IMG/VR virus record: IMGVR_UViG_3300035698_019747
Coordinates: 32,001 to 96,000 of that record
DNA from: a virus
Strand: one strand, 5' to 3'
DNA length: 64,000 nucleotides
A model generated the notes under the pieces. The model ran no database searches, was not told the DNA's origin, and saw only the letters and a list, made by a program, of their open reading frames with translations. The translations under genes were made by a program, and so were the position numbers. Positions 1 to 64,000 of the stretch are shown piece by piece. Every line of letters begins with the position of its first letter. Positions within the stretch are counted from its first letter, which is position 1.

Positions 1-9989: not shown

Positions 9990-10362
9990 AATCCTTAACC
10001 TTACCCACACCCAAAGTGTCCTTTATCTTATTTACCCTAGCCATAAACTTAGTATCAACTTTCATTTTATCCATTTTAGTGAATTTATTACCTGTCATCC
10101 CACCCGCGTTTTTAGTATAAGTATTGAAGGGTATACCCACATCACCACTACCTGCTTCTGAACCCTTTGGATCACCTGGAATAGGTGAAACGGTCGCATT
10201 CTTGATAGCACCCATACCAGATACATTACCATTATTAGCATATGCGACACCACCATTACTAGCATCAGAAGTAGTAGCACCAGAGTCACCACCCCCATCT
10301 TCTTCATTTATCCTGTTCTCATATTCTGAGTAATATTTTATTTGGTTTTTAGTTGTTTTCAT
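9967..10362 (-). CDS. Gly-rich hypothetical protein, probably virion-internal
   Basis: IKYYSEYENRINEE N-terminus; low-complexity body. Confidence 0.65.
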   Translation of the reverse strand: MKTTKNQIKYYSEYENRINEEDGGGDSGATTSDASNGGVAYANNGNVSGMGAIKNATVSPIPGDPKGSEAGSGDVGIPFNTYTKNAGGMTGNKFTKMDKMKVDTKFMARVNKIKDTLGVGKVKDFKSFLNN

Positions 10363-10367
10363 AATTT

Positions 10368-13300
10368 TTATTTATTTTTAAAGTCTATAAATTTATATAC
10401 TATTCTTTCTGTTATACCGTTAGTAGCATCTATATCATTTAACATGATTTCATTTAAATAATCAATGTCAAATTCAGTGTCATTGACACCTAAATAAGAA
10501 TCGTAATCGGGTATTGTTATTTCATTGTTTAGCCTATATATATCTATTAAATTATCGTAAGTTAATTGATTAGCATCCAATCCTATTTGTTCCTCACAAC
10601 CATCTAAGAAATATCTTGTATTTTTAAAAATCTTTTCCAAGTCTGGTTTAACTAGTAGTATAAGATTATCATTTTTATCTTGGTCATATTTTATATATCC
10701 ATATTTTTCATCATCCCATTTAAAAAGAAATTCTTCCCCATAATATTCTATCACTGAATTGTGAAACTTATTAGTAGAAGCACTAGAATAACAAGATGAA
10801 AATGCACTATTAAAAGCGGTTTCTACCTCTTCTATAAAGTCATATATATCATCATATTCTGAATATTCACCTTTACTAGTAATAATATCGATTACTCTGT
10901 CATATTCCTTTTTTGCATCCTTATTTTTAATTAATAATAGTTTAAATTCCTCAATATTTATATACTTATCATTATTAAGTTGCGTAAATAGCCCAGTATC
11001 TATATTATCAATATCATAATCATTATCATTAATATATTGGTTTATTTTATTTGATATACTTATTATTACCTCATACCCTATAGTATCTGAATCCATGCTA
11101 TTATTATGCGCATCATCATAATAGTAATAGCTATCCATAGTATCATTCTCTGGGTCTATATTAACATCTTCATCAAAAGGGATACTTATATCATCATATG
11201 TTATTGATGTGTAATACTCACCAGACTCCGAATCTTTTGCTAAATCAAAATATTCTTCCTTTAAATTAAAGTGTTTCACATTATCTATTATACCAGTAGT
11301 GACAATATCGCTTATTATCACTGTTAAGTATTCATAAATATAATCATTCTCACCCTTTTTAATAGCATATTTATCAAGTGCTTTAAATCTATCTAAAATA
11401 ACTTTCTTAAATGCTTCAACACCTTTGGTTTTTATTTTAATAACTTCGGTTGAACTACCATACATACCAATATAGTATAACTCATTTTCTCCAAATACAG
11501 TGATAAATTCCCTAAATATATTATCACCTATATACTCTTTAAGTAAGTCATAGTATGAGTTAAACTCATCATCATCTATAATGCCATATATCATATTATT
11601 AACTATCATTTTAATTATATGATCACTACATTGTTCAACAGCTTCTAAACGCTTTAACATATCCATAATAAGTCTAGTGTCTGTGATATTAATATTCAAT
11701 GGTTTACCGTCATCATCATCCATCTTTAATACCATATCTCTAACAAAACTTTGTGCTACTGAAAATGATACCCCATTTTCTATGTCTATATTCATTATAG
11801 TATTATATACATTTTTTAATTCTAAAATATTATCTGGCAATGAATCTATCCTAAACCTTGAAGTATCATTAGAAAAATCCCTCTCAAGTATGCTAATAGT
11901 CTGTAAATAATAACCTAAGTTATCAGCACTTTGTGCTATATAATCAATCATTGTTAAAGACATAACCCTTTTTGTCTTTTTGTCAACTTTGCTTAAAAAA
12001 GAAGTATAGAATTCAAGGATTTTATATGAATATCCTTTTTCAGACTCTATCATATGTGGTAGATTATTAAATATAAAAATCAATTTATATTCACTTTCTG
12101 TGGCTTCTACATACTCACTTATAGCATCATAATCTTTATTATCAAACATTTCTTTAACACCCTTTACTATATTAACAGATTCCGAAATATCTTTTTCCCA
12201 TTCTCTTAATGGACTTTTGATGTCATTATTTGTAGTATTAGTAATAAAGAAATTAAATACTTTTTTATATTTAGCCATCATGTTAGTATCACAAACACTT
12301 ATATTTAATAGTGCAGTTGAAATAATCCGATCGTTTATAGATCTATGACCCATTATATAATAATTTAAAAATTCTGTTATCACAATCAATTCTGGGCTTT
12401 CCTTTAAGAGTGGGAATCTTTCCTGACGTGTGGAAAATAAAGTATAATCCACCGTCATTTCATTTAAGCATAATAATAAATATCTATTAGTTGCATCAAT
12501 ACCATCAACATCATTATAGTCATATATATTTTTTAAAAATAATTTATTAGTAGCCCCCTTTATTATAGAATATAAATCATTTTTAATTTTACTGAAATCA
12601 TTAGCTTTTTCTTTAAGTGTCATATAAAGTTCCTCAAAATCAGCATCCCACAACTCTTTTATTTTCTCATGAAATGGGTTTCCTATTATAAGGGAAAGTC
12701 TATTATTTAGTAATTTAGTGTGTTCTGGGAACTTATCAACTTCACTTAATATTACTTCATAGTTCTTTTTTATATATGAATCATTATCAGAGACATATAA
12801 TGATTTTTTCAATTTCTCTTCCAACTCAAAGAACCTTTCAAATTTAGATTTAAATATAGACCTATCCAAACCTAAATTATCACAAATTTCACTAATTGGT
12901 ACATACTCATTTCTTTTATTCTGCGATGAACCATTGTTATATACATCTCCTTTTTCATTTAAGGTTATTCCAAATTCTGAATTAAAATTACTGATAGGTA
13001 AATTAAAGTCAAATATCATATATTGTGTATTTAGCTTGGATGTTATATATGATACATAATGTGAATCATTATATACCATACACCATTTCTGTGACCCTAG
13101 TTCACATATATTATCTTTACCAGATACTATAACTACTAATACATCATCTTTAAAATATATTTTATCTACACCATCACCTTCTTTTATTTTCTTGAATACT
13201 AAATCTCTTTTAGCATTGACAACATTTCCTGTAATAAAAGACTCTATCGCATCCATGAAATCAAAAATTGACACTTTATTCTTTCTTAAATAATATAGAG

Positions 13301-13778
13301 GTGTGAAAGTGTTTATTATATTTTTATCTAATTCCATAAAAGCTGTAGCTAAACCCACATACCTATTTAACTTATCACCCTTTAACTTCTTTACCTCATC
13401 TCGCATTTCTCTATATAAAGAATTCGTGAATTTCTTTACCTTTTTAGCTTCATTTATATCTCCTATACTATCTGATATTTTTTCTAAACTATCAAAATCA
13501 ATTAGTGGCATTGGTAGTTTATCCACGCTCCCCTTATTGTTCTCCATCCACGTAATTATTTCATCAAAATTTTTATATGCATCTATTGTTGAATAGTTTT
13601 CTTCACCAAATATCAATTCAGTGAACTTCCCAATAAGGCTAGGGAATTTCTTTAATCTATTAATAATATTATTAAATATTTCATTATCTTCAATATTAAT
13701 ATTATTGTCATTTAAATATTTCTTTCCCTGTTTGATATTCTCGTTTAATAAAAACACCCTTTTACCTTGTATAAACAT
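10368..13778 (-). CDS. Large hypothetical protein (1136 aa), probably virion-associated
   Basis: Long ORF; LLNE near the N-terminus; GSQKWC motif; TAATATATA upstream. Confidence 0.75.
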   Translation of the reverse strand: MFIQGKRVFLLNENIKQGKKYLNDNNINIEDNEIFNNIINRLKKFPSLIGKFTELIFGEENYSTIDAYKNFDEIITWMENNKGSVDKLPMPLIDFDSLEKISDSIGDINEAKKVKKFTNSLYREMRDEVKKLKGDKLNRYVGLATAFMELDKNIINTFTPLYYLRKNKVSIFDFMDAIESFITGNVVNAKRDLVFKKIKEGDGVDKIYFKDDVLVVIVSGKDNICELGSQKWCMVYNDSHYVSYITSKLNTQYMIFDFNLPISNFNSEFGITLNEKGDVYNNGSSQNKRNEYVPISEICDNLGLDRSIFKSKFERFFELEEKLKKSLYVSDNDSYIKKNYEVILSEVDKFPEHTKLLNNRLSLIIGNPFHEKIKELWDADFEELYMTLKEKANDFSKIKNDLYSIIKGATNKLFLKNIYDYNDVDGIDATNRYLLLCLNEMTVDYTLFSTRQERFPLLKESPELIVITEFLNYYIMGHRSINDRIISTALLNISVCDTNMMAKYKKVFNFFITNTTNNDIKSPLREWEKDISESVNIVKGVKEMFDNKDYDAISEYVEATESEYKLIFIFNNLPHMIESEKGYSYKILEFYTSFLSKVDKKTKRVMSLTMIDYIAQSADNLGYYLQTISILERDFSNDTSRFRIDSLPDNILELKNVYNTIMNIDIENGVSFSVAQSFVRDMVLKMDDDDGKPLNINITDTRLIMDMLKRLEAVEQCSDHIIKMIVNNMIYGIIDDDEFNSYYDLLKEYIGDNIFREFITVFGENELYYIGMYGSSTEVIKIKTKGVEAFKKVILDRFKALDKYAIKKGENDYIYEYLTVIISDIVTTGIIDNVKHFNLKEEYFDLAKDSESGEYYTSITYDDISIPFDEDVNIDPENDTMDSYYYYDDAHNNSMDSDTIGYEVIISISNKINQYINDNDYDIDNIDTGLFTQLNNDKYINIEEFKLLLIKNKDAKKEYDRVIDIITSKGEYSEYDDIYDFIEEVETAFNSAFSSCYSSASTNKFHNSVIEYYGEEFLFKWDDEKYGYIKYDQDKNDNLILLVKPDLEKIFKNTRYFLDGCEEQIGLDANQLTYDNLIDIYRLNNEITIPDYDSYLGVNDTEFDIDYLNEIMLNDIDATNGITERIVYKFIDFKNK

Positions 13779-13875
13779 TTATTATATTCTATTTTCATTA
13801 TATATTAAACATTACTACTTATAAAGATTATTGATAATAATTTTTTAATATATAATAAAAAACAGTTTCTAAACG

Positions 13876-14095
13876 ATGAAAAAATTAAAAAGTTGGAGAA
13901 AATTTAACGAAGAGACTACTAGTCCTGAAGTTAAACCTGCCATAGCACCATCTAGACCTAAGCCAGTTAGACCCAATCCATTCAAAAAGAATATGCCTGT
14001 TACAACACCTAAGCCTAAAGCTGAACTAGATGATGTCTTAAGTAAGTTAAGTAAGTTAGCAGATGACGATTTTAAAAAACAATTAATTAGTAGAT

Positions 14096-14112
<17 letters not shown>
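13876..14112 (+). CDS. Small Pro-rich hypothetical protein
   Basis: MKKLKSWRKFNEE N-terminus. Confidence 0.7.
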
Positions 14113-15550
<1,438 letters not shown>

Positions 15551-15570
15551 TATAAAAATTAGTATATATA

Positions 15571-15610
15571 AATAAATAAAGGCGTATATATTAATACGCC
15601 TTTATTTATT
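15571..15610. terminator. Intrinsic terminator hairpin
   Basis: AATAAATAAAGGCGTAT...ATACGCCTTTATTTATT inverted repeat. Confidence 0.75.
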
Positions 15611-15631
15611 TATATATACTAAAAAAGTAAT

Positions 15632-16042
15632 ATGAAAATAACCAGTAATAACCTTTTAATAGGTATTGTAGCAGTGCTATTTGGATACATTATATTTAAT
15701 TATATTTTTAGTGAAACAGTTGACCCTAATGTAGAGCTCAAAACTAAAGTAGAACTATTAGAACATAATAATAAAATATTAGATAATGAAATAGCAGAGT
15801 CTAGTAGAAAAGTGATAATATTTAAGAATATAAGTGATAGTTTAAGAGTTCAAGACTCTATAAAAAACTCGGAGATATTAGTATATAAAGAATCTGAAGT
15901 TAAATTAAAAGTTAAATTAGGGAAAATATATAGACAGCGAAATATCATTCAAAAGGAATTAGAATATCTTAAAGGTAATCCAATAGTGATTAAAAATGAT
16001 ATTGACTTAATAAGAAATGTAAAAAATAATTTAGAAAAATGA
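15632..16042 (+). CDS. N-terminal TM, coiled-coil protein (spanin-like architecture)
   Basis: Hydrophobic N-terminal helix plus coiled coil; overlaps the next gene. Confidence 0.5.
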   Translation: MKITSNNLLIGIVAVLFGYIIFNYIFSETVDPNVELKTKVELLEHNNKILDNEIAESSRKVIIFKNISDSLRVQDSIKNSEILVYKESEVKLKVKLGKIYRQRNIIQKELEYLKGNPIVIKNDIDLIRNVKNNLEK

Positions 16043-16584
16043 AAAAGTTTTTAATATGTATAATTATGTCATTAATATCACATACTATGTTATATTCACA
16101 GAGCAGAGTGGATAGTACTATCACAGATAGTGTTGAATTAGTATATGTTGGTTCTATCCAAGAACCATCTATTATGAAACACAAAAGCACTACTTATTTT
16201 ATATTTACTAATGATCAGGTTCAGAAAATAAATAATGACCAACAATTAATGATTGTTATGGCGAACTTAATTAGGAAGTTTAATATAGAGGGTAATATAA
16301 GTGTGCGTGTTCTCAGTAATCTAGAATCACAAGTATTAATTTTAGAAGAAAATGTGAAAATAAAAGATTTACTCATATCCATACAAGATAGTACAGTGGC
16401 TTCATTAGAGGATAAGATTAAAAACTTAGAGTCAAAAAGTGAGAATTATGATAACATAGTAGGTAATCTTAATGAGCAAAATGATAACTTAGAAAAAGAA
16501 ATAAAAAAAGAGAAGTTAAAAAGTATTTTATCTCTTTCTGGTAGTGCTATTTTAATAGTATTAATGCTATTCATTCTAATATAA
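16039..16584 (+). CDS. Signal-peptide protein with coiled coil and C-terminal TM
   Basis: MKKFLICIIMSL...YSQ signal; C-terminal hydrophobic helix. Confidence 0.55.
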   Translation: MKKFLICIIMSLISHTMLYSQSRVDSTITDSVELVYVGSIQEPSIMKHKSTTYFIFTNDQVQKINNDQQLMIVMANLIRKFNIEGNISVRVLSNLESQVLILEENVKIKDLLISIQDSTVASLEDKIKNLESKSENYDNIVGNLNEQNDNLEKEIKKEKLKSILSLSGSAILIVLMLFILI

Positions 16585-16634
16585 ATAAAGGGATTAGAAA
16601 TTTAATATATAGTATATAAAAAATAAACAATAAA

Positions 16635-17162
<528 letters not shown>

Positions 17163-17176
17163 ATAATAAACCATAT

Positions 17177-17220
17177 AAAATAAAACCCCATATAATTCAA
17201 TTATATGGGGTTTTATTTTA
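17177..17220. terminator. Bidirectional terminator between convergent genes
   Basis: AAAATAAAACCCCATATAA...TTATATGGGGTTTTATTTT. Confidence 0.8.
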
Positions 17221-17595
17221 TTGGAAAAATGCATTGACTTCAATTTCCTTAATCCTGAAATTTATAAACATTATATCAGAAAAGTTATTTGGATTTTGCT
17301 CAAAACTAACAGATAATTCATAATTTATACCTGTTAATTCTGGTATAAATTCTGTTATCTGTTCATTTACAATACGCTCAACATATCTACCACTCACTCT
17401 GGTTTTATGTAGAAGTCTATCTAAATCCGCGCCCATATTAGGCTCACCTAATACCTCACCCTTATTAGTGAATAATACCATTTCATATTTCTGAACAATT
17501 ACCCTTAATATTTCATCCTCGACTATCTGTTCACTATTATATGATGGATGTTCGGGATATCGTATATATATGTCGCTAAAATCAAAGTTTATCAT
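17218..17595 (-). CDS. Baseplate wedge gp25/GPW-like protein
   Basis: MVLFTNKGEVLGEPNMGADL fits the gp25 L.T..GE....P.FG motif. Confidence 0.7.
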   Translation of the reverse strand: MINFDFSDIYIRYPEHPSYNSEQIVEDEILRVIVQKYEMVLFTNKGEVLGEPNMGADLDRLLHKTRVSGRYVERIVNEQITEFIPELTGINYELSVSFEQNPNNFSDIMFINFRIKEIEVNAFFQ

Positions 17596-17606
17596 ATTGT
17601 ATATAT

Positions 17607-18038
17607 TTATTTATCCTTTGACCATACTGGACCACCAAACACTCTAACAGCAAAGTATCTTATGTGATTATCAATATTTTTAATGGATATTTTATTAGTT
17701 GAGTTTATTACCTTACTCCATATATACATCTCCTTATCCGCAAATTTCCTAGAATATGGCTTCATTTGATATAGATAATCATGTATTAGACTAGCTAATT
17801 CAAAATCACCATCTGGTGGAACAATTGACCAAAATATTCTGGGCACTGATGCTAAATCCCATTCAAACCCCTTTAATATACTTATTGTCTCACCATTTGA
17901 TAATTTAATATAAACATTCTTTAAAAGCTTAAACTGCTTCCACTTATCAGTACTCCAATATAACCGCTCACGTTGTATAACCCCGCCAATTTCAAGTTCA
18001 TATTTAGCATTTTCTAATGTAATAATTCTTTTTTTCAT
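17607..18038 (-). CDS. DUF1353-family protein
   Basis: GFEWDLASVPRIFW, ASLIHDYLY, ADKEM, AVRVFGG. Confidence 0.85.
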   Translation of the reverse strand: MKKRIITLENAKYELEIGGVIQRERLYWSTDKWKQFKLLKNVYIKLSNGETISILKGFEWDLASVPRIFWSIVPPDGDFELASLIHDYLYQMKPYSRKFADKEMYIWSKVINSTNKISIKNIDNHIRYFAVRVFGGPVWSKDK

Positions 18039-18087
18039 ATTTAAACTTTATCTTTGTAGTTATATATAAAAAGAAAAGAATAATATT

Positions 18088-18789
18088 ATGGAATATAATG
18101 CAGTTTATTTCGGTAGCTTTAACCCAGTTCACCGTGGACATATAGAAGCTATGCGATCTATATTTTCCTTTCCAAATATAAAATCAATCGATATTGTGTT
18201 AACCCCACACAATCCAGACAAAGATGAGTCTTCAATATATCCATATAGTATAAGAAAGGAATTAATTAAAAAATCATTTTATAGAATGCAATATGGTGAC
18301 ACTTCGGATCACACATCAGGGTTAAAGAACCATATTAATACTGACCTCTCAATATACAATGATGATTCAAAATATATGATAGTGAATGATATAGAAACTA
18401 CCCTAACTAAACCTAACCACACTTATAAGACTATTAGAGAACTTAAAAATACTTTACCAAATATAGCAATAGTTTTGGGGACTGATACAATAAATGATAT
18501 CCATAATTGGGAAAATAGTGAGGAATTAATATGTCTACCAATCATACACTTAAAGAGATGTGGATACGAAATAAGTGAGAATGCTAGTAATTATAATATA
18601 ATACACACTCTTGTAAACTTGCCAAATGTATCAAGCACCGAAATAAGGAATAAAATAAAAAATGATGATTACACAGAACTACAAAATTATATACCATATT
18701 ATATGGCAGATTTTTTTAAAGATGAAATGAAAGGCTATAACAGACAGATAAATATTGATACTATTTTAAATAAAAATGAAAATGAATGA
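18088..18789 (+). CDS. nadD: Nicotinate/nicotinamide mononucleotide adenylyltransferase
   Basis: FGSFNPVHRGH (HxGH), GTD...W, VSSTEIR. Confidence 0.85.
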   Translation: MEYNAVYFGSFNPVHRGHIEAMRSIFSFPNIKSIDIVLTPHNPDKDESSIYPYSIRKELIKKSFYRMQYGDTSDHTSGLKNHINTDLSIYNDDSKYMIVNDIETTLTKPNHTYKTIRELKNTLPNIAIVLGTDTINDIHNWENSEELICLPIIHLKRCGYEISENASNYNIIHTLVNLPNVSSTEIRNKIKNDDYTELQNYIPYYMADFFKDEMKGYNRQINIDTILNKNENE

Positions 18790-19810
18790 TATAAAATTTG
18801 ATTGGAATGATGTGACAATTGCACCATCACCAACATTTACTGATATAAATAGTAGGAAAAAAGAAGTGAACCCATATAAATATGGTAAGATGTTACCATT
18901 AATTGCAGCCCCAATGGATACCGTAATTGATGCCGATAGCTATGAAAACTTTTTAAATGCTGGTATAGAAGTTTGTACACCAAGAGGTGTTGATGTAAAT
19001 GATGATAGAACATTTAAATCAATCGGCATTAAAGAGATTGAAGATATATTAAAATTAGGTAAAAGTCCTAAAAAAGTCCTATTGGATGTTGCTAATGGGC
19101 ATATGAAGTTAGTATATGATTTGGCTAAAAGTTTTAAAACTAAATTCCCAGATAGTGAGTTAATGGTCGGTAATATAGCACACCCAGATATATTTTTAGA
19201 ATATGAAAATATTGGTGTCGATTACGTTAGATGTGGAATTGGAGGTGGGTCAGCATGTACTACATCAGCAAACACTTCCGTACATTACCCCATGGGTTCA
19301 CTGATTAAAGAATGTAATAATTTAAGATCAGTACACACAGATACAAGACTAAATACTAAAATAGTTGCTGATGGCGGGTTTAAGAACTATAGTGATATTA
19401 TTAAAGCACTTGGAATGGGTGCTGATTATGTTATGTTAGGTAGTATTCTTAATAAAACTTTAGAATCCTGCTCACCTTCTTATGATAGAACCATAACAGG
19501 GAACTATAGCCAAATTGATAAAATAACTGCTGAGAATAATTTTGATAAAAATTTAGAAATATATAAATATTATAGGGGCATGAGCACCAAAGAAGTGCAG
19601 CGAGATTGGGGTAAAAAGGTTCTTACTACTAGTGAGGGTATATCTATGTATAATAAAGTAGAATATAAATTAGATGGTTGGGTTGAAAATTTAACTGACT
19701 ATTTGATGAGCACTATGAGTTATTGTGGTAAAAGAAAATTAGAGGATTTTATAGGCGGTGTTGATTTCGTTAGAATTACTCAACAAGCGTTTAATAGATT
19801 TAATAAATAA
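18776..19810 (+). CDS. IMP dehydrogenase / GMP reductase family, no CBS domains
   Basis: AAPMDTV, LDVANGH, GIGGGSACTT, VADGG, YYRGMS. Confidence 0.88.
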   Translation: MKMNDIKFDWNDVTIAPSPTFTDINSRKKEVNPYKYGKMLPLIAAPMDTVIDADSYENFLNAGIEVCTPRGVDVNDDRTFKSIGIKEIEDILKLGKSPKKVLLDVANGHMKLVYDLAKSFKTKFPDSELMVGNIAHPDIFLEYENIGVDYVRCGIGGGSACTTSANTSVHYPMGSLIKECNNLRSVHTDTRLNTKIVADGGFKNYSDIIKALGMGADYVMLGSILNKTLESCSPSYDRTITGNYSQIDKITAENNFDKNLEIYKYYRGMSTKEVQRDWGKKVLTTSEGISMYNKVEYKLDGWVENLTDYLMSTMSYCGKRKLEDFIGGVDFVRITQQAFNRFNK

Positions 19811-19814
19811 AATT

Positions 19815-20660
19815 ATGAATATAGAAAAACAATATTTAGAACTATTACAGAATGTCATTGATAACGGCTTTCTTAAAAGTAATAGAACTGGTGTGAGTGC
19901 ATACACCATACCAAATGCAATGGTACAACATGATATGTCAGAGGGCTTCCCATTATTAACAACTAAAAAAATGGGTATTAAGAATATCTCTGCTGAATTA
20001 GAATTTTTCATCAAGGGATTAACTGATAAGAATTGGTTAAAAGAAAGAAGATGTCATATTTGGGATGAGTGGTGCAACCCTTCTTTAATCCCTGATAACC
20101 TTGATGAAGAAGAAAGAAAAGAATTTCAACTATCAGAAAGTGATTTAGGTAAAGTTTATGGATACCAATGGAGAAATTTCAACTCTCAGGAATATGATCA
20201 ATTGAGAAATGTTATGGATACTTTGAGAATAAATCCAAATGATAGGAGAATGGTAGTATCTGCTTGGAATCCTCTTCAGTTTGATGAGATGGCACTACCA
20301 CCATGCCATATGATGTGGGGTGTTACCGTAGTTGGGGGTAAGTTAAATCTATGGTGGGTTCAGAGATCGGTTGATATATTTTTGGGACTACCATATAATA
20401 TAGCATCCTATGCTTTATTACTTAAATTGCTATGTGAGGCAAGTGGTTACGAGGCAGGTATATTGACAGGATTTTTATCTGATGTGCACCTATACGGGAA
20501 CCATATAGACCAAGCAAAATTACAATTATCAAGAACACCAAATGTGACACCATCTTTAGATATAATAGATTTTAAGAATATATATGAGTGGGAATATAAG
20601 CAAGTAGAAATATCAGGGTATGATCCACATAACCCAATAAAAGCACCAATCGCAGTATAA
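19815..20660 (+). CDS. thyA: Thymidylate synthase
   Basis: NRTG, FPLLTTKK, YGYQWR, MALPPCH, QRSVDIFLGLPYNIASY; start moved to ATG 19815. Confidence 0.97.
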   Translation: MNIEKQYLELLQNVIDNGFLKSNRTGVSAYTIPNAMVQHDMSEGFPLLTTKKMGIKNISAELEFFIKGLTDKNWLKERRCHIWDEWCNPSLIPDNLDEEERKEFQLSESDLGKVYGYQWRNFNSQEYDQLRNVMDTLRINPNDRRMVVSAWNPLQFDEMALPPCHMMWGVTVVGGKLNLWWVQRSVDIFLGLPYNIASYALLLKLLCEASGYEAGILTGFLSDVHLYGNHIDQAKLQLSRTPNVTPSLDIIDFKNIYEWEYKQVEISGYDPHNPIKAPIAV

Positions 20661-20663
20661 ATT

Positions 20664-20951
20664 ATGATAGAATTCACATTACAACCGTCTAATAAAAAAG
20701 CTAAATATATTTTTGAAAAAAATATAGATGTACTAAATTTAATAACTATTCATGAGTTAATTTATATCAAGTCACTTAATTGTGCTATTATAACTAATAA
20801 CGCAAACTACTCAATATTATCAACAAATATTTTTATTGATGTTGATGATTATAGTAAAACATGGAGGTGTGTGCTTTCTGATAACAGAAACAAAGTTAGT
20901 TCATATAATTCAGATAGTATTAGTAAATATAATCCAAGGTCGCTAAGTTGA
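20664..20951 (+). CDS. Hypothetical protein
   Basis: ORF track. Confidence 0.5.
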   Translation: MIEFTLQPSNKKAKYIFEKNIDVLNLITIHELIYIKSLNCAIITNNANYSILSTNIFIDVDDYSKTWRCVLSDNRNKVSSYNSDSISKYNPRSLS

Positions 20952-20984
20952 TCATATAAATAATAATAAAAATAAAATAAAAAT

Positions 20985-21767
20985 ATGGATGGAGAAAGAC
21001 AGAGAAATATAAACAAAATATTAATGACACCCTTTAAATATAAGGTATATATAATTGGTCAACACACAGAAGAAATATGGTCAAAAACAAAAAAATACTT
21101 TAATGAACATAAGTCAACCCGATATAAATGGGGTGAGATATCAACAGGGTTTTCTGGATTAGGTTTATCATATCAAGAAGCGGGTGACGATAGTTATGCA
21201 CATTTACATATTATGCCAATATTTGGGAATATTTTTATACACCTAAATAGAAAATATAATTATGATAATACATATGAAGAAGAAAGGCAGTGGGGATTTA
21301 CCTATTACTTCTCACGAGATATGCGGCATGACATTCATTTAAAATTTGGAGATAAATCAAAAATAATAGAATTACCCACTATGTGGGAATGGCAGAGAAC
21401 TTCTACATTACTTAATGATGGTACGTGGGATAATGAAACAAAAGGGAATAGGAAACCATTCACAGGTGAGGAAAACTTAAATATTTTTAAAGAGACACAT
21501 ACTTACACATATACTTTAGAATCGGGTGTAGTACAAAGAAGGAAAGCCACTATAACAGTAAGAGAGATGGAGTGGCGAAGACGAGCTTTACAATGGACGA
21601 ATAAGTTTAACATGGTTATAAAGTCCATAGATATAAATTTTGATGAGGAAGTGGGTGAGCGCAGTGGATCATGGAAAGGTGGGTGCATAGGATGTGGTTA
21701 TAATATGAATAAAAATGAAACTCCTTATGAAACATTAAAAAGAATGCAAAAAGAGCGAAAGTTTTAA
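20985..21767 (+). CDS. Hypothetical phage protein
   Basis: 260 aa ORF; C-terminal EVGERSGSWKGG motif. Confidence 0.75.
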   Translation: MDGERQRNINKILMTPFKYKVYIIGQHTEEIWSKTKKYFNEHKSTRYKWGEISTGFSGLGLSYQEAGDDSYAHLHIMPIFGNIFIHLNRKYNYDNTYEEERQWGFTYYFSRDMRHDIHLKFGDKSKIIELPTMWEWQRTSTLLNDGTWDNETKGNRKPFTGEENLNIFKETHTYTYTLESGVVQRRKATITVREMEWRRRALQWTNKFNMVIKSIDINFDEEVGERSGSWKGGCIGCGYNMNKNETPYETLKRMQKERKF

Positions 21768-21777
21768 AACTTTTTAG

Positions 21778-21823
21778 TATATTTGCATTATAATAAGAAA
21801 TGGGAAACCAAAAATAATATATA
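21778..21823 (+). promoter_or_regulatory. Tandem putative promoters for the leader/tRNA operon: TATATTTG at 21778-21785 and TAATATATA at 21815-21823
   Basis: Matches the Bacteroidota -7 consensus TAnnTTTG and the recurrent phage intergenic motif. Confidence 0.55.
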
Positions 21824-21830
21824 TACAGTA

Positions 21831-21908
21831 ATGAAAAAATTAGTAATAACATCAAGTTCACGTAGTAGTCGCAAACACCATTCTGGGGTCAGTTTACTCG
21901 TGCTATAA
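21831..21908 (+). CDS. Putative attenuator leader peptide MKKLVITSSSRSSRKHHSGVSLLVL
   Basis: 25 codons with Ser/Arg cluster TCA AGT TCA CGT AGT AGT CGC at 21852-21872, upstream of a terminator and Arg/Ser tRNAs. Confidence 0.75.
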   Translation: MKKLVITSSSRSSRKHHSGVSLLVL

Positions 21909-21938
21909 CTTTTGTTATAACTAATTAAGTAAAGCCTC
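21885..21938 (+). promoter_or_regulatory. Putative antiterminator helix
   Basis: GGGGT(CAG)TTTACT 21885-21898 can pair with AGTAAAGCCTC 21928-21938, enclosing hairpin TATAAC-TTTT-GTTATA 21904-21919; overlaps the terminator 5' arm. Confidence 0.55.
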
Positions 21939-21957
21939 ACATATGTGAGGCTTTTTT
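21931..21957 (+). terminator. Intrinsic terminator (attenuator) between leader and tRNAs
   Basis: AAAGCCTCAC-ATAT-GTGAGGC-TTTTTT. Confidence 0.85.
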
Positions 21958-21979
21958 GGTTTAAAATGTAATATAATAT

Positions 21980-22051
21980 ACCTTTGTCGTCTAACGGATA
22001 AGATACGGTGCTACGGACACTGGGATGGGAGTTCGATTCTCCCCAAGGGCA
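21980..22051 (+). tRNA. tRNA-Arg(ACG), CCA not encoded
   Basis: Anticodon arm CGGTG-CT-ACG-GA-CACTG; T-arm GGGAG-TTCGATT-CTCCC; acceptor ACCTTTG/CAAGGGC. Confidence 0.85.
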
Positions 22052-22065
22052 CTAATAATAAATAT

Positions 22066-22154
22066 GGTAGAATGACAGAGTGGTAATGTGCTGGTTTGCT
22101 AAACCAAGACCATCGGGTAAGACTGATGCAGGGGTTCGATTCCCTTTTCTACCG
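22066..22154 (+). tRNA. tRNA-Ser(GCT), CCA not encoded
   Basis: Acceptor GGTAGAA/TTCTACC, G73, anticodon loop TT-GCT-AA, long variable arm, TTCGATT. Confidence 0.9.
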
Positions 22155-22167
22155 CAAGTAAACAAAT

Positions 22168-22256
22168 GGAGGTGCGCAAGGTTGGCGTGCTTATCGGTCT
22201 TGAAAACCGTGATGTCGGGTAAGACTGACGTGGAGGTTCGATCCCTCTCATCTCCG
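22168..22256 (+). tRNA. tRNA-Ser(TGA), CCA not encoded
   Basis: Acceptor GGAGGTG/CATCTCC, G73, CGGT-CT-TGA-AA-ACCG, long variable arm; atypical D-arm. Confidence 0.85.
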
Positions 22257-22260
22257 CAAA

Positions 22261-22349
22261 GGTGAAGTGACAGAGTGGTAATGTACCTGCTTGGAAAGCA
22301 GAGATCATCGGGTAAGACTGATGCGGGGGTTCGATTCCCTCTTTCACCG
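22261..22349 (+). tRNA. tRNA-Ser(GGA), CCA not encoded
   Basis: Acceptor GGTGAAG/TTTCACC, CTGC-TT-GGA-AA-GCAG, long variable arm. Confidence 0.9.
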
Positions 22350-22362
22350 CAAGTAAACAAAT

Positions 22363-22451
22363 GGAGGTGCGCAAGGCTGGCGTGCTTATCGGTCTCGAAA
22401 ACCGTGATGTCGGGTAAGACTGACGTGGAGGTTCAATCCCTCTCATCTCCG
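22363..22451 (+). tRNA. tRNA-Ser(CGA), CCA not encoded
   Basis: Near-identical copy of 22168-22256 with anticodon CGA. Confidence 0.85.
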
Positions 22452-22716
22452 CAACACAGTTTTTATAATAACTAAAAAAATATTAAAATATGAAAAATAT
22501 ATTCGGAACATATAATATAAAATCAGGGCAATCAGTGTACTTAGAGAAATATTTAAATATTAATTTTATTGAATATATAAAAGTTGATAAGTGTACATTT
22601 ATTTTTTTATGAATCAATCACAATCAGAATACGTACTGAGGATGCTATCACCATATATTGAGAGCAATGAATCTGAGGGGATAATAATAGGGTTATAATA
22701 ATATATATATATATAT

Positions 22717-23184
22717 CTAAGTCTCTTTAATAGGAACAAATAATGAAAAGTTATCATCATCCTCAAAATGGTTACAAGTATCTTGAAAAGTTATGCCAAA
22801 TTTTAACCGATCATATATAAAGTGCTCACCATCCCATGTTGCAATCTTTGCATTTCTATGCCTTCCCACATATGATGTGCCTATTTCCAATTCTTTTTTA
22901 GGAATAGCACCACATCTTATAAGTGCTGGTAATATATAATTTTGATAATCTACCCCCCTTAAGTTCAGTTGTGGGACATCATATATGGATTCAAATTTAA
23001 TATCTAAATCTTTCCAATATTCAATACATAGTTGTCTTTTCTCTTCTACTAAAAATGGCATTAAATCATTTTTTATAGATAAATAATAATCTTTATTATT
23101 AGGATCAGTTATAATCTCTTTAATTAAGTGCTCATACATTTCTTTATATGAATTAAAAGTTTGATTATTATATGTTTTCTCCAT
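22717..23184 (-). CDS. Hypothetical phage protein
   Basis: 155 aa ORF; GRHRNAKIATWDG..F.Y motif. Confidence 0.75.
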   Translation of the reverse strand: MEKTYNNQTFNSYKEMYEHLIKEIITDPNNKDYYLSIKNDLMPFLVEEKRQLCIEYWKDLDIKFESIYDVPQLNLRGVDYQNYILPALIRCGAIPKKELEIGTSYVGRHRNAKIATWDGEHFIYDRLKFGITFQDTCNHFEDDDNFSLFVPIKET

Positions 23185-23186
23185 TA

Positions 23187-23414
23187 CTATCTGTTTATAG
23201 AATTTATCTTTTTACCCGCAATAAATTTTACCTTTCCAAATGGATTAGTAGCGTCCAATTCTATTAAGTCACCACTTATAGAAAACTTAATAACAGATAC
23301 TCTAGTTTCGCATATATTCCAATATCAAATAAGTGGAACCATAGGTAGCTGATTTCGGAAAATAAAAGAGGCTAAAATTGATAGAAGCCCAATGAGCGTT
23401 AATACAATGTACAT
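23187..23414 (-). pseudogene. Small membrane-protein ORF interrupted by in-frame TGA at 23325-23327
   Basis: MYIVLTLIGLLSILAS...VPLI*YWNICETRV...SINR* fills the whole intergenic gap. Confidence 0.4.
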
Positions 23415-23505
23415 AATTTTTAAGTTTTAGATTATAAGACTACGAAATTAAAACAAAAAATCCAGATATAAAAATTTTATATATAAAAAAAGATTATTAT
23501 TATTT

Positions 23506-23763
23506 ATGCCTCTAATAGAAGATAAGGAAATAAAGGAACTATATGACCTTAAGCATCGCAACGATAATTATCCAAAAGGATACAACTATTTTGATAAAGT
23601 TCTTAAAAACTCAATCACACCCTTTTTATATAATAACCCAAATGTTAGTGGGTTTCTGTCCTATCTAGAACCCATGGTTGCTCATTTATTTGACAGGGTT
23701 AATTTGATTAGAAACTGGAAAAATTGGTATGTAGATAAGTATAAGAACGATCACATAAAATAA
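23506..23763 (+). CDS. Hypothetical protein
   Basis: ORF track. Confidence 0.7.
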   Translation: MPLIEDKEIKELYDLKHRNDNYPKGYNYFDKVLKNSITPFLYNNPNVSGFLSYLEPMVAHLFDRVNLIRNWKNWYVDKYKNDHIK

Positions 23764-23807
23764 ATAGGGAAATAATATTTAATATATAACTAAAATAAAC
23801 GTCTACA

Positions 23808-24506
23808 ATGGCTATAAAAAGTTGGAATAACTTTAATAAAAAAAATATTAACGAAGGTTTGAAAAGATTTAGTGATAATAAAAAAGTAAAAGGCAATAAT
23901 ACAACACCTAAAAAAGTTGCTAGAGGTAATGCTAGTGCTTCATCTGAATATGCAGATGATGTTAATCAAAACATATTAAAGAATAAAACAAATAAACCAT
24001 CTACCAGTAATGTTAGAAATTATTCCAGTAAAAAAGCAGAACAAACTATTAAAGATAAGTCTTTATATCCACCAGAAACAGAAGATAGAGGACTAGATAA
24101 TCTATCTGAAAGCAATGTTGAGATATATGGACGGGTTGCCAAATTCCCAGACGGTATTAAAGCATCTAAGGCATATAGTTGGGCACACAATTTACAAGAT
24201 CCCAAATTAGCAAAGAAAGATATTTGGTATTTAATGGTTGAGAAACAGGATAATGAATTACAGATGATTAAATATCATCAAAAAGAAGGTGTTAATTTAA
24301 CCAAGTTTATATATGATCTAAAAACTTATTATAATAGTAAGTATAGTAATAGTCCTAAAATAGTTGAGGCTGTTAATAAGATTAAACTAGGTGGTGATGA
24401 AGAAGGTAATATTTCTGCTATTTCCAATATACCTAATATTAAAGTAGAGGGGGATAAGAAACTGATACATAAAATCACCGAAGATTTAATAAAACTACTT
24501 AGTTAA
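23808..24506 (+). CDS. Hypothetical protein, probably virion-internal
   Basis: MAIKSWNNFNKKNINEG N-terminus; TAATATATA upstream. Confidence 0.7.
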   Translation: MAIKSWNNFNKKNINEGLKRFSDNKKVKGNNTTPKKVARGNASASSEYADDVNQNILKNKTNKPSTSNVRNYSSKKAEQTIKDKSLYPPETEDRGLDNLSESNVEIYGRVAKFPDGIKASKAYSWAHNLQDPKLAKKDIWYLMVEKQDNELQMIKYHQKEGVNLTKFIYDLKTYYNSKYSNSPKIVEAVNKIKLGGDEEGNISAISNIPNIKVEGDKKLIHKITEDLIKLLS

Positions 24507-24525
24507 AAAAAAATATTCCCCAAAA

Positions 24526-24855
24526 ATGAAGTATTTACAAATATTTGAAAAGTTCACATCTTTATCTGATGATGAGAAAATTCAACTCCATAAAATTGTT
24601 GATAAAATAAAAGAGGGATCTACTGATATGGTAACCACTAATAGCGAGGTTTCTAAACCAAGTGGTGTTAGAAAATTACAAGGACTTGGACAACCATTTG
24701 CATCAATAATACCTGGTAGCGTTTCCAAAGATAGTAAAATAATAACTGCGGAGGTAGAACACGGAATGGAGTATGAAAGTGGAAGAAAAGTGGAATTAAA
24801 GTCAACTATAACACTAGACACTAGTGATATGACTCACGATATCCAGAAAAAATAA
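24526..24855 (+). CDS. Hypothetical protein
   Basis: MKYLQIFEKF N-terminus. Confidence 0.7.
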   Translation: MKYLQIFEKFTSLSDDEKIQLHKIVDKIKEGSTDMVTTNSEVSKPSGVRKLQGLGQPFASIIPGSVSKDSKIITAEVEHGMEYESGRKVELKSTITLDTSDMTHDIQKK

Positions 24856-24908
24856 CAATTTATTAAATTATTTTTGTTATATTTGTTAATTAAATTGAAA
24901 AACATATT

Positions 24909-25463
24909 ATGAGAGTATTTAAGTTCGAATTAACTATCACAGAAGAAGATGTTAGAGGTGATGAGTTTTGGGAAGAAGCATTAATGCGCGATGGTACGGG
25001 CAAAGCCACTCTATCTGAAGCAATTATAGATGCTATTGAAGAGAGTAACCTTATATGTAACAGTATCAGAAAACCCATTGATATACTAGAACTTAAAGAA
25101 TATAGTATCGTAGAAGAGTATGAGTATAATTATAAATCATTACATTTAATATTTAAAGAATTACCCAAACTGGGATTTGGTGATCCAAAAGATTTCAAAG
25201 GGTCAAAAGAAGATTTATCTTTCGCACATGATATTCTAGAGACTTTAGGAAGTGGTGGGATAATCTTTAAAAGATCTGATTATTTAGAGGGTGGTGGTGA
25301 ACTGAATATAGACGAGTGGTTTGACCTAATTAAAAAAGAAGATACCTTTCAATCATGGATGTTAGCTAATTTCCCATTTCAAAATGGAGAATTTGTATTT
25401 AGTGCGGATATTGATGAATTAGAAAAAATCGCAACTAAATATATTAAATTATCTAAAATATGA
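24909..25463 (+). CDS. Hypothetical protein
   Basis: ORF track; TATATTTG box at 24878. Confidence 0.7.
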   Translation: MRVFKFELTITEEDVRGDEFWEEALMRDGTGKATLSEAIIDAIEESNLICNSIRKPIDILELKEYSIVEEYEYNYKSLHLIFKELPKLGFGDPKDFKGSKEDLSFAHDILETLGSGGIIFKRSDYLEGGGELNIDEWFDLIKKEDTFQSWMLANFPFQNGEFVFSADIDELEKIATKYIKLSKI

Positions 25464-25684
25464 AGGATGTTTTAAAAAATATAATTAAAACACAAGATAG
25501 TGATGGTCATTGGTATTGGATACCTGAAAAGTTATCTACTGATTTTATAAATGGTGTTGAAAAGATATCTGGAATTGAATATATGGATGATCCAGATGCA
25601 TTTGATTTATTTAGTGGAAAGTATGAACAATACCGAACACTTGGCGATCCTAATAATATACCACATTTTTTTAAAGACATTTAA
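25460..25684 (+). CDS. Hypothetical protein
   Basis: QDSDGHWYWIP motif; ATGA overlap with the upstream gene. Confidence 0.7.
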   Translation: MKDVLKNIIKTQDSDGHWYWIPEKLSTDFINGVEKISGIEYMDDPDAFDLFSGKYEQYRTLGDPNNIPHFFKDI

Positions 25685-25878
25685 TATGAAAGATAAAATA
25701 GTAGAATTTTTACAATGGTCTTTGTCAGTTGTTAATATTCAAATATATACCCACACACAGTTGGATAATCAACTTACTAAGTAGAGAGAAATATGTTCCG
25801 ATAAAATGGATGATTGGTATGAGTATAATAACTTAACAAAGTGTGGACATATAGTATTATATGTACCAAAACCATAAA

Positions 25879-26406
25879 TTATTTACTTTTTAAAATCATT
25901 GGTATTTCATATTCACCAATTTCAATTTTATAATTTTTTACAAATGAATCAAAGTATTCAATATCATCCCACTTATTTTCAGGGTTATCTTTAGAAATAC
26001 CAGATGAATGGAAAGTATATTCTGTAAAATCTGCATTGGGTTTAAATAAATAACCACAATCTCTAAAATATATTAATATATCACCAATACTTATATCACT
26101 TATACCATCTCGCTTAACAGGTGTTGATTTATTTTCATCTTTATAATTCTTAGGATAATTAAATCCTCTTACCCAAGTGCCACCCTCTCTAGCGACTACC
26201 TTTTCATCATATATAAAAATAGTTTCGGGTAAATCATCATGGAATCTATATATGTTTTTCACCTTTTTATATAAATCACCATTCAACTCCTTTCTTTTCT
26301 TATTTCTAAGCATTTTGAATTTCTGAATAAAATCTTTCCAGAAATTGAGTGAATTTGGGCGAACTAATGTTGATTCTGTTATGAACTCTGAAAATTTAAA
26401 AACCAT
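25879..26406 (-). CDS. Hypothetical protein, probably virion-internal
   Basis: MVFKFSEFITES N-terminus. Confidence 0.7.
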   Translation of the reverse strand: MVFKFSEFITESTLVRPNSLNFWKDFIQKFKMLRNKKRKELNGDLYKKVKNIYRFHDDLPETIFIYDEKVVAREGGTWVRGFNYPKNYKDENKSTPVKRDGISDISIGDILIYFRDCGYLFKPNADFTEYTFHSSGISKDNPENKWDDIEYFDSFVKNYKIEIGEYEIPMILKSK

Positions 26407-26464
26407 GATATAATATATTTTAGTATATATATTAAAATCATTTTTTGCTTTTAATATATATTAT

Positions 26465-26971
26465 ATGAGAAAATTAGCACTTATTTTATTATTACTATTT
26501 ATAACACCCAAATCATTTAATAATGGTATGGGCACAGAAAGTTCAGGTATATTTAATAATAATAGGGGAAGTAACTCTGATGTGTGGGTAACTGAGTGGA
26601 TACCATCAGATTCTGGGACACCTGACTATGCTAAGGGAAGGTTTTTTTATAGAACTGCTAGAAGTACATTTAAAGTGAATGTAGGGGGTGTTTACTACTA
26701 TAAATACTCAATGTATTTTATTTCGGAAAGTTACTATGAGTATTATGCATATACTGAGGGTGATATGTATATTGCGCCTACTAAAATAGATAACGCCACC
26801 ATATTTGTTAATGGACAAGCACAAATAAACGTATTAACACATACTTCGGATTTTTGGTTATTATTCAATGGTGATTTTATTAGTGGTGTCGGAGAACTCA
26901 GAGCAGTTTTTTATATGACTTCCTCAGAAGTATATATTGAACTATCTCATACAAACCCATATCCCTTTTAA
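26465..26971 (+). CDS. Secreted/periplasmic hypothetical protein
   Basis: Signal-peptide-like MRKLALILLLLF. Confidence 0.65.
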   Translation: MRKLALILLLLFITPKSFNNGMGTESSGIFNNNRGSNSDVWVTEWIPSDSGTPDYAKGRFFYRTARSTFKVNVGGVYYYKYSMYFISESYYEYYAYTEGDMYIAPTKIDNATIFVNGQAQINVLTHTSDFWLLFNGDFISGVGELRAVFYMTSSEVYIELSHTNPYPF

Positions 26972-26973
26972 TT

Positions 26974-27381
26974 ATGAATGAAAATGAAAAATATGATGGT
27001 GAATATAAAGTAGAGATATCCGATAAAGGTAGAATATCATTTGACCTTAACTGGAAATGGTTGCTAGGTATATCTATATCTATAATTGGGTTTGTATCAT
27101 ATCTTCTAATAGATGAATACTTCATAGAACCAATGGATAAACTAAAGAAAGAAAATATTGAGTTAAAATTAGACCTCAAAAATGAGAAGAGTCGAAGAGT
27201 AACCAAAGAAGAAGAATATGATAATATATTCAAGGTTCTTGATCAGACACAGAAACTGTTAGTATCTAAAACTGATATGACTTATAGTATAGTTATGAAG
27301 TTAGTCCCAGAGAATAATAGTGGGATGAATGTTAATAATATAATTCCCATATCTGGGAATGCTCCTGGATCTAGTGAATGA
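26974..27381 (+). CDS. Single-TM coiled-coil protein
   Basis: WLLGISISIIGFVSYLLI helix followed by a coiled coil. Confidence 0.65.
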   Translation: MNENEKYDGEYKVEISDKGRISFDLNWKWLLGISISIIGFVSYLLIDEYFIEPMDKLKKENIELKLDLKNEKSRRVTKEEEYDNIFKVLDQTQKLLVSKTDMTYSIVMKLVPENNSGMNVNNIIPISGNAPGSSE

Positions 27382-27522
27382 AAATATATATAATTAAGGG
27401 AAAAGATTTTTATTATATATATGTTAATTGATTCTTTAATGTCCTGTTATTTTTGAGTAACAGTTGAGAAATACCTAGTGTTTCAAAGATATTAGAATAA
27501 ATATAAAAATAAAATATCGATT

Positions 27523-28407
27523 ATGAAAATCCAGAAAGGAAACCCTAGTGCATTCATATGTACTAATGAAACAGAACGTCAAACAAGAGGACGTAAAAAA
27601 GTTTATGAGCCTAATTCTAAGGTATATTTAAACGACAATGATGAGTTTGAAATTGAACTATTCAACCCAACAACAAGTAACTTAAAAGCTGATATTAGTA
27701 TTGATGGTAAACCAATTGCTTCTGGTGGTATTGTTATACGCAGTGGTGAGAGAATGTATTTAAATTGTTTTCCAGATAGTAGAAAAAAATTTATTTTTAA
27801 AACTTATAAAGTAGAAAACAGCGAAGATGCAAAAAAGGCTATTTCAAATAATGGAAAAGTGGAAGTTAAATTTTACAAAGAAAAAGTTATTTCATTTCCT
27901 ATCATAACCACAACTGGTAATGCTATATGGAACAATTCTTATTATTATTATGATATATGGAACAATCCTAATAATTATGGTGGTACATGGTACAACACTA
28001 AATGTACTACTAATAATAATATTAATAGTACTTATAATAATACTAGCATGGGTTTGGGGATATCTAGTGGGTTTAAATCAAGTGATTTATCAAAATCACC
28101 TAATAGAAGCAAAAAATCTAAAAAATCTATTGAAACTGGACAAATAAGTGGTGGTGGTATATCTGATCAGACATTTATAACAGTTGATATGAAATTTGAT
28201 ACATATGTATATACATCATATATATTTACCATTCTACCTTATTCACAAAAACCTCTTGAAAGAAAGGATGTTATGATTACTAATAAACCTATAAAAAATA
28301 GCACAATCAGTAAATTAGATAAAATTAAACAAATCGCAGACTTATTAGAACAGGGTAATATAAATGCTGATGAATATGAAGTTCTGAAAGAAGAAATATT
28401 TAAATAA
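27523..28407 (+). CDS. Hypothetical protein with C-terminal SHOCT-like domain
   Basis: C-terminal KIKQIADLLEQGNINADEYEVLKEEI. Confidence 0.7.
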   Translation: MKIQKGNPSAFICTNETERQTRGRKKVYEPNSKVYLNDNDEFEIELFNPTTSNLKADISIDGKPIASGGIVIRSGERMYLNCFPDSRKKFIFKTYKVENSEDAKKAISNNGKVEVKFYKEKVISFPIITTTGNAIWNNSYYYYDIWNNPNNYGGTWYNTKCTTNNNINSTYNNTSMGLGISSGFKSSDLSKSPNRSKKSKKSIETGQISGGGISDQTFITVDMKFDTYVYTSYIFTILPYSQKPLERKDVMITNKPIKNSTISKLDKIKQIADLLEQGNINADEYEVLKEEIFK

Positions 28408-28411
28408 ATAA

Positions 28412-28450
28412 AAAGGGGGATTAAATAAATAATTATTTAATCCCCCTTTA
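28412..28450. terminator. Bidirectional terminator
   Basis: AAAGGGGGATTAAATAA...TTATTTAATCCCCCTTT between convergent genes. Confidence 0.8.
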
Positions 28451-28452
28451 TT

Positions 28453-29040
28453 TTATGGTATATATAGATTTGTTGGAGTATCCTTTTTTATTTCAACCGT
28501 GGGGAATTTATCTTTGAACCCCCGTGGGTCAAATGGTTTGACGATAATATGTCTACCACTTTTACTTGATATAAGTCCATATAGTTTACTACCCAATGGT
28601 TGTAAACCTTCTATATACGTAATTATTTCTAAAGCTAAATCCAAATTATCATCATCATTATCTAAATCTAAAATCCACTTATTTGTTTTCTCACTGCTAT
28701 ATTTACCACAACATGAACTGAAGCAACTCTTAATAGAATGGCTTTGACCACTATCAATTATTTTAGCAATTTCAATATTCATTTTCTTCGCCAAATTATC
28801 GTAGTTTCTTTTGTTCAATATGATAGTGGCTCTGGCATTATTAGAATCACATAATTTTATTATCTCTTCTTCTTTCTTTCTATAATATTCCATATTCCCC
28901 ACATAATATTCCTTAATAGTCTTTGAATGTGTGGGCATGTCAGGGTTATCTTTTCTTCTTTTAAGAATTTGAATAAAGTAGAATTCAGCTTCATCAGTAA
29001 ACTTTAAATATTCTTCAATTGTATTGAAATTATTTATCAT
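28453..29040 (-). CDS. Phage hypothetical protein (primase/ligase-like DxD...H motifs)
   Basis: FYFIQILKRRKDN, WILDLD, SKSGRHIIVKPF. Confidence 0.6.
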   Translation of the reverse strand: MINNFNTIEEYLKFTDEAEFYFIQILKRRKDNPDMPTHSKTIKEYYVGNMEYYRKKEEEIIKLCDSNNARATIILNKRNYDNLAKKMNIEIAKIIDSGQSHSIKSCFSSCCGKYSSEKTNKWILDLDNDDDNLDLALEIITYIEGLQPLGSKLYGLISSKSGRHIIVKPFDPRGFKDKFPTVEIKKDTPTNLYIP

Positions 29041-29046
29041 AATTAA

Positions 29047-29757
29047 TTATCTAATAATTTTTTTAATATCATTTGGATTCCACCACTTTGGTAAGAATCT
29101 GGGCTTAGCATATTCGATGAAATGAGATTTCCAAAGTCTTATCAAACTCTCAACACCCTCACGCTCTACCACTAATTTAGTTAAATTAAGAATTTCTAAA
29201 TCATTAATACCATTTATTCTAAATTTCTTAATAGTTTCACTTATATTATATAAATTTTTAGCAGGTATGGAATCCATGTGGTTTCTTAATATCCTAACAT
29301 TCTTCTCATAGCTATAGATGTTCCTATTATTTTCTATCTCGGCACTTGATATATGTTTGTCTAATAGATCCTTCTTCAAGTCATCTGCAAACCTCTCATA
29401 TATACTATGTTCCCCTTCCGTTAATAAAACTAAATCTGTTGAGTTTTTATCTTTATATTTAATTGGAAATAATTTTCTATACATATAAGGAACTACGTGA
29501 TGCTTAGTTAAATTATCTTTACTACCACTGACTACACACATATTTCTTCGTTGATTAAGGTATTTAATAGGCTCACCTTCCCCACCGGGTACAAAAGTCA
29601 ATTGATACTTTTTATGACCTATCTTTTCAGCTAAGCCTTTATTGAGGTACCAATCAACTCTCTTCATCTTACAATAGAACATGAGGTTACCATTGGGATG
29701 GTAAACCTCATTGTTCTCATATAAATTAGATTTTAATATTTTATCGTCATCATCCAT
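29047..29757 (-). CDS. HNH-like nuclease related to the C-terminal domain of eukaryotic EXD2
   Basis: LYEN...C...VDWYLNKGLA...NMCVVSG...HHVVPYMYRKLFP...NSTDLVLL...H; start moved to ATG 29757. Confidence 0.7.
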   Translation of the reverse strand: MDDDDKILKSNLYENNEVYHPNGNLMFYCKMKRVDWYLNKGLAEKIGHKKYQLTFVPGGEGEPIKYLNQRRNMCVVSGSKDNLTKHHVVPYMYRKLFPIKYKDKNSTDLVLLTEGEHSIYERFADDLKKDLLDKHISSAEIENNRNIYSYEKNVRILRNHMDSIPAKNLYNISETIKKFRINGINDLEILNLTKLVVEREGVESLIRLWKSHFIEYAKPRFLPKWWNPNDIKKIIR

Positions 29758-30658
29758 TTTCTTGACACATTTCCAGAATTTTATCAATATTATCTTTACG
29801 TATTTTATAAATAGTTAGATTTTTTATTTTATCACTTTCACGTTTTATTGTCACGCAGTCTTCCCCAACAAAGCTTCTCATATAAGTTTTAAACACCTCA
29901 TAGCTATCAAATATGGGATCTTGTACCATTTTTGATATTCTATCAATGAAAACACGTGATGAAAACCCATACCCAAATCTAGGTAACATATCTAGTTGAG
30001 TCTTATCTAGACTAGTACTTCTATACCTAATACGGCCAATAAATTTTTCCAACCTTTTAAGATTAGTTACAGAAGCCTCATTAATATCCTTTCCATCTAA
30101 AATTATTTTAACAACATTACTGAAACGAATACTATGTCCAATTATACCATCAAGTGTTTCAATTATTTCATTAAATGGAGCATCATCTAAATCAACACGT
30201 TCATTTACTAGGTCAGTTATTCCCTTATAATGCCTTTTAACTAAGCTACCCTTCTTTGTGATATAGTGATAAGCGTTATCACAAAATGATATACCATAAC
30301 TCATGTTAAGTGCGCGACTCTTATCAGAACTATTTAATAGGTAAAATACTTTACGGAATTTCTCATCACTCACACAAATCTCTTCAGAGTATAATCGGAT
30401 TTCTTGAAGACCCCCGATAATATATATGTCATAACTAGCAATCTCAAATTTTTCTGAAATTTCATTAATACACTTGGTGATAAATGGCTTAAAGTCAAAA
30501 ATCTCATAGCGATCCGAAACTACTTTACGAGCTACCTGTTTTTTATCATAATAAGTAACAACTTCACCCCCCTCTTTTCGAATTTCAATATTATTAAGAT
30601 ATCCAATAACTTCTTCGTAGTTAAATACTTGGTTAATTTTTCTTACTTTATGATACAT
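29750..30658 (-). CDS. DUF932-like protein
   Basis: VSDRYEIF and YLLNSSDKSRAL...G...C motifs. Confidence 0.5.
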   Translation of the reverse strand: MYHKVRKINQVFNYEEVIGYLNNIEIRKEGGEVVTYYDKKQVARKVVSDRYEIFDFKPFITKCINEISEKFEIASYDIYIIGGLQEIRLYSEEICVSDEKFRKVFYLLNSSDKSRALNMSYGISFCDNAYHYITKKGSLVKRHYKGITDLVNERVDLDDAPFNEIIETLDGIIGHSIRFSNVVKIILDGKDINEASVTNLKRLEKFIGRIRYRSTSLDKTQLDMLPRFGYGFSSRVFIDRISKMVQDPIFDSYEVFKTYMRSFVGEDCVTIKRESDKIKNLTIYKIRKDNIDKILEMCQENG

Positions 30659-31032
30659 ATGTATGATTTTTATTAGAGTACAAATATATACAAAAAAAAA
30701 CTACTCTACCTAAATTTTTGTAATTCTTTAATTATTCTCATCAAGGTCGTTAACTATATTTAAAAATTCGTATTCTGGTAAATTGTTTTCCGATACGACA
30801 TACCACGTAAAAATATCATCACCACCCCAATATGAATTAAGTACTTTATCATTCAAGTTATTTTCTTTTAGAAATTCAAAAATAAGTATAGGTGTGTTCC
30901 TATCATCATCAACCCATACCCTCCATTATAGCATCTAAACACGCATGGTATACCAATATAGAATTAATCTCAACTTTATGAAAGTTTAAATATTTTTGTA
31001 ATAATATTCTAGCTTCTTCCATTTATACATAT

Positions 31033-31212
31033 TTAATTAACTTCATATTTATCTGACTTACCATTTAAAACATCATCTAATGATCCACCATTATTTAAAT
31101 ATTTCTGGAACTCCTCTGAAATTAGAGGTTCATTTACTTGAAAGACTTCACTCGCTACTTTAAAGGTACTTTCAATTAATTTAAAACCCTTTATAATAAT
31201 ATTATCACTCAT
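31033..31212 (-). CDS. Small hypothetical protein (59 aa), not in the ORF track
   Basis: MSDNIIIKGFKLIESTF...KYEVN*; ATGA overlap with the upstream gene. Confidence 0.6.
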   Translation of the reverse strand: MSDNIIIKGFKLIESTFKVASEVFQVNEPLISEEFQKYLNNGGSLDDVLNGKSDKYEVN

Positions 31213-31499
31213 AACCCAAGTGCACTCAATTCATCACCAGATAGTTTAGATAAAGCACTTTTTCTATGATATTCAGTATCTTTAATCACATCTAATACTT
31301 TTATAGGAGTCCCATCACCTTCCCACCCAACATCAACACTACCATATTGCACATAACCATCTTTATCTTTTTCTAAAAATGATAAATAAATATTATGATC
31401 CGTATTTATTGTCATGCCATATTTTTCTTGAATGACTATTAAATCCTTTATGAATTCATTTGATTTAATTATCGCTTCATTTTTAGTATATTTCTTCAT
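31209..31499 (-). CDS. Hypothetical protein
   Basis: Start moved to ATG 31499 (MKKYTKNE); C-terminal RKSALSKLSGDELSALGL. Confidence 0.7.
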   Translation of the reverse strand: MKKYTKNEAIIKSNEFIKDLIVIQEKYGMTINTDHNIYLSFLEKDKDGYVQYGSVDVGWEGDGTPIKVLDVIKDTEYHRKSALSKLSGDELSALGL

Positions 31500-31515
31500 A
31501 TATGTTATTAATAAA

Positions 31516-31734
31516 TTATTCTTCTTTCTCATACCATTTAGGATTTGGTAGATCACTATAACTATCCCACATATCCTCATCAATTGGTGTGAAATCATCA
31601 TTAGATATATCAATAGATGTTACTAACAATGCCATCTCACTTCTCAATTCAGATAACCTTTTCTCATCACGAGTATCAGTATACTCTTCTAGTAAATCTG
31701 AATGTCTTTCTCTCATTTCAGTTAAATTTTCCAT
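31516..31734 (-). CDS. Hypothetical protein
   Basis: ORF track; WDSYSDLPNP motif. Confidence 0.65.
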   Translation of the reverse strand: MENLTEMRERHSDLLEEYTDTRDEKRLSELRSEMALLVTSIDISNDDFTPIDEDMWDSYSDLPNPKWYEKEE

Positions 31735-31996
31735 GGTAATTTAATTTAATTAGTTAATCTATAACGTTTTTTATACTACACTCAATACAGAGTATATACC
31801 ATAAAACACAATCCCATTATTATTTCTACAAAAACTTTTTGACTCTTCAATACGCTTTTTAATAGGCATTGTATTATCATTAAGTATATTTTTTATTTTA
31901 TGTATTGAATTACGTAAATCTTTTAAAAAGTAAGGTATATTATATACACAAATGATAGCACTAATATCACCATCATAAATATATTAAATTTATCCA

Positions 31997-32413
31997 TTAC
32001 TTTAATTCTCTATTCATTCTTCTAATAAGTGAGTTACAAAATGATAAAAATTTCTTAGCCATTATATTATCTTCTATTAAATTTATATGAAAATCTTGTG
32101 GTGTACCATCATCATTACTATAATTAATATTTAATTCACCAACTTCTCTACCAGAAAATAAAATTAATTTATCTACATTTAGTCCATTCTTAGTGAATTC
32201 AGTGTTTATTTTTTTAGATAATATTCTGATGGTATTTTTTTCACTATCTGTGAGAGGATAAATATCTTCTGCTATACGAGCGGTATCGTGAACCACACTA
32301 TCCTTACCAAATAGCTTAATTAAATATGTAGTTTCTATTGTTCCTTCATAATCGATCGGATTTAATAAATTAACCATTAAACTTAAATTGCTTTTACTCT
32401 TATCTAGTTTCAT
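31997..32413 (-). CDS. Hypothetical protein
   Basis: ORF track. Confidence 0.65.
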   Translation of the reverse strand: MKLDKSKSNLSLMVNLLNPIDYEGTIETTYLIKLFGKDSVVHDTARIAEDIYPLTDSEKNTIRILSKKINTEFTKNGLNVDKLILFSGREVGELNINYSNDDGTPQDFHINLIEDNIMAKKFLSFCNSLIRRMNRELK

Positions 32414-32463
32414 AAATATATCTTTTATCTTTATACATTTTTATAGTAATAAAGTTTAAAATT

Positions 32464-33003
32464 TTACTGTAATATACTATCACTATCATTTGAATAATCT
32501 CCATTATTATTAGTAGCAGATTTTATTTGATTTGGTTTAAATATAACATAAATCGTGTTGGAATCATAATCCTCACCACCTTTCTGTTTACCATCCCTTG
32601 GATCTTTTAAATTATATATTATAATACCATCAAACTCACCATCACTGTTATTAACAGATTTTATATTACGCTACAATTCATCATAATAATCATCATAATA
32701 ACTATTCCTAGCATCTATAATGATTGGATTTTCTATTTTTAAATAAACCTTATATATTATTCCCCCATAATCTTGAACATGTGTCTCAGAGTCTGAAAAA
32801 TAAACACCACCATTATTTCTGATATCAAGATCTTTGAAATCTTTAAATATTTCAAAATTCATTTGACTACCATGATATACTATCAAAGGATCACCCGAAT
32901 TATTTACCACCTTTGAGTCACCGAACCAATATTTAAGATTATTGCTTATATCAAGTGATTCGTTTATATAATTATGAAATTTAGTTTGTATTATTTTACC
33001 CAT
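32464..33003 (-). pseudogene. ADP-ribosyltransferase-like (ART-PolyVal type) gene with in-frame TAG at 32671-32673
   Basis: WFGDSKVVNNSGDPLIVYHGS...GVYFSD...YKVYLKIENP; after the TAG the frame continues FDGIII...YVIFKPNQIKSATNNNGDYS to TAA at 32464. Confidence 0.75.
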
Positions 33004-33029
33004 AGAATTTTAATATATATATATATATA

Positions 33030-33839
33030 TTAATAATTTACGATTATAACCTCTTGTGTGTTTTTATTAATTTTATTGCGAGAAACTTTATTGTAATCAA
33101 AATCCAAGTTTATTAGATTGTATTCATTACTTAATTTTCTTAAGGTTTCACTCTCAATACCATTATGAGTAATCAACCCAGATAACATAAATGAGTTGCC
33201 CCGATTGTCAATGCTCTTAACATATTTATAAAGATTGTCCTCTAAATCACTACTCCAATAACTATTATAACCAGCTTCGGTGTTTATATATGGTGGATCA
33301 ATATATACCATTGAATCATCTATCATAGGGAACTCGTCAAAAGATATTGAATAATAATTGATAATATCCCCATATTTAGAAAGATGATTTACATATTCAT
33401 TAGTTTTTTTAGTAGTGCTATCATTCCAACCACGCTTACCCCATGTCTGATTAAATTTAAACTTTTTATTAAAGCGCATCAAATTAGAAGTGCAACTTAA
33501 CATCAACGCCCATAACTTTTCAGGTGTTTTGGACTCATTATAAGAGGTTCGTAATTGCAAAAACTTCTCCTTATCTTCTTTACATGTAGCGAGTTCCATT
33601 GTTTTGTTTACAATATCAATAGGTGATTCTTTCAGAATTTGATGTAGATTGACTAAATCCTCAATAACATCATTGATATATATGTTATCATATTTATCTA
33701 ATATATTGGTATATACACACCCACCCCCTGTGAATAAATCAACAAAATTAGATCGGGAATAGTCCATTTTAGGTAAAATTTGTTCAAGTAATTTAAATTT
33801 AGACCCAGTATAATTAAAAGGAGTATTTATATGTTTCAT
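33030..33839 (-). CDS. dam: DNA adenine methyltransferase (Dam/D12 class)
   Basis: FNYTGSKFKL, DLFTGGG, IND, RFNKKFKFN, YIDPPY. Confidence 0.9.
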   Translation of the reverse strand: MKHINTPFNYTGSKFKLLEQILPKMDYSRSNFVDLFTGGGCVYTNILDKYDNIYINDVIEDLVNLHQILKESPIDIVNKTMELATCKEDKEKFLQLRTSYNESKTPEKLWALMLSCTSNLMRFNKKFKFNQTWGKRGWNDSTTKKTNEYVNHLSKYGDIINYYSISFDEFPMIDDSMVYIDPPYINTEAGYNSYWSSDLEDNLYKYVKSIDNRGNSFMLSGLITHNGIESETLRKLSNEYNLINLDFDYNKVSRNKINKNTQEVIIVNY

Positions 33840-33850
33840 AAAGTTTAAAT

Positions 33851-34084
33851 TTATTTAATGATCATTAATAACAGTTCAGTAATCTCTTTCTCATTATATA
33901 CCCCCATACCAACAGACGATATACACTCCTCGGATTCCCAATACTCACACCACATACCACCATGAATATTTACCACTAAATGTGATCCCTTTGCTGGTGC
34001 TGATAATGCTATTTTCCATAAATTTGATACACCTATACGGGTAAACATTTTATTTTTAAAAAAGTCTTCGCTAATTTTTTCCAT
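33851..34084 (-). CDS. Hypothetical protein
   Basis: ORF track; operon context. Confidence 0.6.
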   Translation of the reverse strand: MEKISEDFFKNKMFTRIGVSNLWKIALSAPAKGSHLVVNIHGGMWCEYWESEECISSVGMGVYNEKEITELLLMIIK

Positions 34085-34337
34085 TTTTATAAGGCTTTGT
34101 GCTCTTAGTTAAAGTTAAAGATGGGTCTAAACTTATCTTTTTAAGGAAATGTTTATTTCTTTTTTTACTTATATTGTTACATGTATAAATTATATTACCA
34201 TCTACAAAAAGTGTATACTTATCTTTCTTAAAACTTAAACGTGTAAAATTATTTAAATCCTCAGTTAGTACACCATTAATAATATACGTATTATCGGGGT
34301 ATAAGTAAATTGCAGTATGTATCTTATTTATAAACAT
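34071..34337 (-). CDS. Hypothetical protein
   Basis: ORF track; operon context. Confidence 0.55.
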   Translation of the reverse strand: MFINKIHTAIYLYPDNTYIINGVLTEDLNNFTRLSFKKDKYTLFVDGNIIYTCNNISKKRNKHFLKKISLDPSLTLTKSTKPYKNGKN

Positions 34338-34339
34338 TT

Positions 34340-34579
34340 TTAATCAGTTAACTCCTTAACTGTCATTATTGTTAGCTTTCTAAACTTCTGTCTAGATAAA
34401 GAACTTAAGGAAACATTAATATCCTCACTATATATATTTTTAGCATCAACTAACGCTATCCTTCCATTTCTATCAAGCCTTAAGAAAATACCACCCACAA
34501 AATTTTCTCCCCGAACACTACCACCACTTACAAGATGGTCAATGACATCTTTGAGGTCTAAATCATATACTTTTTTCAT
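34340..34579 (-). CDS. Hypothetical protein
   Basis: ORF track; TATATTTG box upstream (34610-34617, minus). Confidence 0.65.
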   Translation of the reverse strand: MKKVYDLDLKDVIDHLVSGGSVRGENFVGGIFLRLDRNGRIALVDAKNIYSEDINVSLSSLSRQKFRKLTIMTVKELTD

Positions 34580-34788
34580 AGCGTATTTTATATTTTAATT
34601 AATTTAATACAAATATACCTAAAATAATTGAATTATATAATTTCTTTTAGATTATTATGTGGGTCTTCGTCTATTATTTCAAAGTGCATTTATATCAGTG
34701 AGTAATTTTTGATATTTACACTCTGTGCCCATAGTCAGTACAATAGCAAAGTTACTTATTTTTTTAGTACTCATCTATTTAACATTTA

Positions 34789-35073
34789 TTATATATCTTC
34801 ACCCATTCTACAAAGTATATCTTTTAAATCAAATAAAACCAAATTTGATTTATTCCACTGACTAAACGTATTATTATAATCACTGATATTAGATCCATTT
34901 TTATAAGTATCCATATTTTTAGATAACTGTGCTCTATGTATTTCTTCCTTCTCAATTAAGCTATGTATAAATTTAGTACCGTTATTATGTAGATACATAA
35001 CTGATGATAAAGCTTCCTCACATCCTATATCACCATTTCCATATTTCCTAACTATAATGTCTATATCTGTCAT
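34789..35073 (-). CDS. Hypothetical protein
   Basis: ORF track. Confidence 0.6.
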   Translation of the reverse strand: MTDIDIIVRKYGNGDIGCEEALSSVMYLHNNGTKFIHSLIEKEEIHRAQLSKNMDTYKNGSNISDYNNTFSQWNKSNLVLFDLKDILCRMGEDI

Positions 35074-35076
35074 ATA

Positions 35077-35379
35077 TTAAGAAATTTTAATTAATTTATT
35101 GAATATTTTTGGGTTTGAATCTATATACTCATTAATATCATCAATGCTATCAAAATATAAATAATCTGATGCGAGGGTTTCATATGATATATAAATATGA
35201 CACTTGACAAATAACTTACCATTTATCACACCTATTTGATTAACATCATTGGGTAATTCAACATTATCATCACTATACATTTTACCATTTTTAACATAAC
35301 CATCAATATATTCAATATCATATATAAGAATACTTATTATTAACAATGGGTTAGTATATTTACCTATTAATCCACACAT
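35077..35379 (-). CDS. Small paralog-family protein (Cas3-flanking family)
   Basis: C-terminal YFDSIDDINEYIDSNPKIF. Confidence 0.7.
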   Translation of the reverse strand: MCGLIGKYTNPLLIISILIYDIEYIDGYVKNGKMYSDDNVELPNDVNQIGVINGKLFVKCHIYISYETLASDYLYFDSIDDINEYIDSNPKIFNKLIKIS

Positions 35380-35380
35380 A

Positions 35381-35735
<355 letters not shown>

Positions 35736-35752
35736 TTGTTGTAAATTAATTA

Positions 35753-38038
35753 TTATGAATCTATGATACCAAACTCTAGATGATACACTTTATCGTATCT
35801 AATATATGGTGTATCTGAAAATCTTGCAAGTGATCTAATAGTATCTAAATTTAGATTCTTAAGTGCCCTTTTGTTCTTAATTCTCGCTTTATAATCAAAA
35901 CGCGAATCATTATCTAAGTTATTAATAGTTTTCCGTATTCTAGATGCTGTATATTCATCTTCCTTAAATTCAACACCAAAATCAGTTCTTAGTTGGTGTG
36001 TGAAAGGACCAACCCATTGATCATTATCATGGTGTTTTACAATAAAAAATACCTCTGAACCACTAGACCGCAAAGGATTACTACCAGCCACCTTAATATT
36101 ACCATTATTTACATTTTTAAAATATTCTTTAGGGTATATGTTACTCAGGTTTTTATAACTTTTAGATAATAACTTCGTATGATAATTATTTATATCACTA
36201 CTGTTTTTAATCATGAAAGCGTTATAAATTTCATATAATTTAGATAAGGTAATACTTTGTTTATTATATTTAGAAATTGTATCATACCACTTTTTATATA
36301 AACTGATATCATACTGAGTATTGATAGCACCCTCATTTGATTTATTAGTATTATCTACTGGTTTGTATATATAAACACTAGGTGTATTAAATTCACCCCA
36401 TCTATTAACTCTCCCGAAACGCTGCACAGTAGACTGTGGTGACATACAATCCTCATAAAGTTTATCAAATGAAACATCTAATGATGCTTGTAACATAGGT
36501 GTGCCAATTACATTGTCTTTTACTAAGGTGGGTTTGGACACTTTCCCATAAGCTTTCAATAAAAAATTTAAATCCTGATTTTTCTTATCATCTAAAAATA
36601 GACTATGTAATAAGAGTTTATAATCTTTACTATTATATTTCTTAATATCCTGAGCGTTTCTTATCGAATTCTTTATAACCAAAGAATTTGTATTAGGTAT
36701 AATAGAAGGTGGTTTATCAGATACTTCTAAATTATATGGCTTTGAATGCACAGGAGAGTAATGTTTACCATTGTTCGGCAATATAACTACTTTATTTTTT
36801 GAGCCAAACAAATTGCTTATACGCAACTCTAATAAAATAGGAGTCGCTGATAACATCATAGTTTTACTATTAGTAAAATTTTTTCTAATCGTTACGATAT
36901 CTATGAAAGCCGCCATTATCGCAGACTCTGTTATAAATTCATGGTATTCATCAAAAACAACATCAGATCCTAAAATTAAAGAAGATAAATCATAATGCTT
37001 CGTCTTAAAAGTAGGTGCTAAGAAGTTATCTATATTAGTTACTATAATATCTGATTCATATATAGGGACATCAGTATTTGAATCCTTAACCTCACCAGAT
37101 AAAAGAAGCTGAACGCTAGGTATATGATCAGTATTTAAATTAGTTATTTCTTCTAGTATTGACTTATAAACCGATATAGCAATAGTGTTTCTAGGAACTA
37201 CCCATAAAAGTTTTCTACCACTTTTAATACTCCACATCAAACCAGTAAGGGTCTTACCAAATCCAGCAGGGGCATTTAATATAATAGTATTATCTATATG
37301 ATTAGATATACCCTCCTGTACTTTAAAGCGATCATCATATGTATATGCCATATCACCTACATTAAATGATATTTTTTTCTGCATATCAAAGTAACTCTTT
37401 TCGACACTTTTATGACTTATTTCCGATAAACTATTAAAACCTGATCCAATTCTATCAGCAGTAATAACTAAACTTCTAAGGTATTGTAATTTTTGGGATT
37501 CTGTTTTATTTGATAGATAAAATAGAGGTGGTTCTGAATCGATATAACTATCCATATCAATAATATCATCATCCATATCATCATATACTTTTATATTATC
37601 CTGCCCTACTACTTTTTTTAGCGCATCTAACATGGGTTTAATATCGCCACTATATTCATCGTTATCAATTATAAGAGCTTTAATTTTACCACACCCCTTA
37701 CTATTACTATTAGTATTAACACCGTGATGCCAATGTACAATATTTAGAATATGTGACTTCCCCGTATAATCATCTTTAATAAACTTTTCTAGAAATGCCC
37801 ATCCTACTTGATTATGTCTATGGTTTTGACCCGATATATCCCCATTATCTTTCAACATGTTCTGGAATTTTTGAGTCAGTTTTCCTATATCATGTAGCTT
37901 TGCTGCCACTTCCAGAATATGAAGAAAATAATCACGTTGTTCCCCAACAGTGACATTTATAGATTTGAATAATATTTTTGTTACTTCCCACACTATTTCA
38001 CAGTGAAGTATATAACTTTGATCATTTTTTGCTAACAT
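35753..38038 (-). CDS. cas3: Cas3-like HD nuclease-SF2 helicase fusion (orphan)
   Basis: LAK...H, LHDIGK...FQ, RHNQVG, WHHG, ITADRIGS; helicase motifs APAGFGKT, FDEYH, SATP, LHSLF, QASLDV, QRFGRVNR. Confidence 0.9.
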   Translation of the reverse strand: MLAKNDQSYILHCEIVWEVTKILFKSINVTVGEQRDYFLHILEVAAKLHDIGKLTQKFQNMLKDNGDISGQNHRHNQVGWAFLEKFIKDDYTGKSHILNIVHWHHGVNTNSNSKGCGKIKALIIDNDEYSGDIKPMLDALKKVVGQDNIKVYDDMDDDIIDMDSYIDSEPPLFYLSNKTESQKLQYLRSLVITADRIGSGFNSLSEISHKSVEKSYFDMQKKISFNVGDMAYTYDDRFKVQEGISNHIDNTIILNAPAGFGKTLTGLMWSIKSGRKLLWVVPRNTIAISVYKSILEEITNLNTDHIPSVQLLLSGEVKDSNTDVPIYESDIIVTNIDNFLAPTFKTKHYDLSSLILGSDVVFDEYHEFITESAIMAAFIDIVTIRKNFTNSKTMMLSATPILLELRISNLFGSKNKVVILPNNGKHYSPVHSKPYNLEVSDKPPSIIPNTNSLVIKNSIRNAQDIKKYNSKDYKLLLHSLFLDDKKNQDLNFLLKAYGKVSKPTLVKDNVIGTPMLQASLDVSFDKLYEDCMSPQSTVQRFGRVNRWGEFNTPSVYIYKPVDNTNKSNEGAINTQYDISLYKKWYDTISKYNKQSITLSKLYEIYNAFMIKNSSDINNYHTKLLSKSYKNLSNIYPKEYFKNVNNGNIKVAGSNPLRSSGSEVFFIVKHHDNDQWVGPFTHQLRTDFGVEFKEDEYTASRIRKTINNLDNDSRFDYKARIKNKRALKNLNLDTIRSLARFSDTPYIRYDKVYHLEFGIIDS

Positions 38039-38051
38039 TATTTATAGTAAT

Positions 38052-38306
38052 TTAATTAGTTGGTAATTTATGAAGGTGTCTGAAAAACACAGGATTGTCT
38101 TCTATATACTCGTAAATATCATCCATGTTTTCAAAATAACAAACTGTTTTATAAGATGAATTAATAAAATTAATTACGATACTATAATTAGAGATTATCG
38201 CACCGTTTATTATTTTAAATCTGGTCTCTGTATCAGATAATTCTACCCAGTCACTTATATAAAATACTACATTCTTTATATATAACGTATCTATCACATA
38301 CTTCAA
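38052..38306 (-). CDS. Small paralog-family protein (Cas3-flanking family)
   Basis: YFENMDDIYEYIEDNPVFF. Confidence 0.7.
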   Translation of the reverse strand: MKYVIDTLYIKNVVFYISDWVELSDTETRFKIINGAIISNYSIVINFINSSYKTVCYFENMDDIYEYIEDNPVFFRHLHKLPTN

Positions 38307-38348
38307 TATAATCTATCCTATTAGGATTTATTAATCTAAATTTAACGC

Positions 38349-38639
38349 TCATATTATTTTATTAGTGCTAAAAACCTTACCAAATATATGCGGGTTTTCC
38401 ACAACATAATCATCTATTTCATCTTCATCTTTAAAGAAAATGGTGTGTTCTTCATTAGCCCCTCTAAACTTATAGAAAATTATTATATGAGGATTCATAT
38501 AAACCCTATTACCTACTATAATATATTTATTATTCGAGTTTGAAATATTCACATTTCCAAGTTTAACCTTACTATTATGCGTTCTAATATATTCTATACT
38601 ATACCCTTCTATTGTATCTATTTTTTTAAAATGATTCAT
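38349..38639 (-). CDS. Small paralog-family protein (Cas3-flanking family)
   Basis: NPHIII...FFKDEDEIDDYVVENPHIF. Confidence 0.7.
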   Translation of the reverse strand: MNHFKKIDTIEGYSIEYIRTHNSKVKLGNVNISNSNNKYIIVGNRVYMNPHIIIFYKFRGANEEHTIFFKDEDEIDDYVVENPHIFGKVFSTNKII

Positions 38640-38642
38640 ATA

Positions 38643-39008
38643 TTATTTAATTGAAAGTGAGTGGACTAATTTAATTACTTGTAAGTGATTAAATAATTGT
38701 GGGTTATCATCAATATATTCATCAATTCCCCCCACATCTTTGAAATATATATAAATATCACTGAACGCACTGCTAGTATAAAACCTTATTAGTATATATG
38801 GATTAATTTTAACCTCTTCATCAATATATACTAATTTATTATCAAGGTTATCTAGATCAAATTCAGTATTCACCCTGAATTTAGTAAATTTATCACGTTT
38901 TTTATCATAACTATATTTATATAAATTATCACATATTCTAGTCACATTATAATTTTTAATTATACCAGCGATATCAGTTGGTTTAATCATTACTTCCTTT
39001 TTTATCAT
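38643..39008 (-). CDS. Small paralog-family protein (Cas3-flanking family)
   Basis: NPYILI...YFKDVGGIDEYIDDNPQLF. Confidence 0.7.
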   Translation of the reverse strand: MIKKEVMIKPTDIAGIIKNYNVTRICDNLYKYSYDKKRDKFTKFRVNTEFDLDNLDNKLVYIDEEVKINPYILIRFYTSSAFSDIYIYFKDVGGIDEYIDDNPQLFNHLQVIKLVHSLSIK

Positions 39009-39192
39009 TTGTCCAAGTTTTTAAAATCTATTAAATATTCTTGGGTGGGTAACCCATATATTATCCCATATCATTATCAAAATATTTACAATTTCGGGTC
39101 TATAAATAAGAATACACTATTTATACCAATACTAGATATCATATTTTTCTTCACGTACCTTTCCAACATATATCTAAACTTTATATATTATG

Positions 39193-39200
39193 CAAATATA
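39193..39200 (-). promoter_or_regulatory. Putative Bacteroidota-type -7 promoter box heading the cas3 operon
   Basis: TATATTTG on the minus strand in the divergent intergenic region. Confidence 0.5.
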
Positions 39201-39214
39201 AGTAAAAAAAAGTT

Positions 39215-40129
39215 ATGCGCAAAATTTTAATTACAGGTGGTACAGGATTAGTTGGAAGCCAATTCAATGGTGATGAATATTATAAAATATCATCTAAGGA
39301 TTTTGACCTACGGAAACCAGATAATACAGATCTTATATTTGATACACACAATCAAATAGATAGTGTAATACACTGTGCAGCCAGAGTGGGTGGTATTAAG
39401 GCAAATATGGATTTTAAGGGTGAGTTCTTCTATGATAATATTATGATAAATACTAATCTAATAGAAAGTGCCAGAAAAAGTGGTATAAAAAACTTAGTAG
39501 CATTTCTTTCTACTTGTGTATTTCCAAACAATGTAGAGTATCCACTAACTGAAAGCAAGATATTTGATGGTAAGCCACATTCTAGCAATAATGCATATGC
39601 GTATAGTAAAAGAATGTCCGAGGTACAGATTCAAGCATATAGAGAACAGTATGGACTTAATTACAAATCTGTCATACCTACCAATATATATGGGATTGGT
39701 GATAACTATAATTTAGATAACAGTCATGTAATACCTGCACTTATACACAAATGCTTTTTAGCTAAAGAAAACAATATAGATTTTGTGGTATGGGGTTCAG
39801 GGAAGCCATTAAGGGAATTTATATACAATAAAGATGTGGCATTTTTAACAAAGTGGGTACTAAACAATTATAATGAGAGTGAACCAATCATACTTTCAAC
39901 TTCGGAGGAAATAAGCATTAGAGATATTGTTGATATGATTGTAGAAATAATTAAATTTAAAGGAAAAGTTATTTTTGATAGTTCAAAACCAGATGGGCAA
40001 TTTCGCAAGCCAAGTGATAATACAAAAATAAAAACTTATTTGCCAGATTTTAAATTCACCCCTATGTACATTGGCTTACAGGAGACTATTAGTCAATTTA
40101 TATCTAATTATGAGCATATAAGAAAATAA
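39215..40129 (+). CDS. fcl: GDP-L-fucose synthase (extended SDR)
   Basis: GGTGLVGS, AARVGGIKAN, STCVFP, YAYSKR, PTNIYG, SHVIPALI, WGSGKPLREF, KPDGQ. Confidence 0.93.
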   Translation: MRKILITGGTGLVGSQFNGDEYYKISSKDFDLRKPDNTDLIFDTHNQIDSVIHCAARVGGIKANMDFKGEFFYDNIMINTNLIESARKSGIKNLVAFLSTCVFPNNVEYPLTESKIFDGKPHSSNNAYAYSKRMSEVQIQAYREQYGLNYKSVIPTNIYGIGDNYNLDNSHVIPALIHKCFLAKENNIDFVVWGSGKPLREFIYNKDVAFLTKWVLNNYNESEPIILSTSEEISIRDIVDMIVEIIKFKGKVIFDSSKPDGQFRKPSDNTKIKTYLPDFKFTPMYIGLQETISQFISNYEHIRK

Positions 40130-40188
40130 TATAAAGTTCTAATCTGACCTAGTTTTTTTAATATATAGAGAAATTAATATTAAACACT

Positions 40189-40983
40189 GTGCTTGAATCT
40201 TTAATAGAACTTTTCTCAAAAACAAATATACCCAGTGGTGTGATTGGTGGATCACTTGCTCTACTATCGGCATTACTAATAGCCTTATTTAAGTCTAAGG
40301 TCTTCCAAGAATTATTAACAGGTATATTTAACTGGAATTTTTCAATGAAAGGAAAAATATTTAAACCCAAAGAAACCAAAAAAACCAAATTAGACGAAGA
40401 AGTTATGGAAGAAAGCTTATCTGAGGATGACCTTTTAAACCATGATATATTTAATTATATAGATTTTTGGTTAACCAACCAAATCCCTAGTATGACACTT
40501 AAAAGTAGATATAGAACGGCAGTATTCAGAAAATATTTAAAAATATATTTTAAAACATATAAGTACAAACTGCATGAATATGTAAAAAGTAGAGAATATG
40601 AAAAATATACCTCTGTCGAATTAAGAAAGTCAATATTTGATCTTTTTCTTAATATTACAAAGGCCATGGAAAATGATATGATGAGTAATGATATTCCTAA
40701 CGTCATAATAACTAAGATGAAACACGCACATAGAAGTAGAAATGAATTAGCATTAGAGTTAACCATATCAGTGTGTGACCGAAACATATATGATACAAAG
40801 TTGAACAGAATGAAAGTATATTCCATACTTGGACTTATATACCCTATACTAGATAACACTATAACGAATATAGAACCAGTTTGTGATAATTTAAATGGTG
40901 AGTTAGGTGGTTTATCAATTGATGGTTTCACTGAACCTATTAGCAGACATAATCATGAAGATATCGATGGTACTGAACTTTAA
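40189..40983 (+). CDS. N-terminal TM hypothetical protein
   Basis: Hydrophobic helix near the N-terminus; 264 aa. Confidence 0.65.
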   Translation: MLESLIELFSKTNIPSGVIGGSLALLSALLIALFKSKVFQELLTGIFNWNFSMKGKIFKPKETKKTKLDEEVMEESLSEDDLLNHDIFNYIDFWLTNQIPSMTLKSRYRTAVFRKYLKIYFKTYKYKLHEYVKSREYEKYTSVELRKSIFDLFLNITKAMENDMMSNDIPNVIITKMKHAHRSRNELALELTISVCDRNIYDTKLNRMKVYSILGLIYPILDNTITNIEPVCDNLNGELGGLSIDGFTEPISRHNHEDIDGTEL

Positions 40984-41011
40984 TTAATATATAATAAAAA
41001 TAACTTTAGTA

Positions 41012-41743
41012 ATGCATTATACACAAAACATCAATCTTATAGATAGTGAATTAAAAAAAATATTTGAGGATGTTAAGATAGATAGTAATGACTACAGATC
41101 ATTATATATTACTCTTAAAACACCACTATTAGAAAATATTAATAAAAAAATAGAACTTTCTGTTTATGTAAATCAAAGTAATCTAAACTCTGAAAACCCA
41201 AGCCTAGTATGGGGATATTATACAAATCCCAATGAAAGGATAAACTCTATTCAGTTTATGACCAAAACATCAGATATGTCTAGACTATTAGAAGAAGTTA
41301 TAACCGATAACCGATTAGACATACTTTATTTAGAATCTTTGACAATTGATGAAATAATCAATGAATCTTCTACTAATGATGATGTTATTATTTTAGATAA
41401 TACTTATATGTCATCTGATGATACTATTGAAATTTATACTGAAAATTTAAAGAAATTTTTTGAAAAAACCCTATCAGTAGATATTGATAAGATCATTTTA
41501 AAGGAATTTGATGAAAATGGTGATATAGTTAAGTGGGATAAGTTAGCAATAGGTGAAAGTATATTTGAGTTAGAATTAAGTAAATTCACTTCAAAGAATA
41601 AGGAGACGATATCCAGTAAGGATTGGTTAGAAATAGACAAAATATTAAAGTCACTACCAAATGTAGAAGACATATATTCAAATAAAGGAGCTTTAAGCGA
41701 ATCCTTATGGTTCAAAGCTGGTTCAAAAGTAAAATTACTATAA
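41012..41743 (+). CDS. Hypothetical protein
   Basis: ORF track; TAATATATA upstream. Confidence 0.7.
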   Translation: MHYTQNINLIDSELKKIFEDVKIDSNDYRSLYITLKTPLLENINKKIELSVYVNQSNLNSENPSLVWGYYTNPNERINSIQFMTKTSDMSRLLEEVITDNRLDILYLESLTIDEIINESSTNDDVIILDNTYMSSDDTIEIYTENLKKFFEKTLSVDIDKIILKEFDENGDIVKWDKLAIGESIFELELSKFTSKNKETISSKDWLEIDKILKSLPNVEDIYSNKGALSESLWFKAGSKVKLL

Positions 41744-41758
41744 AAATAATAAAATTCT

Positions 41759-43408
41759 GTGTCATTTAAATTAACTGAAATAACCTTTGAGAAACTAAGA
41801 GAAGAAACTAATCTTTATTTACAAAAAACATATAATAAAGCATCACAACTATTCTCACCCGCTTCTCCTATGGGACATATTCTAACTATTCTTTACAGAC
41901 TCAGTGAACTCTCTTATTTATATTTAAAAAGATCAATAAATCAATTTGACCTATCTAGTAATAGTTCAGAAAATTATAATCAAATAAGAAGTGCAGCAAT
42001 TGTAGCAGGGCATAATCCATCTAGAGCAGTTTCTTCTTCTGGATTACTTAGATGTCAGTTAAAAGTATCCACTAATATAGAAAGTGATTTACCCAACGGA
42101 CAAATTAAAATCCTAAATAAGACAACTATCAAGAATCAAACTAATGGATTATTATATCATATAGATTTAGGTGGAGCAGAAGAACAAGTATTTAATGTAC
42201 AAAATGGTAAGTCATTCTTACTTAATATAGTACAAGGAGAATGGAACAGTAATGTCACGTTTACTGGAACAGGTGAACCTGACCAAAGTTATAGTGTTGA
42301 TGCTGAAAATAAAGGAATAGAAAATCACTTAGTTAAAGTAACTGTCAATGGTGAGTATTGGGAAGTGAAAAATCACATACAAGAAATGTTACCTGGTGAG
42401 AATGCAGTAGCTATAAGAACTAATTTTACTGGCGGCTTATCTATCATATTTGGTAATAATAATTTTGGTAATAACCCATTCGCTGGTAGTACCATAAGAG
42501 TAGAGTATGTTAAAACAGATGGAAGTCAGGGCAATATATACAGAAGAACAACAAATGATTGGAAATTTGTAGATGAAGTATTGACATCAAATGGAAACAC
42601 ATTAAACTTTGAGAAGTTTTTTAATATTTTTATAGAAAGGGATATAAACTTTGGAGCAAATGCTGAAAGTATAGAGCTTATGCGTAACCTTATTCCAATG
42701 AATATGAATAATTTCGTATTAGCATTACCTTCTCAATATTCATATGCTATAAAAAAATTAGGTGTGTTCTCACATGTAAATGCATATAAAGAAAATGAGA
42801 CTATTAAAATAGTAGCCACACCTAATATAAGAATATTTAAGAATAGAAATGCCGATTATTTCTCAGTAGATAAGGCAGCATTTACTTTAGATAGTTATGA
42901 GAAAAATAAACTTGACCAATACCTTAAAAAAGGTGGATATATAAGACTCACACAAAGATATAGTATTGAATCTCCTCTATTATCATATTATGTGATATAC
43001 ATTTACCTTAGACTATTTGATGATGCCATTGAAGAAAATATAAACGTTGCTATATTAGATAGTGTCAGTGAATATTTTTTAGATTTAACTAGAATAGATA
43101 GAGTTCCCAGAAAAGATATGATAAACATTATATCTTCAATTGAAGGTATTGATTCGGTTGATGTAAAATTCATAAGTAAAGATAACGAAGATTATCACAT
43201 CAATAAACCAACTGGATATAATAATAAACAAATATTCGGATTAGATGGGAGTCTAGGTGACATAGTATATAATAAAAATATATACCCAATTATAAGAGGT
43301 GGGTGGAAAGATAGGAATGGTATTTTTTATAATGAAGCACCTTTAGATGGGTTTAGTTCTATAAACATAAATGTCTTGGGGAGAACCCCAAGACAAAATA
43401 TTAAATAA
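41759..43408 (+). CDS. Baseplate wedge subunit (T4 gp6-like)
   Basis: ITFEKL..., GHNPSRAVSS, IIFGNNNFGNNP..G..IRVEYVKTDGSQGN, GANAESIE. Confidence 0.75.
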   Translation: MSFKLTEITFEKLREETNLYLQKTYNKASQLFSPASPMGHILTILYRLSELSYLYLKRSINQFDLSSNSSENYNQIRSAAIVAGHNPSRAVSSSGLLRCQLKVSTNIESDLPNGQIKILNKTTIKNQTNGLLYHIDLGGAEEQVFNVQNGKSFLLNIVQGEWNSNVTFTGTGEPDQSYSVDAENKGIENHLVKVTVNGEYWEVKNHIQEMLPGENAVAIRTNFTGGLSIIFGNNNFGNNPFAGSTIRVEYVKTDGSQGNIYRRTTNDWKFVDEVLTSNGNTLNFEKFFNIFIERDINFGANAESIELMRNLIPMNMNNFVLALPSQYSYAIKKLGVFSHVNAYKENETIKIVATPNIRIFKNRNADYFSVDKAAFTLDSYEKNKLDQYLKKGGYIRLTQRYSIESPLLSYYVIYIYLRLFDDAIEENINVAILDSVSEYFLDLTRIDRVPRKDMINIISSIEGIDSVDVKFISKDNEDYHINKPTGYNNKQIFGLDGSLGDIVYNKNIYPIIRGGWKDRNGIFYNEAPLDGFSSININVLGRTPRQNIK

Positions 43409-43411
43409 TAC

Positions 43412-43936
43412 TTATATAAACGCAGTCAAATCAGCAGGACTATAATTAATTGACTTCATAATTTTATGGTCTTCTCTTAAAACAAGAAATAAACCAGCCT
43501 TCTCTATTACGCCCATATTCATTATTTCCCCTCTACCTTTATGATATTCAATTGTATCTAAAGCTTCTTGATTAGACACACAAGCCTTTGTCATATTAGA
43601 GCGATGTACCTCATCAAATGCTTCATCAAATACATCTGTAAACCCCATGGCTAATATAGCACCTGATAATACATATTGGATATCACAGAAAGCATCTAAT
43701 GCCTCTACTTTATCATAACCATCTTGTACCTCATATACATTGCTAGATGCTTTCTCACATAGGCTATGGAAGTGAATAGCAGTAGATTGACTAGTACATG
43801 ACAATTCTTCTAACTCTTCAAATAATAAAGATATCCTCAGATTTTTCAACATATCATTATCTTCTACTATTATACTTGAAATAGGATGATTAAAAGCTTC
43901 ATGGAATTCTCTTACTTGATTTAAATATTTACTCAT
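43412..43936 (-). CDS. MazG-like / PRA-PH NTP pyrophosphohydrolase
   Basis: VREFHEAF, LLFEELEEL, EALDAFCDIQYV, EVHRSNMTK, KIMKS. Confidence 0.85.
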   Translation of the reverse strand: MSKYLNQVREFHEAFNHPISSIIVEDNDMLKNLRISLLFEELEELSCTSQSTAIHFHSLCEKASSNVYEVQDGYDKVEALDAFCDIQYVLSGAILAMGFTDVFDEAFDEVHRSNMTKACVSNQEALDTIEYHKGRGEIMNMGVIEKAGLFLVLREDHKIMKSINYSPADLTAFI

Positions 43937-43985
43937 ATTTTATTATTTATATATAACTTATACTTTAATAATAAAATAAGTTTAA

Positions 43986-44204
43986 ATGAATTGGAACAAT
44001 CACATATTAGATAACATAAATGAGTTTGGTAAGGATAAGATAACGTTAACTGAAAAGTTATATCTAGATAATTACTCAACTAGTAAAAAGGGTCACTATG
44101 AAAGTCAACTAAATATCAGATATAATTATTATACAGAATTATATAGCTATGATGGGAAAAAATATTATATCAATTTAAGACATATACAAGATTTATTAAA
44201 CTAA
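43986..44204 (+). CDS. Small hypothetical protein with ILD.I...G...L...EK motif
   Basis: HILDNINEFGKDKITLTEKLYL. Confidence 0.55.
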   Translation: MNWNNHILDNINEFGKDKITLTEKLYLDNYSTSKKGHYESQLNIRYNYYTELYSYDGKKYYINLRHIQDLLN

Positions 44205-44212
44205 AACATATT

Positions 44213-45367
44213 ATGAAGCAATTATCAAAAAAATATAAGGTTAAATATTATGACCACAATAATATGCACGACCACAAAGCTTTATATAATTCTGACTTTA
44301 TACATAGGTCGGAAATGAATAAAGATGAGAAAGATAAATTTAACAGAGGTGAATCTTTATTGGAAAGTAAATTTGGGAAAAAAATACCTAAGTATTTTAT
44401 GTAGTTCTTAAGGATAATTCATATTCCACACAAGATAATATCACGACAAATACAATACCGTGGGTCAGTCTTTCAGAAATGAAATTTAATAATATTTATG
44501 GTATTAGTGATAGTATAGAAATAATAAATTCTTGGTTAGATATTAGAAATGTTTTATTAGTAATGCCAGCTAGTAAGATAATAGAGCAGAAAAGAACATT
44601 TAAGGTTGATTACTATAATCCTGATCAGATTGTGAGTAAAAATTTCTTTTTACTCAGAAGACTTATGGATAATATAAATGATAAACCCCAATCATCACAG
44701 TTTGATAAAAACCAAATAATAAAATTTGATATATATAAATCATTAGAAACTATTTTTAATAAAAGCGTTAAAAAAGGGTCAATGGGAAGTAAAAAAATAT
44801 CCAAAAATTTTGGGTCTTGGAAAACCCCCACTAGAAATAAAGTATATTATACATATACAGCTTTCTTTGAGAAAGAGGGTAGCAATTTAGCTAATGAAAT
44901 ATCTAAATATATTGTAAATGAAAAAAAAGAAATAAATAGTGTACGTGATCTAATAAAAATAACTAAGTTTGTATTATCTAATAAAAATAGAGAAATTTTA
45001 GGACATAAAAAAATAAATGATTTTTTTTTATGAATTATATGATAAATACGGAGATATATATTTTGAGACAATCTTTAAGAGAGGTATAACTCTGAGTTGT
45101 AAACATTGGGCAAAAAGAGAAGGAGAATGGATAATAAAAGAAAACCCATTGAAAAATGGGATGAGAAATTTAGAAATCCCCCTTGGATCCACACCCATAA
45201 TAAAACAAAGATTAAATACCGATGATGAGACTTATGATAAATGGTACAAAAACGTTATTAAGGATTCTGGTGAAATACAACCTAATTTAGATGTATATCA
45301 AAGAAATGATAATAGAGGTTTATCTAAAGAAACAATAGAGTACGCAGTAACTAAATATAATAAGTAG
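44213..45367 (+). pseudogene. One gene split into three ORFs by two frameshifts in T runs
   Basis: The frame of 44479 is open back to 44392 and overlaps ORF 44213; T9 run at 45021-45029 joins ORFs 44479 and 45017. Confidence 0.55.
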
Positions 45368-45404
45368 TATATTTGTAGATTAATAATTATTTAATATATA
45401 ATAA

Positions 45405-45941
45405 ATGATACATTTTTTATTAGTAGGGGGATTTATAATTGGGATAGTCAGTATGTTAACACTATATGATATTTTAAATTATTTACAACAATTTAGAAAT
45501 TCTACCCTATTATTAAAGGAAATAATAAATGCACCCATAAGGGATTTTAATTTTAGTCATAGAATATCACATGTTGTTTTTATCAATTATAAAAAAATTA
45601 ACATTCGCATTGATTTAAATACTGATATTATTGATATTATAATTGATCAAGATAAAGTGGCTTCACTAACAGAGTATAATGCATATGAATATAAAGCTCT
45701 TTTTAAAAGAATTAGTTATATGTTCTACAGTGAAATATTTAAGGATGTACATGAAGTTAATAATATTACATACTCCAATAATATAGTACAAAATAAAGAT
45801 ATATCAGATAGTCTCATAAATGAAAAGAAATCAAATATTCCCAAATTTAATTTAGATGATATACTTGATAAAATCAGCAATAATGGAATGTTATCACTAT
45901 CCGAGGATGAGAAAAACTATTTAAGTGGTCTCAGCGAATAG
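45405..45941 (+). CDS. N-terminal TM protein with C-terminal DUF6576-like motif
   Basis: LDDILDKISNNGMLSLSEDEKNYL. Confidence 0.65.
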   Translation: MIHFLLVGGFIIGIVSMLTLYDILNYLQQFRNSTLLLKEIINAPIRDFNFSHRISHVVFINYKKINIRIDLNTDIIDIIIDQDKVASLTEYNAYEYKALFKRISYMFYSEIFKDVHEVNNITYSNNIVQNKDISDSLINEKKSNIPKFNLDDILDKISNNGMLSLSEDEKNYLSGLSE

Positions 45942-46209
45942 AAAAATTTTTTCCCCCTCTTTTTTTAACCTTAGTTACTTCAATTTTATTAATATCTAAC
46001 CAATTTATTAACTCATCAATATCCTTTAAAGTATCAAATGGGAAATTTATGGGCAATTCTTTAGGGGTATAATCATATAACTTAGATAAAGTATACCAAA
46101 CAGTAACAGTGATTATTTTAGATTTTAACTGATACCATTTTTTAGTCACAACCTCAAACTCTATATGGTGACATAACATCCTAGAAAGATTTATTTTAAT
46201 ATTATCCAT
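45931..46209 (-). CDS. Hypothetical protein
   Basis: ORF track; TATATTTG box at 46227-46234 (minus). Confidence 0.65.
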   Translation of the reverse strand: MDNIKINLSRMLCHHIEFEVVTKKWYQLKSKIITVTVWYTLSKLYDYTPKELPINFPFDTLKDIDELINWLDINKIEVTKVKKRGGKNFSIR

Positions 46210-46304
46210 CGTGGTGATTATTTTTACAAATATACTTATAAATATGCAATGTATGTAGGGTATATCATAATATATATATATATAAATAAATAATAATCAA
46301 TATT

Positions 46305-46919
46305 ATGAACGAATTATATGCGGATTTAGAAACCTTTTTAAAAGATTATCCAGAATTATATGATAAATTATTAGATGAATTATATATTAACTTCCCAGAG
46401 GGGAAAATTGAAGATTTAGATATTATTTATTATTGGGCGGTCCTAAATAGGGATAGTGTAGATTTAAATCCGATAGATGAAGAAATCAGACACCTGATGG
46501 TGTTTGAGGAGAGATTGAATTATGAGAAAGATAAAATATACATTGAAGTATATTTTAGATATGATAATTATATAAGAGGACAAGTAGTCAATGAACTACC
46601 TATCCCAGAACTAATTATAAATGATTTGAAAAAAGTTATTGCATCTACTATGAAATTTGAACAAACTACATATAATGAAAAAGATGTAATTGATAGCATA
46701 CCAGATGATATTGAAACATATGACTTAATAGAAGATGCATTAAAAAATGCATATGAATATGAAGAGTATGAAACATTAGATGCTGATATTAGTGATAATA
46801 CTTCAGAAATAACTAAATCAGATGTGTCATTAAATTTCTTATTAGATAAAATTAAAGAAAACGGTATAGAATCATTATCAGTTGAAGAATTAGAATGTTT
46901 AAAAAAATACTCAGAATAA
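46305..46919 (+). CDS. Acidic protein with C-terminal DUF6576-like motif
   Basis: LNFLLDKIKENGIESLSVEELECL. Confidence 0.65.
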   Translation: MNELYADLETFLKDYPELYDKLLDELYINFPEGKIEDLDIIYYWAVLNRDSVDLNPIDEEIRHLMVFEERLNYEKDKIYIEVYFRYDNYIRGQVVNELPIPELIINDLKKVIASTMKFEQTTYNEKDVIDSIPDDIETYDLIEDALKNAYEYEEYETLDADISDNTSEITKSDVSLNFLLDKIKENGIESLSVEELECLKKYSE

Positions 46920-46920
46920 A

Positions 46921-46961
46921 AAAAAACCCCCCCATATAAATTAATATATGGGGTTCTTTTT
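46921..46961. terminator. Bidirectional terminator
   Basis: CCCCATATA...TATATGGGG flanked by A and T runs. Confidence 0.75.
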
Positions 46962-48024
46962 AGTTTACTTCTAGATTAACTTTTCGATAACTTCTATTAG
47001 CAGAAATCACCTTAACAGATACTCTTTCACCAGCATTCATATCTTTTATGGAATTATTGTTTCTAACTAAACCAGATGTCTCACCATCTAATTCGATTAA
47101 AGTACCAATATCGATATGAGTCTTTATCTCACCTTCAAGAATTTGCCCCTTCTCAATAGTATCCCATAATGATGTTGAATCTACCTGAGATAATATGATA
47201 CCCTTTTTAATAACCTCCTTAACTTTAAAGGATATTTCTTCACCTGAGTGAATGCTTCGGTTATTAAACTTTTCGGACATGATCTCATTTAGGTTAGTCT
47301 TATGAATAAGTCCTGTTAAACATTCATTAAACTCAACAAAAACACCAAATTTAGTTGTACCAGTAACATGACCAGTATAAACTTCTTCTGCATCTAGATT
47401 ATCGATATATTGTGGTATTAATTGAGTTAAATACCCCCTTCTACTAACGATCCAAGTACCCTTTTCCTTTGAAAATGATTCTACACACATCTCTAGTGTC
47501 TGTCCTATAATATCTTCTTTTGCAGTGTCGTGAATCTTATTCACACCTGCTAGGAATTGTGGGAGAAACGCATCCACAAAGCAATAGTTGCCCAAAATCT
47601 GACACACGTAACCCGCAGGGTTCATGGACTCAATTTTAACATGCACATAATCCTTTTCATCAAGTTCTCTAAGTGTTCTATGAGTTTCTTCTTTATATAA
47701 TAAAGAAACACTACCGTTGATTTCAAACCCATTAGATGCCTCTGAAATGCGTGTGATGACAATAGGCACACTGTCCCCTATATTAACATTATCGAATATT
47801 AATGTTTCTTCTTTATTATTAGGCACTCTAACAATATCCTTGAATGACCCATCAAGTAAATAATCGTCTTTATCCATACCTGTATAAATACAAGTAAATG
47901 AATTTCCTACTTTCGGAACATTGATTGAGTCTAGCATTAATTTATACATCTCTTCCGTATATGTTGATTTAGTATCAACTTCATCAAAAAGGTAATCTAA
48001 TTCTTCTACTGCTGATTTTACCAT
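46960..48024 (-). CDS. Ribosomal protein S1-like multi-S1-domain protein
   Basis: AFLPQFL, IVSRR, YTGHVTGTTKFGVFVEF...GLIHKTNL and GQILEGEI S1 repeats. Confidence 0.85.
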   Translation of the reverse strand: MVKSAVEELDYLFDEVDTKSTYTEEMYKLMLDSINVPKVGNSFTCIYTGMDKDDYLLDGSFKDIVRVPNNKEETLIFDNVNIGDSVPIVITRISEASNGFEINGSVSLLYKEETHRTLRELDEKDYVHVKIESMNPAGYVCQILGNYCFVDAFLPQFLAGVNKIHDTAKEDIIGQTLEMCVESFSKEKGTWIVSRRGYLTQLIPQYIDNLDAEEVYTGHVTGTTKFGVFVEFNECLTGLIHKTNLNEIMSEKFNNRSIHSGEEISFKVKEVIKKGIILSQVDSTSLWDTIEKGQILEGEIKTHIDIGTLIELDGETSGLVRNNNSIKDMNAGERVSVKVISANRSYRKVNLEVN

Positions 48025-48068
48025 AAATTTATTTTTAATAGTTATTTAGTATTATATACTTAAATAAA

Positions 48069-48422
48069 TTAAAGTTTAAAATTAAATCCCTTTTTATTTA
48101 TGACATCTCTTATTTTTGCAGCCTCTTCATATCTCTCTTCTTTTATGTACTCACTTAACTGCTCATTCAACTCTTCTTCAAGTATTTCAGAGTTTGAATA
48201 TTCCAATAAACCATTAAAAAATGTATTCATTTCACTAAAACTGCAAAAGTCTATGTTTATATTATTTACATCTATACCAAGTAACTTATTACCTTTATCC
48301 ATTTTATTAATAAAGTTTTTATCAAAAGCATTATTTTCAATTAAGAATTCCACTAAGTGATTTGGTCTATTCCTGAAAATATTAAAAAGTTTTACAAGGT
48401 TGTGTCCGAAACTATTATACAT
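48069..48422 (-). CDS. Protein with C-terminal UVR (UvrB/C) coiled-coil motif
   Basis: LNEQLSEYIKEERYEEAAKIRDVI. Confidence 0.75.
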   Translation of the reverse strand: MYNSFGHNLVKLFNIFRNRPNHLVEFLIENNAFDKNFINKMDKGNKLLGIDVNNINIDFCSFSEMNTFFNGLLEYSNSEILEEELNEQLSEYIKEERYEEAAKIRDVINKKGFNFKL

Positions 48423-48423
48423 T

Positions 48424-49107
48424 TTAAATTCTATTATATTTTATATTGAAATAGTAGTTAAACGTATAATCATCAGAAAATTTACCTTGATCAAATATCA
48501 ACCGAATAAATTTATCACTATTTATTTTAATTGTCCTAAAGTCATCAAATATGAATTCATTTTTATCTATGCTTGATTTATAATTAACCTCTAATTTCTT
48601 ACCAGAATCTTCTAAATTAACATATTCAATAAATAAATTTATTTCTGACATCTTATATAACGGTAATACATTTAAATTAATATATTTTATGATACTCGTA
48701 GATATGTTTTTATCAATAGTATCAGCATTTAAAATATTACTAAATGCTCTAGATTTCTTTATTAAAGAAAATATATAATTTGTTAAAATCTTATTAGCAT
48801 CTATCTCTAATACCCATGATGCTTTGGGTTTGATATTATCACTACTCTGTGAAGGGTCTAATGCCATTAAGTGATTATTATTTTTATCCTCAATAAGAGA
48901 ATATGATACAGAATTACTTCTCTCTTGATTTATATCAATTTGTTCACCACTCACCCTTTGATAATAAGTGACATACTCAGAACCCAATTCTATAACATCA
49001 TCTGCTGTAATCATTTTAGAACCGAAAAATGCTTTACTTTCTTGCATATTAAATGTACCAACTACGCTATCGTAAATATATTCGGGACTAACGCCATTTC
49101 TTTTCAT
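48424..49107 (-). CDS. Hypothetical protein, probably structural
   Basis: In an operon with large virion-type genes. Confidence 0.6.
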   Translation of the reverse strand: MKRNGVSPEYIYDSVVGTFNMQESKAFFGSKMITADDVIELGSEYVTYYQRVSGEQIDINQERSNSVSYSLIEDKNNNHLMALDPSQSSDNIKPKASWVLEIDANKILTNYIFSLIKKSRAFSNILNADTIDKNISTSIIKYINLNVLPLYKMSEINLFIEYVNLEDSGKKLEVNYKSSIDKNEFIFDDFRTIKINSDKFIRLIFDQGKFSDDYTFNYYFNIKYNRI

Positions 49108-49110
49108 AGA

Positions 49111-52100
49111 TTATATATTTTTTTTCACCTGTTTGTAATATACTTTATCCCAACTACTTTTAAATATATTATGATCACCTACATAATACCCAAATTCATT
49201 TACCTGAGGGTATATAGAGCGATATCTATTGGTTTTTATACGTAATATATTTGAATCACCTACCTTTGATTTAATAAATTCTTCTATTATTCCAAAACTT
49301 GATGAAGTATCTGAAAATTTATAATTCCCATATTCAAATAGGTTTATATCATAAAATACGGGATCGTAAATAGAATTAATCCTGAATAAAGAAAAAGTGT
49401 TGTTATTAAAGTTAAATAAACTAGAATCTAATCTATTAAACTCACTAGCTATAGGTTGGTCAGCATAATAATTTATTTCATCTATCTTATTGACATTATT
49501 ATTAATCATTTTCTTATTTACCTTTAATGTATCCCCGTCTATAAAAATTGAATTTCTTTTAATAGAATTATTATAAATTACTAACTCAGATGGACTCTCT
49601 ATTTGCATCATATGTGGGATATCAGATATATTATTAATATCATATCTAGTGATATTATTACCATCCCTAATATAATATTTAATACCGTTTATAAAACCAT
49701 CACTCCTTAAGCTATTTATATTATCTATAACATTATTAGCAACTAAACTTTGTGATTCTGGTTTATATAATTCATCCCGTTTAATATTATATACAGGTAA
49801 AATATTATTATTAGAATATAAGTGAACTAAAATATTCTTATATACCTTATCTATGTATATATTTATACCATTTTCAAAAGTAGAATTACCAACCATATCT
49901 ACATAAAAAGAGTTGTTAAACTTTACAATATCAAATATATTATAAGAACTACTAAGAGGTTCAAAACTAAACACAATTAATAATGATTGCGTGTTTATAT
50001 CATAATAATATAATGAACCATTAGATGTCACTAACTGATCCACACCGTAATTGGAATTATTAGAAACCTCATTTATTTTTTCCCAATATAATATCTGATT
50101 ATTATCAGTCCCTATCTCTACGTATTCTGGACTTTTAGCTACTAATTGTGTTTTAACACACTTATAAAATTCTCCCTTATAATAAGTAATATATTTTAAG
50201 TAATTAGGATTAATACCAGATACTTGCACCAATTGATTATAAGATACATCCCATTTTAAATATTCATTATCTTTCTGAAAAAATATGCTTCTATATGGAC
50301 TAGGAGGGAAAGATTCCCAGTTAGAGTTATCTACTAGAGATCCGATCGGTGATTGTATAATATCATTTGATATACATCTAAATAATTGTACTATACCATC
50401 ATTAAATCCTGATGCAGTAACTGAAATGAACGCTTGATTGTTATCATATGTGAACTCCTCTATTGTAGAATCTGGATAAACATATTCTGTTGGTGTTACA
50501 CTACCAGTACCACTACCAGTACCATACCCTGGGAAGCTGAAATGACCAGTTGAATCCTTGAACTCAGTTGGGTCAAAAATAACTATATCACCTGTATTAT
50601 AACTAACATTCCTTTCCCACTTATTTAATTTATTCCAATTAGAGTTTAAGTCCTTATCATTAAAATTATTATCTATATCCTTATCTAACGAACTATACAC
50701 TATACTAAACTTATAATCACTAAATGTATTTGTACCAGAAACATTAATGGATTCAATCGATGAATTATCATCACTAGTTATTATACTATCAACATCATAC
50801 ATGTTAACCGAAAGCCCCTTAAAAACAGTGTTATTAGGATTATCATTATCCCCCTTATTAAACTTAGAATGTTTACTATTAAATGTTATATTAAAATAAT
50901 CCACACCCAATAAATACTCACTTATATTGAATTTATCAGAAACAATAGATAGACTCTGAGACTTAACAGGAAATGTGTAACCAAAGTTATAACTAGCAGT
51001 TGAGAAAGTATAAAAATAATCTAGATTTCTCTCTGTTCTAGATGGTATTATATACTCAGTATTAGTTGTTCTATTATAACTATCACCCTTCTTATTTATA
51101 TTAAACATATAAGGATAATCATTATTAGATATACTGTTCTTTATTGCCCACTTAATTGTTTGAGGGTTTTTTCTCCATAAATTATTTAAGGCATTCTTAT
51201 CACTATTTATATCGAATAACTCACCTGTTGCTAAGTATTCACTAGAAACAGGAATAGATTCAATTTTATTTTTATATATATATTTCTCAATAGGATTAGT
51301 ATTTCCACTGAAACTTAAATCATCTTCATATAATTTAGGCTCTTCTGTTCTAGTTATATCTTCATCAAACTCAAACTCATATCCAGAGTATTTAGTATTT
51401 AAAATACTATGATCAAAATCTTTAACATCTAAGAAATTAAACTTATATATACTAAATACAATTGGTCTATTATTATTACCGTTAGATAAATCCACAACAT
51501 CAGTATTACCATTAAAAGTAACTCGCAATAAGTTGTTAACTGTATTTAAATTATAATCACTTAATATTTTCCATACTCCACTATCATTTGTTATTCTATA
51601 TAACTCACTGTTAATGTTAATAGTAATAATATCACTATTATTAATATCGTTAATTACTATATTAGTATTATCACTATTCTTTAATATATTATTAGTTATA
51701 GTTAAATATGGCTCATTTATATTACCATCCACAAACTCTGGAAATTCAATATCTGATATTATTTTAAAACTATTATCTATACGTTTTACTAAATATAAAT
51801 TACCTAAATACTCAATGAAATTATTTTTAGAACTATCATAACCCCTTTCAAAGGGATCTATTCTAATACCATCCTTTATAAAATAATTGGAACTATCTAT
51901 TTTTAATCCAGATTTCAATCTTACTGGCCTATATGCAGTTATATCGCTTATTAACTTATTATCACCATAAAACCCCATATACCTATTCAATGTCCACTTA
52001 GGAGCAGAAATATCATTAAAAAAGAAGCTTAAATTGCTTATAAATGGGTAAATGACCTTATTTTCTTTGAATTTTGATGTTAAAAAATTATGCCCTTGTG

Positions 52101-52764
52101 TAAATGTCATTTCCCTTTTAAACTCCTCTGATAATAGTTCACCTTTTTTACTTATCTGACCAGTCTCTAAGTCAACACCGTTCCAATAAGAAAATTCACT
52201 TTCTGAAAAACTTATATCTATTGACATATCAGGAAGAGTATGTATATGATTATTCAATACTTTTCCAATTTTACTTTTTGTAGTTAAATCAATATTAGAA
52301 ATTAATTTCATTTTTGCTAGGTAATTATCTCTGAAGTTAGTGTAATCTAAATCTTCAACACCATTCCCATCTAATCTAAATATCATAAAGTTAGAAGGTA
52401 TTTTTTCTATACCATCACTATATAAAGGTGCGAAAAACTCAAAACTCTCACTATATGAGCTGTTATAATTTAAATTTCCTCCACTAAGGTACAATGTATC
52501 TATCTGATCTGAATAACTGTTATAAACAGTATCAAAATCCTTTAAATCTTTTATTTTATATACCAACCTCTCAGGAGTATTTTTCCAAAACTTTCCTATA
52601 TTCTCATTTAATGTGTTGTTTAATGAAAGTATGACCTTTTTATAACGATCGTCACCAAGTGCACTATCACTATCAATAGATTCTAGATAGATATTACCCT
52701 CGCTAAAAATTATCTTAACGTTACTGGTTAATAATGGATTAGTTCGTAATAGTTGAAATTGCAT
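49111..52764 (-). CDS. Large putative virion structural protein (baseplate/tail) with CBM-like W..YNTGDIV segments
   Basis: 1217 aa, Asn/Ser rich; WERNVSYNTGDIV and YYKGEFYKC...P....YWEK repeats. Confidence 0.6.
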   Translation of the reverse strand: MQFQLLRTNPLLTSNVKIIFSEGNIYLESIDSDSALGDDRYKKVILSLNNTLNENIGKFWKNTPERLVYKIKDLKDFDTVYNSYSDQIDTLYLSGGNLNYNSSYSESFEFFAPLYSDGIEKIPSNFMIFRLDGNGVEDLDYTNFRDNYLAKMKLISNIDLTTKSKIGKVLNNHIHTLPDMSIDISFSESEFSYWNGVDLETGQISKKGELLSEEFKREMTFTQGHNFLTSKFKENKVIYPFISNLSFFFNDISAPKWTLNRYMGFYGDNKLISDITAYRPVRLKSGLKIDSSNYFIKDGIRIDPFERGYDSSKNNFIEYLGNLYLVKRIDNSFKIISDIEFPEFVDGNINEPYLTITNNILKNSDNTNIVINDINNSDIITININSELYRITNDSGVWKILSDYNLNTVNNLLRVTFNGNTDVVDLSNGNNNRPIVFSIYKFNFLDVKDFDHSILNTKYSGYEFEFDEDITRTEEPKLYEDDLSFSGNTNPIEKYIYKNKIESIPVSSEYLATGELFDINSDKNALNNLWRKNPQTIKWAIKNSISNNDYPYMFNINKKGDSYNRTTNTEYIIPSRTERNLDYFYTFSTASYNFGYTFPVKSQSLSIVSDKFNISEYLLGVDYFNITFNSKHSKFNKGDNDNPNNTVFKGLSVNMYDVDSIITSDDNSSIESINVSGTNTFSDYKFSIVYSSLDKDIDNNFNDKDLNSNWNKLNKWERNVSYNTGDIVIFDPTEFKDSTGHFSFPGYGTGSGTGSVTPTEYVYPDSTIEEFTYDNNQAFISVTASGFNDGIVQLFRCISNDIIQSPIGSLVDNSNWESFPPSPYRSIFFQKDNEYLKWDVSYNQLVQVSGINPNYLKYITYYKGEFYKCVKTQLVAKSPEYVEIGTDNNQILYWEKINEVSNNSNYGVDQLVTSNGSLYYYDINTQSLLIVFSFEPLSSSYNIFDIVKFNNSFYVDMVGNSTFENGINIYIDKVYKNILVHLYSNNNILPVYNIKRDELYKPESQSLVANNVIDNINSLRSDGFINGIKYYIRDGNNITRYDINNISDIPHMMQIESPSELVIYNNSIKRNSIFIDGDTLKVNKKMINNNVNKIDEINYYADQPIASEFNRLDSSLFNFNNNTFSLFRINSIYDPVFYDINLFEYGNYKFSDTSSSFGIIEEFIKSKVGDSNILRIKTNRYRSIYPQVNEFGYYVGDHNIFKSSWDKVYYKQVKKNI

Positions 52765-52770
52765 GCTTTA

Positions 52771-55700
52771 TTAATTATTTTCTCCAAATCCTATTATAGA
52801 TGAATTTTGGGGTCTAAACTTAAAATTACTAACTCTACTCAATTTATTATTTGTTCCTAGTTTTTGAACAACTACTTTGCTTCTATTTATAGTGAATTTT
52901 GCTCTAAATATAAATGGTTTATTATCTGCCTCATTTTCTAATAAGAATTTAACCTTCTTAATGTGCCTAATTGTACTAGAAACATTATTCAAATCTATAT
53001 ATTCATAGTCTTTACCTGACCCACTATTTGAATCAAACGCGTTCATCTTAAAGTATATATTTATAGGTATAATTAACTCATCACCACTTTTAAATGTCTT
53101 AACTTTATCAGAATTATTCTCTACTATATTTTCTAAATTCTGAATAGAAGGATGTATACTAGTTAATAATTTAGATGAACTCTTGACAGTTGGGGATACA
53201 TCAACCCACTTTAATGTATCTAGTAATGAGTTATTATTTCCATTAAATTCAAGTATAGTATTCTCATTATAGCCCATATTATATTCTGTTGAAGATAATA
53301 CATCGGTTAATGAATTACTCCCAGAATTAACAAACTCATTACTTATATTTTCAGATAACTTATTCGCATTATTATTAGAACTACCATCAAAGTTAACTGA
53401 CCACAAAAACTGATTATCTAATTGAGTTTTAGTAGAACCACTTGAACTGTTCAATAATAATTCATCTCTGTCATTGACCCAAAATACTTGAGGTGCCTTC
53501 TTACTATATACTTGATTATCGCTTTCATAACTTCTATTACTCACAAGACCCAAAGGGGAAGAATTAGACGCATTATATATCCTAAGATAAAAATCTTTAA
53601 CTGTATAAATGTTATTTCTATAAACTCTACCCGCTATATTACTATCTTCATCATAAGTATCTAAATAATCTTCACACTCAACATTAAATTGTAATTCTGT
53701 ATCATTTTTTACTAAAAACTCTTCATCATCTCTATATAAATATACTTGAAGTACACCTCTTGTTCTATTAATTTGTTCCTCTAAACTTTGCATTCTATTA
53801 GTTAAATATCTTAAATATTCGGTAACAGATTGTTGATTGCCATTAGTATCTGGTAAACCAGACATAACCGAGTCACCATCGTGATAATATGTTTTATTTC
53901 CTACAACTATTTCATCTGCTAAATGCTCATCTACATTACCTAATTCACTCTTTAACTGAACTATAGTATCCTCTTTTAATGCTTGGTTTAATATGAAATC
54001 ATTCTCACCCACAATTGATGATAAATCCTCTGGAAATGCAATAGTTAATGTTTCACTCCAATCACTTGTAAGTGGACTATCTGGATACCCTACCTCAGAA
54101 ATAGATTTAACCCTAATCTGAACACTCTCACCCTTTTGGATAGATATATCTAATTGATTAATGTTTGGTGTATCGCCATCTGCAACATCTTCAATTTGCC
54201 AAACATATACATCTAACTCAGGATCAAATACTCGTTTTCTAACATCACTTAATATAGGTTTCCAATTTGAAAATGAAGCATTTACCAAATCTGTATTATC
54301 AGGTCTCTTTATCTCAAAAGTTTCAATCTTATTCTTATCACCACCCGTAGATAAATATCTATATTCAACCCTAAACTGAATAACCTCTTGGAGTCTACCG
54401 CCACTAACTAGTCTAGGTTCTGGGATAGCCCAATAACCCCTTGCTCTATATTTTGGTTTTATATTATTACTAGTATTAGGACTAGTAGACAATGTTATAA
54501 TTTCATTAGTAGTACTTCTAAGTAATTTAGAAGATGAATCCTTCTTATTCACTAAATCCCTTAACTGATTATCAAACGTCCTTTTTTGTGAATTACTCTT
54601 AAATGTACTTAATCTAGACTCTTTCTTCTTTGATGAAATACTCTCATCTAGCTGAACCATCTCGTTTTTAAGTTCATTCATCTTCTTGTACTTATCTACA
54701 ATTTCTTTTTTATCACTGTTATCAGTTAAATGAGAGTTTACTTGAACAACTTTGAAATTATCAGATATTAATGATACACTATTTGGTACCTGAGCTAATG
54801 ATAAAGGGGTTTTAGTCTTTACTAAATCCTTTATAACTTGCCCATAATCACTTACCCTTTCTATATAAAATTCTGACATGGATTTACCATTATCACTACT
54901 GTTAATACTATTTAAAGTTAAATCATTTGTGAAAAATCCAACACCAGAAGAGAATTGATCACTCATTATATAATTATCGCTATTAATGGCCTTAGCAAAC
55001 ACAACGTTACGCTCATCATACCCAATTGTTAATTTAACAACTTTGTTTGATACAACAGGACTATATACCTTTAGGGTGCCTTCCCCAACTGGTATAACTT
55101 CATTACCCTGTATTCTTTCTAATATTACTCTAGGACTAGAATTTGTAGTAGATACCTCTAGTATCTCATATATAGTTGATGTTTTCTCTCTATTTATAGT
55201 TAATTTATCACCGACCTTTAATGTTCTGGTTTGATTATTTGATGTTAAAACATAATCTAATGAATTGAAATTATACCACAACTTGCTATTTATACTATCT
55301 TCTGTTATTGATAATAAAGAAAAAGTGCCATTATACAAAACCTGATTAGGCTCTAATGCAAATTTCTCTTGATCATAATAAGGAACTGTGTTATTTAAAA
55401 CGCCAGGTGTTGTATTGTGCCATTGAATAAATTCATTTAATAATATATTTACCTTTCCCTTAAATCTAGTATTAAAACTAGCTAATGCAGATATTCCATT
55501 ATTAGTCAATTCCCCCTCACTATTTCTTTCAAAATCAATTATATATCTTCTAACTAAAACATCTCTTACATTATCTTCAATTTTATCTCTTAAATTTAAT
55601 GATACCTTTAAATATGGATTCATTAAACCATCAAAAAAGTGATTCTGCTCACTTTCAAATGTGCTAATCTTATTCAATTCTGATATTTGATTAGGTTGAC

Positions 55701-55986
55701 TGTTTAAATCAACTAAAACTACCTTTCTCCAAATATTCTCTGCGGTCTGTATTAGAGCACCATTTTCATTTATTGAATATAATGAATTGACATTATTATT
55801 CAAACGTTGTATCTCACTCTGTAAGAAAGACCATGATGGTACATCATACACTGTATCGTTAGCAGTAATGCTAACACTACTCTGACCAGATACCATAATA
55901 GTATTTAACTCTGATAACAGATTTAATACATTTACGTTGTAATTTACAATCTGTTCATAAACTTTAGAGAAGGAATTCTTTGTCAT
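52771..55986 (-). CDS. Large putative virion structural protein
   Basis: 1071 aa; central coiled coil; FN3-like VQIRVKSISEVGYP...SDWS. Confidence 0.6.
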   Translation of the reverse strand: MTKNSFSKVYEQIVNYNVNVLNLLSELNTIMVSGQSSVSITANDTVYDVPSWSFLQSEIQRLNNNVNSLYSINENGALIQTAENIWRKVVLVDLNSQPNQISELNKISTFESEQNHFFDGLMNPYLKVSLNLRDKIEDNVRDVLVRRYIIDFERNSEGELTNNGISALASFNTRFKGKVNILLNEFIQWHNTTPGVLNNTVPYYDQEKFALEPNQVLYNGTFSLLSITEDSINSKLWYNFNSLDYVLTSNNQTRTLKVGDKLTINREKTSTIYEILEVSTTNSSPRVILERIQGNEVIPVGEGTLKVYSPVVSNKVVKLTIGYDERNVVFAKAINSDNYIMSDQFSSGVGFFTNDLTLNSINSSDNGKSMSEFYIERVSDYGQVIKDLVKTKTPLSLAQVPNSVSLISDNFKVVQVNSHLTDNSDKKEIVDKYKKMNELKNEMVQLDESISSKKKESRLSTFKSNSQKRTFDNQLRDLVNKKDSSSKLLRSTTNEIITLSTSPNTSNNIKPKYRARGYWAIPEPRLVSGGRLQEVIQFRVEYRYLSTGGDKNKIETFEIKRPDNTDLVNASFSNWKPILSDVRKRVFDPELDVYVWQIEDVADGDTPNINQLDISIQKGESVQIRVKSISEVGYPDSPLTSDWSETLTIAFPEDLSSIVGENDFILNQALKEDTIVQLKSELGNVDEHLADEIVVGNKTYYHDGDSVMSGLPDTNGNQQSVTEYLRYLTNRMQSLEEQINRTRGVLQVYLYRDDEEFLVKNDTELQFNVECEDYLDTYDEDSNIAGRVYRNNIYTVKDFYLRIYNASNSSPLGLVSNRSYESDNQVYSKKAPQVFWVNDRDELLLNSSSGSTKTQLDNQFLWSVNFDGSSNNNANKLSENISNEFVNSGSNSLTDVLSSTEYNMGYNENTILEFNGNNNSLLDTLKWVDVSPTVKSSSKLLTSIHPSIQNLENIVENNSDKVKTFKSGDELIIPINIYFKMNAFDSNSGSGKDYEYIDLNNVSSTIRHIKKVKFLLENEADNKPFIFRAKFTINRSKVVVQKLGTNNKLSRVSNFKFRPQNSSIIGFGENN

Positions 55987-56053
55987 ATCAAAAACTTTTT
56001 TTATTATTGTATATATAAAAGGAAAGTCATTTTCTATTAACTAATTCAAACAA

Positions 56054-56602
56054 ATGGATAAAAATAAAATATTAGATAAGTTATTTGACCTAATTACCTA
56101 TATGAGAGAAGAATACAACTTATATAGATTCAATGAAAATTTACTTTTAAGTAAATATTTACCCATTAACCTTCATGACTTAGGAGAAGATTATATCATA
56201 ACAGGATCATTTGCACTGCACTTATATGGAATTTTACCAGATAAAAGAGTAATAGGTGATATAGATCTTCTGTGTTTGGATAATCCTGATAATTTTATGT
56301 ATTATAATCCACTAAAATATCAAAACCTTGAAATTATAGAAGAAGATGATGAATATATACAGAAACAATGTAAAGTTAAATTAGATGGTCAAATATTTGA
56401 TATTTTAAGAACAGAAGGTGAAGAATATAATGTTTTTATTATTAAAAAAGATGATAAAAAATATGCTATTAAAGTAGCTAAACCATATAATATAATTAAG
56501 TGTAAATTGCATTTTTTTAGAGATAAAGACAAAGAAGATATAGAAAAAATAATAGAAAAAGTTTATGAGAAATATGAAGAGTTACGACACCTCAAAAAAT
56601 AA
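56054..56602 (+). CDS. Pol-beta-like nucleotidyltransferase
   Basis: IITGSFAL...DIDL (GS...DxD); C-terminal RDKDKED. Confidence 0.7.
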   Translation: MDKNKILDKLFDLITYMREEYNLYRFNENLLLSKYLPINLHDLGEDYIITGSFALHLYGILPDKRVIGDIDLLCLDNPDNFMYYNPLKYQNLEIIEEDDEYIQKQCKVKLDGQIFDILRTEGEEYNVFIIKKDDKKYAIKVAKPYNIIKCKLHFFRDKDKEDIEKIIEKVYEKYEELRHLKK

Positions 56603-56975
56603 ATCAATATTTGATAAAAATAAATGTTTATTTATAGTAAATGTCACATTTGATCAAAATACAAGCAGACGAAGATCAGATGAAACTTTAGCTAATATGA
56701 ACGCTTATTTTAATGATGGACACGATAATAAAGATGCTATATTCATAATAACATCATCAACAGGGGAATATAATAAAACAGATATAAAATTATTGTACTC
56801 ACCATTTAAAAACTATGCAATTGACTTAGAAAGTAGCCTAGAGAAAACCCTTGGTGAAATAATAGATGTGACTAATCATAAAATTGATAGTTTACCGATG
56901 AGTGTTGATGCAAAACAAGAACTAAGGGCTGCTATAAGGCAAGTTAATATTGAATCTATACTTAATCAAGGTTAA
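56565..56975 (+). CDS. Hypothetical protein
   Basis: ORF track; C-terminal RQVNIESIL. Confidence 0.6.
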   Translation: MRNMKSYDTSKNKSIFDKNKCLFIVNVTFDQNTSRRRSDETLANMNAYFNDGHDNKDAIFIITSSTGEYNKTDIKLLYSPFKNYAIDLESSLEKTLGEIIDVTNHKIDSLPMSVDAKQELRAAIRQVNIESILNQG

Positions 56976-57603
56976 TATCATCTATATTACCAGACTTGAA
57001 ATTTCTCTGCTTAATCACAGGTATCTCACCTGGTGTTAACTGTAATACCTTATCTGAATTTAATTCAAAGTCAATGTCCATAAAGTTATAATTGAAGGTC
57101 AACGTAAAAGTACTTTCCTCAAATGATTGTTGGTTATATGCGAATATAATTTCTGATAAATTGGTTAATATAATTTCCTTAAAACTTATTGTATAAATTG
57201 CGTCCCTATGAATATCTAATGCAATTATTTGAAATGGACTTCCAAATATTTCTTTTACATCCAAATATGTATTTGTAAATATATCATATAATAATAAGTA
57301 ATTTAAACTACTATCAACATTTCTAAATTGTACAGTTAATTCACGAGTACTGGCTATATCATTGATGTTAGTTACAGGCTTATAATTACGCTGTTTACCA
57401 CGCATCAATGTTTGAGTAGGTGTTTGAAGTGAAAGACCAGGAAATGATATTTCCTTTATTGTTGAATTTATATAATCTAATATATTTTCATATTGTACCC
57501 AATTCTTTTCTAATAATGGTGTATATCTATCTATTATGGACTCTGGAACAATATCTTGTGGTAAGTTAAATACAAACTGTGATCCTTGTGAATTAATTCT
57601 CAT
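56962..57603 (-). CDS. Tail tube / tube-terminator-like protein (T4 gp19/gp3 fold)
   Basis: IKEISFPGLSL, LTVQF..D..LNY, F....LTNLSEI.F, FTLTFNYN. Confidence 0.55.
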   Translation of the reverse strand: MRINSQGSQFVFNLPQDIVPESIIDRYTPLLEKNWVQYENILDYINSTIKEISFPGLSLQTPTQTLMRGKQRNYKPVTNINDIASTRELTVQFRNVDSSLNYLLLYDIFTNTYLDVKEIFGSPFQIIALDIHRDAIYTISFKEIILTNLSEIIFAYNQQSFEESTFTLTFNYNFMDIDFELNSDKVLQLTPGEIPVIKQRNFKSGNIDDINLD

Positions 57604-57643
57604 AGAGTTTTTTTAATATATATTATATATAAGAAGTGCTTAA

Positions 57644-58783
57644 ATGAAACCCACCCATATGAAATACAAACTGAAATACTATAATCAATTTATTAACGAA
57701 TCTAAAATTTCTAAAACACTATATCATGGGTCACCATATATATTTAGTGAATTTAAAAAAGGGCACACATTTTTCTCAGATACACCAAGGTTTGCAGTTG
57801 AATATTCAGAAACTAAGAGTCAAGATTATCAAATGGATAGAGAGTCTAATTTATACAAAGTTAGTGTTATTGGTAATATATTTGATATTAATGATGAAAT
57901 ATGCGAGAACGATATTAGAAAAATATTACCAAATGAAATATCTTATATTTATAATGATTTTGGTTTTGATGCTTCTCTACCTATCGATGAATTTATATTA
58001 AATATGAAAGGGTTTTTTACAAATGAACCAGTTGAAAATATAAATAATTATAAAGTAGGTGGATATTATGTAACAAATGATAACAGTAAATATTTATTTA
58101 TCAAAAAGGATAAAGACTATATTTATGGTATACTATATTCAAGTATTGAGCGAGAAATAGATGTCTATTATATGATGGATAATTATAGTGAAATATATAA
58201 AGATATAAAAAATTTCACTAAAGAATGGGGTAAAAAGCTACAAGAACCAACACATGGTGGTCACTTAAAAGCTCTTGCAACAGTACTATTTAAAAATAAA
58301 GAAATGTTTGGGATTGCTAAACCTAATGAAGAAGATCACGAAAAATTCATTGCTCTCAGAAATGATATTAGAACTCAATTAATAGATAATAATAAATATA
58401 TTAAAAAGTTTTTATTGACCACTAAAGTAGATACACTCATTGATACATGGAGATTTTATGAGAATAAAACAATTTTAGAAGCAATTATTAAACTTGGTTA
58501 TGAAGGATATGTTGCTAAAGAAGAAAATGAAAATACTTATAATATCTTTGATCCTAGTCAAAGTGTTAAAATATTAAAATATGAATTCCCATATGGTAGG
58601 GAGTTCAATGATATTAATGACTACCGAGCATTTGATGTTTATTCTTCAAATATTTATAAAGAAATGAAAAAGTTGAATATTAGTACGATTTTATATAATA
58701 GTTATGATATTTATAGTTATTATAAAGAACAACTAGACATTAAAGATGCTATCAAAAATATAATAAAGAAGTCAGAAGATTAA
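57644..58783 (+). CDS. ADP-ribosyltransferase-like protein with capsid-targeting-like N-terminus
   Basis: YNQFINES; LYHGS..FSEF....FFSD...A.EY; later LGYEGY...YNIFDP. Confidence 0.6.
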   Translation: MKPTHMKYKLKYYNQFINESKISKTLYHGSPYIFSEFKKGHTFFSDTPRFAVEYSETKSQDYQMDRESNLYKVSVIGNIFDINDEICENDIRKILPNEISYIYNDFGFDASLPIDEFILNMKGFFTNEPVENINNYKVGGYYVTNDNSKYLFIKKDKDYIYGILYSSIEREIDVYYMMDNYSEIYKDIKNFTKEWGKKLQEPTHGGHLKALATVLFKNKEMFGIAKPNEEDHEKFIALRNDIRTQLIDNNKYIKKFLLTTKVDTLIDTWRFYENKTILEAIIKLGYEGYVAKEENENTYNIFDPSQSVKILKYEFPYGREFNDINDYRAFDVYSSNIYKEMKKLNISTILYNSYDIYSYYKEQLDIKDAIKNIIKKSED

Positions 58784-60702
58784 AAATTTCTAAATATTGA
58801 ATTATTTAAGAAAGGGTCATTAATCAAAGAAAATGTAGTTGAACTATCACTTATAATATTCACATCACTTATAGTTTGAGTACTAACAGTAGTAGTTACA
58901 TTAACATTAGTGTTTTCATCAGCTCTTCTTCTAGTAACAATGGCTAACTCTCTATTACTATCTCTTCGTATCTCAACATCACTATTTTCTCTTTGGAAAT
59001 CCCTACCTAATTCATTTACATACTCTATACTATCACTCATAATAAATGTGCCCCCATATATAACTGAAGTCTCATTGGTTGACTCATTGGTTGAAGTAAT
59101 ATAAAATACATTAACCCCACTCTGGTATATTCTTCGAACACTATTTACATTCTCTTTTTTTAATTTAAATACAACTGTTCCATTAGTCAAGTCGTTTTCT
59201 TCACTACTTCTATATAAATCAGTACTTATTTCAGAATCGAAATTCTTGAACTTTAAACTTATCGTACCTAAATCAACCAAATTAAAATAACTTACTTTAG
59301 TTTCTACATTTTTAGCAATAGTGAATTTTATAATGTTATCAAATGGATTAATAATTAACTTTAACTTACCACTACCTTTCCATTCTCTACTATCTAATAA
59401 TGATGACTCACTTTTAACGACTACATTATTAGTACTTACTAAAACTGGCGTTGGTACCTTAACCACCTCAAAATTATTACTACTATTACTATCCCCTAAC
59501 TGATTATTAAGTTCAGCATAGTTTCTTTTATTAAGACCCTTTATAGCATCACTCAAACTAGCACCGCTTCTTAAATTATATATCTTAGCACTTTTTACAT
59601 TCTTTGTATTGATACGCACAAGGCTTCTAGAGTACTTATTAATTTCTTTGGGTAAAATACCATATGATGCTGTTCTAAGTATCACAGAACCGTCTACTTG
59701 GTCTATTATACGCATAGACACATCTATTACAGCAGTAGTAGAACTATATTTTATAATTGGTCTATATTCTAATTTTTCATTGAAATCATCATATACTGAA
59801 ATATTAATTGTTTTCCCCTTAATATTTTCCTCAAATAAAGTTATTGAATATTCAGCAAAATACCTCTTACCCATACTAACTGAATTAGTTATAAAACTAT
59901 TGAATTCCGAAATATTACCATTATAAATTCCATATATATCAAACCAATCCCCCTCGGCACTTGGCTCAACTTTAATACCCATACTTTGGTAATCAGGAGT
60001 TTGTGGAAATGATGTTTGTAATGGACTTGATAAAATATAAGTAGTTATGTCATTTAATATAGTTTTTTTAGCAATAAATCCAAACTCAACCATAACAGGG
60101 GACACCCTAGATAAACCGATATTAGATGTTAAATTATAATTTATAGTATTTGGTGAAACTATATTGTTTAATATCTGATTAGAAACCGCGTTAATAGATG
60201 GGAATGAAACTTCAATAAATTTACCCCATGTACTTCCATTTATACTTTGTGGTGGAGAAGAAATCTCTAATTCTCTATTAAACCTATTCTGATCTTGTTT
60301 ATCAAAGAAAAATTGTGATAAAGAAATTAACTTATCTTCATTACTATCAAGTGCAAGAACCTTTAAATAACAACCACCATATTCTGAGAAATTATAGTTA
60401 ACTGGAAAGTGTAATTTAATCCTATCATGTTTGATTGGTAGGTTTTGACTATATTCCTTGTCTTGTAAGAAATTATATATTGTACTATCTTTTACACCAA
60501 CACTATTTCTTATTGGATCAATGGTCACATATTGGTTAGAATACTTATTAGTTATATCAATAGTATTTTTAACTGAATAACTTTGAGTCAAATCGGTTAA
60601 GTTCTTACTGACAATATAGCTATCACCCCTTAGATAATTATCATCGTAAATGTACTCCATTAGTACATTTGAGTCAAGTTGTATAAATTTAGAATTTCTC
60701 AT
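58780..60702 (-). CDS. Putative virion structural protein
   Basis: Long ORF; start moved to ATG 60702 (MRNSKFIQLD). Confidence 0.6.
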   Translation of the reverse strand: MRNSKFIQLDSNVLMEYIYDDNYLRGDSYIVSKNLTDLTQSYSVKNTIDITNKYSNQYVTIDPIRNSVGVKDSTIYNFLQDKEYSQNLPIKHDRIKLHFPVNYNFSEYGGCYLKVLALDSNEDKLISLSQFFFDKQDQNRFNRELEISSPPQSINGSTWGKFIEVSFPSINAVSNQILNNIVSPNTINYNLTSNIGLSRVSPVMVEFGFIAKKTILNDITTYILSSPLQTSFPQTPDYQSMGIKVEPSAEGDWFDIYGIYNGNISEFNSFITNSVSMGKRYFAEYSITLFEENIKGKTINISVYDDFNEKLEYRPIIKYSSTTAVIDVSMRIIDQVDGSVILRTASYGILPKEINKYSRSLVRINTKNVKSAKIYNLRSGASLSDAIKGLNKRNYAELNNQLGDSNSSNNFEVVKVPTPVLVSTNNVVVKSESSLLDSREWKGSGKLKLIINPFDNIIKFTIAKNVETKVSYFNLVDLGTISLKFKNFDSEISTDLYRSSEENDLTNGTVVFKLKKENVNSVRRIYQSGVNVFYITSTNESTNETSVIYGGTFIMSDSIEYVNELGRDFQRENSDVEIRRDSNRELAIVTRRRADENTNVNVTTTVSTQTISDVNIISDSSTTFSLINDPFLNNSIFRNF

Positions 60703-60771
60703 ATCATATATATTTAATATTAAATTTTCATATCTAATATTAATTACATATCTTTGACAAAATGTTATGAT

Positions 60772-61170
60772 ATGATGACCGATAAACAACTAGGTATTGA
60801 TATTTTGGATAAACCAGAAAAATATGAGGGTATAAAGCTTTTTCTTATTGCTGAGAAATCTGAAAGTTTTTTACTAGATAGAGGTTTTACTATAATTGAC
60901 TTTGAACACTATGATACTTATGTAAATAGACAAATAAACATTGATAAAGCATTAGGCAAAGAATCAGTTGTTAAAGATGATAGCAAAATCATATTAAAGA
61001 TTGTGGATTATACACTTAATCTTAAATATATTAGAGAGAATTATCCTAATCAAACTTTTATAGCCACATCATTTATCAGTGATATGACTTATATTTCAGA
61101 TTATGTATTTGGATGTACATGCTCACCCATAAGTAATATTTATGAATTAAAAAATAGAAAAAATGCTTGA
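60772..61170 (+). CDS. Hypothetical protein
   Basis: Start at ATG 60772 after TATCTTTG box (60749-60756); internal RQINIDKAL. Confidence 0.6.
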   Translation: MMTDKQLGIDILDKPEKYEGIKLFLIAEKSESFLLDRGFTIIDFEHYDTYVNRQINIDKALGKESVVKDDSKIILKIVDYTLNLKYIRENYPNQTFIATSFISDMTYISDYVFGCTCSPISNIYELKNRKNA

Positions 61171-61939
61171 GATTAACACGTATGCCGACCTTAAAAAAGG
61201 TGCAGAAGAATGGAATCCTATTATGACAATTGTTACTAATATTGACACTTGTTGCGATAATATTAATTTTCCACATGAAGATTATCCAGAATATGTCCCT
61301 ACTACTAAAGATGCCATTGAATTCACATTAGAAATTCTAAATGAAAATGGGAAGTTAGTAGAAAGGGATATTAAGGAAATTCATAAAATCGCAATGAAAG
61401 GTAAACCCTATATTAGATTGGGGGATTGGCGAGATATATTAGTGACAGTTTCTGATGAATTAAGACCACCTAAACCATTTCTTATTGCATCAATGATGAT
61501 GTCTATCTTACCTATTGAACCCAATATTAATAGAGATGAATTGTTTAGTTGGTATAAAACATTTGAAACTATTCACCCATTTGTAGATGGTAATGGTAGA
61601 GTTGGTGGTATTATACTAGCTGCTATGAGTAAATTTATGTTTGATGATTATATGGTGAATACCAAGATATATCATTATACTTTGGATAATATTATAAAAA
61701 GGTTAGTAAATAAAAATGATAGCCTTTTGAGTAACCCAAAATATTTTGACCAAGAAATATCTTTAGATGAAAAGCGTTTACTATTTTTGGATAAAAAATG
61801 CCATGATACCAGTAAGATTAAAAATATACTTAAAACTGAAAATTTATTAGACATTTTCAACCAATTAATGAGCAAACGTGATATAAATTCAATTATTAAA
61901 ATGTTTAAAGCTATCAATGATGGAAAAAATTACCAATGA
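61163..61939 (+). CDS. Fic/Doc domain protein
   Basis: FETIHPFVDGNGRVGG (HPFxDGNGR). Confidence 0.9.
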   Translation: MLEINTYADLKKGAEEWNPIMTIVTNIDTCCDNINFPHEDYPEYVPTTKDAIEFTLEILNENGKLVERDIKEIHKIAMKGKPYIRLGDWRDILVTVSDELRPPKPFLIASMMMSILPIEPNINRDELFSWYKTFETIHPFVDGNGRVGGIILAAMSKFMFDDYMVNTKIYHYTLDNIIKRLVNKNDSLLSNPKYFDQEISLDEKRLLFLDKKCHDTSKIKNILKTENLLDIFNQLMSKRDINSIIKMFKAINDGKNYQ

Positions 61940-62144
61940 GTTACAAAAGATTAGGGTGCGGAAGTTATTATTACTCCCACCCCTCTCTCTTATAGTATTA
62001 TGTGCTATAAATATACTAATGAATTATTATATAGGAATTCCAATATTTTTTTCTATATTTGTGTTCTTATTTAGTACAATATATTTTATACTCTCAGTTA
62101 TGTTAGTATTATATAGTGATTTCAAAACAAACATTAAAAATTAA
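61917..62144 (+). CDS. Small two-TM membrane protein
   Basis: Two hydrophobic stretches. Confidence 0.6.
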   Translation: MMEKITNELQKIRVRKLLLLPPLSLIVLCAINILMNYYIGIPIFFSIFVFLFSTIYFILSVMLVLYSDFKTNIKN

Positions 62145-62483
62145 ATGATAATGATAGACTTTACAGAAGTAAGTGCGGTGAAAAAGAATAAATCAGCCAA
62201 AACAATTAGTAATTTTATAAACCCATCAGAGAATGTTTCGGTTATAGTTAATTTTGATGAGAATAACTGGGTATGTATTCTTAATTTCCAAGAACAATTG
62301 AATAAAATATTCAACGATCATAACCCCCACATAGACAGTAAGATGTCATTGGAAGAATTGAAGGATTTAGTAAACTATACTGATTCTATGATATTAAGTG
62401 AAGACTCTTCTAAAATAAAATATATTGAGTTAACAGAAGAACAAGAAAATAAAGAGTATATTAAATATAAATTAATTAATTAA
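62145..62483 (+). CDS. Hypothetical protein, paralog A
   Basis: Shares LEELK.LVN.TDSMILSED.SKIKYI with the next gene. Confidence 0.75.
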   Translation: MIMIDFTEVSAVKKNKSAKTISNFINPSENVSVIVNFDENNWVCILNFQEQLNKIFNDHNPHIDSKMSLEELKDLVNYTDSMILSEDSSKIKYIELTEEQENKEYIKYKLIN

Positions 62484-62485
62484 TT

Positions 62486-62836
62486 ATGGCATCACAGTTA
62501 AATATAAGCCCACAGGATAAAAATACAACAGCTAGAGCATTTAATGATCTTATAAACCCAAATAAAGCAGAATTCCTAAAGGGTAGAGGGATTATAATCA
62601 ATTTAGATGAAGAAGGATGGGCATGCTGCAACAACTTTTTACATGAATTGAATAAAGTTTTCCAAGGGGAAAATATTGATGTAGATCCTGATCTTGGAAT
62701 AGATTTAGAAGAATTAAAGGGTTTAGTAAACCATACTGATTCTATGATATTAAGTGAAGATTTTTCTAAAATTAAATATATCCAGTTAACTCAAAGACAA
62801 AAGTATAATGAGTTCTATAAATATAGAAATATGTAG
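62486..62836 (+). CDS. Hypothetical protein, paralog B
   Basis: Tandem duplicate; DNA-level similarity 62352-62434 vs 62708-62790. Confidence 0.75.
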   Translation: MASQLNISPQDKNTTARAFNDLINPNKAEFLKGRGIIINLDEEGWACCNNFLHELNKVFQGENIDVDPDLGIDLEELKGLVNHTDSMILSEDFSKIKYIQLTQRQKYNEFYKYRNM

Positions 62837-62947
62837 CCATCAATATTAAATATTATTATATATTTAGTATATATCATGATGTTGCACCTTTTTTATGTAT
62901 TTGAAAAAATTAATATATAATATATTTAAAAAATAACTTATTTTAAA

Positions 62948-63373
62948 ATGGCTATAATTAAAAAAGTGAAAGATTTCTTTAAAAAAGATACACCTAAGGA
63001 TATGTCAAATAAACATATCACTAAAATGGATAACAATTCTGTAAATGATCAAGCAATGCCTGTTGAGAACTTCAGTGGGGTTTTAGAATATATCACTGCT
63101 GATATACATAGAATCATTAGGTTAACTTCTTACTTGAAAAATGAACTCACTGATATTTTTGGAAAACATAATGCAAGGTATAGAGGTGAATTTTTCTATT
63201 ACGTTTGGAATTTGGAATTTGATGGAGATACTTTTTGTATATTCACCGCAAATGGGAAAGGTACTACTTTTAATATTCACGCAAACCGTGAGGAAAATAA
63301 ATCAGAAAAATGTATAAACTTCCTACGTAAAATGGATGAATTATTAATAACAATAAATAAAGATGAAAAATAA
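62948..63373 (+). CDS. Hypothetical protein
   Basis: ORF track. Confidence 0.7.
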   Translation: MAIIKKVKDFFKKDTPKDMSNKHITKMDNNSVNDQAMPVENFSGVLEYITADIHRIIRLTSYLKNELTDIFGKHNARYRGEFFYYVWNLEFDGDTFCIFTANGKGTTFNIHANREENKSEKCINFLRKMDELLITINKDEK

Positions 63374-63902
63374 TAAAAATACAAGCAGGTTTCTTAGCTT
63401 AGTGCTCAGACATAAACCAGAAGCTCTAGGAATCGTTTTAGATAGTAAGGGATATACTGATACCAAAATATTAATTGATGCTCTTAAAGAAGATGGTTTT
63501 GATATTGACATAGATATCTTAAAGGACATAGTTGAAACAAATGATAAACAACGTTTTAAATTTAATGAAGATTTTTCAAAGATAAGAGCAAGCCAAGGAC
63601 ATTCTGTCATTAAATTAGATTTTGTTAGAAAATTACCACCTGATATTTTATACCATGGGACAGCAAAAACTAATATGAAATCTATTATGAAATCTGGAAT
63701 ATCTAAACAGAGAAGACATCACGTACATTTATCTACCAATAAAGATACTGCACTTGATGTTGGTGGACGTTACGGTAGACCCATTGTATTAGAAATTGAT
63801 GCTAAAAAAATGAATGCAGATAATATTGAATTTTATTTATCTGATAATAACGTGTGGTTGACAGAGTATGTAGATAGTAAATATATTATAAATAATAAAT
63901 AA
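63363..63902 (+). CDS. kptA: RNA 2'-phosphotransferase (Tpt1/KptA)
   Basis: SRFLSLVLRHKP, DKQRF, IRASQGHS, LYHGT, RHHVHLS, NNVWLT. Confidence 0.95.
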   Translation: MKNNKNTSRFLSLVLRHKPEALGIVLDSKGYTDTKILIDALKEDGFDIDIDILKDIVETNDKQRFKFNEDFSKIRASQGHSVIKLDFVRKLPPDILYHGTAKTNMKSIMKSGISKQRRHHVHLSTNKDTALDVGGRYGRPIVLEIDAKKMNADNIEFYLSDNNVWLTEYVDSKYIINNK

Positions 63903-63904
63903 AT

Positions 63905-64000
63905 ATGCCAGAAGCAGTAACAGTAATAAGTAAAGCTAAAGAACTAATTGAAACAGTTGGTTCGGAGAAAGCCATTGAATTTTTTCAAGAAATAATTGAT
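63905..64000 (+). CDS. Partial hypothetical protein running off the window end
   Basis: MPEAVTVISKAKELIE... open to the end. Confidence 0.55.
   Translation, partial: MPEAVTVISKAKELIETVGSEKAIEFFQEIID

Follow-up and report, generated by a model that had tools for sequence, protein, structure and literature searches.

The locus studied here raises the question of what a short open reading frame (ORF) rich in serine and arginine codons, followed by an intrinsic terminator, does directly in front of five tRNA genes of a phage. It also touches on why phages carry tRNA genes at all, which has been open for about 50 years (PMC10264068). From the sequence, we conclude with considerable confidence that the locus represents a ribosome-mediated (leader-peptide) transcription attenuator that gates a phage tRNA-Arg/tRNA-Ser operon, with expression and regulation being inferred. 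The module is real and very probably functional, in the absence of expression data.

Anatomy of the locus

The window (that is, the whole stretch of DNA analyzed, 64,000 nt) represents bases 32001-96000 of a linear virus record of 152,402 nt with 28% GC content and about 56% completeness. Its products include a baseplate protein and ThyA as well as ClpB-like, GMP-reductase-like, CCA-adding-like, and S1-like proteins. Among phages, the GMP-reductase-like protein best matches uncultured huge phages of 460-640 kb, and relatives of up to 508 kb were recovered with a core gene. Searches of the record for the sigma70, RNA polymerase beta, and gp23 families gave no match, an absence that is uninformative in a record only 56% complete. 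The host is inferred, without a direct test, to belong to the Bacteroidota because of the TAnnTTTG boxes and the A-rich start regions that lack a Shine-Dalgarno signal. The CCA-adding/poly(A)-polymerase-family protein (window 1508-2632, plus strand) and the S1-like protein (window 46960-48024, minus strand) both score under the curated equivalog cut-off; beside the former, it can be noted that the tRNA genes lack an encoded CCA. The elements of the module, all on the plus strand, are as follows (window coordinates).

21778-21787, plus strand: promoter-like box 1, TATATTTGCA, a Bacteroidota-type -7 element (TAnnTTTG), function inferred
21816-21823, plus strand: promoter-like box 2, AATATATA, the positioned upstream motif of this phage
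21831-21908, plus strand: leader ORF of 25 codons with an ATG start, from ORF inspection
21852-21872, plus strand: sensing run of seven consecutive Ser/Arg codons (codons 8-14; TCA, AGT, CGT, CGC)
21980-22052, plus strand: tRNA-Arg(ACG), with an A1-C72 mismatch and no encoded CCA
22066-22155, plus strand: tRNA-Ser(GCT), from tRNA search
22168-22257, plus strand: tRNA-Ser(TGA), from tRNA search
22261-22350, plus strand: tRNA-Ser(GGA), which begins the second copy of a 195-nt tandem duplication
22363-22452, plus strand: tRNA-Ser(CGA), from tRNA search

The initial annotation had proposed two promoter-like boxes, a 25-codon ORF missing from the ORF list, an uninterrupted Ser/Arg run of seven codons, and the tRNA order Arg(ACG), then Ser GCT, TGA, GGA, and CGA, and we located all of these. 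An identical copy of box 1 precedes the Gln/Pro/Trp leader of the same genome (below) and one leader of the closest relative. The AATATATA motif occurs 43 times in 166 gene upstream regions, with peaks 12 and 27-29 nt before the ATG, and is found upstream of most leaders in relatives. The four Ser genes derive from the 195-nt tandem duplication (90% identity), and the next long ORF beyond the five tRNAs lies on the opposite strand.

The codons of the sensing run are readable by tRNA-Ser(TGA), Ser(GCT), and Arg(ACG), and a run of at least seven Ser/Arg codons is found in only 2 of the 1257 short ATG ORFs of the genome, the other case being an antisense poly-Ser stretch. In the long ORFs of the genome, AGA accounts for 791 of 1255 Arg codons and CGN for 19%, bearing out the earlier remark that both leader Arg codons are CGN despite the dominance of AGA. 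The leader does not sample Ser(GGA) or Ser(CGA) directly since TCT lies outside the predicted read-through zone (below) and TCG is missing from the leader; a Lys codon lies at the edge of this zone. The His codons, which have no matching tRNA and had been listed as a caveat, were ruled out as sensors because they fall outside the modelled zone, and the caveat can be dropped. The leader peptide has no NCBIfam match. A T-box riboswitch (stem I specifier loop, T-box antiterminator bulge) was rejected, as the window has no Rfam match besides tRNA.

A predicted RNA switch between the leader and the tRNA genes

Between the leader and the tRNA genes, the following structures are predicted.

21838-21926, plus strand: anti-antiterminator hairpin (-22.6 kcal/mol), which folds in the ribosome-free RNA and masks the 5' strand of the antiterminator
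21884-21939, plus strand: antiterminator, in which 21884-21889 and 21893-21898 pair with 21928-21939 and sequester the terminator 5' arm
21931-21957, plus strand: intrinsic terminator (attenuator), with a stem at 21931-21954 and a T-run to 21957 (-15.3 kcal/mol)

Both the strong terminator and the pairing of the 3' part of the leader with its 5' arm are predicted essentially as the initial annotation had them; the long competing hairpin had been overlooked, as had the two sister modules elsewhere in the genome. The terminator starts 22 nt past the leader stop codon (mostly 18-30 nt in relatives), and the free RNA is predicted to fold into this hairpin plus the terminator (z -5.6 vs. shuffles). 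The antiterminator region (-12.5 kcal/mol) forms in predictions with the 5' part masked. However, the antiterminator alone folds no better than shuffled sequence (z -1.46); its support is comparative.

We modelled the effect of translation by placing a ribosome with a 13-nt footprint at each codon, letting the nascent RNA extend to the U-tract pause and assuming equilibrium folding. The antiterminator was dominant (0.7-0.8) only with the ribosome at codons 9-15, almost exactly the Ser/Arg run. From the His codons onward, its fraction did not exceed 0.2, and it was 0.0 both at the stop codon and without a ribosome. That is, the earlier proposal that a ribosome stalled on the run frees the antiterminator, and that one at the stop covers it, is reproduced in silico. 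Applied to E. coli leaders, the same model located the zone near the Trp codons in trpL and on the Thr/Ile run in thrL but failed on hisL; therefore, we consider it useful yet imperfect.

The mechanism that we propose would thus operate as follows, with leader translation and regulation being inferred in the absence of transcript, ribosome, or reporter data. RNA polymerase would start just upstream of the leader. When Ser and Arg(CGN) codons are decoded fast, the ribosome reaching the stop codon is modelled to cover the 5' strand of the antiterminator, whereupon the terminator forms and transcription stops around 21957. When no ribosome is loaded, the 21838-21926 hairpin would hide the same strand and transcription would also end, i.e., the anti-antiterminator is predicted to make termination the default state. 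When charged tRNA-Ser or tRNA-Arg(ICG) is scarce, a stall at codons 9-14 would melt the long hairpin, the antiterminator would capture the 5' arm of the terminator, allowing transcription of all five tRNA genes. The new tRNAs would then read the leader codons, and the loop would presumably switch itself off.

Alternatively, the module might be vestigial or bypassed in this genome, with the Ser tRNAs made from an internal promoter or through phage-driven antitermination and the leader being irrelevant. The initial annotation had named a separate promoter downstream of the terminator as evidence that would refute its reading, and the following element is relevant to this point.

21955-21986, plus strand: possible internal promoter, matching the Bacteroidota pattern (TTTG, 20 nt, TAnnTTTG) perhaps by chance and extending over the 5' end of tRNA-Arg

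Hence, a match 3' of the terminator does exist, at consensus spacing, and the A at window 21980, which faces C72 in tRNA-Arg, completes it; that is, the A1-C72 mismatch creates the match. The match could yield attenuator-independent Ser tRNAs, and together with the mismatch may reflect partial bypass or decay in this genome, while the G-U pairs and bulge of the antiterminator also fit a degenerate switch. However, such matches number nine genome-wide, about as expected from composition; a start from this one would fall inside, and truncate, tRNA-Arg; and none of the inspected Arg/Ser modules of relatives showed it. Further, the ORF, codon run, 22-nt spacing, and three helices are all intact, and the module behaves like its relatives in the model. 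We therefore regard a bypass as unlikely and retain the attenuator reading.

Matched leaders in the same genome and in other phages

The initial annotation had suggested that other tRNA clusters of this and related phages be searched for leaders matched to their own tRNAs, and such leaders were found. In this genome, all three multi-tRNA clusters have a matched leader and a terminator, and each of the three leaders matches its own tRNA set best (0.38, 0.31, and 0.48). Of the two sister clusters, the one with tRNA-Gln, Pro, and Trp has a leader rich in Gln, Trp, and Pro (genome 115742-115659, minus strand), which is preceded by the same two promoter boxes. The one with tRNA-Leu(TAA) and Ile(GAT) has a Leu/Ile-rich leader (genome 104630-104698, in a module at 104630-104941 outside the window) that uses only TTA for Leu and ATT/ATC for Ile.

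A few peculiarities of these regions should also be mentioned. The Gln/Pro/Trp module (genome 115139-115742, minus strand, outside the window) has two tandem terminators, predicted by modelling to act as a relay in which the antiterminator frees the 3' arm of the first terminator, which in turn blocks the second. Its three TGG-anticodon genes (genome 115219-115472, minus strand) differ in their bodies, one of them having a long variable arm of the Ser/Leu type, and ARAGORN calls two of the three. An atypical tRNA-like gene with a CTA anticodon (genome 107007-107080, outside the window) has no leader and no terminator; beside this lone gene, we note that TAG ends 9 of 106 long ORFs.

To assess other viral contigs, loci were gathered with patterns that required a T-run and then a tRNA motif, to which loci found by tRNA motif or core gene were added; all of this was blind to leaders. 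An ORF of 14-60 aa ending 10-45 nt before the terminator stem was present in 132 of 150 low-GC terminator-plus-tRNA units vs. 22 expected from shuffles. In the non-redundant set (112 units), leader residues were matched by a cognate downstream tRNA at a fraction of 0.447 vs. 0.259 ± 0.009 in permutations (0 of 10000 reaching it), and 19 of 20 amino acids were enriched when the cognate tRNA was present, the exception being Met. The enrichment was restricted to a stretch about 10-25 codons ahead of the stop, where it peaked, with values near background in the last nine. Matching extended to isoacceptors for Arg (CGN:AGR of 47:20 with CGN-reading tRNAs vs. 5:17 with AGR-reading tRNAs; Fisher p 1e-4) and for Ile (ATY:ATA of 39:9 vs. 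6:12; p 6e-4); the choice of TCN or AGY for Ser did not track the isoacceptor (p 0.52). Leaders paired better with their own terminators than in swapped pairs (mean duplex -12.2 vs. -8.0 kcal/mol), and modelled antitermination was 0.54 for matched and 0.32 for unmatched codons, with 99 of 109 units showing this order, and only 0.02 at the stop. These p-values overstate independence because leaders fall into homologous families; however, the spread over 19 amino acids and many tRNA sets cannot stem from chance in one ancestor.

Conservation was also observed for the Arg/Ser module itself, as the initial annotation's reading called for. At least 12 other phage contigs have Ser/Arg leaders before Arg/Ser operons, including L008, L074, L091, L156, L166, L168, L202, L222, L225, L230, L240, the 635-kb huge phage LR745206.1 (L500), and the 508-kb relative (L509). 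Modules with CGN-reading tRNAs have CGN in the run, and L091, with Arg(TCT/CCT) tRNAs, has AGA/AGG. The helix between leader and terminator arm is predicted to fold with a ribosome on an Arg codon in 11 of 11 aligned family members, and the advantage of own over swapped pairing within the family is modest (p 0.014). A column-wise count of covarying pairs was uninformative because the MAFFT alignment, with a hand-set register, was out of register. Four modules of leader and terminator are present in G001, the closest relative as judged by a core gene (271 kb, 61% identity). Of these, three are clearly matched (Leu; Lys/Phe; Asn/Leu/Ile/Thr/Val/Met/Cys), whereas the fourth has unresolved anticodons downstream; no Arg/Ser block was found in this relative. 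Other searches added no family member: a dual-promoter pattern scan of viral contigs gave six matches and no leader-plus-tRNA module; blastn of the module against cultured phages returned tRNA-Ser similarity only; the Ser variable-arm pattern found no additional Arg/Ser module in metagenomes; and a reverse scan from the leader codon motif gave 116 matches, mostly GC-rich chance and none before Arg/Ser tRNAs. Certain tRNA groupings recur across diverged phages (L008, L017, L057, L500-L510), namely Arg-ACG+Ser, Pro+Gln, Cys+Val+Leu, His+Phe+Lys+Trp, and Glu+Tyr+Gly+Ile-TAT, for which common ancestry, or modification or nuclease targets in common, are possible reasons.

It is also conceivable that the leader senses slowed translation in general (through antibiotics, phage ribosome take-over, or starvation) or serves as a developmental timer, with codon identity being secondary, given that any stall at codons 9-15 opens the switch in the model and that general translational stress induces a tRNA array in Anabaena (PMC8421152). 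However, a general sensor would have no need of leader codons that track specific downstream tRNAs, as they do over 19 amino acids and, for Arg and Ile, down to the isoacceptor, and we consider this possibility quite improbable. Even less probable is a functional Ser/Arg-rich micropeptide, or a small RNA formed by the terminated transcript, with the terminator merely ending a gene: activity in trans is reported for leader peptides as well as for attenuator RNAs (PMC7298713, PMC6614838), but the peptides change completely with the downstream tRNA set while the geometry stays constant, and the leader here, as mentioned above, lacks a family match. A secondary role of the peptide or RNA in trans is not excluded. 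Finally, a chance short ORF before a terminator in AT-rich DNA is effectively refuted by the survey statistics (88% of units with a leader ORF vs. 15% expected, permutation tests, and three of three clusters matched in this genome), even though short ORFs are common and, upon shuffling, an ORF at such spacing arises in about 15% of upstream regions. Hence, we favor the attenuator interpretation of the initial annotation, supported by recurrence in the family, matched leaders elsewhere, and a read-through zone that falls on the Ser/Arg run, with regulation and trigger remaining unproven.

Relation to known systems

The phage module meets every computable feature of the thr/ilv multivalent attenuator mechanism: a short ORF with clustered control codons upstream of the controlled genes; an intrinsic terminator between leader and genes, outside the footprint of the terminating ribosome (22 nt); an antiterminator and terminator that are exclusive, stall-freed, and stop-blocked, in silico only; and an anti-antiterminator, with the no-ribosome state terminating when the leader is untranslated. 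The thrL (Thr/Ile), ilvL, trpL, and hisL attenuators share the short ORF, the control-codon run, the three exclusive helices, and the intrinsic terminator, and thrL is also similar in footprint-model behavior and in stop-to-stem distance (24 nt vs. 25 nt here, by the same measure). However, enterobacterial attenuators control biosynthetic enzymes, whereas the phage-borne module controls tRNAs, its codons matching the downstream isoacceptors such that the product would directly relieve the stall; no sequence homology to the former was evident (no Rfam match except tRNA). The module does not belong to the amino-acid-biosynthesis attenuator family because its targets are tRNA genes, five of which lie downstream.

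The pheST leader is an attenuator of aminoacyl-tRNA synthetase genes. His leaders precede hisS paralogues, and T-boxes control synthetase genes (PMC2965389, PMC2494555). These systems also sense charged-tRNA supply and control a translation component by termination/antitermination, but their targets are synthetase proteins, and T-boxes bind uncharged tRNA directly, without translation. The tRNA L-array (trn operon) of Anabaena PCC 7120 is similar in being a spare tRNA set that is silent until translation is impaired; its proposed control is a repressor at promoter direct repeats, without codon specificity, and neither attenuation nor a leader is mentioned (PMC8421152). Among counter-defence phage tRNAs, which likewise replace host tRNAs destroyed by defence nucleases, the T5 tRNA-Lys counters PARIS (PMC11464382), and phage tRNAs have been hypothesized to evade anticodon nucleases (PMC10264068); the accessible parts of these two papers describe no regulation of phage tRNA genes. 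Attenuation and leaders are not mentioned in the huge-phage paper (PMC7162821), and a genome-wide attenuator survey, as far as its accessible part goes, does not mention phage and has no passage on tRNA-gene leaders (PMC2965389). The initial annotation knew of no phage tRNA operon regulated in this manner, and we also found no description of attenuator control of tRNA genes in the literature searched, with most subscription journals outside its scope. That is, the mechanism is classical leader-peptide attenuation; what we did not find in this literature is the target (tRNA genes), which closes the feedback loop.

Possible trigger, significance, and occurrence in bacteria

Starvation and tRNA loss should both induce the operon because a stalled ribosome cannot distinguish them. 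We infer, nevertheless, that tRNA supply is the selected signal, since matching is at the isoacceptor level and extra tRNA is no cure for amino-acid starvation. The trigger itself is inferred to be a host tRNase defence or starvation. The need to replace tRNAs cut by defence nucleases appears the likeliest reason for sensing tRNA loss, although no nuclease acting on the tRNA-Ser or tRNA-Arg of this host was identified here; alternatives are host tRNA turnover or high demand late in infection. More broadly, we tentatively hypothesize, without regarding it as the probable outcome, that each tRNA operon of large Bacteroidota-type phages has its own isoacceptor-specific tRNA-depletion sensor, together forming a bank of sensors that detect the destruction of particular host tRNAs by anti-phage tRNases and induce the replacements. 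If true, this would represent an inducible counter-defence, with the leader codons recording which tRNAs are attacked.

A sensor for shortage of exactly the downstream tRNAs argues for on-demand replacement over constitutive codon compensation, a question on which it also bears that the Arg tRNA here reads CGN, the minor fraction of phage Arg codons. When and why a given tRNA runs short in infection therefore becomes directly testable, each leader being a ready-made reporter. The results extend leader-peptide attenuation to non-coding RNA targets with direct feedback on tRNA pools, and flag a common unannotated element of jumbo-phage genomes and, apparently, of some bacterial contigs.

Indeed, matched leaders before tRNA genes were also found in a sample of bacterial genome contigs and thus, the device may not be limited to phages. 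Leaders with terminators precede tRNA arrays at L486:4779, L451:3670, and L457:5917 (all minus strand), in Puia, Flavihumibacter, and Phycisphaera assemblies; the L486 leader is clearly matched (Pro/Gln/His/Leu/Arg), and all three arrays are possibly chromosomal or mobile. Two Acidobacteriota contigs (L400:1000-1180 and L410:5160-5410) have a Cys-rich leader and terminator directly before tRNA-Cys. Finally, a Candidatus Shapirobacteria contig (L496:1390-2897) has a leader with tandem Trp codons, a terminator, tRNA-Trp, and then the start of a putative trpB-like gene, possibly a bridge between biosynthetic and tRNA attenuators.

Follow-up and report, generated by a model that had tools for sequence, protein, structure and literature searches.

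Four serine tRNA genes in a salt-lake phage, probably derived from one two-gene unit by tandem duplication and anticodon switching

How does a virus come to carry a tRNA for every serine codon, and what could it gain by doing so? The question is raised by a large salt-lake phage known from a 152-kb record (IMGVR_UViG_3300035698_019747), a fragment estimated to be ~56% complete, with about 270 kb expected for the whole genome; all coordinates refer to the window formed by positions 32,001 to 96,000 of the record (64,000 nucleotides). Genes for a terminase and a tail sheath are present, and the terminase shares 36-43% identity with those of huge phages of 634-735 kb; the phage is itself huge and tailed, with the “Mahaphage” clade as a distant relative. 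Given that the genome is ~56% complete, the 12 tRNAs found in the fragment are a minimum count, and the statement that four of 12 decode serine would overstate a focus on this amino acid. The reading that we favor, with a probability of about 0.6, is that a single operon was enlarged by an in-place duplication and a double anticodon switch, and that it would provide a host-independent supply for serine decoding rather than match codon demand.

Anatomy of the array and reality of its second unit

ARAGORN called five tRNA genes, all on the plus strand: one for arginine, tRNA-Arg(ACG), and behind it four for serine, in a proposed operon that opens with a leader ORF and a terminator. The tRNA-Arg(ACG) gene (21980-22052; 44.3 bits with the Rfam tRNA model) is followed by tRNA-Ser(GCU) (22066-22155, anticodon 22098-22100; 54.1 bits), which has a canonical class II body with the D-arm TGACAGAGTGGTAATGT and is probably the ancestral copy. 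A 12-nt spacer, AAGTAAACAAAT (22156-22167), which the alignment finds repeated identically at 22351-22362, separates it from tRNA-Ser(UGA) (22168-22257, anticodon 22201-22203), whose body we refer to as “array-type.” Further downstream lie tRNA-Ser(GGA) (22261-22350, anticodon 22293-22295) and tRNA-Ser(CGA) (22363-22452, anticodon 22396-22398), which would be derived copies of the GCU and UGA genes, respectively, as judged by alignment and, for GGA, also by outgroups. The repeat finder, the alignment and assembled contigs delimit two tandem 195-bp units at 22066-22455, consisting of GCU, spacer, UGA and 3 nt, and of GGA, spacer, CGA and 3 nt. Tandem Repeats Finder reported the repeat at 22073-22454, with a period of 195, 2.0 copies, 92% matches and a score of 655, in agreement with the original prediction of a duplicated Ser-GCT and Ser-TGA pair. 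On the minus strand, the ORFs at 22052-22360 and 22099-22446 are not genes; they are stretches without stop codons that lie opposite the GC-rich tRNA genes.

Each of the four tRNA-Ser genes is 90 nt long and long-armed, and the ARAGORN drawings show for all of them a cloverleaf with a 7-bp acceptor stem, a 5-bp T stem and a TTCRA-type T-loop. They have in common a 14-nt variable-arm core, TCGGGTAAGACTGA, as well as the SerRS identity elements G73, G1-C72, G2-C71 and a variable stem of 6-7 bp. SerRS reads the long variable arm and not the anticodon, and the bacterial enzyme also reads G73, whereas the long-armed Leu and Tyr tRNAs have A73. Since the variable arm and G73 are kept in all four genes, a switch of anticodon is possible. 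The anticodon loops (CUUGAAA, CUCGAAA, UUGGAAA and UUGCUAA) are canonical and equal to the general bacterial consensus, and the four anticodons (GCT, TGA, GGA and CGA) cover all six serine codons by standard wobble. The set of four genes, the core that they share and the reading of all six codons had each been proposed from the sequence beforehand, and each is borne out here.

A repeat in a short-read metagenome assembly of low depth could be an artefact, the second unit being absent from the phage DNA. We therefore compared the array with Logan contigs from two salt-lake runs (3-6x depth), one of which may be the source sample. Contigs matched without a single mismatch both the TGA-to-GGA junction (22210-22295) and the stretch holding the end of GGA, the spacer, CGA and the flank (22332-22678). 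Although none of the contigs compared spans the whole array, both unit-specific junctions are present in separate contigs from the two runs. Moreover, 20 differences that leave the base pairing intact separate the two units, a pattern that assemblers do not invent, and repeats are usually collapsed by assemblers rather than expanded. An artefact is thus largely refuted and very improbable, and the duplication, for which this risk had been flagged at the outset, stands.

Two tRNA bodies and the direction of the switches

The GCT and GGA genes possess the canonical tRNA core (U8, A14 and the standard D-stem register), which the TGA and CGA genes lack. The latter body has C8, a 3-bp D-stem shifted by one position and a U27-U43 mismatch (noted for the UGA gene). 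The shifted register displays a C-G to U-A covariation in five sequences, and the standard register displays none. Because of C8 and the shifted 3-bp D-stem, we assign TGA and CGA to a putative non-canonical sub-type of serine tRNAs. With the general tRNA model of Rfam, GCT and GGA pass (54 and 52 bits), while the TGA/CGA body falls below threshold. Covariation in the family of this body nevertheless supports its being a real tRNA: 98.5% of cells are paired, with 140 double changes (37 sequences), and pairing reaches 99.6% in the acceptor stem and 98.4% in the T stem of the 37 relatives. Such under-scoring of a non-canonical body by standard models matters for annotation.

The best Rfam match of this body is tRNA-Sec (RF01852), at 38.9 and 36.8 bits for UGA and CGA, under the 47-bit cut-off. 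Like it, tRNA-Sec and the (8/4, 9/3) allo-tRNAs, which Mukai et al. reportedly described in 2017 as charged by SerRS, combine a long variable arm with G73 and a non-canonical core. In contrast, tRNA-Sec has the anticodon UCA, an 8-bp acceptor stem and a 6-bp D-stem, whereas the phage body has a UGA or CGA anticodon, a 7-bp acceptor stem and a 5-bp T stem, and its position 8 cannot pair with the 3′ strand; the tRNA-Sec reading fails on the anticodons, the 7/5 stems and the score. An 8/4 allo-tRNA is ruled out by a covarying fifth T-stem pair.

Outgroups indicate in which direction the anticodons changed. The body with the GCU-type D-arm carries a GCT anticodon in 50 of the 63 serine genes found, and all 35 aligned relatives of the array-type body have TGA, in a retrieval that admitted T or C at the wobble position. 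The nearest relative of GGA is the adjacent GCT gene (81% identity, compared with at most 70% to any other phage's NGA tRNA). The anticodon arm of GCT is identical to that of the GCT genes of two viral contigs (L238 and L193), and its D-arm and anticodon arm are together identical over 36 nt to the Ser(GCT) of L238. The outgroups thus place the origin of GGA in the GCU body and that of CGA in the UGA body. Tandem duplication with anticodon switching of a Ser-GCT and Ser-TGA pair, as first proposed, therefore holds as a structural reading, to which the outgroups add a direction.

Both bodies appear to be phage or mobile-element lineages common to very different phages and mobile tRNA arrays. 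The D-arm of the GCU body occurs in 91 viral contigs, and a 25-mer of the UGA body occurs in 21 viral contigs and in 23 of 185,579 species genomes, always within a tRNA gene cluster and mostly in large arrays; the annotated tRNA-Ser(tga) genes of Maribacter phage Panino and of Streptomyces phages share ~80% identity with the UGA body. Ser(GCU) and Ser(UGA) are common neighbors in phage tRNA arrays: of the 47 loci with both genes, 30 have them no more than 150 nt apart. The identical variable-arm sequence that the two unrelated bodies carry here recurs in a second phage (L245). In searches for relatives of the array as a whole, a 28-nt variable-arm and T-arm pattern had 0 matches in IMG/VR, and a paired-core pattern had eight metagenome matches, none with a tRNA, which we consider chance matches. 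Near and distant BLAST searches of 50,697 phage records returned single tRNA-Ser genes only, not the same array, and the 80 loci anchored on the upstream neighbor gene (PF25187 family) held no comparable Ser array.

According to the favored model, the starting point would be a canonical class II Ser(GCU) beside a non-canonical array-type Ser(UGA), a pair widespread in phage arrays, which would have been duplicated in tandem (195 bp) within this phage lineage. In the second copy, GCU would have become GGA by the change of two anticodon bases, with the anticodon and acceptor stems adjusted by compensatory substitutions, and UGA would have become CGA through a single wobble transition, resulting in a phage-borne decoder for every serine codon.

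The two pairs of copies have diverged to very different extents. Of 90 positions, only three separate TGA from CGA (tRNA positions 15, 34 and 73), namely 22377 in the D-loop, 22396, the wobble T to C, and 22435 in the T-loop, where G57 gives way to another purine, A. The spacers of the two units are identical. About three differences including the wobble base had been anticipated, and the unit alignment gives exactly three, with the T-to-C change at position 34. Between GCT and GGA there are 17 differences, most of them compensatory changes in two stems: the acceptor stem and anticodon arm, 31 nt in all, account for 13 (Fisher p = 1.1e-4), and their base pairs are kept, as the original prediction had it. 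A split of 17 against three is more uneven than one neutral duplication would produce (p about 0.001), so that the array calls for a more complex history. To account for the asymmetry, one has to assume in addition that GGA changed fast under adaptation, that TGA and CGA exchanged sequence by gene conversion, or that two separate events took place. Going from GCU to GGA crosses the two codon boxes of serine, by two substitutions that pass through an anticodon reading Thr (GGU) or Cys (GCA), or else by the replacement of a patch. A “tuning” of the anticodon stem was unconvincing, with C31-G39 in 4 of 13 NGA compared with 4 of 42 GCT genes on the GCU body.

It may also be that CGA, and perhaps GGA, is a recent unselected variant, to be lost or left to drift. 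Phage tRNA arrays often undergo tandem duplication, repeated two-gene units being common in the relative G001, and TGA and CGA are so far only three sites apart with identical spacers. Furthermore, UCG is already read by the UGA anticodon, and in Pseudomonas the loss of serCGA is offset by extra serTGA copies (PMC7661048). We nonetheless find such a neutral by-product unlikely: one of the three changes sits exactly at the wobble base, which has a chance of ~3% for three random hits in 90 nt, the two others are at tolerant positions, and the five compensatory base-pair replacements of GGA suggest that this copy was kept functional. In G001, a U34/C34 Lys pair that is older (~9 differences) is still intact. 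As for CGA, the copy is so young, with two changes outside the anticodon, that its intact structure is not proof of purifying selection, and it could be transient.

A serine- and arginine-rich leader upstream of the array

Upstream of the tRNA genes and on the same strand, we found a 25-codon leader ORF (21831-21908), MKKLVITSSSRSSRKHHSGVSLLVL, which contains seven Ser codons (TCA twice, AGT four times, TCT once) and two Arg codons (CGT and CGC). Measured against the phage's own codon usage, the probability of seven or more Ser in 25 codons is 0.0026, and that of two or more CGT, CGC or CGA is 0.01; for Arg, the leader uses rare codons that the downstream tRNA-Arg(ACG) can read, instead of the common AGA. 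In the RNAfold minimum free energy structure (−23.6 kcal/mol for the leader alone), the Ser/Arg codon run pairs with the 3′ part of the leader in a long imperfect hairpin (“1:2,” 21838-21926, plus strand). It is followed by a predicted intrinsic terminator (21931-21960, plus strand; stem-loop 21931-21954) with a 10-bp stem, a 4-nt loop and a T tract, ~20 nt upstream of the first tRNA. The closest cis-regulatory match in Rfam is Phe_leader, at 21830-21960, a weak hit below threshold (27.7 bits, E 0.027).

This arrangement resembles the attenuators trpL, hisL and pheL (PMC3082878), in which a codon-enriched short ORF, a long hairpin and an intrinsic terminator follow one another. Those leaders, however, control biosynthetic enzymes, whereas the phage leader precedes tRNA genes, and its antiterminator is weak in the folds. 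The alternative pairing, between 21885-21898 and 21927-21938, comprises 11 bp with two G-U pairs and a bulge, and requires both a blocked Ser/Arg run and a terminator whose 3′ arm is still untranscribed; in equilibrium folds, the terminator always forms. The Ser/Arg-rich leader may make expression of the operon respond to slow Ser/Arg decoding. In the relative G001, Lys/Phe-rich and His-rich leaders with terminators are located before the Lys/Phe and His tRNA genes. In the distant phage G002, Arg(ACG) is preceded by a terminator but by no codon-matched leader, and none of the other loci compared held a run starting with Arg(ACG) and then Ser behind a Ser/Arg-rich leader.

None of the five tRNA genes of the operon encodes a 3′ CCA, the tRNA 3′ ends being G-CAA. 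The transcript would need to be cut and to receive CCA ends, and the phage carries its own gene of the CCA-adding enzyme/poly(A) polymerase family (1508-2632, plus strand), with a Pfam PolyA_pol head domain (E 2.9e-29) and an RNA-binding domain. The leader ORF, the terminator and this enzyme make a host-independent tRNA supply plausible at most. A SerRS-type class II core (PF00587) was not found within the ~56%-complete fragment, which leaves the idea of a phage-encoded synthetase with dedicated tRNAs unsupported. Recoding of TAG has no real support either, as, despite a tRNA(CUA), ORF coverage only rises from 0.851 to 0.871.

A more far-reaching version, which we consider tentative and rather unlikely, would make the locus an on-demand cassette for Ser and CGN-Arg decoding, joining a terminator opened by stalling, a host-independent serine set, a copy that jumped between codon boxes and a variable arm read by a factor. 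If so, ribosomes stalling on the Ser/Arg codons of the leader, for example when the host pool is cut or run down, would open the terminator, and the variable arm would be identical on two bodies, here and in L245, because a phage or host factor reads it. With its leader, terminator and five tRNAs, the locus offers a small cassette for asking whether tRNA output answers decoding stress.

Serine supply, codon demand and other phage tRNA sets

Serine makes up 7.9% of the phage's codons, and its three commonest codons, AGT (35%), TCA (26%) and TCT (26%), are read by GCU, UGA and GGA, respectively. TCC accounts for 4.1% and TCG for 83 of 3,656 Ser codons (2.3%), the latter thinly spread with no gene holding more than five. 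The original prediction had expected TCG to be rare, rightly, and had judged codon-usage supplementation a weak explanation. This judgment stands for CGA, which codon demand leaves unexplained because of the 2.3%; the three other tRNAs fit the commonest serine codons, and demand matching may still account for them. Plain supplementation, whereby the phage would bring tRNAs for codons that it uses more than its host, serine above all, also agrees with its Leu-UAA, Ile-GAU, Pro-UGG and Gln-UUG tRNAs, which likewise read preferred codons. As an explanation of the array it is doubtful, since the 83 codons served by CGA are already readable by UGA and are concentrated in no gene, and since tRNA-Arg(ACG) reads only 18% of Arg codons, the common one being AGA, for which the ~56%-complete fragment holds no reader.

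Rather than matching codon demand, the array would most likely sustain serine decoding when the host tRNA supply is inadequate or falling during infection, and it may reflect selection to replace the whole host tRNA-Ser pool, as suggested at the outset. One conceivable cause of such a fall is defense: the phage tRNAs would then be spare parts that replace or outnumber host Ser tRNAs cut by an anticodon nuclease or toxin. The tRNAs of T5 reportedly counter the PARIS and retron Eco7 defense systems. The unusual core of UGA and CGA (C8, shifted D-stem) is confined to phages and mobile tRNA arrays, and a leader sensing slow Ser/Arg decoding would suit an on-demand response. Moreover, VapC toxins of Mycobacterium tuberculosis cut tRNA-Ser within the GA of NGA anticodons (cited in PMC10264068), and huge phages carry genes for the repair of cleaved tRNAs (PMC7162821). 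We still regard the anti-defense reading as quite unlikely, since the array has consensus loops without the loop mutations proposed for evasion in nuclease-evading phage tRNAs (PMC10264068), even if both kinds of tRNA could substitute for depleted host species; in addition, mycobacteriophages avoid NGA serine tRNAs rather than carry them (PMC10264068), and no nuclease or tRNA-repair gene was identified in the fragment.

Set among known phage tRNA clusters (T4, T5, the Streptomyces BE-cluster and “Mahaphage”; PMC7162821), the phage agrees with them in its packed one-strand genes, host-distinct sequences and translation genes. Huge phages carry up to 67 tRNAs, distinct from those of the host (PMC7162821), and the present locus is a clean example of phage tRNA-set enlargement, a kind of system already known. 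It also supports the view that the tRNA supplies of huge phages do not track codon demand. As in tRNA remolding and in the serCGA/serTGA case of Pseudomonas fluorescens (PMC7661048), a new isoacceptor arises by gene copying and the functions of UGA and CGA overlap, but here a two-gene module would have been copied and both anticodons changed. The array is thus a compact natural record of a virus that appears to have enlarged its decoding capacity by copying a module and re-aiming both of its anticodons.

Complete or near-complete serine sets, and the duplication-and-switch pattern, already occur in other phages. Among 123 array loci, 98 hold one or two class II Ser anticodons and a single one holds all four, there on unrelated bodies, whereas in this phage the four would have been made in place from two. 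GCT and GGA are found on one body in three loci (L205, L235 and L238), and GGA and CGA adjoin on one body in another (L230). In G001, a relative with 57% terminase identity, a unit of Phe and Lys(UUU) genes has been duplicated to give Phe and Lys(CUU).

Anatomy of the serine array

Using ARAGORN, we located five plus-strand tRNA genes in a row: tRNA-Arg(ACG) (21980-22052), tRNA-Ser(GCT) (22066-22155), tRNA-Ser(TGA) (22168-22257), tRNA-Ser(GGA) (22261-22350) and tRNA-Ser(CGA) (22363-22452). Independently of ARAGORN, Tandem Repeats Finder reported a 195-bp repeat at 22073-22454, with 2.0 copies and 92% matches. Alignment of the first unit (GCT and TGA) with the second (GGA and CGA) revealed no difference in the 12-nt spacer and only 3 differences between TGA and CGA, of which one lies in the D-loop, one changes the wobble base from T to C, and one exchanges G for another purine, A, at T-loop position 57. 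The GCT and GGA genes have 17 differences. All four Ser genes have in common the 14-nt variable-arm core quoted in the original prediction, as well as G73, G1-C72, G2-C71 and a variable stem of 6-7 bp. The observation made in the original prediction was thus right in every detail. None of the tRNA-Ser genes encodes a 3′ CCA; such genes would need a CCA-adding activity, and the phage carries a putative enzyme of the CCA-adding family (1508-2632).

Two studies each contributed a salt-lake metagenome run in which the stretch is present, and one of these runs may be the source sample. The Logan contigs of both runs end within the repeat, as expected with short k-mers, but one contig crosses the TGA-to-GGA junction (22210-22295) and a second (22332-22678) covers the end of GGA, the spacer, the whole of CGA and the flank, both with zero mismatches. 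Moreover, assemblers would not invent 20 differences between units with base pairing kept, and an assembly artefact is therefore a very improbable source of the second unit.

Origin of the two tRNA bodies and direction of the switches

The GCT and GGA genes are of the canonical class II type, scoring 54 and 52 bits in Rfam, and have an identical 17-nt D-arm. This motif was found in 91 viral contigs, on tRNAs with the anticodons GCT (50 genes), GTT (10), GGA (8), TGA (3), GCA (3) and CGA (2). The TGA and CGA genes fall under the Rfam tRNA threshold, and their top match is the tRNA-Sec model; a tRNA-Sec identity was rejected, given a score of 38.9 bits against a 47-bit cut-off. An alignment of 37 relatives of this UGA body displays an invariant C8, a U27-U43 mismatch and a 3-bp D-stem that sits one position out of the standard register, and supports a 7/5 cloverleaf, with 98.5% of cells paired and 140 cells showing compensatory double changes. 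Covariation is seen in the shifted D-stem register, where five sequences have U-A in place of C-G, and is absent from the register drawn by ARAGORN. This C8 sub-type of Ser(UGA) (22168-22257 and relatives) is under-scored by the Rfam tRNA model and pulled toward the tRNA-Sec model.

A 25-mer of the UGA-body D-stem and anticodon arm, degenerate (T or C) at the wobble position, retrieved 21 viral contigs and 23 of 185,579 bacterial species genomes, and all 23 bacterial occurrences sit in tRNA gene clusters, mostly large arrays of the mobile-element-associated type. Neither Ser body looks to have been taken from any one host, and both are lineages shared by phages that differ widely in G+C content. 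Ser(GCT) and Ser(TGA) lie at most 150 nt apart in 30 of the 47 loci with both genes, indicating that the two-gene unit of the original prediction is an old neighbour pair.

The nearest relative of GGA is the adjoining GCT gene (81% identity), while other phages' genes on the GCU body reach at most 70%. In addition, the D-arm and anticodon arm of the GCT copy are identical over 36 nt to those of Ser(GCT) at L238, a viral locus used for comparison. GCT is therefore the ancestral copy and GGA was derived in the phage lineage. Likewise, every aligned relative of the array-type body has TGA, though retrieval accepted T or C at the wobble, which makes CGA the derived anticodon. The outgroup comparison thus supports the proposal that a tandem duplication and switches of anticodon produced the array, and adds a direction to it (GCT to GGA, TGA to CGA). 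The deduced GCU-to-GGA switch is one across serine's two unconnected codon boxes. Either a patch was replaced, or two substitutions would have been needed, with an intermediate anticodon reading Thr (GGU) or Cys (GCA) codons. Under the identity rules of SerRS, either intermediate would still be charged by this enzyme.

Divergence is unequal between the two halves of the unit (17 versus 3 differences, binomial p ~0.001), an asymmetry that a simple single duplication leaves unexplained. The acceptor stem and anticodon arm, together 31 nt, account for thirteen of the 17 GCT-GGA differences (Fisher p = 1.1e-4), and the differences include five double, pair-preserving replacements. The uneven divergence fits rapid adaptive change of the re-aimed copy, a more ancient duplication whose spacer and TGA segment underwent gene conversion before the wobble change, or two separate events; our searches found no closer relatives of the array that could discriminate between these three histories.

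In other phages, the variable arms differ between the two Ser bodies, most pairs having at most 7 nt in common. Because the UGA-body arms of two such loci (L146 and L168) are similar to the arm found here and the GCU-body arm of L238 is not, the GCU body probably received its core from the UGA body. A comparable case is locus L245, in which a 13-nt core, GTCCTCACGGATG, is common to an array-type Ser(UGA) and a canonical Ser(GCU) (L245:2006-2090 and L245:2327-2414), the remainder of the two genes being unrelated. Such sharing could result from short-patch templated repair or from a factor reading the arm sequence.

The serine-type D-arm TGACAGAGTGGTAATGT also occurs on tRNAs with Asn (GTT; L184, L190, L192, L195, L203, L225, L246, L251, L255 and L256) or Cys (GCA; L185, L197 and L208) anticodons. 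All ten GTT genes and one of the three GCA genes have long arms and measure 82-88 nt, against 73-75 nt for the remaining two GCA genes, and the GTT genes have Asn-like U1-A72 acceptor stems.

Codon demand, leader and possible purpose

Across 195 greedily chosen ORFs, 7.9% of codons encode serine, and these are distributed over AGT (35%), TCA (26%), TCT (26%), AGC (6.6%), TCC (4.1%) and TCG (2.3%, 83 codons, dispersed with at most 5 per gene). Three of the tRNAs match the common Ser codons, CGA being the exception, and tRNA-Arg(ACG) reads just 18% of Arg codons. Codon supplementation, which had been considered a weak explanation, is indeed weak for CGA and Arg(ACG) but not for GCT, TGA and GGA.

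A complete Ser anticodon set is rare, not unique: all four were present in 1 of 123 loci (L216), on unrelated bodies, while GGA and CGA adjoin on the same body in L230, and GCT and GGA occupy one body in L205, L235 and L238. In the related phage G001, a duplicated [Phe+Lys] unit provides a Lys UUU/CUU pair that differs at ~9 positions, with both copies intact; keeping U34 and C34 readers together thus seems a habit of the clade. The G001 clusters (L130:5447-5766 and L131:8262-9230) consist of repeated two-gene units, Phe+Lys x2 (UUU to CUU), Asn+Leu x2 (UAG and CAA) and Thr+Val x2, in each of which one pair member is far more diverged than its partner. Long-armed Lys, Asn, Thr, Val and Cys tRNAs also occur in G001 (L130, L131) alongside normal ones.

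Upstream of the array, a 25-codon leader ORF (21831-21908) contains seven Ser and two Arg codons, the latter being CGT and CGC, precisely the rare ones read by tRNA-Arg(ACG). The Ser/Arg run is predicted to fold into a long hairpin, followed by a predicted strong intrinsic terminator (21931-21954) 20 nt upstream of the first tRNA. If the run is occupied, for instance by a stalled ribosome, before the 3′ arm of the terminator has been transcribed, 21885-21898 is predicted to pair weakly with 21927-21938 instead; at equilibrium, the terminator always forms in the predicted fold. The closest Rfam cis-regulatory match to the leader is Phe_leader, under threshold. G001 (L130:4600-5280) has codon-rich short ORFs ahead of two His tRNAs (MVLVFKHKFFHNHCKSRG) and of a Lys/Phe cluster (MRTVSKNIKGFKKFFKKNFIRDNTS), each of these His-rich and Lys/Phe-rich leaders being followed by an intrinsic terminator immediately upstream of the tRNAs; the His tRNAs (L130:4733-4907) were found by Rfam and missed by ARAGORN. 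In a more distant phage, the terminator is present and a matched leader absent. Codon-sensing control of the array by the leader is plausible.

That selection favoured replacing the host's entire complement of tRNA-Ser, as originally proposed, is a reasonable inference, consistent with the clade's complete U34/C34 sets, the leader and the phage's own tRNA-maturation genes. For CGA, a neutral, recent origin is possible, since UCG is read by UGA anyway and, in Pseudomonas, loss of serCGA is offset by extra serTGA copies (PMC7661048). Loop-mutated phage tRNAs have been proposed to evade nucleases (PMC10264068), whereas the anticodon loops of the Ser tRNAs here are canonical. The array is a well-polarised case of a two-gene module in which both anticodons changed, one across codon boxes, in a huge-phage lineage with the same duplication-and-switch habit elsewhere. 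Phage tRNA clusters, tRNA gene duplication and anticodon shifts are in themselves already known.

The phage and its relatives

The source record is a 152,402-bp linear virus of 28% G+C, estimated 56% complete, with genes for a long tail sheath and the large subunit of terminase. Among deposited phages, the best terminase matches are the huge phages LR756501-4 and LR745206 (634-735 kb, 36-43% identity), followed by Tenacibaculum phage PTm1. Genomes above 634 kb have been placed in the "Mahaphage" clade, with predicted Bacteroidetes hosts, and huge phages carry up to 67 tRNAs each, distinct from host tRNAs (PMC7162821). G001 is a closer relative (57% terminase identity, 270,756 bp, 89% complete) whose two tRNA clusters contain at least 22 genes and lack any for Ser, Arg, Pro, Gln or Trp. 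Given this number and the incompleteness of the fragment, the 12 tRNAs counted in the latter are a minimum, and the serine share of four in twelve should be read with caution.

ARAGORN also detected a tRNA with a CUA anticodon, which reads TAG, outside the window (genome C1:107007-107080). TAG is the stop codon of 25 of the 195 ORFs, and reading through it lifts ORF coverage just from 0.851 to 0.871, so general TAG recoding is not evident. A search of the window with Tandem Repeats Finder returned no CRISPR array. A Cas3-like protein with an HD nuclease, a DEAD/ResIII helicase and a Cas3 C-terminal domain is encoded on the minus strand (35753-38038), as is a Dam-type DNA methyltransferase (33030-33839). 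Also present are four typical huge-phage genes, for an S1 RNA-binding-domain protein (46960-48024, minus strand) and, on the plus strand, a ClpB-like double AAA+ ATPase (6005-8041), an IMPDH/GMP-reductase-like protein (18776-19810) and thymidylate synthase (19758-20660).
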